From Candidatus Omnitrophota bacterium (GTDB taxonomy: Bacteria > Omnitrophota > Gorgyraeia > JAZDFF01): a stretch of 64,000 nucleotides of DNA. The notes under the pieces are model-generated. The model did no database searches, was not told the origin of the DNA, and was given only the letters and a program-made list of their open reading frames with translations. The DNA lies in contig JAZDFF010000011.1 of NCBI GenBank assembly GCA_043808095.1, forward strand, positions 48,030 through 112,029, in the 5' to 3' direction. Position numbers and translations under genes: made by a program. Positions 1 to 64,000 of the stretch are shown piece after piece; positions within the stretch are counted from its first letter, which is position 1; each line of letters starts with the position of its first letter.

Positions 1-704
1 TTCGCCCCTAATTCTTTTATTTTTTTATCAAGTTGTCTTAAAGTCTTACGATACCAAATACCTAAAATAAAAATCGTAACCCCGAGGCAGATTAGCATTA
101 AAGGAAAGGCCTTAATGATAAAGTCCTCAAAACTTAAGCCTGCTTTAGTAGCAATCAAAATACCTATGGGATTACCTAAAACAGTACCGCTTGAGCCGAT
201 GTTAGTAACAAGCACTGAGCTGATAATAAAAGGAATCGGGTCAACCTCAAAATAATCGCAGATTTCTAAGATTGCTGCCACCATAAAGATGATGGAAGTA
301 ACCTCATCTACGGCGCAGGCAAGCAATGCAGAAATAATAGAAACTGAAATAAGGAATTTATTTGCCGTGAGATTACGAATTCTTAAAATAAGACTCACGA
401 GCCACGCAAAAAGTCCCGCATCCTTTAAGAGCCCGACCAAAATCATCATTCCTACTAAAAACAAGATTATTTCAAGGGAAGAGTATTTGATTAGACTTTC
501 TAAATCAATAGTGCGGCTAAGTAGCAATATAGAGGTTCCTAAAAAGGCAAAACTCAGACGAAAATCCCAGAAAAACAGGGTTCCCAATATCGAGGCGGAA
601 AATATGGAGATAGCAGTTGCCTGGTGGTAATTAAGTCCGATATTTTTTACAAAAAATCCCAGGCCTAATGAAATAATAATGAGAAAAATAAATTTTTTAA
701 TCAT
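1..704 (-). CDS. ArsB/NhaD-superfamily (citrate-transporter-like) permease, N-terminal part; gene runs off the window start
   Basis: Hand translation of the minus strand from the ATG at 702-704 gives MIKKFIFLIIISLGLGFFVKNIG..., a continuous hydrophobic ORF to position 1. It is paralogous to the 17998-19272 protein. It is absent from the ORF track because its stop lies outside the window. Confidence 0.6.
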   Translation of the reverse strand, partial: MIKKFIFLIIISLGLGFFVKNIGLNYHQATAISIFSASILGTLFFWDFRLSFAFLGTSILLLSRTIDLESLIKYSSLEIILFLVGMMILVGLLKDAGLFAWLVSLILRIRNLTANKFLISVSIISALLACAVDEVTSIIFMVAAILEICDYFEVDPIPFIISSVLVTNIGSSGTVLGNPIGILIATKAGLSFEDFIIKAFPLMLICLGVTIFILGIWYRKTLRQLDKKIKELGA

Positions 705-716
705 TTTTAAATTTGT

Positions 717-1169
717 TTAAGGAATATCTGCCTCTTTAGTTAATGCCTCAAGCACATCAGCCCTTGCCACAATTCCCACCACCCTACCCGTCTTATCTAA
801 AATAGGCAATCTCCTTGCCCTCTGGGTAAGCATAACCCTGGCTATCTCGCATAAAGTAGTCTCTTCATTTACAGTAACCACATCTTTACGCATAATCTGG
901 CTGACCTTAATATTGGCTAATTCATTGAATTTCCTTTTTGTTGATTTGAGATTTTCACTATAAACAAACCTACCTACTTTCTCGATATAGCTGGGCAGGA
1001 TATAACCTAAAACCTCCTTTTCCGTAAACATGCCTAAAAGTTTACCATTTTCGTCAATTACCGGCAGGCCGCTAATCTGCATCTTTTTTAACAACTTTAG
1101 TGCTTCGTGTACGTTGATATCAAGAGGAATGCTCTTTACATCTTTTGTCATTATCTCTTTTACCTTCAT
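717..1169 (-). CDS. CBS-pair domain protein
   Basis: 150 aa with two CBS motifs (IMTKDV...GLPVID ; IMRKDVVTV...RLPILD). Confidence 0.8.
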   Translation of the reverse strand: MKVKEIMTKDVKSIPLDINVHEALKLLKKMQISGLPVIDENGKLLGMFTEKEVLGYILPSYIEKVGRFVYSENLKSTKRKFNELANIKVSQIMRKDVVTVNEETTLCEIARVMLTQRARRLPILDKTGRVVGIVARADVLEALTKEADIP

Positions 1170-1382
1170 AATTTCCCCCCTATTATGAGAGTTTCTGCTA
1201 ACTTAACCGGGTTAAATTCGAAACACGAAGCACGAAATACGAAATAAACTCGCATTTTCTAATTCTTTAATGTTCAAGGCTTTTGTTTTGGGTTTGGTCA
1301 TTTGAAAATTTGGCCATTAAAAAATTGTTTCGGATTTAATGTCTATTTTCATTTTAAATTAGCAGTATCTTGAAATAAACTT

Positions 1383-1450
1383 TACCCCGACGCCCCGACG
1401 AAACGTCGGGGGTCGGGGTATCCCGACTGAAGCGAAGCGAAACGTCGGGA
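1383..1450. repeat. GC-rich nested hairpins of the CCCGACG-WWW-CGTCGGG family
   Basis: taccccgacgccccgacgaaacgtcgggggtcggggta is a roughly 17-bp-stem palindrome. A second hairpin, tcccgac...gtcggga, follows it. Confidence 0.7.
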
Positions 1451-1469
1451 AACCCCAAAAGAAAAGAGG

Positions 1470-1489
1470 CCACGGACTTCAGTCCGTGG
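1470..1489 (-). terminator. intrinsic terminator after the 1568-1840 gene
   Basis: ccacggacttcagtccgtgg is a perfect hairpin. On the minus strand it is followed by CCTCTTTTCTTTTGGGG. Confidence 0.6.
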
Positions 1490-1567
1490 AGTTTCACTAT
1501 TGTACGGGATAATCTGCGCTTATCTGTGATTGAGATATCCTTTAAAAAGACAATTCTCAATAATCCT

Positions 1568-1840
1568 TTATTTAGAAGAACTTTTATTGATGGTCTCTTC
1601 CATGGCCTTCTCGCGCTCTGCTTGCTGTTTATTAATTGCACCTACCTTGCTTTTTATGCTATCCAGCAGTGCTTTCTGATTTGTGCTATCAATACCTTCT
1701 TCTGTTAAGACTTTCTGGGTATCATTATTCAGGTTTGGCTTTTTTAAATAAGTCTTTAAGATAAAGTAACTCAAAAATGATATAATGACTAAAACCAATA
1801 AGATTTCAATAAAACCGAAAGCCCTTTTTTGTTTTAACAT
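1568..1840 (-). CDS. small membrane-anchored protein with a non-canonical prepilin-like N-terminus
   Basis: 90 aa, MLKQKRAFGFIEILLVLVIISFL. A basic leader precedes G-F-I-E and a hydrophobic helix. The Glu sits at +3 after Gly, not the canonical +5. Confidence 0.4.
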   Translation of the reverse strand: MLKQKRAFGFIEILLVLVIISFLSYFILKTYLKKPNLNNDTQKVLTEEGIDSTNQKALLDSIKSKVGAINKQQAEREKAMEETINKSSSK

Positions 1841-1955
1841 ATTTAATGAGTAGATAATTTATGCCATACAACCTACGTCACTTTGTTCCGAAAGTTACGG
1901 CTTCATTTAATTCTACTGCTAAAATCTTAAATAAACAATTTAAATTTTTTAACAC

Positions 1956-2963
1956 TTATTCTTCTAACAGGCCAAGATTAAGGCCTGACTTCACCGGCTG
2001 CCTCAGGCGGCATTCATCAATAATCTCAAACATTTCTTTTTTAGTCTTGGCGTAAGATGCCTTTTCTCGAAGCGGACGTATATTACTAAGGCCCTGACTA
2101 TACCAATGAAAGAATTTACGAAATCTGATCAACCCGTTTCTTTCGCCATAAAAGGCGATATTAGCTTTTAAATGTTTAGTCATTGTATCGCAGATCTCGC
2201 TAATCTTGGGTCTCTGGGGGGACTTATTATTTTTTAAAAACTTTTCGGTCTGCCTAAATATCCAGGGATTTCCCAGGGCGCCGCGGGCAAAGACTACGGC
2301 GTCGCAGCCTGTCTCATCAAACATTTTTTTAGCTAAAAACGGCGAAAATATATCACCGCTCGCAATAACCGGAATCACTATGGCCTTTTTTACTTTCCTG
2401 ATGATTTCATAATCTACTTTATCCCGGTATTCCTGGGCCTTGGTCCTGCCGTGGATAAACAAGCCGGCTATTCCGGCATCTTCACAGATGAGGGCAACAT
2501 CTCTGGCATTTATCGAATCCTGGTCCCAGCCGCTTCTTATCTTTACTGTAACCGGAACCTTTGAATTACTAACCAAATCTTTAAGCAGGTTTTGTAATTT
2601 TTTCGGCTCTTTTAAGAGACTGGCACCCTCGCCCCTATGCACCACCTTTCTTACCGGACAGGCGGCATTAAAATCCAAAAGATCAAACTTATACTTTTTC
2701 TGGACGATTTCCAATGCCATTAAAATAAATCTCGGCTCGCATCCTAATAACTGTATCCCTAAAGGCCTGTCTTTAGGATGTCCGGTGAGCATCTCTTCTG
2801 TCTTTTTGCTCTTATAACTAATAGAACGCACATTGAGCATCTCAACAAAAGCCAGCTCACAGCCAAATTCGCGGTTAAGCAGACGATATGGTAAATCGCT
2901 GATACCCGCCAGGGGTGAAAGAATAAGATTAGACTTTAATTTAAGGCTTCCGATTTTCAGCAT
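1956..2963 (-). CDS. tRNA-dihydrouridine synthase (Dus family)
   Basis: 335 aa with a Dus TIM-barrel signature (LSPLAGISDLPYR, NAACPV, GWD) and a C-terminal helical domain. Confidence 0.85.
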   Translation of the reverse strand: MLKIGSLKLKSNLILSPLAGISDLPYRLLNREFGCELAFVEMLNVRSISYKSKKTEEMLTGHPKDRPLGIQLLGCEPRFILMALEIVQKKYKFDLLDFNAACPVRKVVHRGEGASLLKEPKKLQNLLKDLVSNSKVPVTVKIRSGWDQDSINARDVALICEDAGIAGLFIHGRTKAQEYRDKVDYEIIRKVKKAIVIPVIASGDIFSPFLAKKMFDETGCDAVVFARGALGNPWIFRQTEKFLKNNKSPQRPKISEICDTMTKHLKANIAFYGERNGLIRFRKFFHWYSQGLSNIRPLREKASYAKTKKEMFEIIDECRLRQPVKSGLNLGLLEE

Positions 2964-3095
2964 AGTGGCTATTTATAAAATAAGGTGAGCAAAGTAAATC
3001 CCGTTAGAGAGTTTTCTAACGGGGTAAATTAAAAATCTTTTTACCTAACAGGATGGCGGACGTAAAAAATTTGTTCTTTGCGTTTTGGCGGTTAT

Positions 3096-3818
3096 TTAAA
3101 CCTTCTTTTCTTTGATGTCCCTGGCAAGAATTAAGGCCTCGGCTACCTCGCGCATGGATTTACGGCTGTCCATGCTTTGTTTTTGAATCAGCCGATATGC
3201 CTCTGATGGCAGAATATTTGCTTCCTGAGAAAGAATATCCTTTGCCCGTTCGATGAGTTTGCGGGTGGTGAGCGCCTCTTCGGCGCTGCGAACCTTTAAA
3301 TCCAATTCCGCGTTCTCAATAGCCACCGCTGCCTGATTAGCTAAGGCACTTAATAGACCCAATTCATGTTTAGTAAATTTATGTTTTTTAGAAGTATAGC
3401 AATTAAGCACACCTATGACCCTTCCCTTGACTGCCAAGGGAACACTGGCCAGAGAGCATAGCCTTTCTTTTTTGGCAATATCCCGGTTTAAGTAACGCTC
3501 ATCCTCTCTGACATCCAAGACGCAGATAGGTTTATTATCCCTGGCAACGATACCGGCAATCCCTTCCCCTAATTTTAAGTTCAGCTTTTTATTATAGGCC
3601 TCGGAGATTGACTGGGTAGCTTTTACTACTAACTCTTTTTTTCCCGGATCCAAAAGCATTAAAGAAGAGATCTTGGAATTCATTATCTCGGCGGTGACAT
3701 TAACTACCAGACGTAGTAGTTCTTCTAAATATAGGCCTGAGGTAATCAGATTGGCAATTTTCGAAAGGGCCTCGATCTGTCTCAAATAAACCTGATAACC
3801 CTTTTTTGACTTAGGCAT
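3096..3818 (-). CDS. GAF-ANTAR RNA-binding antitermination regulator
   Basis: 240 aa. An N-terminal GAF domain is followed by a C-terminal ANTAR helix bundle (...AKDILSQEANILPSEAYRLIQKQSMDSRKSMREVAEALI). Confidence 0.7.
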   Translation of the reverse strand: MPKSKKGYQVYLRQIEALSKIANLITSGLYLEELLRLVVNVTAEIMNSKISSLMLLDPGKKELVVKATQSISEAYNKKLNLKLGEGIAGIVARDNKPICVLDVREDERYLNRDIAKKERLCSLASVPLAVKGRVIGVLNCYTSKKHKFTKHELGLLSALANQAAVAIENAELDLKVRSAEEALTTRKLIERAKDILSQEANILPSEAYRLIQKQSMDSRKSMREVAEALILARDIKEKKV

Positions 3819-4107
3819 AAGTAATCCTTAAATTCGAAACAAATCTTTAGAAAACCCTAAACACTAAATTCTTCCCGCACAACTTGTAAAATATAGCGGG
3901 ATCCCGCAAAGCGGGAAAATCCTAAACAAACCTTAAACTCAAATTTTAAAATCCAAAAGCGCCTAACTTAGCTTGGGTTTTAGATTTTGTATTTTAGCCA
4001 TTTTGGGTTTATTTAGAGTTTGGGGTTTCGGATTTAGGGTTTACAATATTGGCTTTGTTGTTTTGGGATTCCATACTTCGTGCTTCGGATTTAGGGTTTA
4101 AATTAAC
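3819..4107. repeat. low-complexity intergenic region with inverted CCCTAAA/TTTAGGG words and a GCGGGATCCCGCAAAGCGGG hairpin
   Basis: Two copies of tcggatttagggttta occur, with inverted aaaaccctaaa and aatcctaaa words. ttcgtgcttcg is shared, as a reverse complement, with 1228-1239. Confidence 0.6.
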
Positions 4108-5439
4108 TTATAGTATCGGCAGGTATTTATCTATCTCGTATTGGGTAACCTGGGCTTTATATTCATCCCATTCCATTTTTTTGTTGCGGATAAAATATGC
4201 AAAAACGAAATCGCCTAATGCCTTTTTTACTAACTCGGATTTCTCGGTTAGTTTTATCGCTTCTAGCAAATCTTCTGGCAATGATTTAATCCTGGCGCGC
4301 TGTCTTTCTTCTTCAGTCATTCTATAAATATTGTCGTTTGCTGGCTCTATTAACGGGTATTTCTTTTCTAAACCCTCCAGTCCTGCGGTTAACATCGCCG
4401 AGAATGCCAGATAAGGATTGCAGGCCGGGTCAGGTGCGCGGTATTCAATACGCGTGGATTTTTCTCTACCGGGCTTATACATGGGAATGCGTATCAGCGC
4501 AGAACGGTTCATCTGTGCCCAGCACAGATACACCGGCGCTTCATATCCTGGAACTAATCTCTTATAGGAATTAACCCATTGGTTAGTCACCGAGGTAATT
4601 TCCGGAGCATGTTTAAGAAGGCCTGATATAAAGAGTTTGGCAATTTTGGAAATATGAAATTTATCTTTCGGATCAAAAAAGGCATTTCTTTTACCCTTAA
4701 AAAGAGACATGTGCGTATGCATTCCCGAGCCGTTTATGCCGAATACGGGCTTGGGCATAAAAGTAGCATGCAGGCCCTTTTGTTGGGCGAACTCCTTGAC
4801 TACAAAACGATAGGTCATGACATTGTCCGCCATAGTAAGTGCATCAGTATAACGCAGGTCTATCTCATGCTGGCTGGAGGCTACTTCATGATGGCTGTAT
4901 TCTACGACTATGCCTAACCCCTCCAGGGCCATAATAGTCTCCTGCCGCACATCCTGGGCAAAATCTAAAGGTGTCAGGTCAAAATATCCGCCCCTGTCCA
5001 AGACGATGGTGTTCTTAGGATTATTAAAATAAAAATATTCCAATTCCGGGCCGACATAATAGGTAAAACCCATCTTTTTTGCGCGCGCCAGGTTCTTTTT
5101 TAATACGTAGCGGGGGTCTCCTTCAAAAGGTTTGCCATCAGGGGTATAGATATCACAAAACATGCGGGCAACGTTACGGCCTTCTTTTGCCTCCCAGGGT
5201 AAAAGGGCAAAGGTATCCGGATCTGGCTTAGCAATCATGTCCGACTCTTCTATGCGGGCAAAACCCTCAATGGATGAGCCGTCAAATCCCATACCGTCTT
5301 CTAACGCCCGGGGCAATTCATCAATAGTCAAATCCAGGCCTTTTAAAAACCCCAATACGTCGGTAAACCAGAGCCGGATGTGTCTTACCTGCTTCTGTTT
5401 TACAATCTTCATTATCTCTTGTTTAGATCTTGAAGCCAT
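4108..5439 (-). CDS. glnA: glutamine synthetase type I
   Basis: 443 aa, with GS beta-grasp and catalytic-domain motifs (GFDGSS, HTHMS, NRSALIR). Confidence 0.9.
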   Translation of the reverse strand: MASRSKQEIMKIVKQKQVRHIRLWFTDVLGFLKGLDLTIDELPRALEDGMGFDGSSIEGFARIEESDMIAKPDPDTFALLPWEAKEGRNVARMFCDIYTPDGKPFEGDPRYVLKKNLARAKKMGFTYYVGPELEYFYFNNPKNTIVLDRGGYFDLTPLDFAQDVRQETIMALEGLGIVVEYSHHEVASSQHEIDLRYTDALTMADNVMTYRFVVKEFAQQKGLHATFMPKPVFGINGSGMHTHMSLFKGKRNAFFDPKDKFHISKIAKLFISGLLKHAPEITSVTNQWVNSYKRLVPGYEAPVYLCWAQMNRSALIRIPMYKPGREKSTRIEYRAPDPACNPYLAFSAMLTAGLEGLEKKYPLIEPANDNIYRMTEEERQRARIKSLPEDLLEAIKLTEKSELVKKALGDFVFAYFIRNKKMEWDEYKAQVTQYEIDKYLPIL

Positions 5440-5650
5440 TTATGCCTCCTTTAATGAGCGCTTGATTTATGGAGCACAAGGTGCGACATAAGTCAATCTT
5501 TTATGAATAGCATCTTTGATTGTGCGAATTGAATCCGCCAATGCTTTGTGGCGGATAGATTTCATTCGATTACAACGGATTTTTTTATTTTACATCAGTA
5601 CGAGTTTAAAGTAAAGCAAATTCCTCTGTTTGAATGGTTCAAATGGCAGG

Positions 5651-6406
5651 TTATCTCTTTTCTTGAGAGGTTAGTCTTTGTTGCAGAAATTCCCTGAACT
5701 CCTGGGGATACTCTATCTTTGCCTTCCCGGCTGAGCATTTATCGATACTTTCGATAATCTTGGGTATCCTCTCATAAGGAATGCTGATCAATAATTTATC
5801 TTTTTCTACATTACAGAGTTTTCTGGCAGTATAGTCATAGAAAGACAAATTAACCTCACCCGTTAGTAATGGATAGATGATACTCAACCGACAGGTCGGG
5901 CCTCCGATCTTAATCTTAGGCATATTGCCGTCTATAAAGGTTGAAAGCGTAAGCAGCCGGCAGGCGCTTTCGGGATTAGAGATAAAGATTACTAATTGCG
6001 GCTTAAATTCGCATTTTTCCATCGGGGAGAGGACAAAATAGGACTTAGAGTTATCGCCAACGTCTTCCATCTGGGAAATGAGCTTATCCAGGGCTTCGTA
6101 TGAACAGAATAACTTTTCTCCTTCAACCACAAACTGCTTTACCATCTGAATGATTTTGGGGTCTTTAAAATCGTAAAAACCCAAATGCCAGCCGGCCCCG
6201 AAACAGGCATTCGTGTCTTTGGCTATCTGAAGGGTCTCGCCTTTTGCGGCATCCAATATTGCCCGGCAGATGCGCAGCCTCTTATTACTATCTTTTAAAA
6301 ACGGTTCTTTCATACAGCTTAAGGCCACCGGGCTATATTCTAAATTAAGCAACTCTTTTAAAATTAATGAAAATTCCTGCCATTGTTTCTGCATAGTTAT
6401 CTCCAT
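5651..6406 (-). CDS. DUF169-like hypothetical protein
   Basis: 251 aa, soluble. Motifs NACFGAGWHLG and GGPTCRLS recall DUF169 (COG2043). The family assignment is from memory only. Confidence 0.4.
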   Translation of the reverse strand: MEITMQKQWQEFSLILKELLNLEYSPVALSCMKEPFLKDSNKRLRICRAILDAAKGETLQIAKDTNACFGAGWHLGFYDFKDPKIIQMVKQFVVEGEKLFCSYEALDKLISQMEDVGDNSKSYFVLSPMEKCEFKPQLVIFISNPESACRLLTLSTFIDGNMPKIKIGGPTCRLSIIYPLLTGEVNLSFYDYTARKLCNVEKDKLLISIPYERIPKIIESIDKCSAGKAKIEYPQEFREFLQQRLTSQEKR

Positions 6407-6500
6407 TAATGAGCAGACGACTTACGGAACGAAAGTGCGACGCCCTATTTCGCTAAAGCTTCCTACTACGCTAAAGCTTCGTAGGACAAGTCGTAGGGCT
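6407..6500 (-). promoter_or_regulatory. conserved structured 5' leader element, copy A (SD-proximal CTCATTAATGGAG plus an ACTTACG/CGTAAGT hairpin)
   Basis: Sense strand reads ...cgtaagtcgtctgctcattaatggagataactATG. It is homologous to 14548-14640 and 33515-33600. Confidence 0.55.
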
Positions 6501-6745
6501 GTTTCCGAGACCTTGGCGAAGGAAAACGTAAGTCGTAGCTCCGACGATACGTCGGAGCGCCTGCGCCTGCCTACTGGCAGGCGAGCATCCATACCGAAAA
6601 ACCGAGCTTCAAAACCTATGTACATAGTTTTGGCGGGTTTATCCCGTTACACCCAGAAAGCCCCGGTCTTAAGACTGGGATAAAATGGCAAATTAAAATT
6701 AACCATAGAAAATCCCCGTCCTTTATTGACAGGGTGTAATGGGGC

Positions 6746-7666
6746 TTACTTCTGTCGTGCTAGATATCTGAAGGCTGACAAGGCTGCCTTTGAGCCTTCT
6801 CCGGCTGCGATAATGATTTGTTTTTCCGGCATATCCGTAACATCGCCGGCTGCAAAAATTCCTGCGATATTAGTCTGGTTATAGCGGTCTATCTTGATTT
6901 CGCCGTATTGGTTTTTATCTATACCCTCGGCAAATTCCGAATTCGGAACAAGGCCGATTTCTACAAAAATCCCCTCAACCGGAATTGTCTCAACTTTACC
7001 TTCCCTTTTTATCTTGATGCCGCTTGCTAACTTCTGGCCGAGGACCGCTATCACCTGGCTATTATTAAGGACGGTTACTTTATTGCTTTCCTTAACCTTC
7101 TCCTGCATTATGGCGTCGCCGTTAAGGCCTGAGGCGCTATTTATAATATAAACGTGCCTGGCGATTCTTATTAATTGAAGCACGGCATCTAAGGCAGAGT
7201 TGCCGCCGCCGATAACCGCGACATCTTTTTGGCTAAACAACGGTCCGTCGCAGGTAGCGCAGTAGCTTAAGCCTTTATTCTTAAACTCACGTTCACCTGG
7301 TACATTAAGTTCTCTGGAGTGCTTACCCGAGGCAATAATCGCTGTCTTTGCTGTATAGGCGCCTTTATTGGTCTTAACGCTTACTATATTATTTACCTTT
7401 TTAATCTCAGCAACTATTTCGTTCTCTCTTAATTCAAGATTGTATTTACGCAGATGCTCTTCAAATTTAGCAGCTAACTCCGGACCGGTAATAAACTGAT
7501 AGCCGGTATAATTTTCTATATCACCGCTCCATGCAGCCTGACCGCCGATATCGCCGGTAATAACTAAGGTATTCAGCCTCTTACGTGCAGCGTAGACACT
7601 TGCGGTTATTCCCGCCGGACCTGCCCCGATAATAATCAAGTCATACATATCGTTTGTACTATTCAA
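6746..7666 (-). CDS. trxB: thioredoxin-disulfide reductase
   Basis: 306 aa with GAGPAG FAD motif, redox-active CATCDG and a second Rossmann motif. Confidence 0.9.
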   Translation of the reverse strand: MNSTNDMYDLIIIGAGPAGITASVYAARKRLNTLVITGDIGGQAAWSGDIENYTGYQFITGPELAAKFEEHLRKYNLELRENEIVAEIKKVNNIVSVKTNKGAYTAKTAIIASGKHSRELNVPGEREFKNKGLSYCATCDGPLFSQKDVAVIGGGNSALDAVLQLIRIARHVYIINSASGLNGDAIMQEKVKESNKVTVLNNSQVIAVLGQKLASGIKIKREGKVETIPVEGIFVEIGLVPNSEFAEGIDKNQYGEIKIDRYNQTNIAGIFAAGDVTDMPEKQIIIAAGEGSKAALSAFRYLARQK

Positions 7667-7679
7667 AAGTCATATTAAC

Positions 7680-7840
7680 AGCTTCCTTCGTTTTCGAAGC
7701 TCGTCTCTCGGTATGGATGCTCGTATCGATGCTCGTCTTTAGAGGCTCGTCCTTAAAATATTTTTCGAGCATCGAGCTTCCAGCTTCGATACTAGCATCT
7801 ACAACGTCAGACGAACATCTAGCATCTGGTATCTATAATC
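7680..7840. repeat. imperfect palindromic element of GATGCTCGT / CGAGCATC words, centred on TTAAAATATTTT
   Basis: gaagctcgtctctcggtatggatgctcgtatcgatgctcg ... cgagcatcgagcttccagcttcgatactagcatc. It lies between trxB and grx. Confidence 0.5.
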
Positions 7841-7847
7841 TATCTTC

Positions 7848-8087
7848 TTAACCTATCCCTAACGCCTGGCTTATCCTCTCTTTATCAAACCCGACTATAA
7901 TCTCTCCGTCTATATCTAAGACCGGAACACCCATCTGTCCGGAGATACGGATCATCTCCTCGGCTGCCTCGTGGTTGGCGGCTACATCAATATCTTGAAA
8001 TGAGATGTTGTTTTCCTTTAAGAATTGCTTGGCCCGGATACAGAAAGGGCACGTAGAGGTGCTATATACCTTGACTGTTTTATCCAT
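7848..8087 (-). CDS. glutaredoxin-like protein
   Basis: 79 aa with a CPFC active site in a thioredoxin fold. Confidence 0.75.
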   Translation of the reverse strand: MDKTVKVYSTSTCPFCIRAKQFLKENNISFQDIDVAANHEAAEEMIRISGQMGVPVLDIDGEIIVGFDKERISQALGIG

Positions 8088-8110
8088 GCATTGCCTCCTG
8101 GTATAATCGT

Positions 8111-8222
8111 TTAAGGGTCAGGAAGGGATAGTAGGAATCAGTAAGGGTTAGTAGGGGAGTTTAAAATTTTTAACCTTTCTAACCCTTTCTATCCCCTGCT
8201 ATAACCTACTAACCCCTAAACG
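8111..8222. repeat. ~110-nt G-arm/C-arm palindromic element, copy 1
   Basis: A left arm of GGGWTAG words and a right arm of CTAWCCC words flank a TTTAAAATTTTT centre. A near-identical architecture occurs at 24800-24912. Confidence 0.7.
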
Positions 8223-8255
8223 TACTGTAATTGTTTTATGAAGTTTATAGGATGC

Positions 8256-8732
8256 CTAAATAGATGCTCTTAAATCCAACAACTGCTTTAAGTGGCTTTG
8301 TTCTTGAGCAACCAAATTATCTATTGCCTTATGATCGCTTATTGGAACCACCTTCTTCATCCCCTCATAAAAAACAACTGAGTCCTTTTCAAACTTTATG
8401 CCGATGTCTACAGCTTCTTTATCGCCTTTAATTTTTTGCGCGATTTCGTTTCCTTTATTTTCCTGGGTAAACACATATTCTACGGCCAAAGCGCTCATAT
8501 AAGCCAGGTATTCTCCAGGATAAGATTCTGGCGGCTCATATCTGCCTACCGACTCCAGCATCTCTTGAAAGACAATAATGTGTTTTTCTTCCTCGCCTTT
8601 AAGAAATACAAAGACTTTCTTTATCCTGGGATCCCGGGTTTGACCTGCTATGGTGTTATAAAAATCCCTGCCATTTTTCTCAATCTGAATTCCCAACTCC
8701 ACTATCTCGCTACCTGAAAAAATATTGGCCAT
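8256..8732 (-). CDS. rubrerythrin-family (erythrin-like) ferritin-fold protein without a rubredoxin domain
   Basis: 158 aa with two E..E/ExxH di-iron motifs (EEKHI, EQSHL). Confidence 0.6.
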   Translation of the reverse strand: MANIFSGSEIVELGIQIEKNGRDFYNTIAGQTRDPRIKKVFVFLKGEEEKHIIVFQEMLESVGRYEPPESYPGEYLAYMSALAVEYVFTQENKGNEIAQKIKGDKEAVDIGIKFEKDSVVFYEGMKKVVPISDHKAIDNLVAQEQSHLKQLLDLRASI

Positions 8733-8734
8733 AA

Positions 8735-9205
8735 TTATCCTCCTGCCTTTATTCTATGCGGTGTAAGATCGACTAATTCTTTCACCTCCATGACAATCAT
8801 ATATTGCGGCTTTGGTAAAAGCGCCTCGGGATGCCTGGGATGGCCTTTCTCGCCGCGAAGATTCTTGATTATCCTCTGCGAAATTCTACCGGTTATCTTT
8901 TCATCCCAGGTTTTGATAATTTCAGGACTAAACTCATCCTCCTTGATAATCTTGCCCCTACCCTTCAGGCAATAGCCTTTAAATTTATGTTCATCTACCG
9001 CCGTAATACTCATTTGAGGATTGTATTTTAAATTATCAAACGTCTTGCCCTGATAAAGATCGAGTAAATAAACAAATCCTTCGGGTTCTATCTTTACCAA
9101 TCCCTTACAGGCCTCATGCGGCATTCTGTCTCTACCAATAGTAGAAACAATGACGAAATTCTGATTAGAAAAGAAATTTATTATCTCTTCTGTCAGTTTT
9201 TTCAT
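8735..9205 (-). CDS. pyridoxamine-5'-phosphate-oxidase-fold (FMN-binding split barrel) protein
   Basis: 156 aa with the PNPOx-like pattern ...FVIVSTIGRDRMPH... Confidence 0.5.
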   Translation of the reverse strand: MKKLTEEIINFFSNQNFVIVSTIGRDRMPHEACKGLVKIEPEGFVYLLDLYQGKTFDNLKYNPQMSITAVDEHKFKGYCLKGRGKIIKEDEFSPEIIKTWDEKITGRISQRIIKNLRGEKGHPRHPEALLPKPQYMIVMEVKELVDLTPHRIKAGG

Positions 9206-9281
9206 TAAGAGAATCTGACTCCCTGCAACTAAATATTTGCCTCGGCTATCCAGCGGCCGTGGACATTACAGTCCTCAATGA

Positions 9282-9725
9282 CTATAAGCCTGCCTCGCTA
9301 ATCCAGGCACCGTGCAGATTACAGAGCTCTATTACGCTAAGTTTGCCACTTGAAACCTTAAGGTGGAGCGCAGCTGCTGGATTGAGCTTATCAGGAGTTA
9401 AGATTACCCTAGAAATAAACTCATTGTCTATATAAAAGTCGATGTGAATAATATAGTGCTTGGCTTCCATAGGGTGTTGAATCTGGCCAATTTTTACATG
9501 CACATCTTGACAATCCTCGGGGATTAAACTACATTTTTTTACAACAGTAATAATCGGCAGGTGCTTTTTCTCTAACTCGGTTAGATTATTTACATCCTGG
9601 GCAGTCTTTATAGCATCCCCTCTTTCTTCAAAAGCCGTCTTAGGTGCACCACACACAGGACATCTCTCTGGTGCACTACCATTTATAGATATAAACCCGC
9701 AAACCTTACATACATATCCTTTCAT
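9282..9725 (-). CDS. superoxide reductase (desulfoferrodoxin/neelaredoxin family) with an N-terminal rubredoxin-like Cys4 knuckle
   Basis: CKVCGF...CPVCG is followed by the EKKHLP (E-K-HVP) motif, an H..H..H.C..H ligand set and LCNLHG. Confidence 0.7.
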   Translation of the reverse strand: MKGYVCKVCGFISINGSAPERCPVCGAPKTAFEERGDAIKTAQDVNNLTELEKKHLPIITVVKKCSLIPEDCQDVHVKIGQIQHPMEAKHYIIHIDFYIDNEFISRVILTPDKLNPAAALHLKVSSGKLSVIELCNLHGAWISEAGL

Positions 9726-9744
9726 AGCATTAGCCCCCTTTCAT

Positions 9745-10311
9745 TTAACCAGAAACGATTGCTTGCCCTGAATCATAAGCCTTTTTTAAAACCTCTGGTT
9801 GTTTTAGTATACTTTCCTTTCCATCAATGCCTGTACAGAAAAGCTCACCCTTATAGTCTGCATCAATTGTAGCAAAGAAATTTTTAACGATCGATTTGGC
9901 ATTTTCAAAGAAATCTTTCCTCTTAGAGCCTTCTACGGAAAAAAAATAACCTTTCTTGCTTTTTTTAAATATATCCTTCCCCAATATATACTTTGCCCTC
10001 CAGATACACTGAAAACGATCTATCATCATTTTTGTCTGGGCAGTTATGCTCCCAAAAAATATAGGGGATGCCAGGACAATAACATCTGCAGCTTCAATTT
10101 TTTTATAGAGAAGCTGCATATCATCTTCTACTATGCAGGTGCCATCATCCCGTAGTTCGTCGCACTCCAAGCAAGGAGAAAATTTAAGTCTGGCTAATTC
10201 TACCTTTTCTGTTTTGGCTCCTTTTTCTTTAGCTGCCTCTAGTACCTTGCTAAGCAAGATATCGGTATTACCGCCTATCCTGGGGCTACCCATTATGCCT
10301 AAAATATTCAT
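9745..10311 (-). CDS. NAD(P)H-dependent FMN reductase / iron-sulfur-flavoprotein-like (flavodoxin fold)
   Basis: 188 aa. MNILGIMGSPRIGGNT is a flavodoxin-like start, and a CLEC...C cysteine cluster is present. Confidence 0.55.
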   Translation of the reverse strand: MNILGIMGSPRIGGNTDILLSKVLEAAKEKGAKTEKVELARLKFSPCLECDELRDDGTCIVEDDMQLLYKKIEAADVIVLASPIFFGSITAQTKMMIDRFQCIWRAKYILGKDIFKKSKKGYFFSVEGSKRKDFFENAKSIVKNFFATIDADYKGELFCTGIDGKESILKQPEVLKKAYDSGQAIVSG

Positions 10312-10331
10312 GGCTAAGCGCCTAGTTTATC

Positions 10332-10907
10332 TTAATAATTTTCGCAAAGGAGTTCATAATATGCTTGGGGATGAGCACATGCAGGACATTCTTCGGGAGC
10401 TTCTTTACCCTCATGCACATATCCACAATTGCGGCATTTCCATTTGACAACAGTATCCCTTTTGAACACCTTGCCTTCTTTTAAATTTTTAAGCAGCTTT
10501 CGGTATCTCTTCTCATGCTGCTCTTCTACTTCTGCTATTTCCTTAAATTGAACTGCCACTTCTTCGAAACCTTCTTGACGCGCAACCGCTTCAGCTTCTT
10601 TGTAAAGCTTTGTCCATTCAAGATTTTCTCCGGACGCAGCAGCTCCTAGATTCTGGGCTGTATTTCCAATAACGCCGGCTGGATAACTCGCTACAATTTC
10701 CACCTCCCCACCCTCTAAGAATTTAAAGAATCTCTTAGCATGCTCTTTTTCATTATCAGCAGTCTCTAAGAATATTCCGGCTATCTGCTCGTAACCTGCC
10801 TTTTTTGCCACAGAAGCAAAATAGGTATAGCGATTCCTTGCCTGTGACTCTCCTGCAAAAGAAGCCAATAAATTCTTCTCCGTCTTTGTTCCCTTTATGG
10901 TCTTCAT
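10332..10907 (-). CDS. rbr: rubrerythrin (ferritin-like diiron domain plus C-terminal rubredoxin domain)
   Basis: The ORF track extends to 11015, but the real start is MKTIKG... at 10907, preceded by GAGGGAGGG. The C-terminal motif is CRNCGY...CPAC. Confidence 0.85.
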   Translation of the reverse strand: MKTIKGTKTEKNLLASFAGESQARNRYTYFASVAKKAGYEQIAGIFLETADNEKEHAKRFFKFLEGGEVEIVASYPAGVIGNTAQNLGAAASGENLEWTKLYKEAEAVARQEGFEEVAVQFKEIAEVEEQHEKRYRKLLKNLKEGKVFKRDTVVKWKCRNCGYVHEGKEAPEECPACAHPQAYYELLCENY

Positions 10908-11060
10908 ATCTAACCCTCCCTCAATGAGCCCGCCATTGATGCAGTGGCGGGCGATTTGATCCCGCCCTTTTGGATATATAAAGATTGGGGTTAACAAACC
11001 AAAAGGGCGGGACAAATTCGGACAGCAATTTACGTTCGCTTCGCTTCGTAAATTGCGTCT

Positions 11061-11222
11061 TCATATTATCTTCTCAAACATATCCTTGCTCACACCGCAT
11101 TCAGGACAGACCCAGGTATCCGGCAAATCACTAAAGGCTGTCCCCGCGTTTATGCCATTGTCCGGGTCACCAACCGCAGGGTCATAGATATAACCGCAAA
11201 CTGTGCAACGATATTTTTCCAT
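11061..11222 (-). CDS. rubredoxin (53 aa; below the ORF-track size cut-off)
   Basis: Hand translation gives [53 protein letters not shown], a classic CxxCG...CPxCG rubredoxin. Confidence 0.85.
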
Positions 11223-11389
11223 TGCCTTAACTCTCCTTATTTACGCCTATCTCTTTTTCTTCTTTGCCTTTTTCTTTGGTTTTTTTACTCCGCAGCCACA
11301 GCATCCCATCTCTACACCTCCTCAAATGACCCCCTGCTGTTTCGTTTTGTTTCGCTTGCTTCACAAAACGGAACAAAACGACAGGGGGG

Positions 11390-11640
11390 AATTTGATCCC
11401 GACGTATCGTCGGGGTAAGTGGTTCAACTTCGCTCTGGTTCGACTTTGCTCTGGTTCGACTTTGCTCACCATTCGCCCTGAGCAAGCTCGCCAGAGGCGA
11501 GCGCGTCGAAGGGCTCACCATCCTTCGAATGCATTCGACTACACTCAACATTCGTCCTGAGCTTGTCGAAGGACGAACCATCCTGAGCGCAGTCGAAGGA
11601 TTCGGCCTAATCCCGACGTATCGTCGGGATGGCCTCACTT
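11390..11640. repeat. composite MITE-like element bounded by identical 20-nt palindromes (ATCCCGACGTATCGTCGGG), carrying GTCGAAGG/CCTGAGC repeats
   Basis: The terminal hairpins lie at 11396-11415 and 11610-11630. The interior has duplicated ctctggttcgactttgct and an ~75-nt block whose reverse complement recurs at 31880-31955. The right terminal hairpin encodes the last 7 aa of FprA. Confidence 0.65.
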
Positions 11641-12812
11641 ATCTTCTGGGCAAAATCCTTTCCAAATTCATAACAGCGCTTTAGCTCAACATCATCCGGA
11701 ACATATTTAAAGCTTAATCCGGACTGAGCTAATTCTATTCCCGACTCTTTAAAAATATCCTCGATTTCCTTAACAGCACCACCTGACCAGCCGTAAGAAC
11801 CGAAGGCAGCTGCAATTCTTTTCTGCGGACGCAGGCCCTTTAAAAATTCCAGGAACCCGGCAATAGAGGTGAGCATATCATTATCATGTGTCGATGAGCC
11901 GATGACAAAGCCTTTGGCATCCAACATCTCTTTGATTACCTCAGTGCGATCAGACGTGGCGATGTCAAAAAGTTTTACATCCAATCCCGCAGCTATAATG
12001 CCCTCGGCTATGTATCTAGCCATCTTTTCGGTTGCGCCCCACATCGTCTCATAGACAATTACGGCTTTGGGCTTAGTCTCATTCTTTGCCCACGATACAT
12101 ATGCATTTACAATCTTGGCCGGGTCTTTGCGCCAGATAATCCCGTGGCTGGGTGCGATCATCTTAATAGGGATATTCATCTTCTGCACTTCTTCGATCTT
12201 TTTTAAGACCAGGCTGCTTAACGGCCAAAGGATATTACCATAATATTTTGCCGCCTCATCCATCAGCGCAGCAGAATCTACCTCATCGTCAAATCTCTGG
12301 GAGGTAGCAAAATGCTGGCCAAAGGCGTCATTGGGCAAAAGAATCGCGTCTTCAACCAGATAACTAAACATACTATCCGGCCAATGCAACATAGGTGCCT
12401 CAAGAAAGGTTAAAGTCTTCTTACCTAATTTTAATTTGTCTTTGGTCTTTACAACTTGAAAATCCATATCTAAATAATAATGTTTAAATAAACCCTCTTT
12501 GCACTTTGCTGTGCCAAAGACCTTGGCCTTGGGACACAGTTTCAATATTGCCGGAAGCGCGCCTGAATGGTCTATCTCTACGTGGTTGGCAATGATATAG
12601 TCGATTTTTTCAGGTGCAATAATCTGTCTGATTCTTTCAATCATCTCTTCGGCAAAAGGTCCATAGACAGTATCCACCAAGGCAATCTTGTCATCTACTA
12701 TAAGATAGGCATTATAGGTGGTTCCTCTTTTTGTGGTATAGGTATGCCCATGGAAGTTCCTGACGTTCCAATCAATAGCGCCTACTCAATGAACCTGTTT
12801 ATAAATTTCCAT
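11607..12812 (-). CDS. flavodiiron protein (rubredoxin:oxygen/NO oxidoreductase, FprA) with an in-frame TGA at codon 9
   Basis: A metallo-beta-lactamase-like diiron domain (HVEIDH...) is followed by a flavodoxin domain. The ATG at 12810-12812 is preceded by GAAGGGG. TGA at 12786-12788 replaces the conserved Trp of the YWVGA motif. The ORF track therefore begins at a GTG at 12680. Confidence 0.7.
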
Positions 12813-12826
12813 AATTACCCCTTCTT

Positions 12827-13534
12827 TTAATAACCCGCAAAGTTTTCCGTAACAATCTTATCTTGAGATAAAACCAAATCATCAGTAAGAATTTTCTTCA
12901 TGGCCTCGACCATTAAAGGAGGGCCACAGATATAAAATCTTCTTTGATTATAATCCGGGATTTCTTCTTTGATAACCTGACTGTTAATCCGGCCGGTTCT
13001 GCCATGCCATTCGGACCCAGCTTCGGAGAGGATGTGTACAACCTTTAAATTCGGATAATCCTTCTGCATTATAGCAAAATCTTCCTTAAAGGCTATATCT
13101 TTAGTGGTGCGGTTGGCATAGATTAAAACTATATCTGTGCCAATTTTTTTATCCACTACGAACTTTATGATGCTCCTTATAGGGGTTATCCCAATGCCGC
13201 CAGAAAGAAAGGCTATCTTAGGATATTCGCCTACAAAGGTAAATGCGCCAAAGGGGTATTTTATCTTCAAGCTATCAGCGGGCTTTAATTTATCCAATAT
13301 CTTTGAATATTCACTTTCCGTCAGTTTTTTGGTAAACTCAATAAAGCCTTTTTCCGTGGGGGAATTTGATATGGAAAAATAATGGTTTAGTTCTTTTCCG
13401 TTTTCTTTGACGAATGCCTGGAGAAATTGACCGGGCTTAAAATCTATCTCTTCTGAAACTGCGAAGCGAAAGCTCTTTACGTTGTATGTGCGCTCAATCA
13501 CTTCTTTTATTTGTAGTTCTAATTCCTTTGGCAT
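12827..13534 (-). CDS. FAD/NAD(P)-binding oxidoreductase (ferredoxin-NADP+ reductase-like)
   Basis: 235 aa. An FNR-type beta-barrel (RFAVSEE...GQFL...HYFSISN) is followed by the NAD-binding GGIGITP motif. Confidence 0.65.
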   Translation of the reverse strand: MPKELELQIKEVIERTYNVKSFRFAVSEEIDFKPGQFLQAFVKENGKELNHYFSISNSPTEKGFIEFTKKLTESEYSKILDKLKPADSLKIKYPFGAFTFVGEYPKIAFLSGGIGITPIRSIIKFVVDKKIGTDIVLIYANRTTKDIAFKEDFAIMQKDYPNLKVVHILSEAGSEWHGRTGRINSQVIKEEIPDYNQRRFYICGPPLMVEAMKKILTDDLVLSQDKIVTENFAGY

Positions 13535-13553
13535 AATAGTCCTTTTATCTATT

Positions 13554-14297
13554 TTAATGGAAATATCCTGCTACAAGTTTGCCTAAGAAAAATCCAGTTG
13601 CGCAGGATAAAACACCAATCAACAAAGTTTCTAAACCGCTTAAAAGCCAGTGAATCTTAGTAATTCTAGACTTGATTGTTCCTAAAATAAAAAGGAAGGT
13701 CAAAACCGATATCGCAGAAACAACCAAAGACTCTCTTAAGCCATCAAAGAGAAAAAATGGCAGAATTGCCGGCAACGCTCCAACTAGAAATGAACCCGCA
13801 GAGATAAATCCGATCTCCAAAGGGTTATCAATTAATCCCGGGCTGATACCGATTTCCTCCTGGACCATGAATTTAAGCCAACACTCTTTGTTAGCGGTAA
13901 TACGCCTTACCGCGATTTCCTGTTCGTCTTTTGTAAAACCCATCTCGCCAAAGATTTCTCTTATCTCTTGGGTTTCTTTTTGCGGATCCTCTTCTATTTC
14001 TCTTATTTCCCGCTCAATCTGATTCTCGAAAAAATGCTTCTGGGCTTTTGTAGATATATAAGAACCGAAGAATATTGCCACCGCCCCGGCTACTATCTGG
14101 ATTAAACTAGCTAAAATTATCTTATTCTTTGCAATCAAAGAAACCGAAACACCCGCAATAAAAGAGACCGTTGTAACCAGGCCTGTATCAATGGCATAGA
14201 CCACGTCTCTGATAATCCTTCCCTTGGCGGTATGCCAGTTTTCGCCGTGCCAGTTTTTTAGTCTTTGTTCTAAGGGGCTTCTAATTAGTTGCGCCAT
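13554..14297 (-). CDS. VIT1/CCC1-family iron/manganese transporter
   Basis: The VIT-family topology is present: cytoplasmic helical segments between TM helices, with conserved E/D-rich loops. The start at 14297 has a GAGGGGG SD, whereas the ORF-track M at 14336 lacks one. Confidence 0.6.
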   Translation of the reverse strand: MAQLIRSPLEQRLKNWHGENWHTAKGRIIRDVVYAIDTGLVTTVSFIAGVSVSLIAKNKIILASLIQIVAGAVAIFFGSYISTKAQKHFFENQIEREIREIEEDPQKETQEIREIFGEMGFTKDEQEIAVRRITANKECWLKFMVQEEIGISPGLIDNPLEIGFISAGSFLVGALPAILPFFLFDGLRESLVVSAISVLTFLFILGTIKSRITKIHWLLSGLETLLIGVLSCATGFFLGKLVAGYFH

Positions 14298-14310
14298 AGC
14301 TAACCCCCTC

Positions 14311-14547
14311 CTATATGGCAATAACCTCTTTAACACTTGGCACTTCTTGTTTAATCAATTTCTCAATGCCCATCTTCAGAGTCATTGAACTCATCGGACA
14401 ACAGCCGCAGGCACCGGTAAGTTTTACCTTTACCGTCCCGTCATCTGTTACCTCAACAAGCTGGACATCCCCGCCATCAGCCGCAAGCATGGGCCTGATC
14501 TTATTTAAGGCTGCCTCTACTTTTTCTTTCATGTTTTCCTCCTTCAA
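14311..14547 (-). CDS. NifU-like (Nfu C-terminal domain) Fe-S cluster protein
   Basis: 78 aa: ...GGDVQLVEVTDDGTVKVKLTGACGCCPMSSMTLK... Confidence 0.8.
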   Translation of the reverse strand: MKEENMKEKVEAALNKIRPMLAADGGDVQLVEVTDDGTVKVKLTGACGCCPMSSMTLKMGIEKLIKQEVPSVKEVIAI

Positions 14548-14640
14548 TGAGTAGACAACTTACGGAGTTCGAAGAACGACGTAAGTTGTAGGACGAAGTC
14601 CGTCTGCGAATTCCTGCCTGCCGGCAGGCAGGGAACCCAG
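14548..14640 (-). promoter_or_regulatory. conserved structured 5' leader element, copy B
   Basis: + strand reads ctccttcaatgagtagacaacttacggagttcgaagaacgacgtaagttgtagg...ccgtctgcgaatt...gcctgccggcaggc. Confidence 0.55.
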
Positions 14641-14794
14641 CACTTATTTTTGTAACTGGGCTTGGGTTCTAAATTTAACTTTAAATTCGAATTAAACTTC
14701 TTTAATTTTAACCTAGCAAATTTTCAAAAATAAGTGCTGGGTAAATTCGGTCATAAAACTTACGTTTACTTCGTTCCGTAAGTTTTGACCTCAT

Positions 14795-15346
14795 TTAAAT
14801 ATGATGCGCTACAAACTCCGCCAAAATGACGATATCTTCGGTGCAAAAAATATCCTTGATGCTTTTATCAAAAAGGATGTTGGCTTCAGGCCCGAATTCC
14901 GCATCGGCCCTATATAAGGTAATCAAAACCGCAACTCCCTCAAAGACATCTAAAACCACGCTAACATCGGCCAGTTGGACTCTCTTAGCAGAAAAACGCT
15001 CGGTTAATTCTAAGAGTCCGTCAATATTTGATCCGTATTTCTTTAATATCGGCTCGATTACCCTTTGTCGAAAAGCGGGATAATAGCCCTGCCCACCTTC
15101 TAATTGTTTAAAAGAAATCCACTCGCCCTGGACCTGGGGTAATCCTTTGAGCTTACGAGCCAGATAATGCAGTATAAGAATACTTAAATAGGTCTTTGCC
15201 GGGATATTGCAGGATAAAGAGAGGGCCTCTCTTTTTTCTAAATCGACGGTGTATTCGTCAGTCAAAAATTTAACCGCATAAATTTTTTCTTCTGCAATCC
15301 CTGCTAAATCTTCCCAGGCACCGGAAAGCGCAACTTCATAAGCCAT
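14795..15346 (-). CDS. hypothetical protein (possibly DUF3786-like)
   Basis: 183 aa, soluble. No motif could be assigned securely. Confidence 0.3.
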   Translation of the reverse strand: MAYEVALSGAWEDLAGIAEEKIYAVKFLTDEYTVDLEKREALSLSCNIPAKTYLSILILHYLARKLKGLPQVQGEWISFKQLEGGQGYYPAFRQRVIEPILKKYGSNIDGLLELTERFSAKRVQLADVSVVLDVFEGVAVLITLYRADAEFGPEANILFDKSIKDIFCTEDIVILAEFVAHHI

Positions 15347-15360
15347 GTTTAGACAATTCT

Positions 15361-15597
15361 TTATTTAGATTTTTCCAGCAGGGTTTTCAGATCTTCCGCG
15401 GGGGAAGTGATTAGTTTTAGATCAAACTTCTCTTTAAGGATATTAAATACATTCGTAGATATAAAGGCCGGAGGCGTAGGACCTACATACATGCCTTTTA
15501 TATTAAGATACAACAAAGTAAGCAATATTGCAACTGCTTTTTGCACCAACCAGAATAGTACCAAACTTAAAAAGCAGGCTATTTTAATTGCTTCCAT
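15361..15597 (-). CDS. small membrane protein
   Basis: 78 aa with two hydrophobic helices. It overlaps the upstream gene by 19 nt. Confidence 0.4.
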   Translation of the reverse strand: MEAIKIACFLSLVLFWLVQKAVAILLTLLYLNIKGMYVGPTPPAFISTNVFNILKEKFDLKLITSPAEDLKTLLEKSK

Positions 15598-15800
15598 CTA
15601 TCCTCACCAACGCACTCTCGGGCGTATCTGCACCAATCAACACAAGAAGGCAGTCTTTCTCTACAGACCAAATTCTTACATTTCGGGCATTTGATTTTCA
15701 CCTCATCAGAGAAAATCTCTACCCTATATCCGCAATCCGGACATTTGATTATCTCGACTCTAACATTTCTGCTATCCTGACCAGGACATTTGTTAATCAT
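15579..15800 (-). CDS. Cys-rich zinc-ribbon protein
   Basis: 73 aa with repeated CxxC pairs (CPDCG, CPKCK, C..C). Confidence 0.45.
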   Translation of the reverse strand: MINKCPGQDSRNVRVEIIKCPDCGYRVEIFSDEVKIKCPKCKNLVCRERLPSCVDWCRYARECVGEDRWKQLK

Positions 15801-15888
15801 CTTAATTTTTCTCCAATCTTAATAAACAGCCCTTCGCCAAATTCCGCCTCGGGCTGTTGATCAAGGGCGAAACGTTTTTTGTAAAGCC

Positions 15889-16284
15889 CTATAATAAAGA
15901 CCCTACGCTGATACTTCGCAATTCCCTAACCACATATTTTTCGATTTTATTTATTTTTCTTCTTAAGGCGCAGGTTCTGGTATTAGGGCAAACAATCTTT
16001 TTTAGGAAACACTCGTTTAATTTAAACGGCCCCTGGAATATCTCTAATAAATCCATGATTAAAATTTTGTCGGCTGGGATATTAAGCGAAAACCCACCGC
16101 CTAATCCTTTATACGATTCAAGAACGCCTTTCTTATTTAGTACCTGAAGGATCTTTCTCAAAAACGGATTAGGTATTTTAAGGGCCTTGACTAATTGCCT
16201 GACCGAAACGACTTTATTTTTTGACTTGGCAAGATAGCAAAGAGCCCTGATTGCATAATCGGTATCTCTGGTTATTAATTTCAC
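15889..16284 (-). CDS. Rrf2-family transcriptional regulator (IscR-like, three Cys ligands)
   Basis: The N-terminus is a wHTH. KGLGGGFSL matches the Rrf2 hallmark, and CPNTRTC supplies cluster ligands. Confidence 0.8.
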   Translation of the reverse strand: MKLITRDTDYAIRALCYLAKSKNKVVSVRQLVKALKIPNPFLRKILQVLNKKGVLESYKGLGGGFSLNIPADKILIMDLLEIFQGPFKLNECFLKKIVCPNTRTCALRRKINKIEKYVVRELRSISVGSLL

Positions 16285-16424
16285 CCCGCCCTCCTCAACA
16301 AGATTATAACAATGGGCAGTTTATTGTCGTACCCAGGACTACATACCGCAACCCTCCCTACAATGCGCAATCGGTCGCAGCATATATTTAACGGTTATAT
16401 TCATATTATCACGTCCTTTCTTTC

Positions 16425-16447
16425 ATTAAAATGATACCACAATAGTA
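16425..16447. promoter_or_regulatory. perfect palindrome AATGATAC-N7-GTATCATT; candidate Rrf2 operator
   Basis: It lies ~140 nt upstream of the Rrf2 start. The half-site ATGATACCAC recurs at 19289-19299, just upstream of the ArsB/NhaD gene. Confidence 0.3.
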
Positions 16448-16830
16448 TCATTATGTCAAGTAAAATTTGCCAACTGGCGTTTAAATTTTGCTTGATGCCG
16501 CAAAGGCTTTTGCGGCCAAGGAAAATAATAACTATTGCTTATTTTTGCTTGATGCCGAAAATACTTTTTCGGCCAAGCAAAAACTACCAACTGGCATTTA
16601 AATTTTGTCCCGAATGTAGCCGTTCTTCTGCCGAATGTAGTATCTCTGTGAAGTATTACTTCGGCATCCCGAAGAAATTCTTAAGAAGTTTCTTCATTCG
16701 GGAGAAGTGTCACTTCGGGATCCCGACGAATTGCTAAATAAATTTACTTCATTCGGGGCTTGATGCTCCGCCTAAGGCGGACAGGCCTGCCTGCCGGAGT
16801 TTTAGCGAAGTAGGGCGCAAGGAAAGAAAA

Positions 16831-17997
16831 TTATTTAAAAATTATATTGGCTAGATATCCGAGGATTAAAATTTGAGGAACGCTAACAATAGGAAGCCAC
16901 AAGGCAGTGCGTCTGCCTACATTCGTCCAAAGCAGCCCTATCTCAGTGTAATCCGTGGCTACCCCGGCCATTAAAAATACAAAACTGTTTCCCAGGGCCC
17001 TGGTTTGACGATATATCTCAAAGGCCAAAGGCGAAGAACCTTCTGAACATACCTCTATTACAGTAGCCAAAACCAAGGTAACAATTAAACCCAAGAAAGT
17101 CGGGCCCATAAATCTATGAAAGAAATGTACGGGGATAAACGCAGCGGCTATGCTGGCAAAGAGTATACCTAGGACAATCCACCATAAGACCATATTAGAA
17201 AGCATGATTGCACCGCCAATAATGCCTTTAAAATCATTTAGGAGAGTCTTGAATCCGAATCTGTAATTCTGTGCGCGTTGTCTAAAATCTTTTAAAATCG
17301 AAAAATCCTGCGCCACCTCTACTGTATTTTTGTTTTTTTCAATCAGCCCTTTCTTATCCAAAAGCATAAATATGAATCCGGTATTAATAGCCACGATTAT
17401 CGCAGCAATGATAATAAATAAGCCTTTCCAGCCAAAGAAACCAATCAGCATTAAGGTAATGGTAAGGTTTGCCCAGGGACTGGCAAGCAAGAAACTTACC
17501 ACCGCCGGATTTGATGCGCCTTTTTTGTGTAATTGAATAGATAAGGCCAGGATACCATGACTACAGGCACTCATCAAAAAACCCAAAGAGACCGCATTAA
17601 ATATCGTATACGGCGACTTTTTGGCAAGGATTTTAGAGATATATTCCTGAGGTATATAGTAATCAATAAACCCACCCAAAAATAAACCCAAGGCTACTGC
17701 CCACCAAATTGTTTTTAAATACATGAGGAAGGATTTACGGAATGGTTCCAAGAACGGAATAAAAAGCGAGGCTAATAATAAGAGCGCGCAAATGCCTGTA
17801 ACAATAAATAATTTATTCTTAAAAAATGCCTCTGTTTGACCAGGATAACAAACTGCTCTTTCACTTATGCCCTCTTGTTTGATAAACTTATCTTTACAAA
17901 GAGCACTGCAAAAGAAATAGTCTTTGCCGTCCTTAGTCACCTTGATATCTATATCTGTATCTACCTGCATCCCGCAGATAGGGTCTTTTGCTTTCAT
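16831..17997 (-). CDS. YHS-domain-fused COG0701/DUF318 permease
   Basis: The N-terminal domain MKAKDPICGMQVDT...YFFCSALC is a YHS metal-binding domain. It is followed by a multi-TM permease paralogous to 38850-39818 and 46830-48002. Confidence 0.65.
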   Translation of the reverse strand: MKAKDPICGMQVDTDIDIKVTKDGKDYFFCSALCKDKFIKQEGISERAVCYPGQTEAFFKNKLFIVTGICALLLLASLFIPFLEPFRKSFLMYLKTIWWAVALGLFLGGFIDYYIPQEYISKILAKKSPYTIFNAVSLGFLMSACSHGILALSIQLHKKGASNPAVVSFLLASPWANLTITLMLIGFFGWKGLFIIIAAIIVAINTGFIFMLLDKKGLIEKNKNTVEVAQDFSILKDFRQRAQNYRFGFKTLLNDFKGIIGGAIMLSNMVLWWIVLGILFASIAAAFIPVHFFHRFMGPTFLGLIVTLVLATVIEVCSEGSSPLAFEIYRQTRALGNSFVFLMAGVATDYTEIGLLWTNVGRRTALWLPIVSVPQILILGYLANIIFK

Positions 17998-19272
17998 TTA
18001 ATATTTACCCCAGATAAACCAGACAAATAGATAGGCGGCAGTTACTGCTGCCAGTGTAAAAGGAAGCCCAATCTTTGCAAAATCCTTAAATTTAACCTCG
18101 TAGCCTTCTTTCTTCAATAAACCGCAAGCCACGATATTTGCCGATGCACCAATAGGAGTAACATTACCGCCTAAACTCGCACCGATAAGTAGACCGAAGA
18201 GAAATAAAGACGGATTTATATTAAGTTTGGCGGACATAGAGATTGCCACCGGTAGCATCGCCGCCAGGAACGGGACATTATCCACAAATGCCGAGACAAA
18301 GACAGCAACAAAAACCAGCAAGGTATAGCCTAAGAATATATTAGTGCCTATCAAGCCTGAAAGAAAGCCTGAAGTCGTATCAATCCAACCGGTTAAGGTA
18401 ATACTGCCTACAAGGATAAAAATACCTGCCAGGAAAAAGGTAGTATCCCAATCCAAAGACCTTATTCCTTCCAGAAAAGAGCTTCTATTAACAAATTTTT
18501 CCCAAAGTATAGAGATAATGCCAAATACCATACAAATCAGTCCTGCAAGATAAGAAAACCCGGTATCAAAGAATGAAGATATCGCCAATAAAAAGACTAG
18601 GCTTACTAAAATAATCGTCGGCATCCATGATTTGACCTTTTCAACGGGTATAAGTTTAGCCTTCTCTTTATGTTTCCTAAATATAATATATAGGACTAAA
18701 AAAGAAGCCACTGCCCCTATCTCAACCGCAAAGAATATGCTGGGCCTGCCCCGGTAAAAGAAAAAGTCCATAAAATTCATCTTGGCAAAACCGCCTAAAA
18801 TCATACTGGGCGGGTCTCCGATTAAAGTAGCGGTTCCCTGCAGATTGCTTGAAACAGCAATGGCAATCATCATATTCATCGGATTTATCTTTAATTTCTT
18901 TGCCAAAGATAATGCAATAGGTGCAACGATTAAGACAGTAGCCACATTTTCCACGAACGCCGAAATAAAACCGGTTAATAAACAAATCAACAGAATTGCC
19001 CAGGCGGTATTCCTGGCCTTATCTACGATTATCTCGGCAATATAGGCGGGGACCCGGCTTTCCATAAAGATATCTGCCACTATCAATGTACCGACGAATA
19101 TTCCCATGACATTCCAGTTAATGGCTGAAAATGCCTCTTTAAAAGAAATTGTCCCGGTTAAAATAAGTAAAAATGCCGAAATTACTGCAAAATGAGTCCT
19201 TCTCTTGGGAAAGAATATAAAAAGTAAATATGTGCTAATAAAAACTATTAAAGAAACAATCTTGTAGTCCAT
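17998..19272 (-). CDS. ArsB/NhaD-superfamily anion permease
   Basis: 424 aa with ~10 TM helices and an internal repeat. It is paralogous to the partial gene at 1-704. Confidence 0.65.
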   Translation of the reverse strand: MDYKIVSLIVFISTYLLFIFFPKRRTHFAVISAFLLILTGTISFKEAFSAINWNVMGIFVGTLIVADIFMESRVPAYIAEIIVDKARNTAWAILLICLLTGFISAFVENVATVLIVAPIALSLAKKLKINPMNMMIAIAVSSNLQGTATLIGDPPSMILGGFAKMNFMDFFFYRGRPSIFFAVEIGAVASFLVLYIIFRKHKEKAKLIPVEKVKSWMPTIILVSLVFLLAISSFFDTGFSYLAGLICMVFGIISILWEKFVNRSSFLEGIRSLDWDTTFFLAGIFILVGSITLTGWIDTTSGFLSGLIGTNIFLGYTLLVFVAVFVSAFVDNVPFLAAMLPVAISMSAKLNINPSLFLFGLLIGASLGGNVTPIGASANIVACGLLKKEGYEVKFKDFAKIGLPFTLAAVTAAYLFVWFIWGKY

Positions 19273-19440
19273 TATGCCTTTCCTTTAGGTGGTATCATTA
19301 TTTTACTAAATTGCCTCACTTTTATCCAGCAATATAAAACAGTGACTAAGAATAAGTTCTTTTTTTATTATATGACTCTTAATTAAATATATCAAGAAAA
19401 TACGAAAATCAAAAAGGCAGGACAATAAAGAGAGATTTTT

Positions 19441-20046
19441 CTATTTGTTGAATAATCGCTGGAACTTCTCGATTTCTTTCTTTACATCAGGTTTGGTAAC
19501 TACTGCCGATATCGCACATAATCCATCAGTGCCGGCCTGAATAACTCTATGCGCATTTGACAGATTTATACCACCTATGGCAACTATGGGAATGGAAACG
19601 CACCTTTTTATCTCTTTTAATAATTCAACGCCTACGGGAATTCCGGCGTCTTTTTTCGTGCCTGTGGAAAAAATCGGCGATATGCCTAAATAATCTGCTC
19701 CCATTCTTTGTGCCTCTCTGGCCTGTTTAAGATTATGAACGGTTACGCCAATTATTTTATTTTTGCCAAGAATTTTTCTGGCAACTGAATAAGAAAGGTC
19801 ATCCTGTCCGAGATGCACGCCGTCTGCGCCAACAGCAACTGCGATATCCAGCCGGTCGTTGATTAAGAAAGTTATATTCTTACATATCTTTCTCAATTTT
19901 AAGGCCTCATCGAACATCTCTTTTGTACATGCGCATTTATCCCGGTATTGAATAATTTTTACGCCTACTTTTAGCGCATTTTTCACATCGCTAATATTGC
20001 CCCTTCGGCTTAGCCTTGAGTCGGTAATAAAATAATAGCCCATCAT
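19441..20046 (-). CDS. thiE: thiamine-phosphate synthase
   Basis: 201 aa with ThiE TIM-barrel motifs (HLGQDDL, GISP). Confidence 0.85.
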   Translation of the reverse strand: MMGYYFITDSRLSRRGNISDVKNALKVGVKIIQYRDKCACTKEMFDEALKLRKICKNITFLINDRLDIAVAVGADGVHLGQDDLSYSVARKILGKNKIIGVTVHNLKQAREAQRMGADYLGISPIFSTGTKKDAGIPVGVELLKEIKRCVSIPIVAIGGINLSNAHRVIQAGTDGLCAISAVVTKPDVKKEIEKFQRLFNK

Positions 20047-20846
20047 TCTTCTATGCGCTGCATTTTATCAATGGTCTCTTTATTGAGTTGGTAGAGATAA
20101 TCAAAAATTCTTTCTTTAAACTCACCCGGGCCGAATGAATTTTTAGCGGCGAGCTCTGCGGCAATCTCAAAACAAACAAGGCCAGCGGTTGCGGCAAGGG
20201 CTAAATCTTTTTCGACCGCGGCAAATGTCCCGATAACCGAGGTTGCCATGCATCCGGTCCCGACTATATGCGTCATCAGGGGATGTCCGTTTTTTACTAA
20301 ATAAATTTTCTTGCCATCAGTAATGACATCTTCTTTGCCGGTAATCACCACTGTACATTGTCTTCTTTGGGCCAGTTTTTTGGCAAGTTCAATCATGTCC
20401 TTCTCAACAGAAACCGCATCCACCCCTTTTGTCCTAACGGCCTCTCCGCTGATCCTAGCCACTTCCGAGGAATTACCTTTTATAATATCAATCCTGACTT
20501 CATCTAATAGCTCAAAAGACTTCTTATCGCGCAGGTCTGTTGCGCCTGCGCCGCAGACATCTAATATCACAGGGATACCTTTAATATTGGCGCTTCTGGC
20601 GGCTATTTTCATTGCATCCACAAAACCAACAGTTAAAGTCCCAATATTTAAAACCAGGCTTGAGGCGATACCAGCCATCTCGCCAACCTCTTCTTCAGCA
20701 TGGGCCATTACCGGTGAGGCGCCCAGCACCTTAACCACATTTGCGCAATCATAGATAGTCACCCAGTTGGTCAGATGGTGTACAACGGGCTTGTCTTTTC
20801 TAATCTTCTCTAACAAGGCATAGGCATCAATAATTATTTTCTTCAT
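20043..20846 (-). CDS. thiM: hydroxyethylthiazole kinase
   Basis: 267 aa with a ThiM signature (VVHHLTN...VLGASPVMA). Confidence 0.85.
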
Positions 20847-21616
20847 AGCCTTTCAGTTAAATCCTTGGCTACTTTTTTGCCAGCCAAGAGCATCCCGCCG
20901 AATATTGGCCCCATGCGCGGGCCGCCAAATACCGTATTTGCACACATTCCACAAGCATAAAGGCCGGGACAGACTTCTTTAGAATTCTTGACAATTGTAT
21001 CTTCGGCTACCTGTGCCCACATCGATTGTTCGCCCATAATATTACCAGTTTTTGTATTAAGCTTTATGCCGGATTTTCTTTCTACTATACGCACAATCTC
21101 TGCGTCGTGCCCTGTGGCATCGACAACAAACTTTGCCCTCATCGTAATCGGGTCCACATGTAAATGCGCCATTTCAACCGCAGTCCAGTTTAACACCAAG
21201 CCGCAAACGCGTCTGGCCCTTACCATTACGTCTTCAGCGCTCATCAGGTTAAATATCTTTACTCCTTGCCTGACTGTCTTTGCGCAAATAGCACAGACGG
21301 ACTCAATAGAATCAGCCAAGTAATAACCTTTCTCATAAATTCTCGTTCTAATTCCGAATTCATCCATGATGTTTTTGGCTTTCTCCTGTATCACGATTTC
21401 ATTAAACATTATACCGCCGCCCCACATGCCGCCGCCTACAGATAATTTTCTTTCAAAAATTACGACTTTCTTGCCCGCCTTAGCCAGATAATAAGCGCAG
21501 ACCATCCCTGCAGGGCCAGCGCCTACAATCGCTACATCCACGTCAAGGGCACTGACTAATTTGTTTCTATAAGAGTCTATTATTGCCTTTGAAATTTTTA
21601 TCTCATCTAATTTCAT
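20843..21616 (-). CDS. thi4: thiazole synthase, Thi4 type
   Basis: 257 aa with a GAGPAG dinucleotide fold and a Thi4-family pattern. Confidence 0.8.
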
Positions 21617-21702
21617 TTGAAGACTCCTTCAATGAGCACATAAATTACGCCTGTCTGGCCTCAGACAGGGACTTTTGCGCCTTTGCGGTATAAAAAAAGT
21701 AT

Positions 21703-21882
21703 TTAACCAAAAAATTTCTCGCCCTGCGCCCAGTTCGCGCCGTCTACCTCGTCAATCACCAAATAGGTATAATCTTTCGGCTTTCCTGCTACTTTTAAGA
21801 GGGTATCGGTAAATTCTTTGGCAATTTGCTCTTTTTGTGCTTTGGAAAGTTTTCCCACGAGTTTTAAATTAATAAAAGGCAT
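21703..21882 (-). CDS. 4-oxalocrotonate tautomerase-family protein (59 aa; below the ORF-track cut-off)
   Basis: Hand translation gives MPFINLKLVGKLSKAQKEQIAKEFTDTLLKVAGKPKDYTYLVIDEVDGANWAQGEKFFG*. It has the N-terminal Pro1 and a beta-alpha-beta fold. Confidence 0.75.
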   Translation of the reverse strand: MPFINLKLVGKLSKAQKEQIAKEFTDTLLKVAGKPKDYTYLVIDEVDGANWAQGEKFFG

Positions 21883-21893
21883 AGTCTTCCCCC

Positions 21894-22487
21894 TTATTTT
21901 GAAAGTACTAAGATCCCGCTTTGGGCAAGAAGATTAGGCAATAACAATATCCGCCTAAATTCTGTGATAAATGCCTTATGCTCAATCTTAATATTGTTTT
22001 TGCGGCAATGGTCGAGGAAATCCGAGATACTGAAAAAATGCAGGTTAGGAGTTTCATACCAGGGATATGGCAAGGATGGTGTCACCGGTACTCTGCCTTT
22101 AAAAAATAACTGGGATCTCGCTTTTAGGTAGGCAAAGTTCGGAAATCCCACTATTACTTTTTTCCCCACACGCAAAGATTCCGAAAGTACCTGCTTGAGA
22201 TATCTAACCTGCTGAATACTCTGATTCAATATCACATAGTCAAACGATTTATCCCGATAATCCGTCAGGCCTGAATCGATATCGCCATGAATGACATTCA
22301 GGCCCTTTTCCACACATTTATAGATTGCCTGTTCATCAATCTCTATACCTTGGCCGCGCACATTCTTTTCTTTAATCAGAAGGTAGAGTAACTCACCCGT
22401 GCCGCAACCCAAATCAAGGACGCTGGTGCGCGGTTCGACGAAGTCTAATATTATGCGATGATCGAGTTTAATAGAATCATAATTCAT
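21894..22487 (-). CDS. metW: methionine biosynthesis protein MetW
   Basis: 197 aa with an SAM-MTase fold (LDLGCGTG). It overlaps metX. Confidence 0.8.
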   Translation of the reverse strand: MNYDSIKLDHRIILDFVEPRTSVLDLGCGTGELLYLLIKEKNVRGQGIEIDEQAIYKCVEKGLNVIHGDIDSGLTDYRDKSFDYVILNQSIQQVRYLKQVLSESLRVGKKVIVGFPNFAYLKARSQLFFKGRVPVTPSLPYPWYETPNLHFFSISDFLDHCRKNNIKIEHKAFITEFRRILLLPNLLAQSGILVLSK

Positions 22488-23670
22488 AATTACCTGTCAC
22501 CTCGTAAGCGTAAAACACCTTTTTTAGAAAATGACTAATGAGATGTGTTTCCTCTTCAACCTCTAAAAGAAAGGCATCATGGCCGTAAGTAGAATTAATC
22601 TCGCAGTAAGTCGCCTCAAGGCCTGCGAGTTTACAGGCCTTAACAATCTCCTTGGACTGGTATGCCGGATAAAGCCAATCCGATTTAAAGGCAATTACTA
22701 ACACCTTTGCCTTTAGGCCCTTTAATGCCTCAGAAAAAGGCCTGCTAGCTGAGGCGTCAAAATTATCCATGGCCTTGGTGATATATAGATAGGAGTTGGC
22801 ATCAAACCTCTTTACGAAATTATCCCCGCGATAACGCAGGTACCCTTCGACCTCAAAATCTGCGGTAAATTTAAAAGGCTCTTTATCGCTCTTTTTCTGC
22901 CTGCCGAACTTCTCGGTCATTGAGGAATCACTCATATAGGTAATATGGCCGATCATCCTGGCAACAGCCAGGCCCTTAGAAGGCAGGCGCCCCCCATAGT
23001 AATTACCGTCCTTCCAATCCGGATCAGCCATTACCGCCTGACGGCCAACCTCATCAAAGGCAATCTGTTGCGGAGTATGCTTTAAAGTAGTAGCAATAGG
23101 TATGACGCTAAGGACTTTCTCGGGGTATTTAATAAGCCAGCTTAATACCTGCATCCCGCCCATTGAGCCGCCTACTACCGTCAATAACTTATCAACACCC
23201 AGGTGGCCAATAAGTTCTTTTTGACAGGCAACCATATCGTTGATAGTGATAATAGGAAAATCTATGGCAAACGGATGGCCTTTCTTGGGATTTATGCTTG
23301 AGGGCCCGGTCGTACCCTGACAGCCTCCCAATATATTTGAGCAGATAACAAAATATTTATTAGTATCAAAGGCCTTGCCTGCACCGATCATCGAATCCCA
23401 CCAGCCTGGTTTATCACTTCCTTTATGAAAACCCGCAGCATGGGCATCTCCGGAAAGCGCATGGAGAATTAAAATCGCATTTGATTTCTCTTTATTAAGC
23501 GTCCCGTAAGTTTCATAGGCCAGGGTAATGGGCCCGAGCTTCTCTTTGCTTTCAAGGGTAAATTCTTTGGGCGGATTGGCAAAGGTAAAATATTTCGTCT
23601 CAGCAATTAAAGCGTTGTCTTTTTGGGCAATCATTCCTACTCCCTGGTATAATCTTTTAGGTATCACCAA
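22477..23670 (-). CDS. metX: homoserine O-acetyltransferase
   Basis: 397 aa, alpha/beta hydrolase, with a GGSMGG nucleophile elbow. Confidence 0.9.
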   Translation of the reverse strand: MVIPKRLYQGVGMIAQKDNALIAETKYFTFANPPKEFTLESKEKLGPITLAYETYGTLNKEKSNAILILHALSGDAHAAGFHKGSDKPGWWDSMIGAGKAFDTNKYFVICSNILGGCQGTTGPSSINPKKGHPFAIDFPIITINDMVACQKELIGHLGVDKLLTVVGGSMGGMQVLSWLIKYPEKVLSVIPIATTLKHTPQQIAFDEVGRQAVMADPDWKDGNYYGGRLPSKGLAVARMIGHITYMSDSSMTEKFGRQKKSDKEPFKFTADFEVEGYLRYRGDNFVKRFDANSYLYITKAMDNFDASASRPFSEALKGLKAKVLVIAFKSDWLYPAYQSKEIVKACKLAGLEATYCEINSTYGHDAFLLEVEEETHLISHFLKKVFYAYEVTGNYEL

Positions 23671-23833
23671 AAATTATACCTGATTACTGTGATTATTTTA
23701 GATTTCAGAGATTAATCGCTGTAATCTTATTTTTCCCGCAAAGCGGGATCCCGTTGGATTCCTTTTATTTTGGTGCGGGATAATCATTGAAATCAGGCAT
23801 CCTTAATTGTTTCTCTTTATAGGATGCCTAAAT

Positions 23834-24763
23834 TTATTTTTCTTGAAACAACCAGGTTGAGAGATATCTTTCTCCGGTATCAGGTAGCACTACTATAATC
23901 AGTTTCCCCTTGTTCTCCTTACGTTTGGCGACCTCTAATGCCGCCCATAAGGCCGCGCCGCTTGAGATGCCGGCAAGAATGCCCTCTTCTTTTGCCAGGC
24001 GCCTGGCAGTTATCCCGGCATCTTCATTAGTAACTTGAATTATCTCATCAATTATATCACGATTTAAAACCTGGGGTACAAAGCCTGCACCGATTCCCTG
24101 AATCTTATGCGGACCAGGTTGGCCACCAGATAATACAGCTGAGGCAGTAGGTTCAACAGCAATAGCCTGAAAACCCTTTTTCCTTTTTTTGATTACCTCA
24201 GCTACTCCGGTAATCGTACCTCCTGTCCCTACCCCCGATACCAGGATATCGACCTTGCCATCTGTATCATTCCAGATTTCTTCGGCGGTAGTCTTACGGT
24301 GGATTTCGGGGTTAGCCGAATTATTGAACTGCTGGAGGATAACCGCTCCGGGAGTAACTTTGGCTAATTCTTCTGCTTTTTTGATTGCGCCTTTCATGCC
24401 TTCTACGCCCGCAGTTAAGACGAGCTCTGCGCCAAAAATGGAAAGTAACTGCCGCCTTTCTATGCTCATCGTATCCGGCATAGTAAGTATCAGCCGATAT
24501 CCTTTGGCCGCCGCTACGAAGGCCAGGGCAATCCCCGTGTTTCCGCTAGTAGGTTCAATAATCACCGAACCTTTTTTGAGCGCTCCTTTTTTTTCGGCGT
24601 CTTCAATCATCGCCACCCCGATTCTGTCCTTTACGCTGGATAAGGGATTAAATGATTCAAGCTTTGCCAGTATCTGGGCTTCCAAGCCTTTACCTATGCG
24701 GCTAAGCCTTACCAGGGGAGTATTTCCAATGGTCTTTGTAATATCTTCAAATATTCTCACCAT
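23834..24763 (-). CDS. cysK: cysteine synthase A (O-acetylserine sulfhydrylase)
   Basis: 309 aa, PLP fold II, with a [10 protein letters not shown] motif. Confidence 0.9.
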
Positions 24764-24799
24764 CTGCCTCCAAATCTTTTCAAAAATCGTAATAGTTCA

Positions 24800-24912
24800 T
24801 TTAAGGGTTAGGAAGGGGTAGTATGGGTTAGAAAGGGATAGTGGGGGAGTTTTTTAAAATCCCCCCTACTTACCCCTGCTGACCCTTCCTGTCCCTTGCT
24901 ATCCCCTAAACG
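24800..24912. repeat. ~110-nt G-arm/C-arm palindromic element, copy 2
   Basis: tttaagggttaggaaggggtagtatgggttagaaagggatagtgggggag TTTTTTAAAA tcccccctacttacccctgctgacccttcctgtcccttgctatcccctaaacg. Confidence 0.7.
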
Positions 24913-24935
24913 TCTTTTCTTTGAAGTTAGCGGTT

Positions 24936-26273
<1,338 letters not shown>

Positions 26274-26307
26274 TTATCTGACTTAATAAATCTTGTCCTT
26301 TATTAAC

Positions 26308-26748
26308 TTATATGGCATAACTAAATGCCCCTTTACTTACTTTTAATTGGTTAGCCAGATCTTCAAAGGTGATGTTATCAATGATATCAGAGGTTGCCTC
26401 TGCTACCTGGTTCCATATGCCTCTAAACACGCACCTATATAAATCACTGCATCCTGAATAATCTTTTCCTATACAACCGATCGGTTCAATCGGGCCATCC
26501 ACAAAACGGATAACCTCACCCAACCTTATCTGGCAAGGTTGCCTAGCCAAGAGATATCCTCCTTCTTTTCCGCGCCTGCTCTCTACGAATCCGCCGCGTT
26601 TTAAATCCAGGAGTATCCTCTCTAAAAATTTAATCGGGATATCCAAACGTTTAGCCAACTCAGAGATAGTAACCACCCCGCTGCCATAATGTATGGCCAG
26701 ATCCAGAACTGTCTTTAAGGCATAATCTCCTTGATACGTTATACGCAT
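26308..26748 (-). CDS. Rrf2-family regulator (CymR/IscR-like), head of the sulfur-amino-acid gene string
   Basis: 146 aa. RRGKEGGYLLAR is an Rrf2 hallmark, and three Cys residues are present. Confidence 0.8.
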   Translation of the reverse strand: MRITYQGDYALKTVLDLAIHYGSGVVTISELAKRLDIPIKFLERILLDLKRGGFVESRRGKEGGYLLARQPCQIRLGEVIRFVDGPIEPIGCIGKDYSGCSDLYRCVFRGIWNQVAEATSDIIDNITFEDLANQLKVSKGAFSYAI

Positions 26749-26787
26749 ATCTTTCCTCTTAGTCTATAATCTCTATAATGATAGTAT

Positions 26788-26816
26788 AGTATATATGAAA
26801 AAAATAAAATTGTCAA
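26788..26816 (-). promoter_or_regulatory. sigma70-like promoter TTGACA-17-TATACT for the Rrf2 gene
   Basis: On the minus strand: cTTGACAattttatttttttcataTATACTatac. Confidence 0.35.
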
Positions 26817-26900
26817 GTCCTTTTTTGTACGGAATTAGCATCTTATTTATTTACAATAAGATATGAAAATATATTTTTTGTAATCGGAGTTTATCTAAAA

Positions 26901-27569
26901 TTATTTTGACCTTATTGCCAGGACCTTAATAAAATCCGCTGCGTCTTCTATCTTGTCTGTGACCCCTTCTAAATATTCCGCTAATTGATAGCTCAATAAT
27001 AACGTGGCCGGCTCAAGTTTAACATGTATAATGGACTCGATTAAAGTCTTTTTCTGGTCGTCAGCCTCATGTTCGAACCTATCCACTTCATCGCAATCAA
27101 GAAGTGCTTTTTTAAGGTCGTTTTTGATTACTGCCTGAATTGCCTCTTTTAGTTTCGAAATTGAGGCAAAGATTAATTCGGTGGCAGTGGCAATGTTTTT
27201 AAGAACATTCTCCGGTAGCCTCTGTTCGATAAAACCCAAAAGGCGGGCGGCACCATTAGTCCAGTCGGCAATCTTATCCAGGGTATTGGCAAAATGCATC
27301 AGATCTTCTCTGTCCGGAGGGAGCAATAGGCCCTCTGAAAGCTCACTAACCATTTTTGCACGCAAGATATCTGCTTGATGTTCGCCTTCCCTAACTTTCT
27401 CAATGGCAATAGTCTTGGCTTCAAGGTCACCTTGGATAAAGGCCTTGACCGCCTCGGAAAAATACGAAACCGTCTGACAGGTCTCCTCAACATGTTTCTG
27501 GGCATCCTTTAATATGGACTGTTCCTCTGCCATTCCTAACCATCCCAAAATATTTCTCCTCTCTTTCAT
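26901..27569 (-). CDS. DUF47 (PhoU-like) phosphate-transport accessory protein
   Basis: 222 aa, helical. It is paired with the Pit gene and its start has a GGAGG SD. Confidence 0.7.
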   Translation of the reverse strand: MKERRNILGWLGMAEEQSILKDAQKHVEETCQTVSYFSEAVKAFIQGDLEAKTIAIEKVREGEHQADILRAKMVSELSEGLLLPPDREDLMHFANTLDKIADWTNGAARLLGFIEQRLPENVLKNIATATELIFASISKLKEAIQAVIKNDLKKALLDCDEVDRFEHEADDQKKTLIESIIHVKLEPATLLLSYQLAEYLEGVTDKIEDAADFIKVLAIRSK

Positions 27570-27656
27570 CTTAACCTCCGATTTGCTGTATTTTTTCTTC
27601 TGTCTGCAAATCGTCCCGAGTCCCGACGTAACGTCGGGACGAGGGACAATTATACC

Positions 27657-28637
27657 TTATATTTTAATAAATAGCCTGATCCCCATCAAAACCAGAAAAC
27701 TAATTAAGCCGGAAACAAAAGGCGTGGCCAGCCAACAAAAAATTATTTCTCTCATAATACCGACGTTTAAAACCCTTAACCCCTTAACTAGCCCCACCCC
27801 AAAAATTGCCCCGACTATAGAATGGCTCGTAGAAACCGGTATCCCGAAAACAGTATAAATATGGACATTAATGGCGCTAGCCAATTGCACTGAGAAGGCC
27901 ATAATCGGCAAGAGATTAGTTATTCCTGAGCCGATGGTCCCAATAACCTTATAGCCCCAAGTCATAATACCTAAGGCTATTGCCAGTCCGCCTAAAATAA
28001 TACTCACATTCGGAGTAAGAATCCCCGCGCCCACAATTACGCCTGTGGCATTAGCCACATCGTTTGCGCCCCAGGAATAAGCCACATAACAGCCGCTGCC
28101 AATTATAAGGATTGTAAAAATTACCCTTAAGTATCTGCGCGGAATATTTCTATAAAATATATTTTTAAAAATCCGGTAAAATATATAGCCTAAAATAGCC
28201 GCTCCAATCGGAGTAAAAATCCAGCAGATGAAAATATCTAAAAGCGCCTTCCATTTTATCGGTACGCCTAAGGCAAGGCCAGCGCCTGCTACTGCGCCCA
28301 CAATGGAGTGGCTCGTAGAGATCGGCATCTTCCAATAAGTCGCCAGAATTACCCAGGCGCAGGCAGCAAAACTAGCCACTAAGGCAATATACAAAGATAA
28401 GGTTTTATCCAATTTATCCATCGGCACAATGCCCTTTCCGATGGTCTTGGCCACGTGACCGCCTTGTAAAAACGCGCCCAGAAATCCGAATATAGCAATT
28501 AAAATAATGGCCTGTCTTAAGGTCAAAACCCTTGAGCCAACCGCAGTGCCCATTGAATTAGCCGCATCATTGGCGCCGATTGACCAACCAACACCGATAG
28601 CCATTAATATAGTTAGGGAAATTAATAAGAAATCCAT
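27657..28637 (-). CDS. pit: inorganic phosphate transporter, Pit/PHO4 family
   Basis: Two GANDAAN motifs are present (GANDAANSMGTAVGS and GANDVANATG). Confidence 0.9.
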   Translation of the reverse strand: MDFLLISLTILMAIGVGWSIGANDAANSMGTAVGSRVLTLRQAIILIAIFGFLGAFLQGGHVAKTIGKGIVPMDKLDKTLSLYIALVASFAACAWVILATYWKMPISTSHSIVGAVAGAGLALGVPIKWKALLDIFICWIFTPIGAAILGYIFYRIFKNIFYRNIPRRYLRVIFTILIIGSGCYVAYSWGANDVANATGVIVGAGILTPNVSIILGGLAIALGIMTWGYKVIGTIGSGITNLLPIMAFSVQLASAINVHIYTVFGIPVSTSHSIVGAIFGVGLVKGLRVLNVGIMREIIFCWLATPFVSGLISFLVLMGIRLFIKI

Positions 28638-28696
28638 TATAAAAAAGTTATTGGTGGGATATTTTACCTAAAACAACAGATAAGAACGCTGTTATT

Positions 28697-31600
28697 TTAC
28701 TCTTTTTTCTCTTTCTTTTCAAGAATTATTTTTGCAGCAATCTCGGCAGGAACCTGGTTGTAGCGGTCAAAATGCATGGAACAACTGGCCCGGCCGCTGC
28801 TTAGGGAGCGGAATGCCGCCGCATAACCAAACATCTCGGCAAGAGGCGCCTCAGCATAAATAATCTTCTGATTGGCCTTAGTTTCTATATTTAGGATTTT
28901 GCCTCTGCGCTGGCAGATATTGCCCACGATATTATTCGCATATTCCTCGGGGGTAGTAACCTCAAAAAGCATGCACGGCTCCAGTAATATCGGATTTCCC
29001 TTCATAAAAGCCTCTTTAAAACCAAGGATTGCCGCCATCCTGAAGGCCAATTCCGAAGAATCTACCTCATGAAAAGAACCGTCCACCAGATCAACCTTTA
29101 CGTCCACAACCGGAAATCCTGCATACGCGCCTTTTTGTATCGCTTCTTTTACGCCTTTTTCTACTGCCGGGATAAATGACTTGGGAATCGCCCCGCCCCG
29201 TATACTATCGATAAATTCCAGGCCCTTGCCTGATTCACCCGGTGCAATCTCCATAACCACATGTCCGTATTGGCCCCTTCCGCCTGATTGTTTGATGTAT
29301 TTGCCTTCGGCACTTGCCTGGCTGGTTATAGTCTCTTTGTAGGCCACCTTAGGCTGGCCTACAATAGCATCAACATTAAATTCGTTTTTGAGCCTGTCAA
29401 CGATAATTTCAAGGTGCAGCTCTCCCATGCCGGTTAAAAGGGTCTCTTTAGTCTCAAGGTCTGACTGGACAATAAATGTCGGGTCCTCTTCCGCTAGCCT
29501 GCCCAGGCCTCTGCCTAATTTGTCCTGGTCCTGGCGTGTCTTGGGTTTGATGCTTAAGGACACTACCGGTGTGGCAAACTGCATCTTCTCAAGCAGGATG
29601 GGATTATCAGAGTCGGAAAGAGTATCTCCGGTTGAGGTATTACTCAGGCCTACGGCCGCGACAATCTCTCCGGCAAAGGCGTATTCGATATTCGTCTTCT
29701 GATTTGCATGCATGCGCACGATGCGCGATACCCTTTCTTTTTTATCCTTGGTGACATTTAAGACATATGAACCGGCAACGAGCACACCGGAGTAAATCCT
29801 TACATAGACCAGGTTCCCGATATGCGGGTCAGCCTGTAATTTAAAGGCTAAGGCACAAAACGGCCCTTTATAATCAGGCAGTCTCTCCAGGGGCTTTTCA
29901 GGATCCTGCGGGTCGCTTCCTTTTACGGGAGGTAAATCTTTTGGCGACGGCAGGAAATTTAGTATGGCATCAAGCAGTTTCTGCACGCCCTTATTTTTAA
30001 GCGCGGTCCCGCATACCACGGGAACCATCTTATTTGCAATCGTTTCCCTTCTTATCGCCGCTATCAAATCTTGCTGGCTAATTGAACCTTCGGCCTCAAG
30101 GTGTTTCTTCATTAAAGCCTCGTCAAGGCTAGCCACCTTTTCAACAATCGCATGACGAGTCTGTCGGGAAATTTCTTTAAATTCTTCAGGGATATCTTCT
30201 ACCGTAAACTCTTTTCCCTGGGATTCTTCATTAAAAATATAGGCCTTCATTTCTAATACATCGATAACACCGCGGAAATTTGCCTCTGCCCCCATCGGGA
30301 TTACAACCGGAGCCACATTAGCAGCCAGACTATGCTCCATGCCTTTTAAAACGGCGAAATAATCCGCGCCCAGCCGGTCCATCTTATTAATAAAGGCAAT
30401 CTTGGGAACGTTGTATTTGTCTGATTGGCGCCAGACTGTCTCTGTTTGAGATTCCACGCCGTTTACGGCATCAAAAACCGCGACTGCACCGTCTAAAACG
30501 CGCAAGCTCCTTTCAACCTCCACAGTAAAATCAACATGGCCTGGAGTATCGATGATGATGATACGATGGTCTTTCCAGAAACAGGTGGTTGCTGCGGCAG
30601 TAATAGTAATGCCTCTTTCCTGTTCTTGTTTCATCCAGTCCATCTGGGCCTTGCCTTCATGGACCTCGCCGATTTTATGGGTCTTTCCGGTGTAAAATAG
30701 AATCCTTTCGCTTAAAGTAGTCTTACCCGCATCAATATGGGCTATGATCCCGATGTTCCTGGTTCTGTCGATGTCAATTTCAGGAGTGGCAGATAGAAGG
30801 TCTTTGGGTTTATGCTCCCGGATTTCTTCTGCTTCGGGGGTAGGCTTCGCCTCCTCTTCTTTAGCAGGCGCTTGTTTCTCGGCTGGTTTTTCTTCAGCGG
30901 GCTCTTTTATGGCTGGAGGCTCTTCGACTGGCTCTTTAATTTCCTCAGCAGGCTTTTCTTCAGGAACTACCGGAGGAGGCTCTTCAATTTTGGGACTAGC
31001 AGGCGGTTCTTGCGGCAGTGCCTCCTTTACTTCCTGCTCTTCGGATCTTATTGGTGAACCTGCCTCGATTAACTGCATCTTCAGGCGGATTCTTTCCTCA
31101 TTTACCGCCTTAAGCTGTTTTTCGGCCGTCTCTAATTCTTTCTCAAGTTCGGTATACTCCTCATTCAACCTCTCAAAATCTTTCTTGGGAACCCATTCGC
31201 TCTCTTTCTGCTTTCTCTCAAGCGAATATGCGGTATCTGCGTGTTTTTGCGCCTCCTCAGTGAGTTTTTCTATCTTAAGGTTTAACTTCAGGATATCATT
31301 AGCCAGTTTACGGTTTTGTTCTTCGGATAATTTTAGTTTTTCTTTAAAAAATACCAACTCCTGATTTAAATTTACGTTTTTATCAAAGACAGCTAATAAT
31401 TCCTTTCCCTTTTCTCTTAATTTTTCGGAAACCTCAGCGCTCTCCTGTTTGACCTTACCTAATAACTCTTCGTCCTTTTTAACCCATTCATCGCGTTTGA
31501 TTAATTTCTCTAATAAATCCGCCTTGGCATTTTGGACTTCCTCGAGTTCTCTTTTCTCTGCCTCCTGAGCCAATCTTAAATTCTCAATCTCGTTTCTTAA

Positions 31601-31771
31601 GGAAGATGCCTCTTCCTGCAGAGTCAGTATTCTTTGGGCCCGCGTATCCATCTCCTGCGGCCGGGGAATACGAGTGGCCTTCTTCTTTACTGGGGGCTCG
31701 CTGCCCAGTAATAGCCCATAACCAATAAGCACAATTCCGCCAAATGCTAAAATAACAATCGCAATAAACAT
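28697..31771 (-). CDS. elongation factor G paralog with a ~330-aa N-terminal extension (TM helix, coiled coil, Pro/Glu/Lys-rich linker)
   Basis: The C-terminal ~690 aa is full-length EF-G: [17 protein letters not shown] and NKMD motifs, then domains II-V. The N-terminus starts with [23 protein letters not shown], followed by E/K heptad coiled coil and PEPK-like repeats. Confidence 0.8.
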
Positions 31772-31859
31772 ATTTATTTTGGTTTGTGGAGCCCACCTTA
31801 ATGTTTATTTTATAAGGCCCCCTCCCGAGGCAACGCAGCATTCAGCCCCGGGTTCCCCC

Positions 31860-31975
31860 TCGACTTGGCTCTGGATGGTTCGCGAGAGATGGTGAGTCCT
31901 TCGACGCGCTCGCCTTTGGCGAGCTTGCTCAGGGCGAATGGTGAGCAAAGTCGAACCAGAGCACCGCCGAACTAA
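31860..31975. repeat. inverted partial copy of the MITE-like element
   Basis: gatggtgagtccttcgacgcgctcgcctttggcgagcttgctcagggcgaatggtgagcaaagtcgaaccagagc is the reverse complement of 11445-11520, with 2-3 mismatches. Confidence 0.75.
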
Positions 31976-32094
31976 AACCCGTGGAAATCTGCCGAGGGAT
32001 TAGAAATGGTTTAAGGTATTACACGGTATTATAGCAGAAATTTTTATCTTGATAAGAAGTTTGTTTTGGCGGGAATTAATTCTGCGGCAACTTG

Positions 32095-32823
32095 TTACTG
32101 GCAGCCCGGGATAGTGCCTAAAGGAAGATTCCTGTCCACGAATTCGATGATCTTTTTTTGTGTGTCGCTGTCAACATTGTGAAATTCTAAGCCCATGCCG
32201 GGATAGATCTGCGGCTGAAGTTCCTGCTGCACAAACCAAACTACTTTGGTATCCACCTCAATTGATCCCGGCCTAGGCATTAGCGAAATCTTCAAATCCA
32301 ATATCTCGCCCAGCGGATAGACCTTCTCGGAAAATACTAAAATCCCGACGGCACTAAGATTAAGGACCTTGCCGCGATGGAACTCCTCTGCCTTTGATTT
32401 TGACTTAAATTGGACATCTATATCCAATTCAATCCGCTGAAATCTTCTTCTTAGATTTTTCTTCTGAATCTGGGAAATAACCCTGTCTTCTTCAAAGTCC
32501 CTAAGGGCTGACTCCTCGTCATCGTAAATTTCAAAGACCCGGTCAATACAGACGAGCGAAAAATTATTTTTGATATGGGTTGCTACATTAACAAATTTCA
32601 TCCTGCCTTCATGATTAATCACATTTTTATAGGCGATGGTTAAAACCGAAAGACCGGCATAATCAACCAAAGTGACATTCTCAAAATCACAGAGGATGTC
32701 CTTATGGCCATTCTCAAGGCACCAGCCGACTTTCTCGACAAGGCCGGAAGAATCTATATCAATAGTGCCTGAAAGATCCAGGATGGCTATTGAATTAAAT
32801 ATCTTTAGGGTTATTTCTAGCAT
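32095..32823 (-). CDS. STAS (anti-sigma-factor antagonist) - PilZ (c-di-GMP binding) fusion protein
   Basis: The N-terminus is SpoIIAA-like (ILDLSGTIDIDSSG). The C-terminus has the PilZ motifs RRFQR and NLSAVG (D/NxSxxG). Confidence 0.65.
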   Translation of the reverse strand: MLEITLKIFNSIAILDLSGTIDIDSSGLVEKVGWCLENGHKDILCDFENVTLVDYAGLSVLTIAYKNVINHEGRMKFVNVATHIKNNFSLVCIDRVFEIYDDEESALRDFEEDRVISQIQKKNLRRRFQRIELDIDVQFKSKSKAEEFHRGKVLNLSAVGILVFSEKVYPLGEILDLKISLMPRPGSIEVDTKVVWFVQQELQPQIYPGMGLEFHNVDSDTQKKIIEFVDRNLPLGTIPGCQ

Positions 32824-33198
32824 TTACCAGATCCCTTCCTTGACCATAAAACAAGCGTTGTAAACAACATTGATGCCGTATTTTTTAGCATTATCTATCG
32901 CCAGGCGGGATTCAGAGCCGGGCTGCATCCAGATTTCCTTTATGCCTAATTCCTTACATTCTTCGACAATAGCCTCGGTAACTTTGGACGTAACAACCGT
33001 AATCACTAAATCAGGCACTTCGGGAAGCTCTGATAAACTCTTATAGATCTTTCTGCCTAAGATCTCGCCATTATTGGGATTAACCGCCCAAACATGATAG
33101 CCATTCTCAGCCAGATCTCTAAAAATCCTGTAGCCGAATTTTTCCGTCCTTTCGGAAACCCCCACAACGGCAATTACTTTCTCTGAGGCGCCGCCCAT
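32824..33198 (-). CDS. CoA-binding domain protein (YccU-like)
   Basis: 124 aa (IAVVGVS...GYHVWAVNP) on a Rossmann-like fold. Its stop abuts the STAS-PilZ start. Confidence 0.7.
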   Translation of the reverse strand: MGGASEKVIAVVGVSERTEKFGYRIFRDLAENGYHVWAVNPNNGEILGRKIYKSLSELPEVPDLVITVVTSKVTEAIVEECKELGIKEIWMQPGSESRLAIDNAKKYGINVVYNACFMVKEGIW

Positions 33199-33223
33199 CT
33201 ATATAGCAGAAATCATCTCTAAG

Positions 33224-33514
33224 CTAGCGATTCATCATGGGATGCTGCATCATTGGGCTGGACCCTACCCCTTGCATCTTCATCATCTGCTGCATCGCCC
33301 TCATCATAGGGTGTTGACCGGTTATCAAGATATACAGGCCGACGCATAATAACAGGGCCGCACAAATCCACAGAAGCACGCAAACCACGTAACCGAATTT
33401 TTTAAGCCCCCGGGGTTCTATCTTAAGCAGAGTAAACAAGACAAAAAAGCTGACAGTCAACAGCACGGTTGCCGGAATAATTGTAAACAATCCTGACAAT
33501 CTCATCACCAGCAT
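33224..33514 (-). CDS. small 2-TM protein with a Met/His-rich C-terminal tail
   Basis: 96 aa. The tail HPMMRAMQQMMKMQGVGSSPMMQHPMMNR carries MxxM/HPMM motifs. Confidence 0.5.
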   Translation of the reverse strand: MLVMRLSGLFTIIPATVLLTVSFFVLFTLLKIEPRGLKKFGYVVCVLLWICAALLLCVGLYILITGQHPMMRAMQQMMKMQGVGSSPMMQHPMMNR

Positions 33515-33600
33515 ATTTCCCTCCTTTTAATGAGCAGACGACTTACGGAGTCGAAGACGACGTAAGTCGTAGGCCTAAAAGGCCGTCTGCGAATTAATCC
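33515..33600 (-). promoter_or_regulatory. conserved structured 5' leader element, copy C
   Basis: + strand reads ccctccttttaatgagcagacgacttacggagtcgaagacgacgtaagtcgtaggcctaaaaggccgtctgcgaatt. Confidence 0.55.
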
Positions 33601-33724
33601 CGAAGCCTGCGCAGAAAATTTCTTGCGAAATTTTCAAGCGTTTTGGCGAGGGATCTCAAGGTTAACTTATAACCTTATTTATTATATCACAATTTTACAG
33701 CAATTTTCAGGGCTTATTGATTTT

Positions 33725-34216
33725 TCAAAATTTCTGCCGGTTGAGTTGTCCGGCGGCCCGGATTTCCACAATCTCTTCTATCTTAACCTTGAAGAAAATT
33801 ACGCGCTCGGGAAAGGTCAGCTCAAAATCTCTATGCTTTGCACCTCGCTGGATGCCCTCGATAATGCGCGTAACTGAGAGATTTATCTGTTTATCTTTTA
33901 GTTCGCGCAATAACTTTTCGTATAACGGGCCTTTGTCTATAACCTCTACCGCCCCGTTTATCTGATGACCGGTCAAGGTGTCCCTATCTGAAACCGACAA
34001 TGAAACCCTGGTATTAATTTTTAGATTCTGCCAGGTCCTGCCGATAACATGATCGGCCAAATAAATATACTTATCCTCGACCTTTAGTAAAAACTTAGGC
34101 GCCACATTCGGACGGCCGTCAAAATCAGCTGTAGCCACATAAACAAATTCCCTTTTCGAAAGTATTTCCTCTATATCTTTCATTAGGCAATCATTGGATT
34201 CTAATAATATTTTCAA
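33725..34216 (-). CDS. pyridoxamine-5'-phosphate-oxidase-fold FMN-binding protein
   Basis: 163 aa (...FVYVATADFDGRPNVAPK...). Confidence 0.5.
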   Translation of the reverse strand: MKILLESNDCLMKDIEEILSKREFVYVATADFDGRPNVAPKFLLKVEDKYIYLADHVIGRTWQNLKINTRVSLSVSDRDTLTGHQINGAVEVIDKGPLYEKLLRELKDKQINLSVTRIIEGIQRGAKHRDFELTFPERVIFFKVKIEEIVEIRAAGQLNRQKF

Positions 34217-34265
34217 TCATATTATTATATTTGCCTTAGATCTAACTCTATGTTAACATAAAACT

Positions 34266-35306
34266 ATGCTAAAGAAAATAAAAAATAAGATAGATAAAGA
34301 GCTTGCCGTTTATATGGGCGGCATTAATAGATTTTACGGCCTTGGCCGAATCTCCCCGGTCCTTTTTAGCTGCATTAAAGACTTTATCAAAAGAAAAGGC
34401 AAAAGAGTCAGGCCTGTGCTTTTTGTTGTCGGGTATCTGGGTTTTGCCAAAAAAGAGGCCCCCGGACTCTATAAAAGCGCAGTTGCAATTGAAATCTTCC
34501 ATGATTTTATGCTGGTGCATGATGATATCATCGACAAATCCCAAACCCGCCGCGGGAAACCCTCTATGCATGCAATGCTTAACCGCTATTTATCCGGCAA
34601 AGGAGATATTAAGTTCAGCGGCCAGGACTTAACCATAGTAGCGGGCGACGTAATGTATGCCCTGGCGATAAACGCCTTCTTTTCGGTTAAAGAAGAGCCA
34701 TATCGCAAGGAAAAAGCCCTGCGCCGGCTTATTGATGCAGCCGTCTATACCGGAAGCGGGGAATTTGTCGAACTTTTATGCGGAATAAAGAATATTGATA
34801 AAATCACAAAAGAAGATATCTACAAAATATATGACCTTAAAACCGCCAATTACACCTTCTCTTCTCCTCTTAGCATCGGCGCCATCCTTGCCGGAGCGCC
34901 GCTTAAAGAAGTAAATAAACTTTCCCAGTACGGGATGTACCTGGGCAGGGCCTTTCAGATTAAAGATGATATCCTGGGTATATTCGGCGAAGAGTCTTAT
35001 ACCGGAAAATCCAATCTGACAGACTTAAGGGAAGGCAAAAAAACCATCCTTATCTGGTATGCCTTTCATCATACGGATAAAAAAGAAAAGCTGATCATCA
35101 AAAGTATTCTGACTAAAAGAAATATCGTAAAATCGGATTTATTCAAGGTGCAAAATATCTTAATAAACTCCGGTGCCATTAATTACGCCGGGAAAGAAAT
35201 TGCCAGGCTGACAGAAAAATCTAAAATCCTCCTAGAGTCATCAAAGATGCTCACCCGATATAAAAAACTCCTCGAAGCTTTCTCTGGAGGCCTGTTTAAT
35301 CTCTAG
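34266..35306 (+). CDS. polyprenyl diphosphate synthase (GGPP/FPP synthase family)
   Basis: A first DDxxD motif (DDIID) and a second KDDILG motif are present. Confidence 0.8.
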   Translation: MLKKIKNKIDKELAVYMGGINRFYGLGRISPVLFSCIKDFIKRKGKRVRPVLFVVGYLGFAKKEAPGLYKSAVAIEIFHDFMLVHDDIIDKSQTRRGKPSMHAMLNRYLSGKGDIKFSGQDLTIVAGDVMYALAINAFFSVKEEPYRKEKALRRLIDAAVYTGSGEFVELLCGIKNIDKITKEDIYKIYDLKTANYTFSSPLSIGAILAGAPLKEVNKLSQYGMYLGRAFQIKDDILGIFGEESYTGKSNLTDLREGKKTILIWYAFHHTDKKEKLIIKSILTKRNIVKSDLFKVQNILINSGAINYAGKEIARLTEKSKILLESSKMLTRYKKLLEAFSGGLFNL

Positions 35307-35358
35307 GGCACCTCTTTTTTCAATGGAAAGTTTACGGGTTTGACTGTAAGATATAGGC

Positions 35359-36234
35359 ATGCCTCCCATACCGGATGAAAAATTAATAAAAGAGGGATTT
35401 GATATTGCCAGAGACTTGGCAAAAAAATACGCCGGGACTTTCTATCTAGCATCAATTTTTTTGCCGACTAAGGAAAAATGCGCGGCTTGTTCTGTATACG
35501 CCTTATGCAGGGTAAGTGATGAGGCGGTAGATAGCCTGACCGAAGCACCCAGCAGGGAAAAATTAGGGCAGATTAAAGAGAAAATTGATTTGGCCTACCA
35601 ACAGGACAGCCTAAATGACAACCTCCTGCTTTGTTTTCGACATACCGTAAATAACTATAAAATCCCCAGGGAATATTTTTATGAATTTATCGAAGGCATG
35701 CAGATGGATTTAGATAAATCCCGCTATAAGGACTTTAACGAATTATATGATTACTCCTATAAAGCCGCCGCAGTTATAGGCCTTATCATGCTTAAAATAT
35801 TCGGATATTCCGATAGGAATGCAGAAAAATATGCTATAGATTTAGGCACTGCCTTTCAGCTTACTAATATCTTAAGAGACATAAAAGAAGATTTCCAAAG
35901 AGGCAGGATTTATCTGCCTCAGGATGAAATGGCGCGCTTCGGAACCAGCGAATCGGATATAGCAGGAGAAAATCTTAGTCAAAATTTTAAGGACCTCCTG
36001 AAGTTTCAGATTAACCGGGCAAGGAGTTATTTCCGGTCTTCCGAGGATGGTATCAGAATGATTAATGGCAAAAGTAACCGCCTTGTGGTTTTCCTGATGA
36101 AAGAACTTTATGCAGGCATACTTGATTCTATAGAGGGCAATGATTATGATATATTCTCCAAGCGCGCCTCTGTAAATAATTTTAAAACGGTTGCTATAAT
36201 CTTAAAAATTATATCAAAAGGAAAATACTTATGA
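35359..36234 (+). CDS. squalene/phytoene synthase family (head-to-head prenyl condensing enzyme)
   Basis: 291 aa with YALCRVSDEAVD and a second Asp-rich region. Confidence 0.75.
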   Translation: MPPIPDEKLIKEGFDIARDLAKKYAGTFYLASIFLPTKEKCAACSVYALCRVSDEAVDSLTEAPSREKLGQIKEKIDLAYQQDSLNDNLLLCFRHTVNNYKIPREYFYEFIEGMQMDLDKSRYKDFNELYDYSYKAAAVIGLIMLKIFGYSDRNAEKYAIDLGTAFQLTNILRDIKEDFQRGRIYLPQDEMARFGTSESDIAGENLSQNFKDLLKFQINRARSYFRSSEDGIRMINGKSNRLVVFLMKELYAGILDSIEGNDYDIFSKRASVNNFKTVAIILKIISKGKYL

Positions 36235-37067
36235 AGGTAACCCTGGCAAAATCTGCTGGTTTCTGTTTTGGAGTAAAAAGGGCAATTGATATCGCACTCC
36301 AGACAGCTGCATCAGGCAAAGAAATATATGCACTTGGTGACATCGTCCATAATGAAGATGTGGCAAGAGAAATTGCAAAGGCAGGTATAAAGAAAATTAA
36401 AAAGCTATTCAAAGGAAAAAACAAAATATTGCTTATCCGCGCTCACGGTATTGGCCTCACCGCTTTGAAAAAGGCAAAACAGCTCGGATACAAGATAATA
36501 GATGCCACCTGCCCTATGGTCAGAGAGATACATAAGATTGCCAAGGAAATGGAAAAGGCAGGCTATAAAATTATTGTTATAGGCGACAAGGTCCATGATG
36601 AAGTAAAAGGGATTGTCGGACAATTAAGGCAAAAGGCAATTGTGATTGATAATTTAAAAATGATTCCTTTGTCGAAGATAAGAAAAATCGAAAAGGCTGC
36701 TGTAGTGGTCCAATCTACGCAGAATTTAATCAAGGTGCTTGAGATTCTAAAGGTTTTGAAGCGGCATATTAAAGAGGTGAGATTTTTCAATACCATCTGC
36801 AGGCCTACGACTATAAAACAGGAAGAAATGAAAAAGATGCCCAAAGAGAACGACGTAATGATTATTATCGGCTCAAAAACCAGCGCCAATACCAAAAGGC
36901 TTTATGAGATATCCAAGTCCCTGAATGAAAGAAGCTACCGGGTAAGTTCAAAAGGCGAGATTAGGCCCTACTGGTTTAAAGGCGCAAAATGTGCAGGAAT
37001 TACTGCCGGGGCATCTACTCCGGAGGCAACCATCAAAAATATCGTCCGCTACCTATCAAGTCTGTAA
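36231..37067 (+). CDS. ispH: 4-hydroxy-3-methylbut-2-enyl diphosphate reductase
   Basis: 278 aa with the three conserved Cys residues (FCFGV, ATCPMV, NTIC). Confidence 0.9.
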   Translation: MKVTLAKSAGFCFGVKRAIDIALQTAASGKEIYALGDIVHNEDVAREIAKAGIKKIKKLFKGKNKILLIRAHGIGLTALKKAKQLGYKIIDATCPMVREIHKIAKEMEKAGYKIIVIGDKVHDEVKGIVGQLRQKAIVIDNLKMIPLSKIRKIEKAAVVVQSTQNLIKVLEILKVLKRHIKEVRFFNTICRPTTIKQEEMKKMPKENDVMIIIGSKTSANTKRLYEISKSLNERSYRVSSKGEIRPYWFKGAKCAGITAGASTPEATIKNIVRYLSSL

Positions 37068-38108
37068 CAACGGTCCTATTTTTCTCAATCTCATTATACG
37101 CCGCGAGGGGATAAACATATCCCAAATAGAACTTGGATTTAAAGCAAATATCAGACTATGGGCATTACAGCCAATATTATAACAAGCCCTGCATTTGGTC
37201 TTAGTGGAATTTTCCCAAGCCCTTTTTAAACCAACCTCTAAAAAATTTAATGCCTTGAACTTACCCACCAATTCCCAACAGGGATAAATCAATCCATCGC
37301 CCTCAATATGACAATGAAATCTTCTCATACGGCAAGGCACAAGATGATTAGAAGCCACAATCTCTTTGTCGTATAATTGCTTCTTGCGATAAGATATTCT
37401 TTTCCCCCAGTTTAAGAAATTCTCATATACTTTGATTGGAAAATCAACAGGCAACCCTCTCTTTTTATAATCTATTATTTCCTGAATGGCTTTTATCAGT
37501 TCTTCATCATCTAACCCAAAGTTCTTATCTCCCCGATAACGATGAAATTGAGATTGGCACTTATAAAGACAGGCAAGGTTTAATATGTCTTTAATATGAC
37601 CTACGTTGTTTTTTGTAAGGACTGTGGTGATATGAAATTTAATTTCTTCTTTGGTTAATAGTTCTATTGCCTTAACAACCTTATCATAGGTTCCTGCCCC
37701 CCGAAGCGAATCATGGCTCTCTCTGTTGCCCTGAAGACTTATGGCTATTGAATCAAACTTCTTTATAAGCGGGATATTGTCTTTAATGAGCAGACCATTT
37801 GTGGTAAGGTGGCAGAGAATATTCTTCTTCTTAATCTTCTCAATAATAACATCCAAGTCATCTCTTAAAAGTGCCTCTCCCCCGTTTATTGAGAAATACC
37901 TTGTCCCCATTCCAATCAGTTCTTCTACTAAATTTGATAATTCCCGTAGAGTAAAATCTCTTTGATTTCTGATTTCCTTCTGGAAACAGTATAGACAGTT
38001 AAGATTGCACTTATTAGTAATAACTATTGAAGCAGAAATAGGAATGTTTTGATGTAAAAGGTGTGTTTTTAATAACTGAAATCCAATATTGTATTTTCTA
38101 AAATCCAT
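37056..38108 (-). CDS. radical SAM enzyme with a C-terminal SPASM/twitch-like Cys cluster
   Basis: CNLNCLYC is a CxxxCxxC motif and GGEALL is present. The C-terminus reads HCHIEGDGLIYPC...CRACYNIGC. Its 3' end overlaps ispH by 12 nt, convergently. Confidence 0.7.
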   Translation of the reverse strand: MDFRKYNIGFQLLKTHLLHQNIPISASIVITNKCNLNCLYCFQKEIRNQRDFTLRELSNLVEELIGMGTRYFSINGGEALLRDDLDVIIEKIKKKNILCHLTTNGLLIKDNIPLIKKFDSIAISLQGNRESHDSLRGAGTYDKVVKAIELLTKEEIKFHITTVLTKNNVGHIKDILNLACLYKCQSQFHRYRGDKNFGLDDEELIKAIQEIIDYKKRGLPVDFPIKVYENFLNWGKRISYRKKQLYDKEIVASNHLVPCRMRRFHCHIEGDGLIYPCWELVGKFKALNFLEVGLKRAWENSTKTKCRACYNIGCNAHSLIFALNPSSIWDMFIPSRRIMRLRKIGPLLQT

Positions 38109-38345
38109 AATATTTACTCTTTAAATAAATTTTAATATTATTGATAAGCCTTTTTAAAACTGCCCTTCGATTACACTTTAGTTACTCTACCACAATTAGA
38201 AGTGATGAGCAAGCCCGCAAATAAAAAAATGGTGTCAGAACTCGGAATTAAATCATAACATCAAAAATATCAGATACTTAAGCAGTTCTGACACCATTTT
38301 CCCGACAGACAATACATTGTACCGTTGGAAGCTAATGGTAATGAG

Positions 38346-38837
38346 CTACTGCTTTAATTTCTTGATGGCTTCCTGTATCCTAAAGTTATTTACAATATCC
38401 ATAAACTTTTCGTTTTTCATCAAGGCCTGGATATCGCCGGCTTTTACGGCTTCTTGGATCTCTGGGTCTTTCGCTAACTCTTGAATCCGCGGATCGGCAG
38501 CTAAGCCTGTAATAATAGCTGCATTTTCCGGATTACTCATCAGAGTCTCGCCATAGCTTTGAATTTGAGATTGAGCGGGGTTTTCTCTCCCAACGGATGA
38601 GTTAATGGCGTTGCCAGGCAAAGAGGAATTTAGTGACTCAATCTTAGAAACATTTGCTGCCTCTATTTTTATTTCTCCAAAGGCGGCAGTGCTTATAGCA
38701 TAGACCCCACTCGCATAAGAAATTATCTCGCCATTAATTACGCTGCCATCAGTCAATTCAATCCTGCTTAACTGCCCGCAATAGGCGGTGACATTGAACA
38801 CTACTGACAATAAGCAAAAAATAATAATCCTTTTCAT
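38346..38837 (-). CDS. secreted hypothetical protein with C-terminal IQE-repeat helices
   Basis: A signal peptide (MKRIIIFCLLSVVFNVTAYC) is followed by repeats: DPRIQELAKDPEIQEAVKAGDIQALMK...RIQEAIKK. Confidence 0.45.
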   Translation of the reverse strand: MKRIIIFCLLSVVFNVTAYCGQLSRIELTDGSVINGEIISYASGVYAISTAAFGEIKIEAANVSKIESLNSSLPGNAINSSVGRENPAQSQIQSYGETLMSNPENAAIITGLAADPRIQELAKDPEIQEAVKAGDIQALMKNEKFMDIVNNFRIQEAIKKLKQ

Positions 38838-38849
38838 ATCTAGCCTCTT

Positions 38850-39818
38850 CTATTTTAATATAAAGTTAAACAGATATCCGGTAAAGACAATCCCTGTCCC
38901 GACAATCCCGGCAAATAGAACCAATAATTTTACCTTCATTACTTTCTTTAAAATCATAAATTCAGGTAAAGATAGCCCGGTAACAGCCATCATAAATGTC
39001 AGGGTCGTACCCATGCTTACGCCCTTCTCAGTCAAAACGCTTACCAAGGGAATAATGCCTGCGGCATTAGAATATAGCGGAATTCCGATAAGCGTAGCTA
39101 CGGGCACTGCATACCACCTCGTGCCCCCTGCATATCTTGCCAGAAAATCGCTCGGGACATATCCGTGCATCCAGGCGCCCAGGCCTATACCCACAATAAC
39201 ATAAGGCCATACTCCCTTGATTATACAAAGGGTGTATTCCCGGGCTAATCTTATCCTGTCTTTGGACGATAACTTAAGGCCGGCTATAAAAGAATCGGCT
39301 GAAGGCTTAAAGGCGATTTTCTCAATAAGTTTTTCTACCCTCAGTTGCCCGATAATTATGCCCGCAACAATGGCAATAATAAGCCCGCTTACAGCATATA
39401 TTAGCGCTATCTTTAAACCAAACATACCTAATAGCATGACCAGGGCAACCTCGTTTATCATAGGCGAAGAAACCAGGAAAGAAAAAGTAACGCCCAAAGG
39501 GATTCCTGCTTCGAGAAATCCCAGAAAAAGAGGAATAGCGCTACAGGTGCAAAAAGGCGTGATAATCCCGAAAACTGCTGCCAGGATATTTCCCATATAC
39601 TTATTTTTACGGAAGAGTATCTTTCTTATCTTCTCAGGTGGCAGAAATGAGCGGATTATGGATACGGAAAAGATTATTACCGCAAGCAGGAAAAATATCT
39701 TTATTGTGTCATAGATAAAGAAGTTTACTGCCTCAGCGAGCAGCGTCTCAGGCGGGATTGCAAAGATTTTATAGGTTAGCCAATCGGCAAAAATTTTTAC
39801 CGGGTGAAAGATATCCAT
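38850..39818 (-). CDS. COG0701/DUF318 predicted permease
   Basis: Multi-TM protein paralogous to 16831-17997 and 46830-48002. The ORF track starts at a TTG at 39854, but the ATG at 39818 is more plausible. Confidence 0.6.
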   Translation of the reverse strand: MDIFHPVKIFADWLTYKIFAIPPETLLAEAVNFFIYDTIKIFFLLAVIIFSVSIIRSFLPPEKIRKILFRKNKYMGNILAAVFGIITPFCTCSAIPLFLGFLEAGIPLGVTFSFLVSSPMINEVALVMLLGMFGLKIALIYAVSGLIIAIVAGIIIGQLRVEKLIEKIAFKPSADSFIAGLKLSSKDRIRLAREYTLCIIKGVWPYVIVGIGLGAWMHGYVPSDFLARYAGGTRWYAVPVATLIGIPLYSNAAGIIPLVSVLTEKGVSMGTTLTFMMAVTGLSLPEFMILKKVMKVKLLVLFAGIVGTGIVFTGYLFNFILK

Positions 39819-39822
39819 ATTT

Positions 39823-39885
39823 TCTATGATACTCCAAACAAAAACCAAATTCAAGCCAGGAAAATATAGGAGTGAATTTATCCTG
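39823..39885. repeat. direct repeat, left copy, flanking the ICMT cassette
   Basis: tatgatactccaaacaaaaaccaaattcaagccaggaaaatataggagtgaattta is ~80-85% identical to 40768-40830. Confidence 0.65.
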
Positions 39886-39990
39886 AGCCCTTCGGCAAGC
39901 TCAGGGTAAACTGAGTCGAGGTATTTCGCAACTGGCTATGCTCGAAAGAGGCTGAAAAACTATACAAAGAAATACTTAATATCTAATGAA
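39886..39990. repeat. MITE-family fragment (CCTGAGCCCTTCGGCAAGCTCAGGGTAAACTGAGTCGAGG)
   Basis: Its reverse complement occurs at 43172-43215. Confidence 0.65.
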
Positions 39991-39991
39991 G

Positions 39992-40738
39992 TCATCTACC
40001 GGGAACATTTAGCAGCTTTGTTTTCTTCTTTAATATAAAACATGTCAGGTATATGATTAAACCAACTATGAAAAAATATATCCAAGACCTGTGAACTTCA
40101 AATTTGCCATAAAGCAAAAAGTTAGTGCTTACTTCTAAGAAAAAGAAAACAGCTACGATTGAAAAAAAAGTAGAAAATTCTCTTCTGATTACTGTTTTTG
40201 AGGAAAAGGGTAAGTCCGGCTTCTTCCAGTTACTAAAATTGGGAATAAGGACAGGGGTTTTATTTGCCCATTCAATAAACAAAACCCCAAATTTCTTTCT
40301 TAAGAACTCCTCCTCGGAAAAGATTATCCTTTCATAATACAGCCAAAATCCAACCCATACCACTAAAGCGAACCACCATACCTGAATAAACAATGTAATT
40401 CCAAAAACTATAATAAAATTACCCAGATAAATAGGATTTCTTGTGATGGAATACATTCCAGTCGTATTTAAACTTTCCGCTAATTGGGATTTTGTGTTTC
40501 TGCCTGATGTCCCCCTTGGGACATACCCAACTGTAAGACAACGGATACCTAATCCTAAAAACGATATAAAAATCGATAAAGTTTCCCAGCAATCTGCAGC
40601 CCTGTCTCCAAAAATATACTCAAGCACTCTAGCATGCCGCAAGGCAACAATAAATATCGGAATTACCAATAAGGGTAGGTAACTCCTCCATCTGAATAAC
40701 CAATTTCCCTGTTTTTCTATATCTTCTCTTAAGGCCAT
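39992..40738 (-). CDS. isoprenylcysteine carboxyl methyltransferase / phospholipid methyltransferase-family membrane protein
   Basis: 248 aa with 5-6 TM helices and the C-terminal motif ITRNPIYLGNF...E. Confidence 0.6.
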   Translation of the reverse strand: MALREDIEKQGNWLFRWRSYLPLLVIPIFIVALRHARVLEYIFGDRAADCWETLSIFISFLGLGIRCLTVGYVPRGTSGRNTKSQLAESLNTTGMYSITRNPIYLGNFIIVFGITLFIQVWWFALVVWVGFWLYYERIIFSEEEFLRKKFGVLFIEWANKTPVLIPNFSNWKKPDLPFSSKTVIRREFSTFFSIVAVFFFLEVSTNFLLYGKFEVHRSWIYFFIVGLIIYLTCFILKKKTKLLNVPGR

Positions 40739-40767
40739 TCTTATCCTATTCTAAATTATGAGTTAAG

Positions 40768-40830
40768 TTTATTATATCCCAGGCAAAAACTAAATTCAAG
40801 CCCGGAAAATATTAGGTGTGAATTCATTAG
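40768..40830. repeat. direct repeat, right copy
   Basis: tatatcccaggcaaaaactaaattcaagcccggaaaatattaggtgtgaattcatt. On the minus strand it continues into a relic of the permease N-terminus, LNLVFAWDII. Confidence 0.65.
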
Positions 40831-40855
40831 GTAGGCGTCTGCGCAATGCCAAAAA

Positions 40856-41344
40856 TCAGCGCGCTGCGGGGTCTTTTATCCTGCGGATAAACTCTAATAC
40901 CAGCCAGAGATTATTCTCTTCCTCAGAAAGGCTGCCTGCCTGCTTCTTCTCTAAGATTTCTTTCTGCCTTTCGGGTGAAAGTTCCCTTCTAATAAACTCC
41001 TCTAACATAGCGACAATTGCTTTTTCTTCTTTGCCTTCGAAAGAAAGCGTCTCAGCACCGGATGCCTCAGGATGAACCGCCCCGACATAAACCTGATGTT
41101 TTTTAACGGACAACCTGGCGTCAAGGCAAAACTGGAATGTATTTTCTTCTCTATCTTTTATCACGATACCAATGGTGCCGCCGTCGCGATAATATAAGGC
41201 CTGTTCAAGTTTAAGAGGCCAATGCAAAACAACTGTCCTGCCTGAAAGTGGGATTTCTACTGTTTCCTCCTCCCCGGCCTGGCCTGTGCCTGTAAAGATT
41301 ACCACCGCCAAGATAATCGCAAAGAATATGGCTATTTTCTTCAT
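40856..41344 (-). CDS. secreted hypothetical protein
   Basis: 162 aa with a signal peptide, MKKIAIFFAIILAVVIFTGTGQA. Confidence 0.4.
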   Translation of the reverse strand: MKKIAIFFAIILAVVIFTGTGQAGEEETVEIPLSGRTVVLHWPLKLEQALYYRDGGTIGIVIKDREENTFQFCLDARLSVKKHQVYVGAVHPEASGAETLSFEGKEEKAIVAMLEEFIRRELSPERQKEILEKKQAGSLSEEENNLWLVLEFIRRIKDPAAR

Positions 41345-41518
41345 ATATTTATTCTAAAAACCCTCTGCAATATATTCTATTACAGGGGGTTAAGAAGTAA
41401 GGATCCGCTTTGGGACGCAACTGGAGCATGTCGGAGGAAGCGGAGAAATTATACCAGGAACTCATCCCGGTTATTTAAACTACTCCTTTGGTCCGGGACG
41501 GGATACTTATTTCCGTAA

Positions 41519-41971
41519 CTAGGCCTTTTTTTTCGCAATAGCACGAACAATATCTTTCTTCGTAATCACGCCCACTAACCTATCTTTGTCTACCACGGGT
41601 AAATAATAAATCTCCCTTTCAATCATTAAAGTAGCGGCATCCTCTATTTCTACGTCAGGATAGACAGTAACTGTATCTTTTTCCATGATGCTGGATACCT
41701 TGTCTGCCGTAATCTTTTTAATTTCTTCATTGTATCTGTCGGTTCCCAGGGTAAGAAACCCGAAAGTAAGATTGATAAAGGTCGGTAGATGCACTCTTTT
41801 ATCCTGAAAAATCACGCCTTCTTCCTTCACAACTCCCAATAATTTTCCGCTCTTATCTACTACCGGAGCGCCGCTTATGTTTTTCTCCATAAATAATTCT
41901 GCCAATTTGTGAATGCTCATTTCAGGGTCAACCGTAATCACGTTCCTTGTCATTATATCTTTTATCAACAT
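41519..41971 (-). CDS. CBS-pair domain protein
   Basis: 150 aa with two CBS motifs. Confidence 0.8.
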   Translation of the reverse strand: MLIKDIMTRNVITVDPEMSIHKLAELFMEKNISGAPVVDKSGKLLGVVKEEGVIFQDKRVHLPTFINLTFGFLTLGTDRYNEEIKKITADKVSSIMEKDTVTVYPDVEIEDAATLMIEREIYYLPVVDKDRLVGVITKKDIVRAIAKKKA

Positions 41972-42130
41972 AGGCCCTCCTTGTTAATTATCTAATTATA
42001 TCACTTCGATTTAAAAATAGTAAGATAAAAAAACCCTCTGTAGTATAAATTGTCACAGAGGGTAAAAAAGACAAAATTAGGTATGTGTCCCCAGAATTGG
42101 AGAAATTGATTTATATTCCTTTTTAGGTGT

Positions 42131-42535
42131 TCAGTCTTTCTTTATATCCGCTTTTTTAAAAACGTTCTTTACAAAATCCAAATATTCACGGCTATCCTTT
42201 TCACCCACAAAGAATCCGCCGTCATAAAGATTAAAATTGCGTTCCTGTCTCATCTTGTTGCCAAGCACGATGATATCTTCATCTTTCAGTATATAGCTCA
42301 GTTTCTCCATGATCTTAACATGGTGGCCGGTTGTACTTCTTATTTTATGCCCCTTCTTGGCAATTAAAACTATGCCTAATTTTATGAGGGCATCGTAACT
42401 GAATTTGAAAATAACATCCGGAATATCCGATGACTCGGCTATTTGGAGATCATGCAAAGCAGATTTTGAGAATTGCGCAATTTGCTCTTGTTTAAATGGC
42501 AGTTTTTGAAAGTATTGCCTTTCAAAATTAATCAT
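42131..42535 (-). CDS. HEPN-domain protein (toxin of a HEPN/MNT pair)
   Basis: 134 aa. An Rx4HH motif (IRSTTGHH) sits in a helical domain. Confidence 0.55.
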   Translation of the reverse strand: MINFERQYFQKLPFKQEQIAQFSKSALHDLQIAESSDIPDVIFKFSYDALIKLGIVLIAKKGHKIRSTTGHHVKIMEKLSYILKDEDIIVLGNKMRQERNFNLYDGGFFVGEKDSREYLDFVKNVFKKADIKKD

Positions 42536-43110
42536 GGGAGCCTTATAGTCTTGGTTTTAAAGATACGGCTTATAAAAGGGTCTTTAGCCTTTTTCTTTGC
42601 GGAAAAATCTTGCGGGCTTAAATTCGTTATATTGAATTCTCTGCCTGTATCCTTCTGCAATTCAGCGATAAGCCTCTGTAAACCCAGAACAGAGTGCGAA
42701 CCAATAGCCAGAATGTCAATATCGCTTGATGAATCCATTTTATTGGTTGCGTATGAGCCGAATATATATGCCTCTTTAATCCCCTTGATATTCCCAAATA
42801 TATCTTTAAGCCTTTTCTCTATGCCGTATGTCTTAAGGAAAATCTGGCGGTAATGCTCTAAAATCGGGTTATCCTTGGCAAGAAAGAAATACCTTTCTTT
42901 CCCGCGGAATTCGCTCTTTAAAAGACCGTTTTTTTCGAATTCCTTAAGCTTGGCCTCGGTGTTTTTGGGATCTAACTCTAAAATCCTTGCCAGTTCGTTA
43001 ATGTATGCTTGAGCATCCGAATTAAGAAAAAAGTAATCCAGCAGTTTTATGGCCACCTTTGAACGTAGGGATATCATCTTTTCACCATGTTTATGGTAAT
43101 ATGTTACCAT
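42532..43110 (-). CDS. minimal nucleotidyltransferase (MNT) with an N-terminal wHTH; antitoxin partner
   Basis: GSYATN...DSSSDIDIL is a GS...DxD nucleotidyltransferase motif. The gene ends in ATGA, overlapping the HEPN gene. Confidence 0.6.
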   Translation of the reverse strand: MVTYYHKHGEKMISLRSKVAIKLLDYFFLNSDAQAYINELARILELDPKNTEAKLKEFEKNGLLKSEFRGKERYFFLAKDNPILEHYRQIFLKTYGIEKRLKDIFGNIKGIKEAYIFGSYATNKMDSSSDIDILAIGSHSVLGLQRLIAELQKDTGREFNITNLSPQDFSAKKKAKDPFISRIFKTKTIRLP

Positions 43111-43139
43111 AATCGATTATTTTGTCAAGAAGATATTTT

Positions 43140-43430
43140 GGGGGTGGGCAGGCGCAACAAAGTATCCTTCGACTCAGTTTACCCTGAGCTTGCCGAAGGG
43201 CTCAGGGTGGATTCTCCGCGCCCAAATGGTTAGTCTATCGAACCATAAATGACAACGCCCTTCGCTATCCAAGGCTTACTTTACCACATAATAAAATGGT
43301 GAGCAAGCCCTGAACGAAATGAAGGGCGCGTCGAACCACTCCCCTTCGTGGACGACCTTCGCAACACTTCGACAAGCTCAGTGCAAGCTTTTTTGGAGGA
43401 ATTTAAGAGCTATTGTTTAAGTCAGGAAGC
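43140..43430. repeat. MITE-family repeat block (GTCGAAGG / CCCTGAGC...GCTCAGGG hairpins)
   Basis: tccttcgactcagtttaccctgagcttgccgaagggctcaggg ... ggtgagcaagccctgaacgaaatgaagggcgcgtcgaacc. Confidence 0.65.
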
Positions 43431-43437
43431 AGAGAGA

Positions 43438-44517
43438 TTACTTGAAGAAATGTCTGGTTCTCAAGCATACTCTCACTAACATTAACATAACTGGCACTTC
43501 AATCAGCACTCCAACAACAGTTGCAAGAGATGCCCCAGAAGATAACCCAAAAAGCATCGCTGATGTGGCAATGGCAACTTCAAAGTGATTACTCGCCCCT
43601 ATCAATGCCGAAGGAGCTGCATCCACGTATGGTAATTTTAACCATTTTGCTAATCCGTATGTTAAGGCAAAAATTAAACAAGTCTGAATAAAAAGTGGTA
43701 TTGCTATTAAAAATATCACCTGAGGTTGTTTTATAATCAATCCCCCCTTAAACGAAAATAAAAGGATAAGCGTAACAAGTAACGCCCCTATAGAGACTGG
43801 CGTTAAATAATGAAGAAATTTTTCTTCAAACCACTTCAACCCTTTTTTGGCAATTATATATTTTCTAGAATGATACCCTAAGAAAAGCGGCAAACCCACA
43901 TAGATAATGACTGATAATACTATTGTCTGCCAGGGAATAGGCATTTTGTTCACCCCTAAAAGCCACCCTCCTAAAGGCGCATAAAGAAATAACATTGTAA
44001 GTGAGTTTATCGCTACCATAACAAGAGTATGCCCATCGTTACCTCTTGCTAAATGACCCCAAACAAGAACCATAGCTGTGCAAGGAGCAATCCCGAGCAA
44101 TATACAGCCAGCAATATAAGAACGGAAAAGCTCAACCTGAGCACCGCCCTTAATGATCTCAACGCCAGGAAGCCAACCCTTAAAGACAAAGCCAAGAAAA
44201 AAAGTGGCAATAGCGAGCATGGTAAAAGGCTTGATACACCAGTTTACAAACAAAGTAAGCAATACTGGCTTAGGCGTCTTTCCCGCTTTAACAACCTCGG
44301 CAAAATCAATCTTCACCATAATCGGATACATCATAAAGAATAGACATATCGCAATGGGAATGGATACTTGATATATCGAAAATTGATCAAGCGTAACAGC
44401 CATCTGAGGAAATAGCTTACCAAGAATTATGCCAAGTCCGATGCAAAGGACTACCCATCCGGTGAGATATTTTTCAAAAAAACCTAATTTTCGTTCTTCG
44501 TAGATAACTCGCTCCAT
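43438..44517 (-). CDS. acr3: arsenite efflux permease, ACR3 family
   Basis: 359 aa with a BASS/ACR3 fold. The ACR3-typical proline-rich TM pattern is present. Confidence 0.8.
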
Positions 44518-44529
44518 AGATTTTTCCTT

Positions 44530-45225
44530 CTACATAAAATTGGTAATGATATAACCCCAGATAAAATAAATTCCGACAAGTATAAAGATAATACCAGTAA
44601 TCTTTCTCGTACATAATTCAAGCGCCGCTACTTTACGGAACCATTTTGAAAAGGACGTTACGCCTATTGTAATACCCAATGCAAATACCACTACAGGAAT
44701 ACCTGTGCCTATACCGTAAAAGAAAGGCAAAATAATTCCATAACTGCTTTTTAACGCGAGAGGAATTAAGCTGCCAAAAAATAATGCCGCAGCGATTGGA
44801 CAGAAAGATAGGGCAAATATTGCTCCGAGCGTAAAAGAACCTTTTATTCCTGATTCGACTAATGCAGTTTGCTTCTGTTGCGAAACTGAGAAAATCGGAA
44901 TGTCCATCTTTATTATATCTAATAGAAACAACCCAACTATCAGTAAAACAGGGCCTAATATTTTGTTGATATATTTCTGCAAGAAATTGGCTGTTGCGGG
45001 AACGCTTGCTAATGAAGTTATGATAACTACCCCTAATACAGCATAAGTAAGCATACGTCCAACGGTATAAGCAATGCTAGATTGCAACACGAGCCTGGGG
45101 TGGCTTATTTTTTTTGATAAGAACGATATAGCTGCTATATTTGTAGCAAGAGGACACGGGCTTATAGAAGTAAGAATACCGAACCATAATGCAAAGACAA
45201 AAGGTAGTATAATCTGAATCATCAC
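44530..45225 (-). CDS. CcdA/DsbD-type transmembrane thiol-disulfide transporter
   Basis: 231 aa. Two TM cysteines are present (SPCPL and SFCPIAA). Confidence 0.7.
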   Translation of the reverse strand: MMIQIILPFVFALWFGILTSISPCPLATNIAAISFLSKKISHPRLVLQSSIAYTVGRMLTYAVLGVVIITSLASVPATANFLQKYINKILGPVLLIVGLFLLDIIKMDIPIFSVSQQKQTALVESGIKGSFTLGAIFALSFCPIAAALFFGSLIPLALKSSYGIILPFFYGIGTGIPVVVFALGITIGVTSFSKWFRKVAALELCTRKITGIIFILVGIYFIWGYIITNFM

Positions 45226-45641
45226 TGATTATCCTTTAAGTAATTATTGATTTCGGTTGTCACGTAGTTAAAGAATTTCCTTTTATCTCTCACATATTCC
45301 CATATCTTCGTAAGATTCTTATGCCGTATTTCTTTACCATTTTCTACGCGTGAGATTATAAGTGATTTCGTATAAAGTTGGTAATCATTCACGAAGTGCT
45401 CATTGCCTTTTTCTTCAACGTTTACTGTCTTAACGACAAGTAAGCCGTTAGCCAATTCATTCTTAAAATTCTCCTCAATTGCCTCCTTTGTATACTGTTC
45501 CATCTTATGACAAGTTGGACAACGGACATTACCGTGAAAATAATAAGCAATTATCTTAGCATCAGCACTAAACGCCAATGTTGCGCCTATTGCTAACACT
45601 ACCGTTAAAATGATTGGTGCGAGAAAACGCTTTATAACCAT
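45222..45641 (-). CDS. periplasmic thioredoxin-like CxxC protein
   Basis: A signal peptide precedes an RCPTCH motif. It overlaps ccdA. Confidence 0.5.
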   Translation of the reverse strand: MVIKRFLAPIILTVVLAIGATLAFSADAKIIAYYFHGNVRCPTCHKMEQYTKEAIEENFKNELANGLLVVKTVNVEEKGNEHFVNDYQLYTKSLIISRVENGKEIRHKNLTKIWEYVRDKRKFFNYVTTEINNYLKDNQ

Positions 45642-45859
45642 TTTCTAATCTCCTCTGCTGATAAAGTTTTTCCTGATGATTTGACTTTACCGTCTATAAC
45701 AAGAGCGGGCGTCATCATAACTCCGTATTCTATAATTTTATCCATATCCTCAACTTTAATAACCTCTGCCTGAACACCTTTTTCTTCAACCGCTTTCTTT
45801 GCGTTTTCATAAAGCATTTTACATTTAGGACAACCCATCCCGAGAATTTCGATTTTCAT
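45632..45859 (-). CDS. redox-active disulfide protein 2 (small thioredoxin-family protein)
   Basis: 75 aa, MKIEILGMGCPKCK..., with a CPKC active site. Confidence 0.75.
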   Translation of the reverse strand: MKIEILGMGCPKCKMLYENAKKAVEEKGVQAEVIKVEDMDKIIEYGVMMTPALVIDGKVKSSGKTLSAEEIRKWL

Positions 45860-45874
45860 TTTGCCTCCGTTATT

Positions 45875-46657
45875 TTATCTTTTTACGGCAGAAACTTTTA
45901 TGCTTGCTACTGCATCTTGAGCACCCTCAAGATTATCAAACATGGCATCCACCGGATAACTCGATTCGCTGATCACTTTAACATCCTTAAAACCAGCCAT
46001 TGCTATGAATTTTAGATATTCGTCTTTTTTAATCGCGCCGGCAAGGCAACCCACATATGCCTCAACCGATTCTTTGATAGCATCCGATAATTCCTTAACC
46101 AACACCAGATCCGAAACCATCAACCTGCCACCGGGCTTCAATACCCTAAAAGCTTCCTTAAATACCTTATTTTTATCCGGAGAGAGGTTAATAACGCAGT
46201 TTGATATGATCACATCGACCGAGCTATTATCAACCGGCAACTTTTCGATTTCGCCAAGCCTGAATTCTACATTCGTATAGCTGTCTTTTTTGGCATTCGC
46301 TTGTGCTTTTTCAATCATCTCCGGCGTCATATCAACGCCAATGACACGGCCGGCTTTCCCAACTTTAGGAGAAGCCAGAAATACATCAAACCCTGCACCG
46401 CTGCCCAAATCAAGCACCACATCGCCTTCTTTTAAGGATGCGAGTGCTACCGGATTGCCACAACCAAACCCCAGATTCGCGCCTTCAGGAACAGCATTCA
46501 TTTCCACATCGCTATATCCTACCGTCTTACTTATAGTTTTAGCTTGGCTTGTGCCGCTACAACAAGAACTTGAAGAACAACATGAAGTAGTCTGCTTCAC
46601 TGCTTTTGCGTAACCTTCCCTGACAATTTTCTTGATTTCATCTGCTTTTCCTTTCAT
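45875..46657 (-). CDS. arsM: arsenite S-adenosylmethionine methyltransferase
   Basis: SAM-MTase (VLDLGSGAG) with conserved Cys residues in FGCGNP and SNCVINL, plus a Cys-rich N-terminus. Confidence 0.8.
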   Translation of the reverse strand: MKGKADEIKKIVREGYAKAVKQTTSCCSSSSCCSGTSQAKTISKTVGYSDVEMNAVPEGANLGFGCGNPVALASLKEGDVVLDLGSGAGFDVFLASPKVGKAGRVIGVDMTPEMIEKAQANAKKDSYTNVEFRLGEIEKLPVDNSSVDVIISNCVINLSPDKNKVFKEAFRVLKPGGRLMVSDLVLVKELSDAIKESVEAYVGCLAGAIKKDEYLKFIAMAGFKDVKVISESSYPVDAMFDNLEGAQDAVASIKVSAVKR

Positions 46658-46658
46658 C

Positions 46659-46823
46659 CTATATCCTTTCCCGCTTCATCTTTGAGGCGTTTTCCCTGTT
46701 GATTTGTTTCTTTATCACTTCCTTAACGAAATCCAACGCCCCGTCTTTATCATGATCGATCACAATTTTCTCTACTTTGAGCAAATCATCATCCGTAAGA
46801 TTAATAATCTTTTTATTCGTCAT
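46659..46823 (-). CDS. 54-aa hypothetical protein (below the ORF-track cut-off)
   Basis: MTNKKIINLTDDDLLKVEKIVIDHDKDGALDFVKEVIKKQINRENASKMKRERI*. It is tightly packed between the permease and arsM. Confidence 0.4.
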   Translation of the reverse strand: MTNKKIINLTDDDLLKVEKIVIDHDKDGALDFVKEVIKKQINRENASKMKRERI

Positions 46824-46829
46824 TCGTCC

Positions 46830-48002
46830 CTACTTTACGATAAATCCAAAAATCATTCCGCATATAGTTGCCATAACAACAACAAGACCAGCATATACGA
46901 TTGTTTTCTTGGTACCAATAATACCTCGTATAACCAACATGCTGGGTAAACTTAAAGCGGGCCCGGCCAAAAGAAGCGCCAAAGCAGGCCCCTTGCCCAT
47001 ACTTGAGCCGATCAAACCCTGTAAAATTGGCACTTCGGTAAGTGTAGCAAAATACATAAAAGCGGCAACTATCGAAGAAAAGAAATTTGCGCGCAGGGAA
47101 TTACCGCCCACTAGCATTTCAACAAAACTTGAAGGAATAACTCCCTCATGCCCAACTCTACCCAGTAAAAATCCCGAAATGAGCACCCCTCCCAGCAAGA
47201 GAGGAAGAATTTGCAAAGCGAAACCCCATGTTGCAGATGTCCATTCCTTTAATTCTTCTTTCTTGAACCATTTGAAAATCATAAGGGCGAGGCTAAAAAG
47301 AGAAAAACCGGCAATCCACCATTTATATTGGTAAATTAATGACCATATTCCCTGATCGCCCTCAAGAGATTTGCCCCAGTTGGCAAAAACGAGAAAAGCA
47401 ACCATAGAAGCAAAGTACAGAATTGTCTTGCCTAAAGAGCGATTTTCTTTTATCTCGCCTATGGCAAAATCGCCGTTTGCATGGCGCTGTCTTTCTTCTT
47501 TTAAGAATATCAAGTGCATTAATAAGCCGATAACGACGCTAAATAGAACTGCACCTATGGCCCTTGCTAATCCAAGTTGCCAACCAAGGATGCGGGCGGT
47601 AAGAATTATTGCAAGGACATTGATTGCCGGGCCTGAATATAAAAAAGCAATCGCTGGTCCTAAGCCAGCGCCCCTTTTATATATGCCAGCAAAAAGCGGT
47701 AAAACTGTACAAGAACATACTGCAAGGATTGCTCCTGAAACAGAGGCAACGCTGTAAGAAAGGAATTTGTTTGCCTTTACCCCGAAATATTTCATCACCG
47801 AGGCCTGGCTGACAAAAACAGAAATTGCGCCGGCTATAAAGAAAGCTGGCACAAGACACAAAAGCACATGTTCCCGGGCATACCACTTTACCAATGCCAA
47901 AGATTCAAAGATTGGGTTTCTAAAAGGCAAAAGTTCTACCGGCAGAAAGTAACATCCTAAGAATACAGCCAGTATTAAGAAAAACCTATTCTTCTCTTTC
48001 AT
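46830..48002 (-). CDS. COG0701/DUF318 predicted permease
   Basis: 390 aa, multi-TM. It overlaps the DUF134 gene by 4 nt. Confidence 0.65.
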   Translation of the reverse strand: MKEKNRFFLILAVFLGCYFLPVELLPFRNPIFESLALVKWYAREHVLLCLVPAFFIAGAISVFVSQASVMKYFGVKANKFLSYSVASVSGAILAVCSCTVLPLFAGIYKRGAGLGPAIAFLYSGPAINVLAIILTARILGWQLGLARAIGAVLFSVVIGLLMHLIFLKEERQRHANGDFAIGEIKENRSLGKTILYFASMVAFLVFANWGKSLEGDQGIWSLIYQYKWWIAGFSLFSLALMIFKWFKKEELKEWTSATWGFALQILPLLLGGVLISGFLLGRVGHEGVIPSSFVEMLVGGNSLRANFFSSIVAAFMYFATLTEVPILQGLIGSSMGKGPALALLLAGPALSLPSMLVIRGIIGTKKTIVYAGLVVVMATICGMIFGFIVK

Positions 48003-48304
48003 TTCTTTCCTCGCATAATAATCTTACAGCAACCGCCTTCGATTCTTATTGCCTTAACATTTACTAAAGCATCAGCTATTTTTTTATGAGCTGAATCAAC
48101 GATTCTCGAAATAGTAGAACGATGGACTTTCATTTTTTTAGCAATTTTTTCTTGGTCTAACCCTTCTAAATCGCTAAGTCTTATAGACTCAAACTCATCA
48201 ATGGTCAAAATAACCCCTTTTAATTTATTTAATGGTTTGCATTGTGGACGGAAACACCTTTCTCCTGGCTCACATTTAACCCATCTTATTTTTTTAGGTC
48301 TCAT
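47999..48304 (-). CDS. DUF134/UPF0251 predicted DNA-binding protein
   Basis: 101 aa. The pattern MRPKKIRWV...P...FRP...L..DE.E.IRL.D..GL matches DUF134. Confidence 0.6.
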   Translation of the reverse strand: MRPKKIRWVKCEPGERCFRPQCKPLNKLKGVILTIDEFESIRLSDLEGLDQEKIAKKMKVHRSTISRIVDSAHKKIADALVNVKAIRIEGGCCKIIMRGKK

Positions 48305-48326
48305 TTGATCCCCGCTTTTTTATTTC

Positions 48327-48375
48327 GCACATATGTGCATAATAAGTATACCACATGCTATCTTTTCTTGTCAAA
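48327..48375 (-). promoter_or_regulatory. promoter TTGACA-N18-TATACT with the palindromic operator GCACATATGTGC overlapping the transcript start
   Basis: The minus strand reads tTTGACAagaaaagatagcatgtggTATACTtattatGCACATATGTGCgaaat, then the DUF134 ATG. Confidence 0.4.
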
Positions 48376-48831
48376 TAAAAACCTACCTAATAAACTAGAG
48401 AGGTATCTTGCCAATTTCTTATATAATGCCCAGAAATGCATCCTGATATCGTCGGATTCTGTCAATAATTTCATTATATACAAGCCATTATATAAAAGCC
48501 ATTTTAGAGATACATTGCAAGTAATTGAAAGAAAATTTAACCTGCTCTTTGATAAAAGCTTAAACCCTCCATTTCATTTACTAGAGATAAATCAAGCCAA
48601 TTCCTAGAAAATGGCCATAATAAATCAAAGAAAAATCAAATATCTCAGCTAAAAAGCATTTACTAGGCACCATTTACTAAGATGGCTTTTAGAGATAATT
48701 AGCGCTATATTCGACGAGCTTTGGAAAGTGACTCTGAGATTTTGCAAGGAGGAGTAAATTTGATCGATTGATCTACCCAACAAATAAAAAATAATGCCCC
48801 AACTCTTTAAAACCTAAAGGCATAAAAAAAG

Positions 48832-48858
48832 CTCTGATTGAATTTGTCAATCAGAGCT
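48832..48858 (-). terminator. kdpD terminator (bidirectional hairpin)
   Basis: aaaaaaaGCTCTGATTGAatttgTCAATCAGAGCtttt. Confidence 0.7.
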
Positions 48859-49005
48859 TTTGACCTCTCTCGACGGAGAATGAGAGAGAAGAAACTGGCT
48901 CCCCCGCGAGGACTCGAACTAATACTTAATCCTGTTTGTATTTATCGCTCTAACCTTAATTATACTTAACCCTTCTTAACCGGGCTTAATCCTTCTAACT
49001 TGATA

Positions 49006-51186
49006 TTACTTTTCTGATTCAATTATTTGTGGCAACTCAGCAATAAGAGTATTTAAACGCTCTGTTTCTTGACGCATCTTCTCTATTAAGGCAGAACGCT
49101 TTGATTCATTATTTAGATTTTCCGGATTTAACAATTCCGAAGCTGTTTGAGAAATAGATGTTAACGGCTCAGTGAGTCCTGAGGAAAACGTAGTTAAAAG
49201 CAGATTACGTAGACGCTCATTCTCAATCCTAGATTCCGCATCAAGAGCTGCTGCAGCAAGCTGTGCACCTTCGACAGCCAAAGCAGTTTGATTGACGAAC
49301 ATCTCCAATATATGTAACTGTTCCGGGTCAACAAATTGTGTCTCCTGAGTCGGAAAAACTCCCAAAACTCCCACTGTTTTTTCTGCGCCAGTAAAAGGCA
49401 AGTACATACCGTTTGATCCGGGCAGAGTATCTGTACCCTTACCTGCGGATTTCTTATGCTCAAATACCCATTGTGCAACAGCCACCTCATTTGAATCTAG
49501 CGCTAATTGTACAACTTCACCAAACCGGGCTTCCAGCCTCTTGTTTTTATCCGGCACAAAAATAACTGCTCTGCACTTAAAAAAATCTTCGATATGCGAA
49601 AGTGCAATCTTAAACAATTCATCGGGATAAGAACTTTTTGAAAGCTCGTGGCTTAAGGCATAAAGCGTTTTAGTTCGGTCTTCACGAATCCCCATGTTAA
49701 TAGTTTGGCGCCTAAGTTGCCCAGTTAAATGCGCTATCATAAGACCAACGCCCAGCATCACTATAAATGTAAAAACATACTCAACATCTGCTACCGCAAA
49801 AGTAAAATATGGCCGCACAAAAAAGAAATCAAAAAATAAGACACTAAAAAACGATGCTATCATTGATATCCGGCGTCCATACCGGAAAGCAATCCAAGTT
49901 ACGCCAAGAAGGTAAACCATAATCAAATTAACTAGCGATAAGTGCAACAAAAGCAGAATCCAGTCAACTAAAGTACAAATAATAACAACGCCAATAGCCA
50001 GCCCCAGATTTTTCCAAGAAAAAGGAATCAAGGCAGGCGGCTTAAATTTAACCGGCTGCTCCTGGGTATCCCCGCTCAACAAATACAGATCAATGTCCTG
50101 GCATTTACGGGCTAATTTGTCAAATATTGAACCGAAAATCAATTCACGCAGCTTTGGTTTTCCAGGCTTTCCAATGATTATCTTTGTTACATTTTTTGAG
50201 CGGGCGTATGAAATTAATGTCTCTACGATATCCTGACCACTAAGCGTTACAATTTGAGCGCCCAATTTTTCCGCAAAATTAAGCATCTCGGACACCCTGT
50301 TTTTATCTTCCGGACGCAATTCGGCAAGAGGTTCAACATATGCCACGATCCACTCTACTCCCAAATCTAAAGCGATACGCTTACCCGCTCTGATTAATCC
50401 CATCGCAGAGGGGCTCGGACTTATACAGACCAAAAATCTATCCCTCACATTCCAAACTTTTGAAACAGCGTGTTCTTTTTTATATGACATCAATTTACTG
50501 TCAACATTGCGCTCTGTATAGCGCAGGGCCAATTGACGCAAAGCAATCAAATTACCCGGCTGGAAGAAATGTTCTGTTGCCGCTTGAGCTTGTTCACCAA
50601 GATATACCTTTCCTTCTTTTAACCGTTTGAGAAGCTCTTCGGTAGGAAGATCCACTAGCTCTATTTCGTCAGCCTGTTCGATAAATGTATCAGGAATAGT
50701 TTCGCGTACGATAACGCCGGTTACCTGAGCCACAATATCGTTGGCGCTTTCGCAATGCTGGACATTTAAGGTAGTATATACATCAATGCCTTGGTCGAGA
50801 AGTTCTTGGACGTCTTGCCAGCGTTTTGGATGACGAGAACCGGGAGCATTGGTATGTGCTAATTCGTCCACTAAAATAAGCTTTGGTTTTCTCTTTAAAC
50901 CAGCATCAATATCAAATTCACGCAACTGAACATTTTTATAAGAGATGATTTTAGGCGGGAGTATTTCGAGGCTTTCCAAAAGCGCTTCAGTCTCAGCGCG
51001 TTTATGAGTTTCTACATATCCGACCACAACATCAATACCTTCTTTTTTGCAGGCCCTGGCGGCTTCAAGCATCGAATAAGTTTTTCCGACACCCGCGACT
51101 GCTCCAAAGAAAATCTTAAGTTTACCGCGCTGGCTCTCTTCGGCTTTAACCTTAGCTAAGATTACATCAGGATCTGGTCTTTCCAT
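49006..51186 (-). CDS. kdpD: KdpD-like sensor protein without a kinase domain
   Basis: It has a KdpD N-terminal domain (GAVAGVGKTYSM), then USP, four TM helices and GAF. The DHp remnant reads SSGLTEPLTSI where SHELRTPLT is expected. There is no HATPase domain. Confidence 0.8.
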   Translation of the reverse strand: MERPDPDVILAKVKAEESQRGKLKIFFGAVAGVGKTYSMLEAARACKKEGIDVVVGYVETHKRAETEALLESLEILPPKIISYKNVQLREFDIDAGLKRKPKLILVDELAHTNAPGSRHPKRWQDVQELLDQGIDVYTTLNVQHCESANDIVAQVTGVIVRETIPDTFIEQADEIELVDLPTEELLKRLKEGKVYLGEQAQAATEHFFQPGNLIALRQLALRYTERNVDSKLMSYKKEHAVSKVWNVRDRFLVCISPSPSAMGLIRAGKRIALDLGVEWIVAYVEPLAELRPEDKNRVSEMLNFAEKLGAQIVTLSGQDIVETLISYARSKNVTKIIIGKPGKPKLRELIFGSIFDKLARKCQDIDLYLLSGDTQEQPVKFKPPALIPFSWKNLGLAIGVVIICTLVDWILLLLHLSLVNLIMVYLLGVTWIAFRYGRRISMIASFFSVLFFDFFFVRPYFTFAVADVEYVFTFIVMLGVGLMIAHLTGQLRRQTINMGIREDRTKTLYALSHELSKSSYPDELFKIALSHIEDFFKCRAVIFVPDKNKRLEARFGEVVQLALDSNEVAVAQWVFEHKKSAGKGTDTLPGSNGMYLPFTGAEKTVGVLGVFPTQETQFVDPEQLHILEMFVNQTALAVEGAQLAAAALDAESRIENERLRNLLLTTFSSGLTEPLTSISQTASELLNPENLNNESKRSALIEKMRQETERLNTLIAELPQIIESEK

Positions 51187-51223
51187 AAGTCTAATTATAC
51201 CTCATAAAATATGTCTATGTTAT

Positions 51224-51802
51224 TCATTTCTTATAAGCATCTAACGCTAAATTTAGTTCCAGCACATTTACAACCGGCTCCCCTATAATTCCAAATAAAC
51301 GCCCAGAAGTATGCTTGGCGATGAGAATCCTAATTGTATCTTGTGATAATCCCCTAAGCCGTGCAATACGCGGAGCCTGATAATACGCCGCCGCTAAACT
51401 AATATGCGGATCCAGCCCGCTTGCTGATGAAGTAACTAAGTCAACCGGTATAGGAGTTGTATTGTCAGAATCGGCTAGCCTTAAAGCTTTAATGCGCGCT
51501 TTCACTGCCTCAAGTAATACCGGATTAGACGGCCCTAGATTTGAGCCTGACGAAGAAGCTGCGTTAAAAGAAACAGGCGATGTCGCTGAAACACGACCCC
51601 AAAAATACTTGGGATCATTAAATGCCTGGCCGATAAGAGATGAACCAACCGGCTTACCGTTTCGGTAGATTAAACTGCCATTGGCTTGATTCCGAAAAAA
51701 TACTTGAGCAATCCCGGTAATAAAAAGCGGATAAATAATGCCTGTCATTATTGATAAAACTATAAAAATTAGAATCGCTTGTTTTATTTGTCCCTTAAAC
51801 AT
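51224..51802 (-). CDS. kdpC: K+-transporting ATPase subunit C
   Basis: 192 aa, full-length KdpC. Confidence 0.9.
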   Translation of the reverse strand: MFKGQIKQAILIFIVLSIMTGIIYPLFITGIAQVFFRNQANGSLIYRNGKPVGSSLIGQAFNDPKYFWGRVSATSPVSFNAASSSGSNLGPSNPVLLEAVKARIKALRLADSDNTTPIPVDLVTSSASGLDPHISLAAAYYQAPRIARLRGLSQDTIRILIAKHTSGRLFGIIGEPVVNVLELNLALDAYKK

Positions 51803-51810
51803 ATTTGTCC

Positions 51811-53889
51811 TTATCGAACTAAATGTAGTGCCACTAAAACCATATCAATCAATTTTATCCCTATAAATGGCGCAATAATTCCGCCAACTCCATAGATAAA
51901 TAAATTATCACGTAAAAGCCGGCTTGCCGGCATCGGCTTATAATGAATGCCTTTTAATGCTAGAGGAATAAGAAATATAATAATAAGCGCGTTAAATATG
52001 ACCGCAGACAGAACCGCACTCCCAGGCGTAGACAAATGCATAATATTAAGTGCGCCAAGTGCCGGATATGTTCCTACAAAGGCAGCCGGTATAATAGCAA
52101 AGTACTTAGAGACATCGTTAGCGATACTAAATGTCGTAAGTGAGCCGCGGGTCATAAGAAGCTGCTTGCCAATTTCAACGATCTCAATAAGCTTTGTGGG
52201 ATTAGAATCAAGATCAACCATATTCCCAGCTTCCTTTGCAGCCTGCGTTCCGGTATTCATAGCAACAGCTACATCAGCCTGCGCAAGAGCGGGCGCGTCA
52301 TTTGTCCCGTCACCGGTCATTGCAACAAGCCTGCCCCTTTCCTGCATTTTACGTATATATTTAAGCTTGGTTTCAGGTGTGGCTTGCGCCAGAAAATCAT
52401 CCATACCGGCTTCAGCGGCAATTGCTGCGGCAGTCAAAGGATTATCTCCTGTAATCATTACGGTTTTAATACCCATACGCCTGAGTTCGGCAAAACGCTC
52501 TTTAATGCCGCCCTTAATAATGTCTTTTAGCTGAATTACCCCAAGCACATTATTATGTTCTGCGACAACCAAAGGTGTCCCCCCGCTTTTAGATATGGAA
52601 TCAATAGATGCCTTTAAATCTTCGGGAAATAAACCGTTGAGTTTCTTTACATAATCTTCGATAGCATCAACTGCTCCTTTTCTGATTTGCCTGCCATCGC
52701 CTAAATTAACTCCGCTCATCCGCGTTTGTGCCGAAAAGGGAATAAAATGTGCGCTAAGTTCATGAATTTGGCGCTCCCTGATGCCGTATTTCTCTTTAGC
52801 CAATACTACAATGCTCCTTCCTTCGGGAGTTTCGTCTGACAAGGAAGCAAGCTGAGCTGCATCGGCCAACGCTTCAGCACTAATTCCCTGAGACGGAAAA
52901 AAAGCTACCGCTTGTCTATTACCAAGTGTGATTGTTCCAGTTTTATCCAAAAGTAATACGTCCACATCTCCGGCTGCTTCTACTGCCCGACCCGATGTAG
53001 CGATGATATTTGCTTGAATCATCCTATCCATGCCAGCGATACCTATAGCAGACAACAATCCTCCAATAGTAGTAGGAATAAGACATACAAGCAATGCAAC
53101 TAATACCGTTACTGTAATAGGCTGGCCTTGACCGGCTGCGTTTACGCTATAAAGAGAAAATGGCAATAGCGTTGCTGTGGCTAAAAGAAAAATAAGCGTA
53201 AAAACTGCCAAAAGGATGCTAAGCGCGATTTCATTGGGAGTCTTCTGCCTTTTTGCTCCTTCAACCATCGCAATCATATGATCAAGGAATGTCTCTCCCG
53301 GATTAGAAGTGATACGGACCACAAGCCAGTCCGAAAGCACTTTTGTTCCGCCGGTAACAGCGCTGCGGTCTCCTCCGCTTTCGCGTATAACCGGAGCGCT
53401 CTCTCCAGTAATTGCGCTTTCGTCAACAGAAGCCACTCCCTCGATTACATCTCCATCCATTGGGATAATGTCGCCTGCCTCAACGAGAATAACATCTCCT
53501 TTGCGAAGTGTAGTAGCAGATACTTTCTCCTGAGCGGAGCCATAATTTGGCTTTAAAAGTTTTCTAGCAATAGTATCCTTGCGGGCTTTTCTTAAACTCT
53601 CAGCCTGAGCTTTTCCGCGGCCTTCAGCCATAGCTTCGGCAAAATTGGCAAAAATAAGGGTAAACCACAACCAAAGTGTTATAGCTAATATAAAACCTGC
53701 GGGAGCTTCCCCACGCCCCATTAAGGCTTGGAAATATAAACCCGTAGTCAAAAGACTCCCCACTAAAACTACAAACATTACGGGATTTTTAATCTGATGT
53801 CGGGGATCTAATTTTTTTATTGAATTGACGGCTGCCGGCCCACAAATAGCCGGATCAAATAAAGATTTAGCTTTATGTGATTTACTCAT
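51811..53889 (-). CDS. kdpB: K+-transporting P-type ATPase subunit B
   Basis: DKTGTIT, TGDN and [10 protein letters not shown] motifs are present. Confidence 0.95.
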
Positions 53890-53897
53890 AAAAACTC

Positions 53898-55643
53898 CTA
53901 AATACTGCGCAACATAAGATGCTCAACAATCGGTCCCAAAGCCAAAGCCGGAAAAAATGTAAGCGCTCCAACGATTAAAATAACCATAACTAAAAATATA
54001 ATAAAAAGCGGCGTATGCGTAGGTAGTGTCCCTGGACTTGCCGGAACAATCTTTTTCTTGGAAAGCGAACCTGCTATGGCTAGCATCGGTATGGCCAGCC
54101 AGTATCTAGCAAAAAACATTGCTAATCCTTGGGCTATATTATAAAAAAGATTATTAGTAGATAATCCAGCAAACGCACTCCCATTGTTATTACTTGCCGA
54201 TGAAAAAGCATATAATATTTCACTAAATCCGTGAGGCCCGGGATTTAAAATCGAGTTTTTCCCTGCGGGCACAATAACTGAAATTGCTGTGCCTATAAGA
54301 ACAAGTATAGGCGGTATTAAAATCATAAGTGAAGCCATTTTCATTTCGTAGCTTTCGATTTTCTTACCTAAATATTCGGGAGTCCTGCCAATCATAAGTC
54401 CGGAAATAAAAACAGCAATAATTACAAAAGCGATCATGCCATAAAGACCGGAACCAACTCCGCCAAAGATTACTTCTCCTAATTGCATAAGCCACATCGG
54501 AATCATTCCACCCAGAGGCATATAAGAATCGTGCATTGAATTTACCGAACCATTGGATGCCGCGGTTGTAGCCGTTGCCCAAATAGCAGAATTTACTATT
54601 CCAAAACGCGCTTCCTTCCCTTCCATGTTACCACCAGCCTGAGATGTTGAATAATTTTGATCAATACCGAGATTGTTAAACAATGGGTTTCCTTTTTGCT
54701 CGAAATGAATACATGTCCATAGGCAAGGAATAAAAATAATCAACATCGCAATTAACAACGCCCAACCTTGTCGACGGTCTCTAACCATATACCCGAACGT
54801 ATAACATAATGCAGCAGCTATTAAAAGTATGGCCAAAACTTCCAGAAAGTTTGACAAAGGCGTGGGGTTCTCAAAAGGATGAGCAGAATTGACATTAAAG
54901 AACCCGCCCCCATTAGTGCCTAGTTGTTTAATGGCAACCTGCGATGCAGCAGGGCCTAAAGCAATTACTTGTTCTGTAACAGCCTTTCCATCCGTATCTT
55001 TCGAAACCTCAAGCAAGGCTACTTTTGCGCCAGGTTTAAAAGTCTGGACAACCCCTTGAGATACTAAAATAAAAGACAGAAGTAATGCGAGAGGAATTAA
55101 AATATAAAGTACGGATCTAACCAAATCTACCCAAAAGTTACCGATTGTTTCTGCCTGTTTCTGGATAAATCCCCTGATTGAAGCTACAAGAATTGCCATA
55201 CCCGTTGCCGCAGAAACAAAGTTTTGCACAGTTAACCCAAGCATCTGCGTAAAATAACTCAAAGTTGTTTCGCCACCGTAACTTTGCCAATTTGTATTAG
55301 TTGCAAAACTTACCGCCGTATTAAAGGCCAAGTCTGGCTTAACCGCAGGCATAGACATGGGGTTCAAAATAAAGTGCGCTTGAAAACGCTGAAGGGCGTA
55401 TACAACAATTATACCTATAATATTAAACAGCATCATGCTAACGGCATAAGTTTTCCAGGACATTTCTTGTTCGGGTTTAACTCCACAGGTTCGGTAAATT
55501 AACTTTTCTAACCATACAAACCAAACATTTAAACCTGCCGGCTTGCCTTCGTAAATTCGCGCCATATAAATCCCGAGCGGCTTAACCATAAAAAGCAATA
55601 CAGCAATATAGACGGTGCTTTGAATGAGATTATTCCAATTCAT
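53898..55643 (-). CDS. kdpA: K+-transporting ATPase subunit A
   Basis: 581 aa with a 10-TM KdpA channel-like fold. Confidence 0.9.
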
Positions 55644-55656
55644 GAGAAAATCTCCA

Positions 55657-56628
55657 TTACAAAATATCCTTTTCTTCTATTATCTTCATCTCAACAATTT
55701 CGTCCATTCCTTTTACCAACGCTGTCGCTTTTTCTTTTCCTAAGACAAAAATGGCGGTACTCATCGCATCCGCTGCAGTTGTGGTATCAGCTACGATAGT
55801 TACAGAAACAATCCCATTATCAACCGGATAGCCTGTTTTAGGATTTATGATATGGCTGTAACGTTTCCCGTTAAGCATAAAAAATTGCTCGTAGTCACCT
55901 GATGTGGCTACTGCCTGGTTTTCAAGATCCAAAGGATAGAGTATCTGGCCAGGATTGCGTGGATGACGTATGGCCACTCGCCATTTACGGTTTCCTCTCC
56001 TGCCCAAACAGTAGATATCACCGCTTAAGTTTACCATTGCCGAGGTTATTCCCAAAGACTTAAGACGGCCGACGGCTTTATCGACTGCGTATCCCTGAGC
56101 AATTCCTCCCAAGTCAATTGCCATACCTGGCTGCATAAACGTAATCAAAGATGTTGTTTCATCAATTGAAATTTTTTCCGAGCCAATGAGCGGCAACTTT
56201 GCGTAGATATCATGAGAAGGAGGCAACGATACTTGCGTTTTTTCCTCCTGCGCCTCTTTGATTTTTTGTTTCCATATATCAGCCACGGGACTAACGGTAA
56301 TATCAAATGCATCGTTACTGAGCTTGTGGTATTTAAGCGAATTTTTCACCAGGGCCATCATATCGCCTGATGCCTTGAGGGTTCCCATTCTGTTCAGTTG
56401 CGATATTTCTGATGAGGGGTCAAAATTACTGGCTATTGCCTCGATCTTGCTTATCTCCTCAAACGCAGCATTAATTGCGTCTTTATCCTGGCAGGTAATT
56501 TCTGCAAACGTCCCCATTACAATACGAGTCTCTGTATAGTAAGGTCTGGAACAACCGAATAATCCAAACCACAGGACCAAGAGAATCGAAATCCTAAAAA
56601 AGAAACATCGGAAACTATTAATCCTCAT
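55657..56628 (-). CDS. apbE: FAD:protein FMN transferase (ApbE-family lipoprotein)
   Basis: A lipobox-like LFGC is followed by ...RIVMGTFAEI (the MGT motif) and an ApbE fold. Confidence 0.75.
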   Translation of the reverse strand: MRINSFRCFFFRISILLVLWFGLFGCSRPYYTETRIVMGTFAEITCQDKDAINAAFEEISKIEAIASNFDPSSEISQLNRMGTLKASGDMMALVKNSLKYHKLSNDAFDITVSPVADIWKQKIKEAQEEKTQVSLPPSHDIYAKLPLIGSEKISIDETTSLITFMQPGMAIDLGGIAQGYAVDKAVGRLKSLGITSAMVNLSGDIYCLGRRGNRKWRVAIRHPRNPGQILYPLDLENQAVATSGDYEQFFMLNGKRYSHIINPKTGYPVDNGIVSVTIVADTTTAADAMSTAIFVLGKEKATALVKGMDEIVEMKIIEEKDIL

Positions 56629-56717
56629 GAGAAAATCTCCGGTTTCAGAAGGGCAATCAAAAGATAAATCAGTAAAAGTACTGAAACAATACTACCAATC
56701 CAATAAATAGCTGGCAT
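56625..56717 (-). CDS. kdpF: K+-transporting ATPase subunit F (30 aa; absent from the ORF track)
   Basis: Hand translation gives MPAIYWIGSIVSVLLLIYLLIALLKPEIFS*. An AGGAGG SD lies 9 nt upstream, and the stop overlaps the apbE start (ATGA). Confidence 0.7.
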   Translation of the reverse strand: MPAIYWIGSIVSVLLLIYLLIALLKPEIFS

Positions 56718-56729
56718 GCGATAGGCCTC

Positions 56730-56810
56730 CTATACCTTACTACACAGAATAATGAACGCAAAAGAAGTTATGGCTAAACCTATTATTATAATTACTAAAA
56801 GAATATCCAT
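56730..56810 (-). CDS. 26-aa hydrophobic peptide between the riboswitch and kdpF (possible leader peptide; speculative)
   Basis: MDILLVIIIIGLAITSFAFIILCSKV*, preceded by a GAGGAG SD. Confidence 0.25.
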   Translation of the reverse strand: MDILLVIIIIGLAITSFAFIILCSKV

Positions 56811-56822
56811 CGCCCGCTCCTC

Positions 56823-56849
56823 AAAAAAACCAAAGAACGCTTTCTCTGG
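56823..56849 (-). terminator. riboswitch expression-platform terminator
   Basis: Minus strand reads CCAGAGAAAGCGTTCTTTGGTTTTTTT. Confidence 0.6.
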
Positions 56850-56854
56850 TGTGT

Positions 56855-56980
56855 TCTCTCTACTGGCCTACGAGGTTAGCTGTCGGGCTCGGGTCGAGCA
56901 ACCCTAATCTGATATTACTAGATATTCGCCCCAAGATCACAACTTGATCAGATTCTTGGGTTCCCCGCTATCTTTTTAGG
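56855..56980 (-). promoter_or_regulatory. cyclic-di-AMP (ydaO/kimA-type) riboswitch in the kdp leader
   Basis: Minus strand reads ...gcGGGGAACCcaag...CGACCCGAGCCCGACAGCTAACCTCGTAGGCcagt. This matches the conserved ACCCGACAGCUAACCUCGUA 3' signature of the ydaO class. Confidence 0.65.
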
Positions 56981-57142
56981 TTTGAAATATCACCCAAAAA
57001 GAGATTAAGCTTATTGAAATTAAATATAGCGCAATTAATCCTTTTGTCAAGTTTGATCACTCGCTAGTTAAGCAAGATGTTCACGCTCAAAACGCCCTGA
57101 AGTGACTCACCATAAAATACTCTCTCTAAACAGGCAGGACAA

Positions 57143-57811
57143 CTATTGAAGTTTTTCTGGATGATGCCTTATAACTTCTGCTTGAACCATGTAGATCACG
57201 TCTTCTGCGATATTTGTAGTGTGATCGCATATCCTTTCTAAAAACCGAGCTATCAATAACAACTGAACTGCTCTCGGAGCCGAAGAGCCGTCCTTTACCA
57301 TATAATCCTCAACAAGCTCTTTCTGTATCATATTTCTTAGCTGATCGGCTTCGGAATCAGATAATAAGACTTTTTTAGCTAAAGCGATATCTCCTTTCAC
57401 AAATGAATCTATGGACATCTTTACCATGTTTTGAGCGACAGCTGCTAGCTTAGGTATATCAATCAATGGTTTTAATAGGGGCTTATCCACTATCTCTAAA
57501 GTACGCTGAGCTATATCCACCGCAATATCAGCTATCCTTTCGAGTTCGGCATTTATCTTCATACCAGTTGTGATAAAACGAAGGTCTTTGGCCATTGGCT
57601 GGTGTCGTGCTATCAAATCTATACATTTCTCATCTATCGCCAATTCCAATTTATCAATATTGGTATCGTTGTCTATAACGCCCTTAGCCATTATCTTATC
57701 TCGATTTTTGAGTGCTTCAATAGATTTATAGATTGCCTCTTCTGCAAAGGCTCCCATCTTCAAAATATCTTTATTCAGTTCTTTTAACTCTTGGTCAAAA
57801 TGTCTTTCCAT
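57143..57811 (-). CDS. phoU: phosphate signalling complex protein PhoU
   Basis: 222 aa with two PhoU repeats. Confidence 0.9.
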   Translation of the reverse strand: MERHFDQELKELNKDILKMGAFAEEAIYKSIEALKNRDKIMAKGVIDNDTNIDKLELAIDEKCIDLIARHQPMAKDLRFITTGMKINAELERIADIAVDIAQRTLEIVDKPLLKPLIDIPKLAAVAQNMVKMSIDSFVKGDIALAKKVLLSDSEADQLRNMIQKELVEDYMVKDGSSAPRAVQLLLIARFLERICDHTTNIAEDVIYMVQAEVIRHHPEKLQ

Positions 57812-57903
57812 CTTAAACCTCCTGATTTTTACTCCGTAAAAATCATCCCGAAGTCTGCGAACGCAATTTCGAGGAAATTGCGGAGCGCTTAGACAAGGGA
57901 GAT

Positions 57904-58605
57904 TTATCCATACCTTCCAGTAATGTAATCTTCTGTACGTTTATCGTGCGGCGCTGTAAATAATTCTTGGGTCTTACCAAACTCTATTAACTCACCTAAG
58001 AGCATAAAGCCCGTATCATCAGAGACACGCGCTGCCTGTTGCATATTATGAGTAACTATTATTATAGTATAATTTGCTTTAAGTTCACGCATTAATTCCT
58101 CAATCCTTGCTGTAGCCTGCGGATCCAAAGCAGAGCATGACTCATCCATTAACAATACATCGGGCTTAACCGCAATAAGCCTGGCAATACACAATCTTTG
58201 CCTTTGCTCTAACGATAACCGTAAGGCAAACTCATTTAACCTGTCTTTTAAGTCATCCCATAAGAGGACACTTTTTAAACTTTTCTCGACAACCTCATCT
58301 AGGGCATCGCGTTTTACATTATCACCGTGGATCTTTTCCCCGAAAACAATGTTTTCATAAATCGAAAGTGGAAATGGGTTTGGCCGCTGGAATACCATTC
58401 CTACCTTCTTCCTCAATGTTACTAAATCTGTGTGGGAATTAAGAATATTTTTACCGTCAATCAAGACTTCGCCTTCAGTACGTACGCCTTCGATTAAATC
58501 ATTCATGCGGTTAAAAACCCTAAGCAAGGTAGACTTGCCGCATCCGGAAGGCCCGATGATAGCAGTAATCCTATTCGCTTCGAAGGCCGAGTTTATATCC
58601 TTCAA
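57904..58605 (-). CDS. pstB: phosphate ABC transporter ATPase PstB1 (degenerate signature motif LSLEQ)
   Basis: Walker A (GPSGCGKST), Q-loop (FQRPNPFP), Walker B (LLMDE) and H-loop (VTHNMQQ) are intact. The signature is LSLEQRQR instead of LSGGQQQR. Confidence 0.9.
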
Positions 58606-58724
58606 AGCATGAAAACTACCGTACCAGAAATTTAGGTTTTTAGTTATTATCTTTGCCAGTGGAGTCTCCTTTTTTCTGTCGTACTCCCTCCCCGTAGGGG
58701 AGAGCGAAGCCTCCCCGAAGGGGA

Positions 58725-59471
58725 TTAACCAAACTTTCCTCTAATATAACCATCCGTGCGTTTGTCCTTCGGAGCAGTAAAAATTATATCCGTTTTATCT
58801 ATTTCGATAAGTTCACCGCTTAAGAAAAAGGCTGTTCTATCTCCTACTCTTGCCGCCTGTTTTACATTATTAGTCACCAAAACGATAGTATATTTTTCTT
58901 TTATCTTGACCATGGCGTCTTCTACTTTGGCAGTAGAGATAGGGTCTAGTCCAGAGCAGGGTTCGTCAAACAAAATTACCTCCGGCTCAACCGCTAATGT
59001 CCTTGCAATGCAAAGACGTTGCTGCTGGCCGCCAGATAATTCGAAAGCTGATTCATCTAACCTATCCTTTACTTCTTCCCAGAGATATCCTTGTTTTAAC
59101 GCTTCTTCTACCTTCTCGGTGAGTCTCTTTTTATCTCTTACGCCATTCATCCTTAACCCGTAAGCCACATTATCAAAAATAGATAACGGAAGCGGCAAGG
59201 GCAGCGCAAATACCATGCCTACTTTACGGCGCAATGATTCTATATCCAGCCCACGAATATCTTTCCTCTCTAATTCTACCGCTCCGGATATCTTATAGCC
59301 TATAGTAAGATCATTCAGGCGATTTAGCGTTCTTAAGAAAGTCGTCTTTCCGCTATTTGAAGGCCCAATGATGCTTAAGATCTCGTTAGAATTGATCTCA
59401 ATATTAATATGCTTTACGGCATGCACGGCGCCAAACCATATGTTTAAATCGTGGGTTTCAAATTTTACCAT
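58725..59471 (-). CDS. pstB: phosphate ABC transporter ATPase PstB2 (degenerate Q-loop and H-loop)
   Basis: It has GPSNSGKTT, an intact LSGGQQQR signature and ILFDE. The Q-loop is FALPLP and the H-loop is VTNNVKQ. Confidence 0.85.
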
Positions 59472-60313
59472 TTCTTTTTCTTTCTAAACCTATAGCGTAT
59501 GATTATAGCGACTAAATTCATGAATAAAACGAGGGCCAAAAGCACAAAAGCGGTCCCGTATCTTATTTTTTCATCTACATTAGGCACCTGGGTTGAAATA
59601 ACATAGAGATGATACGGTAATGCCATTGCCTGATCAAATATGGACTTTGGAAGCCGCGGTAAATAAAATGCCGCTACGGTAAAAAGAATCGGCGCTGTTT
59701 CTCCTGCCGCCCTTCCTAAGCCCAGGATAGTCCCAGTTAATATTCCCGGTATGGCGTTAGGTAAAACAATATACCTGATAGTCTGCCACTTACTTGCCCC
59801 CAAAGATAAACTTACTTCCCGAAATGTTTGCGGAACACTTTCCAGGGCCTCGCGCGAAGTAGTTATGATAATAGGAAGTATCATAATACCCAAGGTAAGA
59901 GAACCTGAAAGAATCGATGCGCCAAATTTTAAGAATACTACAAAAAGCGCTAAGCCAAAAAGTCCGTAAACTACCGAAGGCACGCCTGCAAGATTAACGA
60001 TTGCTAATTTAATCAACCTATTAAGCAAGTTATCTTTTGAATACTCGCTTAGATATATTGCAGCCAGAAGGCCTATGGGTAAAGCAAATATAATCGCGCC
60101 TAAAACTAAATATATTGTTCCTACAATCGCGGGAAAGATTCCGCCAGAGCGCATCCCCTGACGAGGAATATCTGTAAGAAACTGCCAATTTATCGCCGGC
60201 AGGCCCTTCTGAATTATAATTACAATAATGATGCCTACTGGAACCACTATTAAGAGGGTTGCCAAGAATAGAAAGAAAAATGCGATATTTTGTGTTCTAT
60301 GTGGATTCCTCAT
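59465..60313 (-). CDS. pstA: phosphate ABC transporter permease PstA
   Basis: 282 aa with an EAA-loop permease fold. Confidence 0.9.
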   Translation of the reverse strand: MRNPHRTQNIAFFFLFLATLLIVVPVGIIIVIIIQKGLPAINWQFLTDIPRQGMRSGGIFPAIVGTIYLVLGAIIFALPIGLLAAIYLSEYSKDNLLNRLIKLAIVNLAGVPSVVYGLFGLALFVVFLKFGASILSGSLTLGIMILPIIITTSREALESVPQTFREVSLSLGASKWQTIRYIVLPNAIPGILTGTILGLGRAAGETAPILFTVAAFYLPRLPKSIFDQAMALPYHLYVISTQVPNVDEKIRYGTAFVLLALVLFMNLVAIIIRYRFRKKKKW

Positions 60314-61173
60314 TGTTTCTTATGCAAAAATAAATCTGCTGTTACGTTGATCGCAAAACTGATAACAAATAAAACTATACCTATAGCAAATAAAGCAAAA
60401 TAGTGCTCACTACCCACCACGGCCTCTCCCATTTCAGCGGCAATGGTAGCAGTCAAGGTCCTTACCGGCACTAAAATACTATTCGGGATAACCGCGGCAT
60501 TTCCGGTAATCATCATTACCGCCATTGTTTCACCTATTACCCTTCCGATTCCCAGCATTACTGCAGCAAGTATCCCGCTTGAAGCAGACGGTAACATTAC
60601 TCGCCATATCGTCTGCCAATGCGTTGCCCCTAACGCAAGTGCGCCTTCTTTATAATTTTTGGGAACAGAATAAAGCGCGTCTTCTGCAATTGAAACTATC
60701 GTTGGCATCGCCATAAAAGCCAGCATGATCGAACCTGATAAAGCAGTTAACCCCGTAGGCAGATGAAAAACTGTTTTTGCTAACGGCACGAGCGTAACCA
60801 TTCCGATAAAACCCAGTACTACACTCGGGATAGCAGCCAATAACTCAATACCTGCCTTAAGGATTTCTTTGATCTTTAGAGGAGCTATTTCGGCAATATA
60901 AATCGCGCAACCCACACCTATGGGGACTGAAATAATTGCCGCGCCCAAAGTAACAAGTAGTGAACCGAGAATTAAAGGAAGAATTCCTAACTGCGCTGGT
61001 TCCGAAATCGGATACCAGCTCTTCCCAAAAAGAAATTTAAAAGGGCTCACAGTCTTAAATACCGCAAGCCCTTCTTTTAAGAGAAACAAGAAAATCAGCG
61101 CTACAAAGAATATTGACGCTATGCCGCAAATCAATATAAGCTTTTCAATAATAAACTCTTTAAGTTTACGCAT
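60310..61173 (-). CDS. pstC: phosphate ABC transporter permease PstC
   Basis: 287 aa. Confidence 0.9.
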   Translation of the reverse strand: MRKLKEFIIEKLILICGIASIFFVALIFLFLLKEGLAVFKTVSPFKFLFGKSWYPISEPAQLGILPLILGSLLVTLGAAIISVPIGVGCAIYIAEIAPLKIKEILKAGIELLAAIPSVVLGFIGMVTLVPLAKTVFHLPTGLTALSGSIMLAFMAMPTIVSIAEDALYSVPKNYKEGALALGATHWQTIWRVMLPSASSGILAAVMLGIGRVIGETMAVMMITGNAAVIPNSILVPVRTLTATIAAEMGEAVVGSEHYFALFAIGIVLFVISFAINVTADLFLHKKQ

Positions 61174-61268
61174 TGAGCCCCTAATTTTTCTTGTCGTGAC
61201 GAAATCACGCCGAGCGTGTCAAAATTATCTGGGATAATTTTGACACAGTTTGCGAGGCGGGGTATATT

Positions 61269-62123
61269 TTATTTACTGATCGGTACAAAATCGGTTGCCA
61301 AAACAATATCCTGACCTTCTTTAGAAAGTATAAATTCCACAAATTCCTTTACCAAACCTTGTGGCGCACCGTTTGTGTATATAAATAGCGGCCTGGAGAT
61401 TGGGTATTTTCCGTTTACGACATTCTCTATTGTTGGTGATTCATATTCTAACTTTTCATCTTTGGCAACAGAAACCGGTTTTTGTTTTGCCGAAATATAT
61501 CCCATTCCGTAATATCCTACTGCCGCAGAATTACCCGCCACTTCATCTGCGATAGCCTGTGAAGACGAGAGCATTAATGCGCTTGGAGCAAACTCTTCCT
61601 TGCTGTTAGGATCATTCTTTCTTAATACGTGCTCCTTAAAATAAACATGCGTTCCGGAGTTGACTTCTCTAGATAATATCACGATCTTCTCGTCCTTGCC
61701 ACCGACTTCTTTCCAGTTAGAAATTCTTCCGGTAAAAATATCAGCGAGCTGAGTTAAGGTAATCTTGCTAATAGGATTACCCGGGCTTACTACCACCGCA
61801 AGACCGTCTAACGCAACTTTTATTTCGTTTGGGTTTATGCCTTTCTGCTTGGCAATAGCAATCTCCTTTTCTTTGATATTTCTTGAACTCATAGCAATAT
61901 CGCAGCTGCCACTTATGAGACTGGAAAGCCCTGTACCGGAACCGCCGCCTGTGACTGCAACGAAATCAGTGGGATTCTTCTCCATATATTTCTCAGCCCA
62001 GGCCTGGCCTAGATTGACCATTGTATCCGAACCTTTGACCTGTATTGAGTTTTTATCTTTCGCCGCAAATGCGGAAGTGATAAATATGAACGCTACCAGA
62101 ACAAGTAACCATTTTTTAAACAT
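61269..62123 (-). CDS. pstS: phosphate-binding protein PstS
   Basis: A signal peptide precedes the PstS family fold (GSDTM...SRE.NSGT). Confidence 0.85.
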   Translation of the reverse strand: MFKKWLLVLVAFIFITSAFAAKDKNSIQVKGSDTMVNLGQAWAEKYMEKNPTDFVAVTGGGSGTGLSSLISGSCDIAMSSRNIKEKEIAIAKQKGINPNEIKVALDGLAVVVSPGNPISKITLTQLADIFTGRISNWKEVGGKDEKIVILSREVNSGTHVYFKEHVLRKNDPNSKEEFAPSALMLSSSQAIADEVAGNSAAVGYYGMGYISAKQKPVSVAKDEKLEYESPTIENVVNGKYPISRPLFIYTNGAPQGLVKEFVEFILSKEGQDIVLATDFVPISK

Positions 62124-62181
62124 ATCTTCCTCCTTTTTGTTTATAGTATATTTTAACTACATTATATCTATATGAAGCTAA

Positions 62182-62203
62182 TGTAAAATCTATGTAAAAT
62201 CTT
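62182..62203 (-). promoter_or_regulatory. Pho-box-like direct repeats (TTTACA, 11-bp periodicity) upstream of pstS
   Basis: Minus strand reads gaTTTTACAtagaTTTTACAttag. Confidence 0.4.
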
Positions 62204-62246
62204 AGACCCTTCCCTAATAGGTATGGGTAAGGTCTATCCCTTAGGA

Positions 62247-62903
62247 TTAAAACGCTATTTTTAGCTTCGTACCTAATACATTAGTATCTACCCACTTCCC
62301 TGAGCTCTTGGTACTCTGCAACATATAATAAATTTCTGCTTTTAGATTCTTAGTTAAATTCATACCAAGCCCGGAAGAAAATCTGTTTTGGTTAAGTTCG
62401 CTAATCGTACTGAAACCAATGAAAATTTCATCCGCAAGATACGGCTGAATCTCCATCTTGGTAAACTTCCAAGGTAATTTTACTGTAGCCTTATTACGAT
62501 ACCTCCAAGAATCATCCTGATAGTCAAAATGGCGGTATTCCATGCGGTTACGATCCTCAAACTTAAATCCTTTTAAGTCCCAAAGTAAGGTTGCGGTTAC
62601 ATAGGGCTCGTTTTCCAGTTTAAATTCCCCTTTCTTTAATTCATAAACATGGCGGTACCCGCCTCCGATATTCAACCATTTTTGCAGATTATAGAAGAAC
62701 CCCACATCGTAGTGATGATAAAAAAATTCATGAGCATTATCTCCACAGCGAAATTCTTCCTCAAATGCTATTTTCGCATTCTTATTGACTTTGAATTCCT
62801 CTACATCTGTATTCCATACTTGAAAATCTCCGTCTTCGTAGGCATAAACTTTTGCTGTTAAAAGTAATACCAATCCGATTATTACAAAAATCACCTTCTT
62901 CAT
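62247..62903 (-). CDS. outer-membrane beta-barrel protein, DUF2490-like (putative phosphate-regulated porin)
   Basis: A signal peptide is followed by alternating amphipathic strands rich in Y/W/F. The C-terminus ends in Phe (KLKIAF). Confidence 0.5.
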   Translation of the reverse strand: MKKVIFVIIGLVLLLTAKVYAYEDGDFQVWNTDVEEFKVNKNAKIAFEEEFRCGDNAHEFFYHHYDVGFFYNLQKWLNIGGGYRHVYELKKGEFKLENEPYVTATLLWDLKGFKFEDRNRMEYRHFDYQDDSWRYRNKATVKLPWKFTKMEIQPYLADEIFIGFSTISELNQNRFSSGLGMNLTKNLKAEIYYMLQSTKSSGKWVDTNVLGTKLKIAF

Positions 62904-63046
62904 CTTCTCTCCTTTCAGAATGATTGCTTTCTTTCAATCCAAATAAAATGCACAATACATATAACAAACTAAACTCAATAAACATATCACCTCCCTTCTT
63001 TCAATTCTAAAAGAAGTATATAATGATGATATTAAATCTGCTTCAA

Positions 63047-63069
63047 GGGTAAGTAAAATTTGGGTAAAG
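63047..63069 (-). promoter_or_regulatory. second Pho-box-like repeat (TTTACC-N5-TTTACT) upstream of the DUF2490 gene
   Basis: Minus strand reads cTTTACCcaaatTTTACTtaccc. Confidence 0.3.
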
Positions 63070-63088
63070 CTTTCTGCGGTATTGTGGG

Positions 63089-64000
63089 TTACTTAGGAAG
63101 GATAAACCAAAACTTTGAACCAAATCCTTCGGTGCTTTCTACGCCGACGCTACCGCCGTGTAATTCGACGATATGCTTGACAATAGAAAGGCCGAGGCCA
63201 GTTCCGCCGAGTTCGCGCGAGCGCGCTTTGTCGACGCGATAAAAACGTTCAAATATACGAGATAGGTCTTTTATAGGAATACCAATCCCGGAATCTTCGA
63301 CTATAATCTTTATGCCACTATCGGAGTCTTGATTATAAATCTTTATAAAGCCATTGTCCTTATTAAACTTGATAGCATTATCGATTAAATTGGTAACAAC
63401 CTGTTCTATTTTTTCTTTATCTGCTTTAACTGATAAATCTTTAGGCAAATCATTCTGAATTTTGATTAGTTTTTTCTTCAATTGCGACCTAAAGCCGGCT
63501 AAAACCTCATCGGTCAGCTCTTTTGAATTTATTTGCTGTTTTGATAGTTTTATCTCTTTAGATTCAATATGCGACAGCGTAAGCAAATCGTTAATTAAAC
63601 TATGAAGCCGCTCGGCATGATCCTGAATTATCTTTAAAAAATGACGGCTATTCTCTTTATCTTCCGAGGCACCTTCCAATAAAGTTTCCACGAATCCTTT
63701 TATGGATGTAAGCGGCGTTTTTAACTCATGAGAGACATTAGCTACGAAATCACTACGCATGGTCTCTAAATTTCGTATCTGGGTTATATCATGAATAACC
63801 ACTAAACATCCTGTTACAGCATTGTTTTCAAAAATAGGTGTAGCATTAACCTCAAATATCCTGCGCATAGGATAAACCAGCGATAACTCGCTCGATATTG
63901 ACTTTCCCTTCTTCAAAACACTATTTATGATTTCCGAAATGTCGTTATTGCGTATCGACTCAAGAAAAACTTTGCCTTCTACGTCTTTCTTGGTAATGCC
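63089..64000 (-). CDS. phoR: phosphate regulon sensor histidine kinase PhoR (C-terminal part; gene continues beyond the window end)
   Basis: A PAS segment is followed by HisKA (SHELKTPLTSI) and HATPase (GGTGLGLSIVKHIV). The reading frame stays open through 64000. Confidence 0.85.
   Translation of the reverse strand, partial: GITKKDVEGKVFLESIRNNDISEIINSVLKKGKSISSELSLVYPMRRIFEVNATPIFENNAVTGCLVVIHDITQIRNLETMRSDFVANVSHELKTPLTSIKGFVETLLEGASEDKENSRHFLKIIQDHAERLHSLINDLLTLSHIESKEIKLSKQQINSKELTDEVLAGFRSQLKKKLIKIQNDLPKDLSVKADKEKIEQVVTNLIDNAIKFNKDNGFIKIYNQDSDSGIKIIVEDSGIGIPIKDLSRIFERFYRVDKARSRELGGTGLGLSIVKHIVELHGGSVGVESTEGFGSKFWFILPK

Follow-up and report, generated by a model that had tools for sequence, protein, structure and literature searches.

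Palindromic repeats in the window

The stretch of DNA analysed here, hereafter the window, covers 64,000 nucleotides of an Omnitrophota genome, with a GC content of 41% and nearly all genes on the minus strand. Its most conspicuous small features are copies of a GC-rich palindrome, CCCGACG-WWW-CGTCGGG, all of which lie between open reading frames or at one ORF end. Domain assignment identifies the adjoining genes as CBS, DUF169, thioredoxin-reductase-like, rubrerythrin, flavodiiron (FDP), DUF47/PhoU-like and Pit genes, bearing out the neighbours named in a preliminary description of the sequence (CBS, DUF169, rubredoxin-rubrerythrin and DUF47-Pit). Three of the five copies fall within an oxidative-stress gene cluster at 5.6-12.7 kb, and an Rrf2-family regulator is encoded at 15889-16284. 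Other GC-rich hairpin repeats crowd the intergenic regions that carry the palindromes. The relevant features are listed below.

1383-1420, no strand assigned: extended hairpin around copy 1, with outer arms CCCCGAC/GTCGGGG
1393-1411, no strand assigned: copy 1, CCCCGACG-AAA-CGTCGGGG, with perfect 8-bp arms
1421-1450, no strand assigned: long-loop variant, TCCCGAC-16 nt-GTCGGGA, defined by arm pairing and folding
6538-6558, no strand assigned: variant copy, GCTCCGACG-ATA-CGTCGGAGC, with 9-bp arms and a compensated T..A outer core pair
11245-11650, minus strand: composite block of about 400 nt between FDP and rubredoxin, with two palindromes, GC-rich repeat units, a long hairpin and a 20-aa ORF
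11396-11414, no strand assigned: copy ATCCCGACG-TAT-CGTCGGG, its 19 nt identical to 11610-11628
11447-11522, no strand assigned: 76-nt repeat between two palindromes, 97% identical to 31888-31963, inverted
11610-11630, no strand assigned: copy ATCCCGACG-TAT-CGTCGGGAT, with 9-bp arms
27613-27647, minus strand: outer frame hairpin GTCCC..GGGAC in the Pit-DUF47 spacer, with the palindrome at its apex
27620-27640, no strand assigned: copy GTCCCGACG-TAA-CGTCGGGAC, with 9-bp arms

A census with the pattern CCCGACGWWWCGTCGGG, allowing up to two mismatches and using 100 dinucleotide-preserving shuffles as the null, finds five matches in the 64 kb. The shuffle mean is 0.01, and none of the 100 shuffles reaches five. 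Four matches are exact (1394-1410, 11398-11414, 11612-11628 and 27622-27638), with the loop AAA at 1394, TAT at 11398 and 11612, and TAA at 27622. The fifth core, at 6540-6556, reads TCCGACGATACGTCGGA; both of its outermost positions are changed in a compensating manner, so the palindrome stays perfect. With four exact copies and one compensated copy against 0.01 by chance, the recurrence noted earlier is genuine. The differences in loop and outer pair among the window copies suggest that these are old copies, or copies held by pairing constraints, and not the outcome of recent bursts.

The structural details originally given for these sites require some adjustment. Perfect 8-bp arms, ascribed to every site, do exist, but the real lengths range from 7 to 9 bp; at 11398-11414, the perfect arms are 7 bp and the eighth pair is T.G. 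The hairpin at 1383-1420 is nested, with one family arm pair wrapping a second; as RNA, it forms 17 bp of stem interrupted by a single bulge (-33.3 kcal/mol). The 16-17-bp extended stem described there is real, but the fifth site is better represented by 27613-27647, whose stem has 5+9 pairs and a 2x2 internal loop and falls short of 16-17 pairs. Similarly, a family arm is present at 1436-1450, but it forms the 3' arm of the long-loop hairpin 1421-1450 and is not a half-site. The loop of that hairpin holds GAAGCGAAGCGAAA, which also fills a separate hairpin at about 11030-11050. For single palindrome units, the folding energy is -12 to -17 kcal/mol, far below that of shuffled sequences, and the window hairpins as a whole span -12 to -33 kcal/mol as RNA, with z-scores of -3.4 to -6. 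The copy at 27620-27640 equals the 21-nt cross-phylum consensus described below.

The copies show no regular placement relative to genes. From a palindrome, the nearest start codon further along lies about 53, 86, 134 or 225 nt away, and the fixed spacing that the preliminary description proposed looking for is not seen. Its placement of all copies in 5' or intercistronic regions fails for 11612-11628, which lies within the last seven codons of the flavodiiron ORF. On the minus strand, the 1383-1450 cluster follows closely after a terminator-like hairpin at 1470-1489 and precedes the CBS start by about 215 nt or more. Terminator calling in the window selects no palindrome copy, and none has a T-tract; the terminator-like sites at 1470-1489 and 6714-6734 are hairpins separate from the palindromes. 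An Rfam scan of the window at gathering score gives no match at any palindrome. The sole match at that score is a c-di-AMP (ydaO-type) riboswitch at 56851-57021 on the minus strand (71.8 bits).

The copy at 6538-6558 stands where a leader-type repeat module, here preceding the DUF169 gene, has its variable small hairpin. This module is found on the minus strand at 6401-6560, 14539-14650, 21624-21690 and 33522-33610, and more weakly at 1838, 5451 and 37783. It consists of AATTCGCAGACG, a variable small hairpin, TACGACTTACG-loop-CGTAAGTCGT and then CTGCTCATTAA(A)GGAG, ending exactly at the Shine-Dalgarno sequence. It has no Rfam match, the genes that it precedes are unrelated to one another, and it also occurs in L137, L165, L174 and L185. 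In some relatives it sits between Pit and DUF47, a position at which most relatives have a 15-25-nt spacer. The module may be an undescribed cis-regulatory leader or else a mobile hairpin element, one that adjoins the Shine-Dalgarno sequence or brings it along. Also upstream of the DUF169 gene, at 6612-6631, lies a single-copy, AT-rich, near-perfect palindrome, AAACCTATGTACATAGTTTT, which looks more operator-like than the GC-rich palindromes.

Several further features of the window were recorded. An EF-G-like ORF of 1024 aa (28697-31771, minus strand) has its EF-G domains from about residue 336, and the N-terminal extension before them, about 335 aa long, matches nothing in Pfam. A long hairpin at 24800-24945 shows a strong purine/pyrimidine skew, with GGGGATAGCAAGGGACAGG... 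paired with ...CCCTTTCTAACCC, and a related pyrimidine-rich repeat lies at 8164-8223.

Comparison with relatives

Two sites can be compared with their orthologues in related genomes. For the Pit-DUF47 spacer, a metagenome scan supplied 80 loci with Pit 73-86% identical, and both genes could be placed in 74. Of these, 54 have a spacer of 30 nt or less, 8 have one of 31-60 nt and the spacer of the other 12 exceeds 60 nt; in the window, it is 87 nt. Short spacers comprise a stop codon, a Shine-Dalgarno sequence and an ATG, with no hairpin, and the long ones carry assorted hairpin modules. The palindrome is absent from this spacer in all 74 scorable relatives, and the 737 kb of Pit-relative loci contain no copy with up to two mismatches. 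L145 and L210 keep the outer frame GTCCC..GGGAC seen in the window, followed by a second small hairpin before the Shine-Dalgarno sequence, and the apex of their frame holds unrelated AT-rich fillers where the window has the palindrome. Since the frame is common to these loci and its fillers differ, the palindrome appears to be the newest layer, set at the apex of an older inserted hairpin. The outer arms of 27613-27647 accordingly belong to a separate frame hairpin, and the interpretation of this structure as a self-nested copy was rejected.

The FDP-rubredoxin junction provides the second comparison. The window's FDP ORF matches, at 100% identity, an NCBI protein of a Candidatus Omnitrophota MAG. 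In the window, the last residues of the FDP ORF, IPTIRRD, are encoded by the palindrome at 11610-11630, and the stop codon at 11607-11609 follows directly. The protein thus ends in ...KDFAQKISEAIPTIRRD, and about 400 nt lead up to the rubredoxin start. L212 has the same gene order and a 94% identical FDP, which ends in ...KDFASKMV; there, the rubredoxin ATG lies 15 nt after the stop codon. The spacer is 19 nt in L213/L214, an Omnitrophota genome with the entire Rrf2-DUF3786-FDP-rubredoxin-rubrerythrin cluster, and 53 nt in L215, with no palindrome in either. The composite block 11245-11650 is therefore missing in L212, L213/L214 and L215, where spacers range from 15 to 53 nt. A 20-codon ORF inside the block, MGCCGCGVKKPKKKAKKKKR (11247-11309, minus strand), has a strong GAGGAGG Shine-Dalgarno sequence and is likewise absent from L212.

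The palindrome is also rare in the remaining DNA of these genomes. The 38 kb of L213-L215 contain no copy with up to two mismatches, and L212 has one degenerate copy, CCCCGACGTTACATCGGGG, just before the Shine-Dalgarno sequence of an ammonium-transporter gene. This is the single degenerate copy in about 790 kb of relatives' DNA in all. On this evidence, the copies at both comparable sites are additions specific to the window's lineage. In L212, spacers of the same oxidative-stress cluster (1533-1765, 2741-2950, 7550-7685 and 9105-9283) contain a different repeat family, made of AAACGCAGAT...ATCTGCGTT blocks, which suggests that each lineage has its own set of intergenic repeats.

Distribution across phyla

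An exact motif scan of GTDB species representatives yields at least 118 blocks of up to 8 kb, whose matches were divided by locus GC into those below 0.56 (at least 90) and those at 0.56 or higher (at least 32). The two groups behave differently. Among the 32 GC-rich matches listed, all eight W-loops are about equally frequent, 25 lie inside long ORFs, and 50% have at least one further complementary outer pair; these matches are as chance would give. The low-GC matches are a real repeat family. Among the 90 listed, the loop is TTA/TAA in 61 and TAT/ATA in 18, an additional eighth Y-R pair is present in 80%, and 76% are intergenic. Base composition, by our estimate, predicts about ten matches across all low-GC genomes of the collection, so a count of at least 90 is not due to chance.

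The consensus is g-Y-CCCGACG-TTA-CGTCGGG-R-c, with a TWA loop when written for the family. Counting 87 oriented copies by position reveals no asymmetric flank, tag or tail, only the symmetric Y..R pair and a weak g..c beyond the core. The same blocks hold at least 16 additional near-copies, including the T..A variant of the window's 6538 copy in L046 and L128. By label, the low-GC matches listed fall into Omnitrophota (about 13 loci), Patescibacteria/CPR (about 37), Elusimicrobiota/Endomicrobiia (7), Planctomycetota (about 11) and a few others, a phylum spread that represents a sample of matches and carries MAG labels that may be imperfect. The family is therefore patchy: nearly absent from close relatives and present in several other phyla.

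Copies in other genomes have no consistent relation to genes or transcription. The nearest ORFs encode diverse housekeeping functions. For the low-GC matches listed, the asymmetric loop shows no bias with respect to flanking-gene direction (8 vs 12), and divergent spacers are not avoided, with 9 of 49 classifiable intergenic copies located in them. T4+ tails follow 21% of these matches and 28% of control positions, which shows no enrichment; together with the lack of terminator calls in the window, this led to rejection of the palindrome as an intrinsic terminator. A scan of viral contigs finds 12 single matches, most in contigs of at least 55% GC, with no TTA/TAA bias (only 3 of 12), and thus offers no hint of a phage vector. 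Among the 150 ORFs closest to copies in other genomes, no family of transposases is seen repeatedly. All-against-all clustering of 1,302 ORFs likewise finds no recurrent RAYT (Y1 HUH transposase) or other transposase and no enriched neighbour; the Pfam scan in the window covered 20 ORFs. A full-text literature search found, within the collection covered, no paper containing the palindrome sequence, the ATTGCGAG..CGAAGCAAT repeat described below or such repeats in these phyla.

Nesting in hairpins, repeats and functional RNAs

The palindrome is frequently embedded in larger structures. For 27% of the low-GC matches listed, the flanks pair better than shuffled flanks (z < -2), so that the palindrome caps a longer hairpin. 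It also lies at the exact centre of ATTGCGAG..CGAAGCAAT repeats, empty copies of which occur in the same contigs, and is centred in CCTGAGC..GTCGAAGG units, a type present in the window at 11.4-11.6 kb. Both host repeat types recur in MAGs of several phyla, and within them, the palindrome often takes the form GAY-palindrome-RGA.

Functional RNAs serve as hosts as well. In two Omnitrophota MAGs, the palindrome forms the distal P3 helix of three c-di-GMP-I riboswitch aptamers, and two tandem aptamers differ only by inversion of the loop, ATA vs TAT. These aptamers (L018 4196-4279 and 4949-5032; L066 729-812) are missing the usual tetraloop-receptor nucleotides. One Shapirobacteria 23S rRNA gene (L128 4228-7688, minus strand, 3461 nt) contains three family hairpins, at 7522, 5031 and 4745. 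In model coordinates, the palindrome makes up the 152-178 helix of that rRNA and, at about 2150-2185, the apex, with one more in a 77-nt expansion. In a Saccharibacteria contig, a copy lies 6 nt upstream of the 16S 5' end.

Interpretation and alternatives

The palindrome is probably a REP-like short interspersed repeat of about 17-21 bp, with the consensus g-Y-CCCGACG-TWA-CGTCGGG-R-c, that spread by copying. That over 90 unrelated loci share the same 14-nt arms excludes convergence, and from this we infer a copying process. In the window's lineage, the palindrome was added to intergenic DNA; it tends to take up the centre or apex of pre-existing hairpins and repeats and has no fixed relation to promoters or gene function. 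Copying may have proceeded by trans-mobilisation, in which a putative nuclease or transposase would work on hairpin DNA in the manner of RAYTs on REPs, or by template switching or gene conversion between hairpins. The latter route would also account for compensated variants that keep the symmetry, and for flipped loops, with no need of selection. The cross-phylum spread may plausibly stem from horizontal transfer among lineages that share a habitat. When transcribed, a copy would form a very stable RNA hairpin and may incidentally stabilise or punctuate mRNA, as REPs do; any such effect would be a consequence and not the reason for the placement of the copy. Some observations weigh against this account: no mobilising enzyme turned up, and no transposase family recurs either in the ORFs nearest the copies or in the clustered ORFs; the heterogeneity of the window copies points to old or pairing-constrained copies; and the riboswitch and rRNA helices, along with the compensated T..A variant, also fit selection on an RNA hairpin.

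The preliminary description offered three other roles, as operators for a dimeric regulator, as RNA stability or processing hairpins, and as the termini of a GC-rich MITE family. Operators are suggested by the perfect inverted repeat of operator size, by the concentration of three of the five copies in the oxidative-stress cluster and by the nearby Rrf2 gene, whose product could be the dimeric factor acting over the oxidative-stress, CBS and Pit/DUF47 genes. This proposal is nonetheless highly improbable, because the relatives that share the cluster, including L213, have no copy in it, start-codon distances vary from 53 to 225 nt, one copy lies inside a coding sequence, and one cluster falls past a terminator. 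In other phyla, moreover, the motif occurs in convergent spacers, riboswitches and rRNA and beside unrelated genes, and within the window the AT-rich palindrome at 6612-6631 is the more operator-like sequence. Of the marks of an operator, orthologous conservation is lacking at the Pit-DUF47 and FDP-rubredoxin sites, and a fixed position relative to start codons is not seen. The MITE proposal, in which every copy is a terminal repeat, has very little probability as well. It draws on the identical 19-mers at 11396-11414 and 11610-11628, which are spaced by 214 bp and have about 195 nt of GC-rich repeat units between them. However, only 76 nt of this block (11447-11522) are demonstrably repeated, and the copy at 31888-31963 has no palindrome at its ends. 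This pair is the only one in the window that flanks GC-rich repeat DNA; the copies at 1393, 6538 and 27620 stand alone, and no palindrome accompanies the GC-rich repeats at 31.9 kb and 43.1-43.4 kb. Other genomes have the palindrome inside other repeats and not at their ends. Terminal inverted repeats around a conserved core with a target-site duplication, the definition of a MITE, are not what is found. What the evidence does favour is the wider notion underlying this proposal, namely repeats that arrived by insertion. The 76-nt repeat is itself built of CCTGAGC..GTCGAAGG-type hairpin units, which also occur in L029, L059 and L087 (MAGs of other phyla), and related units extend over 11415-11609 and 43100-43440 of the window.

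A hairpin that is chiefly a selected RNA module deserves more weight than these two, but is still unlikely. It would act with a conserved RNA-binding protein or RNase that recognises it, or as a plain stabiliser, and would have been taken up wherever a strong hairpin served a transcript: between cistrons, for stabilisation or processing, or as a helix of a riboswitch or an rRNA. The stability of the RNA folds agrees with such a role, as do the distal P3 helices, the 23S rRNA helices and the copy close to a 16S 5' end, the recurrence of the compensated T..A variant in several genomes, and the location of every window copy on the transcribed side of minus-strand gene strings. Against it, relatives that keep the same operons do not conserve the hairpin at orthologous positions, the asymmetric loop is not oriented with transcription, divergent spacers are occupied, terminator tails are absent, and the 1383-1450 cluster lies downstream of the hairpin at 1470-1489. 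The identical arms in so many loci would, in addition, still need a copying process. With no conserved copy at either orthologous site and near-absence from relatives, neither a conserved operator nor a conserved RNA signal is supported for these operons; the earlier suggestion of RNA stability or processing survives in the stable folds and in the helices of riboswitches and rRNA, and such an effect is possible as a side effect. A final, tentative alternative is that the palindrome, at 17-23 nt, specifically colonises or replaces hairpin apexes, either as an ultra-small element that spreads horizontally or as a hairpin recognised by a putative widespread nuclease or binding protein. Its targets, which we would likewise put forward only tentatively, would include other repeats, terminator stems, riboswitch P3 helices and rRNA helices across Omnitrophota, Patescibacteria, Elusimicrobiota and Planctomycetota. 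If correct, the palindrome would be a mobile module of hairpin apexes that crosses phyla, and neither the REP nor the MITE families described so far would offer a counterpart.

Under the preferred interpretation as a REP-like repeat, the palindromes of this genome are not to be taken for the signal of a regulon. They are marks of intergenic DNA that was recently remodelled, and in one case they rewrote the C-terminus of an annotated protein. Occurrence in MAGs labelled as several poorly known phyla, and nesting in repeats and functional RNAs, point to undescribed small-repeat dynamics in these streamlined genomes. Assembly breaks, ORF calling (through spurious peptides), models of riboswitches and rRNA, and possibly gene expression could be affected. 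Were a dedicated enzyme or hairpin-targeting mechanism to lie behind the palindrome, it would represent a new kind of minimal mobile DNA.

Comparison with known systems

GC-rich palindromic mini-elements are familiar from AT-rich organellar genomes, in the form of the GC clusters of yeast mtDNA, the PstI palindromes of Neurospora mtDNA and the double-hairpin elements of Allomyces mtDNA. Those elements occupy intergenic DNA and variable parts of rRNA genes and differ in presence or absence among relatives, and the mechanism that mobilises them is not known. The palindrome described here similarly occurs in intergenic DNA and rRNA and varies in presence between relatives. Unlike these organellar, eukaryotic elements, with which it has no sequence relationship, it resides in free bacterial genomes of several phyla. 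It resembles MITEs such as Correia/NEMIS in being non-autonomous and intergenic and in its capacity to be co-transcribed into hairpins; it differs in that the palindrome itself is the element and lacks both a target-site duplication and an internal segment enclosed by terminal inverted repeats.

The closest parallels lie in the REP, BIME and REPIN sequences of Proteobacteria, which are short, dispersed, mostly intergenic GC-rich hairpin palindromes whose RNA effects are thought to be secondary (PMC3116915; PMC3733652). Like them, the palindrome is GC-rich and hairpin-forming, is often clustered or paired, and sometimes lies in gene ends; in the window and among the low-GC matches listed, it is also dispersed and mostly intergenic. 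With 7-9-bp arms, a 3-nt loop and a length of 17-21 bp, it falls at the short end of the REP size range (about 20-40 bp), and its five copies plus one variant in 64 kb, together with the intergenic majority of the low-GC matches listed, agree with a dispersed extragenic repeat. Unlike REP/BIME/REPIN sequences, it is fully symmetric, is shorter and does not avoid divergent spacers. A REPIN system also has a cognate RAYT gene with the repeats on either side, and no RAYT recurs in the ORFs nearest the copies in other genomes or in the clustered ORFs. The GTAG- and CGTC-tagged REP superfamilies carry an unpaired GTAG or CGTC tetranucleotide at the stem end and a short CCA-like tail (PMC3733652). 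Neither the unpaired tag nor the CCA tail is present in the 87 oriented copies, and membership in the CGTC-tagged superfamily was rejected. Rickettsia palindromic elements (RPEs), which are related to CGTC REP families (PMC3733652), offer another parallel: the palindrome also lands in coding and RNA genes and becomes part of the product, as in the FDP C-terminus, the rRNA helices and the riboswitch P3. RPEs, unlike this element of about 20 bp, are 100-150 bp long and lineage-restricted. REP families, too, are mostly species- or genus-specific, whereas the same palindrome sequence is found in several phyla. Collectively, these comparisons place the palindrome as a new family within the known class of short interspersed palindromic repeats: its role in the window is ordinary, and what sets it apart is its perfect symmetry, its nesting at hairpin apexes and the occurrence of the same sequence across several candidate phyla.

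Follow-up and report, generated by a model that had tools for sequence, protein, structure and literature searches.

A covarying, interspersed palindrome of Omnitrophota docked on gene starts and stops and resembling REP/BIME elements

Introduction

The Omnitrophota are bacteria of very small size, so far uncultivated and perhaps dependent on hosts. We know of nothing published on how their gene expression is organised. In a window of 64,000 nucleotides from a Candidatus Omnitrophota MAG, one structured sequence stands in front of three unrelated minus-strand genes, and the question is why unrelated genes should share a leader. A first-pass annotation offered two answers: a novel regulatory RNA, such as an RNA thermometer or a riboregulator target of a few operons, or a mobile leader cassette that supplies a promoter and a ribosome-binding site. 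The recurrence is real, and it extends to a family that is widespread in the Omnitrophota. A covarying, multi-copy element that is fused to starts and stops gives a handle on how transcripts are bounded, processed and stabilised in this phylum.

The three leader copies

The three copies, designated A, B and C, each lie directly 5' of a start codon, and the sequence CGTAAGTCGTCTGCTCATT is matched three times in the window at three or fewer mismatches, against 0.00 expected from 100 shuffles. The gene names given earlier, DUF169 for the gene behind copy A and NifU for that behind copy B, as well as GlnA, rubrerythrin and Thi4 for genes discussed below, were confirmed by Pfam; the 96-aa Met-rich protein next to copy C has no Pfam family, and a look-up returned no exact-protein record for the window's GlnA. 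Redox or Fe-S functions are found among several of the genes that adjoin modules in the window.

Copy C (33527-33597, minus strand; 46.2 bits in a first covariance-model scan and 67.2 bits in a later one), a start-side module of type I, carries AATTCG at 33595-33590 and ends in CTCATT (33534-33529), which is followed by AA, by AGGAGG and by the ATG at 33516; its bulge holds a small inserted hairpin, GGCC-TTTTA-GGCC. Copy B, the start-side module before the NifU-like gene (14544-14613, minus strand; 47.2 bits), has the same landmarks (AATTCG 14612-14607, CTCATT 14551-14546, ATG 14532) and the inserted hairpin GGAC-TTC-GTCC. Compensatory changes separate the two both in the stem (ACAACTTACG/CGTAAGTTGT in B, ACGACTTACG/CGTAAGTCGT in C) and in the inserted hairpin (GGAC/GTCC against GGCC/GGCC), and folding predicts the nested stems of the first-pass annotation in B (-35.2 kcal/mol, z = -3.0) and in C (-30.1 kcal/mol, z = -3.4). 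These stems do not cover the Shine-Dalgarno (SD) sequence in copy C, where the SD is unpaired and the structure stops 1-3 nt 5' of GGAGG; the predicted fold of copy B pairs some of GGAGG with the inserted hairpin.

Copy A is aberrant. Instead of the extent 6407-6500 first assigned to it, the module runs from about 6564 to 6406 (minus strand; 22.5 bits over model positions 11-57), with CTCATT at 6413-6408 and the ATG at 6394. Its 5' part comprises P1 (GCAGGCG), an inserted hairpin CTCCGACG-TAT-CGTCGGAG and P2 (ACGACTTACG, 6536-6527); the tip has taken up an insertion of about 105 nt, after which CGTAAGTCGTCTGCTCATT follows (6426-6408), and AATTCG is lacking.

Further structure lies 5' of the copies. 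Read from the sequence, copy C is preceded by a central hairpin (33597-33654, minus strand) in which ATCCC…GGGAT enclose GCCAAAACGCTTGAAAATTT…AAATTTTCTGCGCAGGC, and this linker family recurs at loci L002, L017 and L078. About 80 nt upstream of the module (distance 78) there is an extended -10 promoter-like site, TGATATAAT (33681-33689, minus strand), and a like motif of the type TGGTATAAT occurs upstream of DUF169 orthologues, both being consensus matches. Because this visible consensus promoter lies upstream of module C, the module would be part of the leader and, if TGATATAAT is used, would sit inside the 5' UTR. Copy B is abutted by a GC hairpin, CCTGCCTGCC/GGCAGGCAGG (14614-14633, minus strand), which recurs as a sub-module in copy A and at L069, L080 and L098; beyond it, the central region of the nifU composite (14636-14736) is an 18-bp inverted repeat, ACCCAGCACTTATTTTTG / CAAAAATAAGTGCTGGGT, whose AT-rich loop of about 65 nt contains TTGCTA-17-TTTAAT.

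Further copies in the window

With the covariance model, ten copies are found in the window, on both strands and all within 1.8-33.6 kb. Three of them are copies A, B and C; the first-pass annotation missed four copies on the plus strand. The best copy of the window is one of these, the stop-side arm of the nifU composite (14737-14798, plus strand; 72.5 bits in the first scan, 74.8 bits in the later scan); the TAA that ends the DUF3786 gene (14795-14797, minus strand) shares bases with its CTCAT|TTA end. A second (11008-11069, plus strand; 47.4 and then 54.9 bits) lies directly 3' of a rubredoxin-like ORF, the TGA stop of which falls within AATATGAAG. The third is a diverged arm at 1850-1910 (plus strand; 23 bits, later 25.1 bits) within a feature that spans 1841-1910, beside which a minus-strand remnant, CTACTCATTAAAT-ATG, precedes the ORF at 1568-1840. 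The fourth (11592-11642, plus strand; 18.2 bits, E = 0.039) is a weak, type II-like stop-side skeleton, TAA|GTGAGGCC…GGCCGAAT, after a flavodiiron-type gene, with its inner hairpin swapped for TCCCGACG-ATA-CGTCGGGA.

The remaining copies bear on the shorter versions that had been proposed in front of glnA, rubrerythrin and thi4. The glnA leader in fact holds a full though diverged module (5450-5537, minus strand; 46.9 bits, E = 1.3e-9) whose P2, GACTTATG / CATAAATC, is compensatory and whose bulge has taken up an insertion. In the rubrerythrin leader the start-side module is truncated (10920-10964, minus strand; 24.9 bits, later 22.1 bits): P0, the UC loop and P1 are retained (ATCAAATCGCCCGCC…GGCGGGCTCATTGA) and P2 is replaced, and the central hairpin of this rubredoxin|rubrerythrin composite is CCCGCCCTTTTGG…CCAAAAGGGCGGG (10965-11007, minus strand). 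The thi4 leader (21620-21690, minus strand) has the 3' half of the module only, CGTAATTTATGTGCTCATTGAAGGAG, which falls below the covariance-model threshold; there CGTAATTTATGTGCTCATTGAAGGAG pairs with GCGCAAAAGT around a GC hairpin (-25.7 kcal/mol, z = -2.8). Another start-side skeleton, AAATTCCCCCC…GGGGGTCATTTGA (11322-11400, minus strand; 22.2 bits), encloses an inner hairpin of another kind and precedes a 20-codon Cys/Lys-rich ORF. CTCATT-N1-6-GGAG occurs six times in the window, each time on the minus strand and just 5' of an ATG.

A family confined to the Omnitrophota

When one 20-base pattern was scanned against the GTDB species genomes, at least 119 loci were recovered, from about 95 assemblies among the matches listed, nearly all of them labelled Omnitrophota; by our own estimate, which takes base composition as uniform, chance would give about 8 matches in 596 Gb. 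The covariance model gives 162 matches in 0.73 Mb of loci. The modules are one family of interspersed palindromes with conserved structure, confined to the Omnitrophota and widespread in them. The model could serve as a taxonomic marker for Omnitrophota contigs, and the repeats explain contig breaks. Rfam 15, applied to the window at the gathering threshold, matched only a c-di-AMP riboswitch elsewhere, a permissive Rfam search of 14480-14860 gave only hairpin noise of the miRNA type, and we found no account of the module in the literature on Omnitrophota or Omnitrophica palindromes, REP sequences, inverted repeats, RNA motifs and genomics, and among 224 candidate structured RNAs.

A single module, about 65 nt long as a rule and about 60-75 nt over its range, folds into an imperfect hairpin. 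At its base P0 (WAAU/AUUW) leads to a conserved UC/UC internal loop, which derives from AAUUCG…CUCAUU, and then to P1 of 4 bp, a bulge of 2-3 nt or an inserted hairpin as in the three leader copies, and P2, which joins three free positions to a fixed helix (NNN+ACUUACG / CGUAAGU+NNN) beneath a variable tip. Across 85 copies, 94.9% of cells are paired, compared with 19.5-41% in slid controls, and six pairs change on both sides with 7% or fewer unpaired; the W base also covaries inside the module (pair 7-66). Once relatives are included, covariation is abundant, with 213 cells changed on both sides against 74.5 in shuffles, none of 500 shuffles reaching 213.

While other positions vary freely, ACTTACG/CGTAAGT, AATTCG and CTCATT are near-invariant throughout the phylum, and therefore a sequence-specific partner is called for; the family raises the question of what factor preserves a helix of 7 bp and two loops unchanged throughout the phylum. 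The level at which the structure is selected is a separate matter. Helices of real RNA as a rule accept G·U much more readily than A·C; here the two are about equally common (16:12 at starts, 10:11 at stops), so that selection for the structure could act on DNA or on both strands. The same counts were considered as a test of the strand and, showing no asymmetry, indicate none. The pyrimidine-rich tip and an excess of TTCG over CGAA track the orientation of the module and not the direction of transcription, and the strand that is read at stop sites folds better by 3.5 kcal/mol in 80 of 85 copies.

At the variable stem positions, copies within an assembly have an identity of 0.537 and copies of different assemblies 0.492, and most of this small excess comes from local tandem duplicates. 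The copies are old and individually kept. Local tandem duplications of modules are seen at L018, L028 and L005, and L051 and L110 are near-identical copies at separate loci of one MAG.

Docking on gene boundaries

The CTCATT end of the module docks on a gene boundary. Start codons lie either 1-6 nt or 11-20 nt 3' of CTCATT, and stop codons overlap the module end as TAA|ATGAG, for which reason the module should help gene callers. An SD is lacking in about 28 of the 77 copies on the start side, the ATG then following CTCATT by 1-6 nt; inverted copies sit on stop codons in 17-34 cases and at tRNA 3' ends in about six, and at L114 a tRNA begins 3 nt after CTCATT. The sequence 3' of the module is CCC… or WA plus the SD, and that 3' of the central hairpin is (R)UWAAUU.

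The usual arrangement is a composite, gene1 STOP | inverted module | GC hairpin | module | (SD) START gene2, whose three hairpins typically make up the whole intergenic region between co-directional genes and which, taken as a whole, is two-fold symmetric like the ends of a transposable element. Among pairs within 300 nt, 29 are head-to-head and none tail-to-tail; of those classified, 17 are stop/start, one is start/start and none is stop/stop, and no composite was found between convergent gene pairs. A type I arm is paired with a type II arm, and linker families recur across MAGs. The central linker may be as short as 6-8 nt, as at the likely groES|groEL (L044) and accB|accC (L106) junctions, and at these two loci the composites are taken to be intercistronic on that account. 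What lies 3' of modules seems to be a set of housekeeping genes without relation to one another: groEL, infA, ribosomal proteins, accC, ilvD and hisH, the names here as elsewhere in the family being read from the N-terminal sequence or the length.

The two kinds of boundary carry distinct arm subtypes. In P0, a G-C variant is present in 10 of 33 stop arms and 2 of 63 start arms (Fisher p = 3e-4). Among modules outside the seed pattern, about 10 of 14 on the start side have the canonical CTCATT, compared with 2 of 19 on the stop side. When 12 composites were folded by minimum free energy, the result was mostly three hairpins that stay separate; a four-way junction formed by the left AAUGAG with the right CUCAUU is not favoured, and pairing of the left arm with the right was set aside as P1 and P2 differ between arms.

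Junctions in related genomes are often plain. No module occurs in 34.6 kb of orthologous Omnitrophota loci or at the orthologous DUF169 and DUF3786 loci of relatives, and at L125 the DUF3786|NifU junction consists of 54 nt with nothing inserted. Modules are gained and lost at individual junctions, and since the genes of related genomes do without them, any host function is non-essential.

A number of readings of short motifs were tried and dropped. Neither the module nor the central hairpin is directly followed by the U-tract of an intrinsic terminator, and there is no sigma-70 -35/-10 match at 16-18 nt spacing inside modules; consensus scans for both did not exceed shuffles. A sigma-54 promoter built on TCGCAC-N5-TTCC lacks, by eye, the GG/GC elements. 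TWAATT or TAAGTN was rejected as a -10, since columns 7 and 66 covary and no more than 67% of copies have T at column 54. The likeness of GCUCAUUAA to boxA (GCUCUUUAA) involves a G and a C that belong to the variable P1, and the element is also inverted at stops. Extended anti-SD pairing by CUCAUU is at odds with a distance to GGAGG that ranges from 0 to 5 nt, and the loop positions misfit a bulge-helix-bulge or kink-turn geometry.

Function and origin

The idea of a gene-specific regulatory RNA, be it a thermometer, a riboswitch or an sRNA target that masks the ribosome-binding region of a small regulon, had some appeal on the evidence of the window, where a real structure adjoins the SD, where the predicted fold of copy B takes in part of GGAGG and where several neighbours are of the redox or Fe-S kind. 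The distribution of the element already contradicts this idea, and it is now hardly credible. The SD is free in copy C, and in the family P0 ends just before the SD or start codon; about a third of start-side copies have no SD; the element is also found at stop codons and tRNA ends, before what appear to be unrelated housekeeping genes across about 95 genomes among the matches listed, and is missing from DUF169 and NifU orthologues in relatives. The hairpin is moreover a plain rod with no conserved core that resembles a ligand pocket. With the SD free in copy C, a third of start-side copies lacking one, and modules often absent at orthologous junctions, the module is therefore no thermometer, riboswitch or regulon signal. 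The cassette proposal came closer to the truth in its picture of a dispersed unit, and failed in the cargo that it assigned: the SD lies outside the conserved module, the visible promoter lies upstream of module C, and a consensus extended -10 promoter is present within 250 nt of only 8 of 146 modules.

We tentatively favour, at something short of an even chance, a transcribed composite of the REP/BIME kind that punctuates cistrons at the RNA level, has spread by local duplication and copying, and is gained and lost junction by junction. The module probably acts on the transcript. The composite would be transcribed with its neighbours, and its two arms would differ in their work. Read as AAUGAG…CGAAUU, the stop-side arm has G·A loops in tandem, and its P0 often contains a G-C pair; it would form a stable 3' hairpin for the upstream cistron that could block 3' exonucleases or cause partial termination. 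Read as AAUUCG…CUCAUU, the start-side arm, with its weak, all-A-U base, would give the downstream cistron a defined and insulated leader in which the SD or AUG stays accessible, and processing may take place at this arm too. New copies come about by local duplication, which is seen directly, and presumably by a second copy mechanism; their gain and loss at individual junctions is likewise observed, as in enterobacterial REP/BIME. Against RNA punctuation stand the two-fold symmetry of the composite, the tip composition and TTCG excess that follow the module instead of transcription, and the fact that G·U is not preferred over A·C, which would also suit selection in DNA or on both strands.

The equality of G·U and A·C fits a selfish or domesticated single-stranded DNA hairpin repeat, of the REP/REPIN-RAYT type or the IS200/IS605-derived PATE type, in which a conserved HUH/Y1 transposase recognises and cuts the hairpin with its flanking AATTCG/CTCATT. 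Conservation would then reflect the enzyme's needs, and the position at gene boundaries simply where a compact genome tolerates insertions. Such an origin accords with a strand asymmetry that follows the module and not transcription, with the BIME-like inverted pairs of two subtypes around a linker, with presence and absence at orthologous junctions, with the tandem duplications at L018, L028 and L005 and the near-identical copies at L051 and L110, and with stop codons that fall in two frames at the module end. We nevertheless think it unlikely. The dependence of arm subtype on a start or stop neighbour is not predicted for a parasite blind to transcription, diversity among the copies of one genome is about that between genomes, unlike in REPIN populations, and the head-to-head pairs inspected have no consistent target-site duplication. 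The search for the enzyme itself was a weak test: tblastn with IS200 TnpA and E. coli RayT queries, against about 0.8 Mb of loci, returned one IS200 TnpA match, which was spurious and fell in a Dus gene, and by eye the ORFs between distant inward-facing modules (L012, L036) include no transposases. Even as nothing more than a REP-like parasite, the family would be of unusual age and conservation.

Another reading is a transcription signal in the DNA, the module or composite being a promoter, a bidirectional factor-dependent terminator, or both. As a promoter, with for example TAAGTN as the -10 and a start near CTCATT, it would yield short or leaderless mRNAs, and in this respect the third or so of start arms with an ATG 1-6 nt past CTCATT, the tRNA 3 nt past it at L114, and the scarcity of recognisable promoters upstream of modules are suggestive. 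For a terminator one may cite UWAAUU 3' of the GC central hairpin and the count of canonical terminators in the window, 22 against 20.5 expected; there being no excess, some other termination signal may be in use. A DNA-level signal is nonetheless decidedly improbable. A promoter leaves the covariation of P0, P1 and P2 unexplained, a loop of 10-16 nt would make the hexamer spacing variable, and T at column 54 in only 67% of copies comes with neither a -35 nor a TG motif, whereas real promoters in these genomes resemble TTG…TGnTATAAT. Composites also lie within the likely groES-groEL and accB-accC operons, convergent genes, the expected site of bidirectional terminators, have none, and a U-tract is absent.

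A further possibility is that the module is the binding site of a phylum-specific global RNA-binding protein or endoribonuclease, which would recognise ACUUACG/CGUAAGU and the UC/UC loop and process polycistronic transcripts wherever a junction is marked, as punctuation across the genome. This would account for a helix and loop that are near-invariant amid free variation elsewhere, for the exact docking on both starts and stops, for SD-less starts directly after the module, where cleavage would give near-leaderless mRNAs, and for the survival of the P0/UC/P1 skeleton through swaps of the inner hairpin (10920-10964, 11322-11400, 11592-11642). It is quite unlikely all the same, as there is no candidate protein, modules are dispensable at orthologous junctions and G·U is not preferred. 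In its boldest form, a speculation to which we attach a low probability, the specific factor, for example a hairpin-specific endoribonuclease, would recognise the differentiated hairpins of the two sides and cut polycistronic transcripts at marked junctions throughout the phylum, so that every cistron would end up with a 3' hairpin for protection and a 5' end that is short or nearly leaderless. The proposed punctuation would then be functionally comparable to mitochondrial tRNA punctuation or to processing of the Cas6/Csy4 type.

Likeness to known systems

The family resembles the REP/BIME elements of E. coli more than it does a riboswitch or an RNA thermometer. Both are short imperfect palindromes, present in many copies per genome, in which mismatches confer polarity; both occupy extragenic sites, transcribed in REP/BIME and presumably so here, some of them inside operons (the window has 10 copies in 34 kb), and form inverted pairs of two subtypes, the Y and Z REPs of BIMEs, around linkers that themselves fall into families. 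In both, compensatory changes keep the stems, copies are gained and lost between relatives, and a stop codon may lie near the hairpin. The Omnitrophota module differs in being about twice as long, with three helices, and in having no GTAG and instead the conserved flanks AATTCG and CTCATT; RAYT was not found by tblastn in about 0.8 Mb of loci. From one species or genus to another REP sequences tend to change, whereas the motifs described here are common to about 95 species-level assemblies of one phylum among the matches listed. Its ends join onto stop and start codons to within 0-6 nt, and its stop-side and start-side arms are separate subtypes. REPIN copies, in addition, are much more alike within a genome than the 0.537 within and 0.492 between assemblies seen here.

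Other comparisons are partial. Like ERIC/IRU and the Correia elements of Neisseria, which are transcribed and alter the stability or processing of mRNA, the composites are long imperfect palindromes probably co-transcribed with their neighbours, for which effects that depend on orientation would be expected, and like ERIC the sequence is conserved beyond one species; they form three separate hairpins instead of one 127-155-bp foldback and have another taxonomic range. The Correia terminal inverted repeat plus TA duplication is lacking: inverted repeats do form the outer ends (AATGAG…CTCATT), yet the trinucleotides flanking them on the left and right mismatch in the pairs inspected. The RNase III sites of T7 early mRNA, together with the stabilising hairpins of the ompA 5' end and of REP at 3' ends, where REP bars the way to 3' exonucleases, are irregular conserved intercistronic hairpins with internal loops as well, and at the T7 sites, as here, the next cistron begins a few nucleotides past the foot of the hairpin, with an upstream product that would keep its 3' hairpin. 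RNase III, however, needs no invariant 7-bp helix, and the Omnitrophota elements are chromosomal and phylum-wide, their cleavage being only predicted. With integron attC sites the module shares a folded single strand in which an unpaired central spacer separates a basal helix from a second one, extrahelical bases on just one side of that second helix, a tip that varies from 10 to >100 nt, and a position adjoining a gene start; it has no RYYYAAC/GTTRRRY boxes, no integrase came to notice, and it occurs as inverted pairs between apparent core genes (groEL, accC, tRNAs), whereas attC sites form direct arrays.

Copies in the window

The first-pass annotation had placed a recurrent element upstream of three minus-strand start codons, and this was borne out: copies A, B and C lie directly 5' of the minus-strand ATGs of the DUF169 gene (ATG 6394), the NifU-like gene (ATG 14532) and a gene for a 96-aa Met-rich protein (ATG 33516). 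The gene identities, including those of GlnA, rubrerythrin and Thi4, were confirmed by Pfam; no Pfam family matched the Met-rich protein. The 19-mer CGTAAGTCGTCTGCTCATT has three matches at ≤2 mismatches in the window versus 0.00 expected from shuffles, and CTCATT-N1-6-GGAG has six occurrences there, each of them on the minus strand and closely followed by an ATG.

RNA folding of copies B and C reproduced the two nested stems that had been proposed (-35.2 kcal/mol, z = -3.0, and -30.1 kcal/mol, z = -3.4, respectively), and compensatory changes separate these copies in both stems. In copy A the same outer stem encloses an insertion of ~105 nt (z = -0.9), and the true span is ~6564-6406 rather than 6407-6500. 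Nor are there only three copies, as additional modules (hairpin-forming repeats with AATTCG at one end and CTCATT at the other) were found on the plus strand. The rubredoxin/rubrerythrin (11069-10920) and DUF3786/nifU (14798-14544) junctions each hold a composite, in which an inverted stop arm and a start arm flank a central hairpin; copy C consists of central hairpin and start arm only, with the extended -10 sequence TGATATAAT upstream. A covariance-model scan detected no module from 34000 to the window's end at 64000, despite many intergenic regions of 100-500 nt. The modules of the window cluster in a region of redox, nitrogen and Fe-S genes.

The stems had also been thought to sequester the sequence next to the Shine-Dalgarno (SD). 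The structure ends before reaching the SD, which is free in copy C; some copies have no SD, others are found at stops, and the downstream genes are unrelated, all of which makes an RNA thermometer or riboswitch hardly credible.

Anatomy and covariation of the module

An alignment of 85 copies of the simple class (A1) gave the consensus GGGRT-W-AAT/TC/G-NN-C-(2-3 nt)-NNN-ACTTACG-(10-16 nt)-CGTAAGT-NNN-G-NN-C/TC/ATT-W-A, which is organized as P0, a UC·UC loop, P1 (4 bp), a 5' bulge and P2 (10 bp). Standard pairs fill 94.9% of the 1,698 cells of this alignment, and when the partner is shifted by 1-3 columns as a control, pairing falls to 19.5-41%. Several pair types, with ≤7% unpaired, occur at each of 7-66, 14-59, 15-58, 20-56, 21-55 and 22-54, and both-sided changes number 213 cells versus 74.5 ± 5.7 in shuffles, none of 500 reaching 213.

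Variants are built on this plan. In 28 listed matches, as in copies A-C, which are among them, an extra hairpin in the bulge (GCAGAC-hairpin-CTAC) creates a three-way junction. A type II subtype, AAGTTCG…CTCACTT, adds a G-C pair to P0, has P2 arms A(A/C)(G/T)TTATG / CATAA… and often an enlarged, AT-rich tip. The P0/loop/P1 skeleton can even persist with the inner hairpin swapped (window 10920-10964, 11322-11400 and 11592-11642).

Distribution across the Omnitrophota

The DUF169 and DUF3786 proteins of the window are 100% identical to proteins encoded on a 114-kb contig of a Candidatus Omnitrophota MAG. One scan of GTDB species-representative genomes with the pattern ACTTACG-N10-16-CGTAAGT-N6-CTCATT matched at least 119 loci, as against ~8 matches that we estimate by chance (20 specified bases, 7 gap lengths, 596 Gb). 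One locus, from Mucilaginibacter, looks like such a chance match; the other listed matches come from ~95 assemblies, nearly all under the label Omnitrophota or Omnitrophica and a few under automated Planctomycetia-type ones. Among the 123 listed matches, features that the pattern does not force are also conserved: AATTCG upstream at a constant spacing of 7-8 nt (87/123), the preceding GGGRT, and complementarity of the variable bases. The module family is spread across a phylum; no matching family was found in Rfam, and no description of it in the published literature.

Gene boundaries and composites

A same-strand start codon lies downstream of 77 of the 123 listed matches, at a bimodal distance of either 1-6 nt without an SD (~28) or 11-20 nt with GGAGG (~42). 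Eighteen end directly at a convergent gene's stop codon, in most cases as CTCAT/TTA (TAA/ATGAG on the gene strand), about six abut a tRNA 3' end on the opposite strand, and one stands 3 nt ahead of a tRNA. Partner copies detected with a covariance model (R1) form 29 head-to-head pairs, AATTCG ends facing at a separation of 6-256 nt, and no tail-to-tail pairs; those classified comprise 17 stop/start, one start/start and no stop/stop pairs.

The usual unit runs from the stop codon of one gene through an inverted arm, a GC-rich central hairpin and a second arm to the start codon, with or without an SD, of the next. The central hairpin, CCC…GGGRT, joins the arms with zero linker nucleotides and falls into families common to several MAGs (ACACCAATT…AATTGGTGT, TGACATTTT…AAAATGTCA and ATAGCTACGAGAAAATTT…). 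Most of 12 composites folded as three separate hairpins. Some, with a central part of only 8 nt, appear to sit within classical operons, the genes being named from N-terminal sequence or length and not from Pfam: in L044 a gene of 101 aa precedes one of 545 aa, MAKQLLF… (probably groES/groEL), in L106 a 161-aa gene precedes MFSKILIANRGEIA (probably accB/accC), and in L037 the junction lies 5' of a putative hisH.

RNA or DNA as the level of action

The reading that we favour, tentatively and at slightly short of an even chance, is that the composite is transcribed and serves to punctuate cistrons: the upstream cistron would end in a stable 3' hairpin formed by the stop arm, and the start arm would be a hairpin for insulation or processing that does not occlude the ribosome-binding site; the modules would have spread via duplication or some copying mechanism. 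The stop and start arms are not equivalent, which counts for a transcription-linked role. P0 takes its G-C form in 10 of 33 stop arms versus 2 of 63 start arms (Fisher test, p = 3e-4), and among modules not matching the seed pattern, CTCATT is canonical in ~10 of 14 start arms versus 2 of 19 stop arms. The stop-site strand has tandem G·A loops in place of U·C, and in 80 of 85 copies its fold is the more stable by 3.5 kcal/mol; the base of the start arm is all A-U and ends just 5' of the SD. Composites with 6-8-nt centres inside operons, if these are correctly recognized, must be co-transcribed, and a consensus promoter lies upstream of copy C.

Other observations are against an RNA role, or at least not for it. 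G·U is not favoured over A·C, either at starts (16:12) or at stops (10:11), the pyrimidine-rich tip and the excess of TTCG over CGAA (35:4 overall) follow the orientation of the module itself whatever the context, and the composite has two-fold symmetry, resembling in this the ends of mobile elements. That the module is instead a promoter or terminator signal in DNA is improbable; a promoter is at odds with the covarying stems, the variable spacing and the form of real promoters in these genomes. A sharper form of cistron punctuation, in which a dedicated factor for RNA processing or RNA binding recognises the module, is rather unlikely; were such a factor to exist, the significance of the family would be larger.

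Turnover and comparison with REP elements

The population behaviour of the modules is mixed. Identity at variable stem positions is 0.537 within assemblies versus 0.492 between them (6 of 500 permutations reach the observed difference), a near-equal diversity that is not what a recent wave of copying would leave. Recent tandem duplications of central hairpin plus module are seen as a triplication with a 92-nt period (L018, 4500-4774) and as a pair at 157 nt (L028, 6601-6820); in L005 (1375-1560) a tRNA 5' end is duplicated, its 18-nt repeat bounding a ~150-nt segment. Near-identical copies, linker included, occupy two loci of one MAG (L051, L110). Three tRNA-adjacent copies (L005, L079, L090) look orthologous and differ at three compensated pairs. 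Modules are also gained and lost at junctions. Four DUF169 orthologue loci have a plain TTGTGGTATAAT promoter in place of the module, a search at E ≤ 1, filters off, of 34.6 kb from five DUF3786 loci, of which 20.5 kb belong to one large contig, yielded no module, and the 54-nt DUF3786/NifU junction of L125 has none. An identical module with 45 nt of flank stands at a contig end (L029, 4117-4178) and at the start of another contig (L066, 80-142) of the same MAG; such repeats probably break assemblies.

The closest known system is REP/BIME, which shares with the module many extragenic transcribed copies, polarity arising from mismatches, two subtypes in inverted pairs with linker families in between, stems kept by compensation and copy turnover between relatives. 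The module behaves like a BIME, membership not being claimed: unlike REP it has no GTAG, is longer, with three helices, has a sequence common to a whole phylum, is fused to stop and start codons with arms specialized for each, and lacks within-genome homogeneity; no RAYT was found in a weak test (tblastn with E. coli RayT and IS200 TnpA, ~0.8 Mb of loci). A REP/RAYT-like single-stranded-DNA repeat without host function is unlikely, though the likeliest rival. These readings are not exclusive of one another, since REP elements combine mobility with function.

Other features of the window and its relatives

Where promoters can be recognised in these genomes, they are extended -10 sites (TTGTGGTATAAT or TGATATAAT) whose -35 boxes are weak, as at window 33681-33689 and in L120, L122, L123 and L124 (~2400-2450), the last four directly after a GC hairpin with a T-run. 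A c-di-AMP riboswitch (ydaO/yuaA type; 56851-57021, minus strand; 71.8 bits versus a gathering score of 38) lies upstream of a gene ending at 56628. Directly 3' of glnA (4108-5439) is a gene for a GAF and ANTAR (RNA-binding antiterminator) protein (3096-3818, minus strand), so that the glnA region might also be under ANTAR control, apart from the module. A 20-codon Cys/Lys-rich micro-ORF with its own SD (MGCCGCGVKKPKKKAKKKKR; 11247-11309, minus strand) resembles one in the Pyr_redox/NifU spacer of another Omnitrophota genome (MSCGRCGTKKKKKKRK; L127, ~16095-16145), and may encode a conserved small protein.

Further repeats lie in other intergenic DNA: large imperfect palindromes of a second family (ACGTTTAGGGG…TAGCAGGGGATAG… / …CCCTTAAACG), which fill the regions 8090-8250 and 24770-24935, a third family (AAACCCTAAATCCGAAAC… and its inverse) at 3830-4100 and on an unrelated Omnitrophota contig (L123, 2330-2480), and GC-rich repeats (…CCTTCGAC…GCTCAGG…, TCCCGACG-ATA-CGTCGGGA) at 11400-11640 and 31850-32010. 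A small CCCGACGTATCGTCGGG hairpin is found both inside copy A and at 27616-27639.

Follow-up and report, generated by a model that had tools for sequence, protein, structure and literature searches.

Palindromic Elements at Operon Junctions of an Omnitrophota Bacterium: Probable ORF-Less Miniatures of a PF05635 Cassette Family

The 64,000-nt stretch of Omnitrophota DNA analyzed here (in the following, the window) contains two palindromic elements of common build, each located between two genes of the same strand. We propose that these palindromes are ORF-less miniatures of a family of cassettes harboring a PF05635 gene, and that their stem is probably cut by RNase III within the operon mRNA. 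Taken as a whole, this is the explanation that we consider probable. Its two parts differ in weight: the family link between the short elements and the PF05635 cassettes is well supported and can be held with considerable confidence; the RNase III processing step is proposed by analogy, with prospects slightly short of even.

Two G-Arm/C-Arm Palindromes Are Present in Intercistronic Spacers

An earlier note on this DNA had described two palindromes of the same architecture at 8111-8222 and 24800-24912, intercistronic within same-strand gene strings. Our analysis bore this out: nhmmer placed the elements at 8108-8222 and 24798-24912, both folded strongly, and all flanking genes are encoded on the minus strand. 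In the direction of transcription, the order of the first string is rubrerythrin-family gene, copy 1, grx, the 7696-7819 hairpin and trxB, and that of the second string is metY, copy 2 and cysK. The features are listed below; L002 is a contig of a relative.

6582-6602, no strand assigned: 21-nt fragment with 90% complementarity to 7703-7723 (arm of the GATGCTCG hairpin), an inverted repeat within a 339-nt highly structured spacer
6746-7666, minus strand: trxB (thioredoxin-reductase-like), downstream of the 7696-7819 hairpin; 74% aa identity to the L002 orthologue, which is annotated Pyr_redox_2
7696-7819, minus strand: hairpin of the same architecture with unrelated sequence, 124 nt, between grx and trxB; -51.2 kcal/mol, z-score -5.7
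7848-8087, minus strand: grx (glutaredoxin), downstream of copy 1; 78% aa identity to the L002 orthologue, which is annotated PF00462
8108-8222, minus strand: copy 1 of the G-arm/C-arm element, between the rubrerythrin-family gene and grx
8256-8732, minus strand: rubrerythrin-family gene, upstream of copy 1; PF02915 (E 9.6e-09), 63% aa identity to the L002 orthologue
23834-24763, minus strand: cysK-type PALP gene, downstream of copy 2; 84% aa identity to the L002 orthologue, which is annotated PF00291
24798-24912, minus strand: copy 2 of the same element, between metY and cysK
24936-26228, minus strand: metY (O-acetylhomoserine sulfhydrylase), upstream of copy 2; 91% identity to L002 MetY

Both copies follow one plan, in which an arm of ~50 nt, an A/T centre of 13-17 nt and a ~50-nt arm of complementary words form an imperfect palindrome of ~113 nt in total. 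The arm words are ~10 nt long and share the core GGG-N-[T/C]AG. The element ends are conserved (CGTTTARGGG... and ...CCCYTAAACG), i.e., terminal inverted repeats are present. The arms of copy 1 (8108-8156 and 8174-8222, 49 nt each) are 71% complementary without gaps and enclose the A/T loop at 8157-8173; the centre of this copy is TTTAAAATTTTTAA. In copy 2 the arms extend over ~24798-24849 and 24863-24912, and the centre is TTTTTTAAAA. The sequence that had been assigned to 8111-8222 (aagggttaggaaggggtag..., the TTTTTTAAAA centre and ...atcccctaaacg) is actually that of copy 2.

Alignment of the two copies together with their flanks revealed 82% identity over 147 columns. The 18-mer TTTAAGGGTYAGGAAGGG, which is common to the copies, gave three matches (≤3 mismatches) versus a chance expectation of 0.17: both left ends were exact matches, and the third was the right end of copy 2 on the reverse strand. 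A profile search retrieved exactly two copies from the 64-kb window. Copy 1 was detected with an E value of 6e-28 (95.4 bits on the minus strand versus 76.6 bits on the plus strand, with copy 1 itself in the profile) and copy 2 with an E value of 2.5e-29 (99.9 versus 90.0 bits, with copy 2 itself in the profile). The minus-strand (transcribed) fold was one long hairpin of -48.0 kcal/mol for copy 1 and -53.5 kcal/mol for copy 2, with z-scores of -5.3 and -4.6, respectively; none of 200 shuffled sequences folded equally well.

The strict asymmetry between a G-strand and a C-strand that had been described for the arms stood only in part. The arms are present, but the asymmetry is identical on both strands, as it is in any palindrome, and it therefore defines no orientation. 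No sigma-70-like promoter pattern and no intrinsic terminator pattern was detected within the spacer of either copy; the single promoter-like match of the scanned stretch was inside metY. In an Rfam search of the window at the gathering score, no family matched the element. The sole match was a c-di-AMP riboswitch (RF00379, 56851-57021, minus strand, 71.8 bits), which occupies part of the 514-nt spacer preceding the gene at 55657-56628.

Comparison to Relatives Reveals Insertions into Tight Operons

The gene orders PNPOx-Rbr-Grx-TrxB and MetY-CysK-MetX are kept in L002, with 59-91% aa identity of the proteins. The spacers between these genes are of very different length:

Rbr to Grx: 11 nt in L002, 168 nt in the window
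Grx to TrxB: 1 nt in L002, 181 nt in the window
MetY to CysK: 8 nt in L002, 172 nt in the window

From the short spacers of L002 we concluded that all three hairpins of the window are insertions into tight operons. In two other relatives, the metY-cysK spacer comprises 29 nt (L054) and 125 nt (L052). The elements are missing at the orthologous junctions of L002 and L054, and the spacer of L052 (11288-11412) is occupied by another repeat, with four tandem units of CCACCTACGGGGTGGAGC after one inverted copy. The L052 repeat is an independent invasion of the metY-cysK junction, and operon junctions of Omnitrophota are sites of repeated invasion. The enlarged, hairpin-filled spacers of Omnitrophota may have a concrete source.

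The Elements Belong to a Family with Further Copies in Metagenomes

Metagenomes were scanned with the degenerate pattern CRTTTARGGGNYAGNARGGGNYAG, which covers the element end and two words. The scan yielded 36 loci, among them ~25 true hairpins of like design, ~20 of which are distinct. About 7-8 of the 36 loci were chance matches or arrays of G-words without a C arm (L010, L019, L021, L024/29/32, L036). A profile built from 17 copies re-detected the family with E values of 1e-17 to 1e-32. Most copies are located between co-directional genes, with few nt to spare on each side, and the host junctions are unrelated to each other (T2SS pseudopilin genes, rluB/nadC, neighborhoods of response regulators). 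The possibility that only the two copies of the window exist, as a local duplication, did not hold in view of the ~20 further distinct copies from metagenomes: these are repeated elements. Scanning the contigs of GTDB representative genomes with TTTAAGGGTNAGGAAGGGNTAG gave one chance match without a second arm, in a Chitinophagales MAG. The scanned viral contigs contained no copies, just two chance matches which were both known from the metagenome scan.

Some loci show the words in unpaired arrangements. At L036:14-90, tandem GGGGTCAG(T/A) words are present without a complementary C arm, and at L051:10387-10453 a perfect (CCCCCTTCTG)x3 expansion affects one arm alone. The arms seem to grow through slippage of the words.

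Long Forms of the Element Enclose a PF05635 Gene

On three contigs, the arms of the element bracket a gene of ~120 aa that belongs to PF05635 (23S_rRNA_IVP/four-helix bundle), and the resulting cassettes have a length of ~475-545 nt. L014, a contig of 5.1 kb with a pseudopilin/T2SS operon, harbors four copies: two short ones and one long one (510-983), which is duplicated at 1245-1718. The long copy at 510-983 encloses an ORF of 122 aa in the sense of the host genes, with matches to PF05635 (E 9e-20) and TIGR02436 (four helix bundle protein, E 1e-17); the only solved homologue of its product is the uncharacterized protein XCC0516 (PDB 2GSC). The start codon follows directly after the last G-word (AAGGGAGA-ATG), and this last G-word of the arm is the ribosome-binding site of the cassette gene. 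Homologues of the L014 ORF are common in MAGs of Omnitrophota and CPR. As an observation on the contig itself, the cassette together with 261 nt of the downstream gene is tandemly duplicated with a period of 735 nt (510-1979), which reflects a true duplication or else a collapse/expansion of the assembly at the repeat.

The second cassette (L042:2951-3429) is located between a pseudouridine synthase gene and nadC, and its protein has 81% aa identity; for the third (L051:9914-10459) the value is 69%. The profile of the short elements detected the arms of all three cassettes, with E values of 2e-11 and 6e-8 for L014, 8e-14 and 6e-8 for L042, and 2e-7 for L051. The last 27 nt of copy 1 of the window differ from the end of the L014 cassette at one position. 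Short and long forms occur together on L014 and on L051, and in the folds of the long forms the two arms pair with each other.

The 20-kb contig L051 contains three PF05635 genes and one PDDEXK_3 (PF13366) gene, each within long imperfect inverted arms, and each set of arms is built from its own iterated words (GTCGCCAGT, GGGNTAG, TAGGGN or ACAGAT). A further ORF-less G/C-arm element is present at L051:12813-12914. The same contig carries at 5345-6161 a RAYT/IS200-like Y1_Tnp gene that is flanked by a direct repeat of ~40 nt (GGATGGGACAGRCTTCAATAGCGCCAAAAGAGCGTCCCT). In one MAG each of Margulisiibacteriota and Patescibacteria, too, the PF05635 genes are preceded by a G-rich arm and followed by a C-rich arm, both made of other words. 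Arms and proteins compare as follows:

protein identity ≥69%: same arm family
protein identity 57-65%: arms G/C-rich, with other words
protein identity 29-44%: arms different

The similarity of the arms thus tracks the identity of the proteins, which speaks for joint inheritance of arms and ORF. An origin by entry of the ORF into pre-existing hairpins is disfavored, since arms and ORF diverge together. In the window, neither a PF05635 nor a PDDEXK_3 ORF was found by phmmer with all ORFs of at least 50 aa or by a Pfam search with 20 small ORFs.

The Elements Have a Preferred Polarity and Invariant Word Cores

When read in the sense of the adjacent genes, nearly all copies have the 3' end ...TAAACG(A), and the 5' end is mostly TGTTTA. 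The profile scored the sense strand higher in every copy, including four of four copies which had been kept out of the profile. Several copies finish with ...TAAACGAGGAG immediately 5' of the next start codon, and in the window the ribosome-binding site of grx (AGGAGG) is located 8 nt past copy 1. The element may supply the downstream ribosome-binding site, or it may insert just upstream of that site.

We rejected compensatory changes between the copies. With 47 in-register pairs of 17 copies, 75.9% of the cells were paired, versus 77.0% when the partners were shuffled among copies, and pairs with a double change were as rare as expected (9 observed versus 10.0). The stem thus shows no covariation, and its pairing is accounted for by the invariant GGG/CCC and TAG/CTA cores. 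Between the cores, the spacer positions change independently in each arm; the GGG and TAG cores are nearly invariant (16-17 of 17 sequences). The cores are invariant in sequence, beyond mere pairing, and this speaks for specific recognition of the sequence or for a recent shared origin of the copies. On the sense strand, 60 G:U and 47 A·C combinations were counted, a difference that is not significant (p = 0.25), and of 19 copies, 12 had the better MFE as the antisense and 6 as the sense strand. In view of both strand comparisons, the hairpin could therefore matter at the DNA level only.

The PF05635 Cassettes Resemble the Intervening Sequences of 23S rRNA

The intervening sequences (IVSs) of 23S rRNA genes are the only characterized carriers of the PF05635 gene family. 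IVSs with the S23p/PF05635 ORF occur in Coxiella and Leptospira, and ORF-less IVSs of ~100 nt in Salmonella, Yersinia and Campylobacter. The IVS of Coxiella comprises 428 nt with an S23p ORF and a 28-bp terminal stem, which is cut by RNase III in its middle (PMC4990558). The family described here shares with the IVSs a long form of ~450-550 nt with a PF05635 gene (in L014, L042 and L051; the window copies are ORF-less) and termini whose complementarity gives rise to a long stem. It also shares an ORF-less stem-loop form of ~100 nt and a position within a transcribed non-coding stretch. The window copies and all examined metagenome copies differ from the IVSs in being located between protein-coding cistrons, whereas IVSs are inserted in helices 9, 25 or 45 of 23S rRNA. 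The arms also differ, with ~50 nt of 10-nt words here and a 28-bp stem in the IVS, for which excision by RNase III is known. Because parts and sizes are alike and the location is in mRNA spacers, we propose the elements as IVS-type cassettes and their miniatures.

Under this proposal, the short form of ~113 nt would be derived from the long form of ~475-545 nt. With their location in intercistronic spacers and one preferred polarity, the elements would be co-transcribed in the operon mRNA, in which the arms are expected to pair to a stem of ~45 bp with periodic mismatches. By analogy with the 23S rRNA IVSs, this stem may be cut by RNase III. Such a cut would take the insert out of the RNA and divide the operon mRNA at the junction. 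It would leave each cistron end base-paired and protected, with a presumed effect on the flanking cistrons. The earlier suggestion of RNA hairpins that segment polycistronic mRNAs would fit the RNase III-excised IVS, which is the closest analogue.

A small PF05635 gene wedged among co-directional genes of an unrelated operon has a parallel in Pleurocapsa, where such a gene is located between cmr3 and cmr2 (PMC3936711). The co-occurrence with cas genes was read as functional association in that study, which described neither flanking stems nor ORF-less derivatives. PF05635 genes within cas or other operons may instead be hitch-hiking cassettes and not functional partners, which is of importance for annotation (PMC3936711). 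The PF05635 domain itself is functionally uncharacterized (PMC11270868). In the open literature that we searched, IVSs were described in rRNA genes only, and we came across no account of PF05635 cassettes bracketed by stems at operon junctions or of their ORF-less derivatives. Origin, mobility and function of the IVSs and of the very widespread PF05635 genes have been open questions since the early 1990s (PMC4990558; PMC11270868). The presence of ORF-bearing and ORF-less members at many junctions, together with a measurable polarity and invariant words, makes these questions testable.

A broader interpretation would place PF05635 and PDDEXK_3 mini-gene cassettes with word-array stems into one general class of selfish elements, which could use any transcribed spacer as a site, including the tips of rRNA helices and operon junctions. 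Excision by RNase III would make the insertion harmless, the invariant words would be bound sequence-specifically by the element's own Avd-like protein, and the ~113-nt palindromes would be non-autonomous satellites. We regard this generalization as tentative and rather unlikely to hold in full; if it is true, the classical IVS of 23S rRNA is just the most visible special case.

Other Explanations for the Palindromes

The elements had been likened in the earlier note to REP/BIME or Correia-type repeats, and both assignments have to be weighed against the descent from PF05635 cassettes. REP sequences carry a 5' GTAG, and REP/BIME elements can stabilize the upstream mRNA. As doublets of the REPIN/BIME type, the palindromes would be moved by a RAYT and act as extragenic stabilizers of mRNA. 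They are indeed extragenic palindromic repeats within operons and form hairpin doublets of ~110 nt, GTAG or TAG is found in many words and recalls the 5' GTAG of REPs, and a Y1_Tnp (PF01797) gene is present on the Omnitrophota contig L051, which also bears elements. This gene (5498-6037) is, however, flanked by the different repeat GGGACAGRCTTCAATAGCGCCAAAAGAGCGTCCC and not by G/C-arm words. It was the only Y1_Tnp gene seen in the loci examined, and no RAYT with the arms of the elements was found among them; the long forms bear PF05635 genes instead. Each arm is a 50-nt array of iterated words, unlike the single REP palindromes of 20-40 nt, and the observed density is low (only two copies in 64 kb). 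Since defining features fail, we consider membership in REP/BIME very unlikely. A similarly low probability applies to classical MITEs of the Correia/NEMIS kind, i.e., deletion derivatives of DDE insertion sequences that are moved in trans and generate a target-site duplication. Correia/NEMIS elements of Neisseria are likewise intergenic inverted-repeat elements of ~100-150 nt; they are co-transcribed with the neighboring genes, and their hairpin is processed by RNase III. Terminal inverted repeats are present in our family as well, and the near-identical A-rich loops of the short copies at L005, L012 and L013, which are different loci, suggest that the short form itself transposes. Correia elements are set apart by their TA target duplication, their IHF site and their outward promoters. 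No flanking direct repeat was visible in ~20 copies of the family described here, although their ends are not fixed by a precise empty site, and no transposase was found with these arms: three of three long forms contain the gene for the ~120-aa four-helix bundle alone.

The location of both window copies in operons of thiol and sulfur metabolism could be taken to indicate hairpins, or G-quadruplex/i-motif switches, that evolved in the host for cis-regulation or stabilization of redox and sulfur-assimilation operons. Copy 2 fits the canonical G-quadruplex pattern (four G3+ tracts, loops of 1-7 nt) on both strands and is the sole match in the 64 kb. Copy 1 fails this motif, three of the four other arm sets of L051 and the 7696-7819 hairpin have no G runs, and the complementary arm is just ~15 nt away from the G arm, which also counts against a quadruplex. 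The idea of a G-quadruplex or i-motif, raised in the earlier note, is therefore weak. Regulation of these operons is further contradicted by the lack of the elements at the orthologous junctions of L002 and L054, by the different repeat in L052, by family members between unrelated genes and by the missing Rfam match. The distribution of the family has already largely refuted a host-evolved regulatory role, and it hardly deserves credence. Better placed, but still improbable, is the assumption that the word arrays are iterated binding sites about one helical turn apart for a sequence-specific binder, most plausibly the Avd-like protein of the cassette, with the pairing of the arms as a secondary matter. 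Avd binds nucleic acid. The near-invariance of GGG and TAG extends to words outside the constraint of the search pattern, the word spacers vary freely and do not covary between the arms, a constraint on pairing alone would permit G-C to A-U swaps, and each PF05635 or PDDEXK_3 lineage has words of its own. The homologue Avd accompanies the reverse transcriptase of DGRs (PMC10053308). The invariance of the cores could nevertheless be due in part to a recent shared ancestor of the copies, no PF05635 or PDDEXK_3 gene was found in the window, and replication slippage can also yield a periodicity of words, as exemplified by the triple expansion in the L051 arm. ORF-less miniatures of PF05635 cassettes with a putative RNase III-cut stem remain our preferred explanation.

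Other Structured Spacers of the Window

The earlier note had also listed a third, looser element of the same logic between trxB and grx. The hairpin at 7696-7819 is real and consists of GATGCTCG/CGAGCATC words around an A/T centre; its sequence is unrelated to that of the two copies, and the architecture alone is common. The fragment at 6582-6602 repeats its arm in inverted orientation, so that related arm fragments bracket trxB. Going by architecture, the 7696-7819 hairpin probably represents a different arm family, as one of its ORF-less members, and the other spacer hairpins of the window are, for the same reason, probably ORF-less members of sister families. The window is rich in large same-strand spacers with long hairpins of diverse sequence. 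When all other spacers of the window were compared by blastn to the retrieved loci, no relatives of the other hairpins, including that at 7696-7819, were found; the exception was the leader motif CGTAAGTCGTCTGC.

This leader motif is located directly 5' of at least five start codons and combines a short hairpin (ACGACTTACG...CGTAAGTCGT) with a downstream CTGCTCATTAA(A)GGAG. It is present at 6401-6433, 14539-14600 and 33522-33600 and in weaker form at 1838, 5451, 21624 and 37783. It also occurs at L017:9769-9832, on another Omnitrophota contig, and has no match in Rfam.

The 289-nt spacer at 3819-4107 contains a very long hairpin (-71 kcal/mol) with words of the AACCCTAAA/TTTAGGGTT type; it is word-built as well, with a different sequence, and its C-rich arm is 5' in the transcript. 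Two families of inverted repeats have their members far apart: 11438-11527 and 31883-31972 show 92% complementarity over 90 nt, and 39874-39924 and 43164-43214 show 90% complementarity over 51 nt. Both families are rich in TCGAAGG and CTGAGC...GCTCAGG words and are sited in large structured spacers. Short GC-rich hairpins of the CCCGACGTATCGTCGGG form were seen at 11392-11415, 11606-11629 and 27616-27639 and also at 1371-1420, and CCTGCCTGCCGGCAGGCAGG recurs at ~14611-14634 and 6550-6570. The spacer at 11016-11311 holds a small uncalled ORF, which matches the L002 rubredoxin gene (5682-5846) with 94% DNA identity along 47 nt.

Follow-up and report, generated by a model that had tools for sequence, protein, structure and literature searches.

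Nested hairpin repeats behind an FprA gene of a Candidatus Omnitrophota bacterium, and a C-terminal tail encoded by a repeat

The FprA-rubredoxin locus

The 64-kb stretch of DNA that we analyzed (the window) comes from a metagenome-assembled genome (MAG) of a Candidatus Omnitrophota bacterium. Within it, a gene for an A-type flavoprotein (FprA) is followed on the minus strand by a small ORF and a gene for rubredoxin, and hairpins and palindromes fill much of the intervening sequence:

11607..12812, minus strand: FprA gene, whose tail (...KISEAIPTIRRD, then stop) enters the repeat
11061..11222, minus strand: rubredoxin gene, the downstream partner of FprA
11247..11309, minus strand: conserved small ORF (MGCCGCGVKKPKKKAKKKKR, then stop), with the Shine-Dalgarno sequence GAGGAGG at 11317-11323
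11321..11396, minus strand: long hairpin, with its core at 11329-11389 and the base TCAAAT/ATTTGA
11396..11415, no strand assigned: palL, a palindrome that is the positional homologue of a lone hairpin in the relative L136
11416..11609, no strand assigned: inner block, in which TGAGC-N2-3-GTCGAA hairpin units of both orientations form a nested mosaic
11602..11641, minus strand: gene-end hairpin module, TAAGTGA-GGCC-AT-[CCCGACG ATA CGTCGGG]-AT-TA-GGCC
11610..11630, no strand assigned: palR, a palindrome with a perfect 9-bp stem and a 3-nt loop, which encodes IPTIRRD

FprA is a 100% match to an Omnitrophota MAG protein and contains the Pfam domains ODP, Lactamase_B, and Flavodoxin_1. Its dN/dS relative to the gene at locus L002 is 0.067. 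(The spacer between FNR and FprA is 14 nt in the window and 210 nt in L002, a relative, in which it contains a unit-like hairpin.) Codon 9 of the FprA gene (12786-12788) is an in-frame TGA; homologues encode tryptophan at this position. We considered recoding of TGA and rejected it, as long intact ORFs across the window use table 11.

The spacer from FprA to rubredoxin is 384 nt in the window. Of 80 orthologous loci, about 45 have rubredoxin after FprA, and in about 33 of these the spacer is 3-24 nt. In the closest relative (95% amino-acid identity), FprA ends in DFASKMV, and rubredoxin starts 15 nt on. Because orthologous spacers are usually so short, the expansion in the window's lineage is derived. 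Orthologous loci that include the small ORF have spacers of 108-467 nt.

The small ORF (20 amino acids) belongs to no repeat, and homologous small ORFs are in the same spacer at six other loci (L136, L159, L176, L180, L184, and L199). It encodes a conserved Cys-plus-poly-Lys peptide that gene callers miss. The 3' arm of the long hairpin abuts its Shine-Dalgarno sequence. The long hairpin is conserved in L136 and recurs beside a palindrome at another Omnitrophota MAG locus (L276). L136 has a lone hairpin (TCCCGAC-AGAAAAC-GTCGGGA) 16 nt after the FprA stop codon and no block, and its spacer aligns to palL, the long hairpin, and the leader of the small ORF at 126 of 148 positions. By this alignment, these three features appear to be old.

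The C-terminus of FprA

FprA ends in ...AQKISEA-IPTIRRD, and the codons for the last seven residues (ATC CCG ACG ATA CGT CGG GAT) are exactly the 21-nt hairpin at 11630..11610. The last 7 residues (IPTIRRD) are encoded by the repeat, and the last 10 (SEAIPTIRRD) probably are. The original prediction was that the repeat supplies both the last seven residues and the stop codon. The seven codons are indeed palR, but the TAG (11609..11607) is just outside the palindrome. A comparison with orthologs was also suggested, to see whether the native C-terminus differs: no homologue ends in IPTIRRD, and the tail is absent from 120 homologous proteins and from all of the readable FprA 3' ends among 80 orthologous loci.

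palR is the apex of a gene-end hairpin of the form "TAAGTGAGGCC-AT…AT-nn-GGCC". The 13-mer TAAGTGAGGCCAT with the hairpin and ATnnGGCC comes after stop codons in L124, L188, L244, L177, and L276. (In L124 and L188, the 13-mer and hairpin follow the rubredoxin stop; the other three are the ends of other genes.) In related MAGs, other genes end at the TAA of this module. For FprA, this 5' TAA is out of frame, and the stop codon that is used is the TAG (11607-11609) in the 3' foot. We had begun from the view that an element landed inside the 3' end of FprA and redefined its C-terminus. Because the TAA of the module stops other genes in related MAGs, the new C-terminus is more likely due to a frame offset into a pre-existing 3' module than to an insertion in the gene. 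The out-of-frame TAA at the head of the module would account for the read-through, and translation of FprA would then run through the gene-end hairpin to the TAG in the 3' foot. A 72%-identical FprA at locus L175 has the same frame relation (KISEAI...), so part of the tail could be native. In other bacteria, REP termini often give stop codons to flanking ORFs, and some REPs lie within ORFs (PMC3733652).

The palindrome is a free-standing module

The 19-nt sequence ATCCCGACGTATCGTCGGG is found exactly at both 11396-11414 and 11610-11628. The reported identity of the palindromes on the two sides of the block holds over these 19 nt; the 20th base is G in one and A in the other. palL and palR are direct copies, not inverted ones. 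The consensus of the palindrome, which we term pal, is (A)TCCCGACG-WWW-CGTCGGGA(T), which is a hairpin of 19-21 nt. When we searched the 64-kb window with the 17-nt core and up to 3 mismatches, we found 9 strand-matches at 5 sites, as compared to 0.02 expected. Besides palL and palR, these include:

1386..1449, no strand assigned: intergenic cluster of pal-family hairpins, CCCGACG-AAA-CGTCGGG and CCCGAC-N15-GTCGGG
6540..6556, no strand assigned: variant pal, TCCGACG-TAT-CGTCGGA, in a 339-nt spacer upstream of a DUF169 gene
27622..27638, no strand assigned: stand-alone pal, CCCGACG-TAA-CGTCGGG, which caps a longer hairpin and has a PHO4 transporter gene on one side and a PhoU-like gene on the other

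The lone pal hairpins (at 1394, 6540, and 27622) are all intergenic. Because pal is found alone at these three sites, and because the copy of the block at 31807-31972 has no pal, pal is a free-standing module that is independent of the unit block.

Hairpin units of the inner block

The units of the inner block each consist of a short stem that closes a conserved loop (TGAGC-N2-3-GTCGAA). They are mostly arranged as inverted doublets that pair with each other (TTCGAC..GCTCA and TGAGC..GTCGAA). In the inner block and elsewhere in the window, we found:

11420..11467, no strand assigned: tandem array, 3.0 copies of the 16-nt TGGTTCGACTTTGCTC with 93% matches (TRF)
11474..11516, plus strand: unit a, with stem GCCC/GGGC and loop TGAGC...GTCGAA
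11550..11578, plus strand: unit b, ATTCGTCC-TGAGCTTGTCGAA-GGACGAAC
11580..11601, plus strand: unit c, ATCC-TGAGCGCAGTCGAA-GGAT
31807..31972, no strand assigned: second copy of the inner block, inverted and without palindromes
39874..39924, no strand assigned: intergenic unit pair, with one unit nested in the loop spacer of the other
43164..43385, no strand assigned: further intergenic units, including those at 43300-43380

The units in the array have the minus orientation (TTCGAC-TTT-GCTCA). A tandem duplication had been recognized here, correctly, but as two copies rather than the 3.0 that TRF gives. A motif scan found three copies each of GTCGAAGG and CCTGAGC within 11477-11599. The hairpin GCTCGCC-AGA-GGCGAGC (11486-11502) is nested in the loop spacer of unit a, and unit a together with the preceding minus-orientation unit forms the doublet that is shared with 31883-31972. 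Unit b is also nested, with a degenerate minus-orientation unit (11534-11548) on one side and unit c on the other. The ends of the block are inverted units, which form an imperfect terminal inverted repeat of about 13-15 nt (TTCRACTKCGCTC). In the predicted fold, the inner block is closed by the pairing of TAAGTG (11636-11641) with CACTTA (11417-11422). The fold of the 326-nt stretch is predicted to reach −150 kcal/mol and is far more stable than those of shuffled sequences (z = −8.6 as RNA from the minus strand and −8.7 as DNA of the plus strand).

The block is 140-185 nt overall. A STAS-PilZ gene and an EF-G-like gene flank its second copy, which is 20 kb away. An internal segment was expected to recur in inverted orientation near 31880-31955, and alignment confirms this: 11438-11527 matches the complement of 31883-31972 with 92-93% identity. 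A gapped alignment carries the homology on to 11574-11600, across an indel of about 46 nt. The two copies differ at both ends as well as by this internal indel; the copy at the FprA locus has unit b and a small palindrome, both of which are missing from the second copy. The 90-nt module at 31.9 kb has the opposite orientation relative to transcription. Related pieces had also been placed at 39886-39925 and 43140-43430, where we find units at 39874-39924, 43164-43214, and 43300-43380. Of these, 43164-43214 is an inverted copy of 39874-39924 (51 nt, 90%).

Searches for known RNA or protein families gave little. At gathering thresholds, the only Rfam match in the whole window was a c-di-AMP riboswitch at 56851-57021, and at E ≤ 10, the region 11200-11800 gave only chance-level matches to miRNAs and nothing relevant. 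From FprA to rubredoxin, the minus strand has no terminator-like site. We inspected the TGAGC...GTCGAA loop for a possible hammerhead, kink-turn, or tRNA-like structure and rejected all three, as the core residues do not fit. None of three ORFs that overlap the repeat matched a Pfam family, and a protein-word search with the repeat-derived ORF gave no candidate that shared three words. Spurious peptides of the PELVEG/LSLSKG type may be common; a literature search for these peptides gave nothing relevant.

The palindrome and the units in other genomes

Among the matches listed from genome collections of 596 Gb, the pattern TCCCGACGWWWCGTCGGGA is present in more than 119 stretches, as compared to a chance number that we estimate at roughly 17-35. 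By record title, these matches include 24 stretches from Omnitrophota, about 40 from Patescibacteria, 10 from Planctomycetota, and 7 from Elusimicrobiota. The loop is TAA or TTA in 64% of the matches listed. The flanks of 121 pal sites are variable. Pal caps longer hairpins much more frequently than control sequences do: 10/121 sites have flanking runs of ≥5 bp, versus 0.3% in controls. Pal is also found at the apex of a TGTC/CGTC-type REP (yGTCATTGCGAG...CGAAGCAATC), and that REP also exists without pal. The orientation of the pal loop flips between paralogous copies in L205 and is therefore a weak marker. (We considered L205 as a case of a RAYT between two pal copies and rejected it: the copies are in the leaders of duplicated pilin-like genes and not around a transposase.) No pal site in a tRNA-like context was called as a tRNA by a tRNA scan, and the scan found no tRNA in the 64-kb window. 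Blastn against plasmids gave no match.

The units are found in more than 120 stretches of viral contigs among the matches listed, with GC content from 31% to 71%. These viral copies share a conserved 5' flank, CCGTTCGY, and have a strong preference for YT as the spacer. The pair of the closing stem that adjoins CC/GG is formed in 83/94 copies (CG 37, UA 23, UG 15, GC 8). The covariation score of the stem is 0.251, versus 0.183 when shuffled (0/500 shuffles reach 0.251) and at most 0.167 when slid. The units are a real family with a closing stem that covaries. We saw no clear bias in the orientation of units or pal relative to neighboring genes, based on crude gene calls in high-GC viral contigs, so an RNA-level role is unsupported. 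The DNA strings of the pal and unit motifs were in no paper of a full-text literature search.

Comparison to known repeat families

Pal and the units resemble the REP/BIME elements of Enterobacteria and Pseudomonas, which are palindromes of 20-40 nt in the intergenic DNA of operons. (All 5 pal sites and the 4 unit loci in the 64 kb are intergenic.) Like REP/BIME, they form mosaic clusters of alternating orientation, with plus and minus units alternating in 11420-11601, at 39.9 kb, and at 43.2 kb, and they form stable 3' hairpins. They also lie downstream of coding regions, where REPs sometimes overlap gene ends and provide the stop codon (PMC3733652). In contrast to REP/BIME, pal and the units do not carry the unpaired GTAG/CGTC tag, and their sequences are spread across several phyla instead of one species group. 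We know of no RAYT gene for pal or for the units.

REPINs are REP doublets that form hairpins (Bertels & Rainey 2011, PMC3116915). The inverted doublets of units, with their pairing arms, are similar: the 90-nt doublet at 11438-11527 recurs in the window, at 31883-31972, with 92% identity, and its arms pair in the predicted fold. Unlike in REPINs, no RAYT is seen among the ORFs of the window, and the doublets are nested and are interrupted by other hairpins.

The GTAG and CGTC super-families of REPs are defined by a conserved unpaired tetranucleotide at one end of the stem (Di Nocera et al. 2013, PMC3733652), and the CGTC-tagged super-family includes dRS3 of Neisseria and RPE-4/-6 of Rickettsia (PMC3733652). 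The similarities are a pal stem of 8-9 bp that begins A-T, with a short loop (AT-CCCGAC-GWWWC-GTCGGG-AT); the CCA tail of unit b; and the nesting of pal in the apex of the TGTC/CGTC-type REP described above. However, the terminal CGTC is absent from pal, which has variable flanks, and from the units, which have CAAC or CACC at their heads (CCGT in viral copies); neither tag is seen.

Finally, the SDR of heterocystous cyanobacteria are said to be palindromic modules of about 20-27 nt that are nested in repeats or hairpins and are present or absent between relatives. We know of no mechanism for them. As reportedly in SDR, pal is tiny and nested at hairpin apices, but the sequences and the host phyla are different.

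How the locus may have arisen

We think it probable, though far from certain, that the locus is a nested mosaic of the REP/BIME/REPIN type, in which at least three independent kinds of hairpin repeat accumulated in the spacer from FprA through the small ORF to rubredoxin. The independence of the modules is seen from pal standing alone at three sites, from the block copy without pal, and from the other clusters of units at 39.9 and 43.2 kb. As in L136, the ancestral order would have been the FprA stop codon, one pal, the long hairpin, the small ORF, and rubredoxin. (This arrangement is seen in one relative, L136, and L136, L276, and L244 fit several orders of events.) In the lineage of the window, the unit block would then have come to lie beside pal, with pal now on both sides of it. 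Duplication of a hairpin target, recombination at pal, or a second insertion could each account for the two copies of pal. We infer that these modules are selfish DNA and that they spread through insertion at or into hairpins already in place; an enzyme that acts in trans would presumably use them as single-stranded DNA. Points against the mosaic are that none of the roughly 60 ORFs of the window matches a transposase, integrase, or Y1 family, and that pal and the units do not have the unpaired GTAG or CGTC tag of the described REP super-families. Also, the sequence is from a MAG, so the repeats and the in-frame TGA could include assembly errors.

The mRNA of the operon would have a very stable multi-hairpin 3' structure behind FprA, according to the predicted fold. 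In E. coli, REP/BIME elements buffer decay or partly uncouple genes within operons. By analogy, the structure here could buffer decay or could partly uncouple FprA from the downstream genes.

More speculatively, pal (TCCCGACG-WWW-CGTCGGGA) and the TGAGC-YT-GTCGAA unit might be mobile hairpins of extremely small size that pass horizontally between phyla (Omnitrophota, Patescibacteria, Elusimicrobiota, Planctomycetota, and others) and that insert at the apices of DNA hairpins, by means of an enzyme not yet linked to REPs. The candidate targets that we saw include other REPs, the hairpins at gene ends, stems that resemble terminators, tRNA-like sequences, and variable helices of rRNA genes.

Alternative explanations

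A second possibility is that the unit block itself is mobile, either by recombination at pal as an att core or by staggered cuts at the foot of an extruded hairpin, and that it duplicated the 19-21-nt palindrome as it moved. In its favor, all 19 nt of the direct repeats are identical, L136 has one pal rather than two at the homologous position, and palL (by its downstream flank) and palR (by its upstream flank and its foot) each resemble one side of a single ancestral hairpin. However, a target duplication of 19-21 bp would be unusually long, palL does not have the AT/GGCC foot of palR, and no recombinase was identified among the roughly 60 ORFs of the window. The pal loop flips between the paralogues in L205, which makes the orientation of pal a weak marker and also counts against a mobile block. 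We consider a mobile block to be unlikely.

Third, the repeats could be a selected cis-acting RNA of the FprA-rubredoxin operon (a 3' stabilizer, a processing site, or an attenuator) that grew in place by duplication. The very stable fold (−150 kcal/mol, z = −8.6), the local tandem array, the G.U pairs in the stems of the units, and the long hairpin that adjoins the Shine-Dalgarno sequence of the small ORF and is kept in L136 would all fit. This seems improbable because the 90-nt module at 31.9 kb is opposite to transcription, the units of the block are in both orientations, and most relatives have no such element; nor did we find a terminator-like site or a matching Rfam family.

Fourth, and similarly improbable, the original prediction was of one composite MITE with palindromic termini: a non-autonomous transposon (MITE or PATE) of about 235 bp, mobilized by a TnpA of the IS200/IS605 type and inserted in the 3' end of FprA. 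The block does resemble a MITE in being small and non-coding, with at least two copies and with imperfect inverted ends (of about 13-15 nt, TTCRACTKCGCTC); it is flanked by two identical palindromes; the spacer is longer than in relatives; and Y1 transposases act on hairpin ends. However, the "terminal" palindromes are not the ends of an element. They are direct copies of a module that is also found alone at three other intergenic sites in the window and, among the matches listed, in over 119 stretches that include other phyla, and the second copy of the inner block (31.8-32.0 kb) has no palindromes. Also, palL belongs to a conserved arrangement with the long hairpin (11329-11389) and the leader of the small ORF, and L136 has this arrangement but no block. 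What flanks the block is a repeat of the entire 19-nt palindrome rather than a short target-site duplication, and the two copies of the block do not share their boundaries. In IS200/IS605 elements, the subterminal hairpins of the left and right ends are distinct, whereas here one palindrome is repeated. Finally, none of the roughly 60 ORFs in the 64-kb window matched a transposase, integrase, TnpA, TnpB, or Y1_Tnp, and we saw no related autonomous IS.

It is very improbable that short-read assembly of the MAG misjoined or duplicated repeats and introduced the TGA and the odd C-terminus in error. In favor of an artefact, repeats pose difficulties for assembly, and the TGA at a conserved Trp codon of FprA is unexpected. 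Against it, the genes on either side of the locus are collinear with those of relatives, a read pair is longer than the block, the same read-through frame is found in an independent assembly (L175), and L136 independently has pal, the long hairpin, and the small ORF.

Significance

That REPs overlap gene ends and provide stop codons is already documented, so the general phenomenon is known, and a C-terminal tail that is encoded by a repeat on an oxidative-stress flavoprotein is a modest curiosity. More useful is the recognition of small hairpin modules, outside of Rfam, that recur across distant and mostly uncultured phyla and that are often nested in each other. If pal and the units do insert at hairpins, then the duplicated palindrome around the block at FprA would be the footprint of a hairpin-targeted insertion. 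If this is upheld, then the candidate phyla would harbor a very small class of selfish DNA that targets hairpins, and annotators would have a concrete cause for spurious ORFs and odd gene ends in such MAGs.

The 3′ end of FprA

The gene for FprA ends in ...FAQKISEAIPTIRRD*, and its last seven codons (ATC...GAT) are exactly a 21-nt hairpin (11630..11610), directly followed by the stop codon TAG (11609..11607). This agrees with the original prediction of a C-terminus encoded by a repeat. The IPTIRRD ending is found in 0 of 120 homologous proteins and in none of the readable FprA 3′ ends in 80 orthologous loci. REP termini that supply stop codons, as well as REPs within ORFs, are documented (PMC3733652). 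The nearby features are:

11607-12812, minus strand: FprA
11247-11309, minus strand: small ORF of 20 codons (MGCCGCGVKKPKKKAKKKKR*) with a strong Shine-Dalgarno sequence
11061-11222, minus strand: rubredoxin

FprA is 100% identical to a protein from a "Candidatus Omnitrophota bacterium" MAG. Between the window and its closest relative (L002), FprA has a dN/dS of 0.067, so it is under purifying selection. Codon 9 is an in-frame TGA (12786-12788, minus strand; context VH*VGAIDW) where all homologues have Trp, and the NCBI version of the protein begins downstream of it, at MDWNVRNF. The window is itself from a MAG. This TGA could be either a sequencing error or a nonsense mutation of recent origin.

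We will term the hairpin module of 19-21 nt pal, with a left copy (palL, 11396-11415) and a right copy (palR, 11610-11630). On the sense strand, palR lies within TAAGTGA-GGCC-AT-[CCCGACG ATA CGTCGGG]-AT-TA-GGCC; judging by this sequence, palR is the apex of a predicted gene-end hairpin. The 13-mer TAAGTGAGGCCAT, a hairpin, and AT-nn-GGCC occur together again in other Omnitrophota-type loci. (We noted the module TAAGTGAGGCC-AT-AACTTATGGAGC...CATAAGTT-AT-nn-GGCC in L124, L188, L244, L177, L276 at two sites, and L175, and at 11631-11641 in the window.) Pal forms the inner stem in the window, where those loci mostly have AACTTATG...CATAAGTT. The TAA of the module is the stop codon at least in L124 and L188 (rubredoxin) and at one site in L276 (pyrH). 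In L244, L177, and L276 the module also lies at the ends of other genes. The module is a further 3′ repeat of the clade, also undescribed.

In the window, this TAA is out of frame for FprA (AAG A|TA AGT GAG GCC), so FprA is read through to the TAG in the foot of the hairpin. Homologues frequently end in ...KI* or ...KIK*, and loss of TA from ...AAG ATA TAA GTGAGG would yield the present frame. The frame relation is identical in L175 (KISEAI...), so part of the FprA tail could be native.

The spacer between FprA and rubredoxin

Downstream of FprA, the order is a mosaic of short hairpins (the block, 11416-11609), palL, a long hairpin (11329-11389), the small ORF, and rubredoxin. FprA is followed by rubredoxin in about 45 of the 80 orthologous metagenome loci, and the spacer is just 3-24 nt in about 33 of those, versus 384 nt in the window. 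In L002/L123, FprA (95% identical) ends in DFASKMV*, and rubredoxin starts 15 nt on. Longer spacers (108-467 nt) are associated with MSCGxCGPKKPKKKAKKKK*-type small ORFs, which have a CxxC motif and a poly-Lys tail. The window's small ORF is uncalled and has no NCBIfam match. Its homologues are in L136 (about 4147-4212) and, immediately past the FprA stop, in L159, L176, L180, L184, and L199; its presence in the spacers of six relatives marks it as a conserved gene rather than repeat sequence.

In L136, FprA is 76% identical, and 16 nt past its stop is the hairpin TCCCGAC-AGAAAAC-GTCGGGA; L136 is the one locus among the 80 with a pal-like hairpin. This hairpin is followed by TCAAATTTG, a CCCC...GGGG hairpin, ACTCATTTGAGGAGGTG, and the small ORF. 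From palL through the small ORF, 126 of 148 positions align with the window, and L136 does not contain the block. A similar pair of pal and long hairpin lies between pyrH and frr in the Omnitrophota MAG L276. These arrangements imply that palL belongs to a conserved spacer structure rather than forming the terminus of an inserted element.

This spacer seems prone to insertion. Another locus, L198 (2100-2420), has a small GIY-YIG-like ORF between FprA and rubredoxin (called by inspection of the translation only), with a hairpin, ACTTACG-GAGCGAAGCGAA-CGTAAGT, upstream of it. Elsewhere in the neighborhood, the spacer from FNR to FprA is 210 nt in L002 (2698-2908), with ACGCAGAT-type repeats and a unit-like hairpin (CCCCGAGCGAAGTCGAGGGG), versus 14 nt in the window (12813-12826). 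As L002 has a unit-like hairpin of its own here, turnover goes both ways. Relative to L002, the window also has an additional 260-aa gene between NifU and FNR (13554-14336; weak match to TIGR00267). Finally, the gene that lies between those for rubredoxin and rubrerythrin encodes 73 aa in L002 (4276-4497); the window's ORF at 10921-11064 encodes 47 aa, with about 110 nt missing, and is shortened or diverged.

Repeats within the window

The repeats described in the original prediction are present. ATCCCGACGTATCGTCGGG is exact at both 11396-11414 and 11610-11628. The tandem duplication is a 16-nt unit with 3.0 copies (11420-11467, TRF). The inverted second copy, 31883-31972, is complementary to 11438-11527 at 92%. 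The related pieces include a second inverted pair (39874-39924 and 43164-43214, 90%) and further units at 43300-43380.

Between palL and palR, a motif scan found three plus-strand CCTGAGC...GTCGAAGG motifs along with TTCGAC-TTT-GCTCA motifs in the minus orientation. These units are short stems that close a TGAGC-N2-3-GTCGAA loop, and the predicted fold pairs the window's units into inverted doublets. Around the block, a stretch of 326 nt folds strongly relative to shuffles, both as RNA of the minus strand (z = −8.6) and as DNA of the plus strand (z = −8.7). As a copy of the 31807-31972 element, the block has two additions that the latter lacks: a nested unit (unit b, 11550-11578) and a small palindrome. 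Nesting is also seen in unit a (11474-11516), whose loop contains a hairpin, and at 39874-39924, where one unit lies inside the loop of another. Five sites in the window match the 17-nt core of pal with at most three mismatches (0.02 expected), and pal stands alone at 1394, 6540, and 27622.

Repeats in other genomes

When genomes were scanned, one for each species, TCCCGACGWWWCGTCGGGA matched at least 119 stretches, versus a chance number of about 17-35 over the whole 596 Gb. (Counts for pal and for the units are lower bounds, and chance expectations are our own estimates.) By record title, the matches listed include 24 Omnitrophota, about 40 Patescibacteria, 10 Planctomycetota, 7 Elusimicrobiota, 4 Ratteibacteria, 14 MAGs labelled Gammaproteobacteria, and others. 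The loop is TAA or TTA in 64% of the matches listed, and 10 of 121 listed sites have flanks that lengthen the stem by 5 bp or more (0.3% in a swapped-flank control). A TGTC/CGTC-type REP, yGTCATTGCGAG...CGAAGCAATC, carries pal at its apex in Planctomycetia, Shapirobacteria, Patescibacteria, and Omnitrophota; this REP is also found with a 4-5-nt loop.

By inspection, pal takes the anticodon-arm position of tRNA-like fragments, none of which has a tRNA call from ARAGORN. Also by inspection, pal lies in variable helices or flanks of 16S/23S rRNA genes in CPR and other MAGs. The sites of these two kinds are in L257 (3827), L285 (4661 and 4876), L287 (6325), L302 (699), and L277 (2258 and 2677), and in L206, L210, L256, L290, and L311. 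In an Omnitrophota MAG (L205, 4245 and 4998), it is within the common leader (~110 nt) of two paralogous pilin-like genes. The loop is flipped between these copies (ATA vs TAT), which suggests inversion of the palindrome's loop and makes loop orientation an unreliable marker.

The units are also widespread: CCTGAGC-N2-3-GTCGAAGG is present in at least 120 stretches in viral contigs, with GC contents from 31% to 71%. They have a strong YT preference in the spacer and a conserved 5′ flank, CCGTTCGY. There is covariation in the closing stem: 83 of 94 copies form the pair beside CC/GG (as CG, UA, UG, or GC), and the covariation score is 0.251. Shuffling lowers the score to 0.183 (none of 500 shuffles attains 0.251), and sliding gives at most 0.167.

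Neither the pal nor the unit sequences appear in any paper of the full-text literature that we searched. Pal and unit b resemble CGTC-type REPs in their 8-9-bp stem beginning with AT and their short loop, and unit b also has a CCA tail, but the tag that defines this family is missing from both. Cyanobacterial SDRs are a parallel for the tiny nested palindromes. The doublet behaviour of the units is like that of REPINs (PMC3116915).

Other features of the window

Five minus-strand genes have a motif of 19-26 nt, CGTAAGTYGTCTRCTCATT(RAWGGAG), immediately 5′ of their start codons (5 matches vs 0.03 expected):

1845-1863, minus strand: CGTAAGTYGTCTRCTCATT motif
6408-6426, minus strand: CGTAAGTYGTCTRCTCATT motif
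14546-14564, minus strand: CGTAAGTYGTCTRCTCATT motif
21631-21649, minus strand: CGTAAGTYGTCTRCTCATT motif
33529-33547, minus strand: CGTAAGTYGTCTRCTCATT motif

The motif is also 5′ of the FprA-rubredoxin small ORF in L199 (about 4180), and seems to be a leader or ribosome-binding-site motif specific to this clade. A c-di-AMP riboswitch (56851-57021, minus strand; 71.8 bits vs a gathering score of 38) precedes an ApbE gene and a kdpA-kdpB-kdpC-kdpD cluster. An EF-G-like ORF (28697-31771, minus strand; 1024 aa) has EF-G domains from about residue 336; its N-terminal extension of ~330 aa has no Pfam match and may be real or reflect a mis-chosen start.

The nature of the interval

The proposal of a single composite MITE with palindromic termini, inserted into the 3′ end of FprA, was not borne out: palL has a counterpart in L136, which lacks the block, and palR is the apex of the putative gene-end hairpin. 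An RNA-level role, as a 3′ stabiliser, would be possible but is unsupported. The unit module is present in both orientations relative to transcription, no terminator-like site was found behind FprA, and the block and spacer have no Rfam match.

The best reading is that the interval is a nested mosaic similar to REPs, BIMEs, or REPINs rather than one transposon with palindromic ends. The ~60 window ORFs examined are ordinary chromosomal genes, with no matches to transposase or recombinase families. The block would have come to adjoin a pre-existing pal, and pal now flanks it on both sides. The two flanking copies may reflect duplication of a hairpin target, recombination at pal, or a second insertion of pal followed by homogenisation. 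By analogy with REP/RAYT and IS200/IS605 systems, we infer that these modules may spread via single-stranded hairpin intermediates and a trans-acting enzyme.
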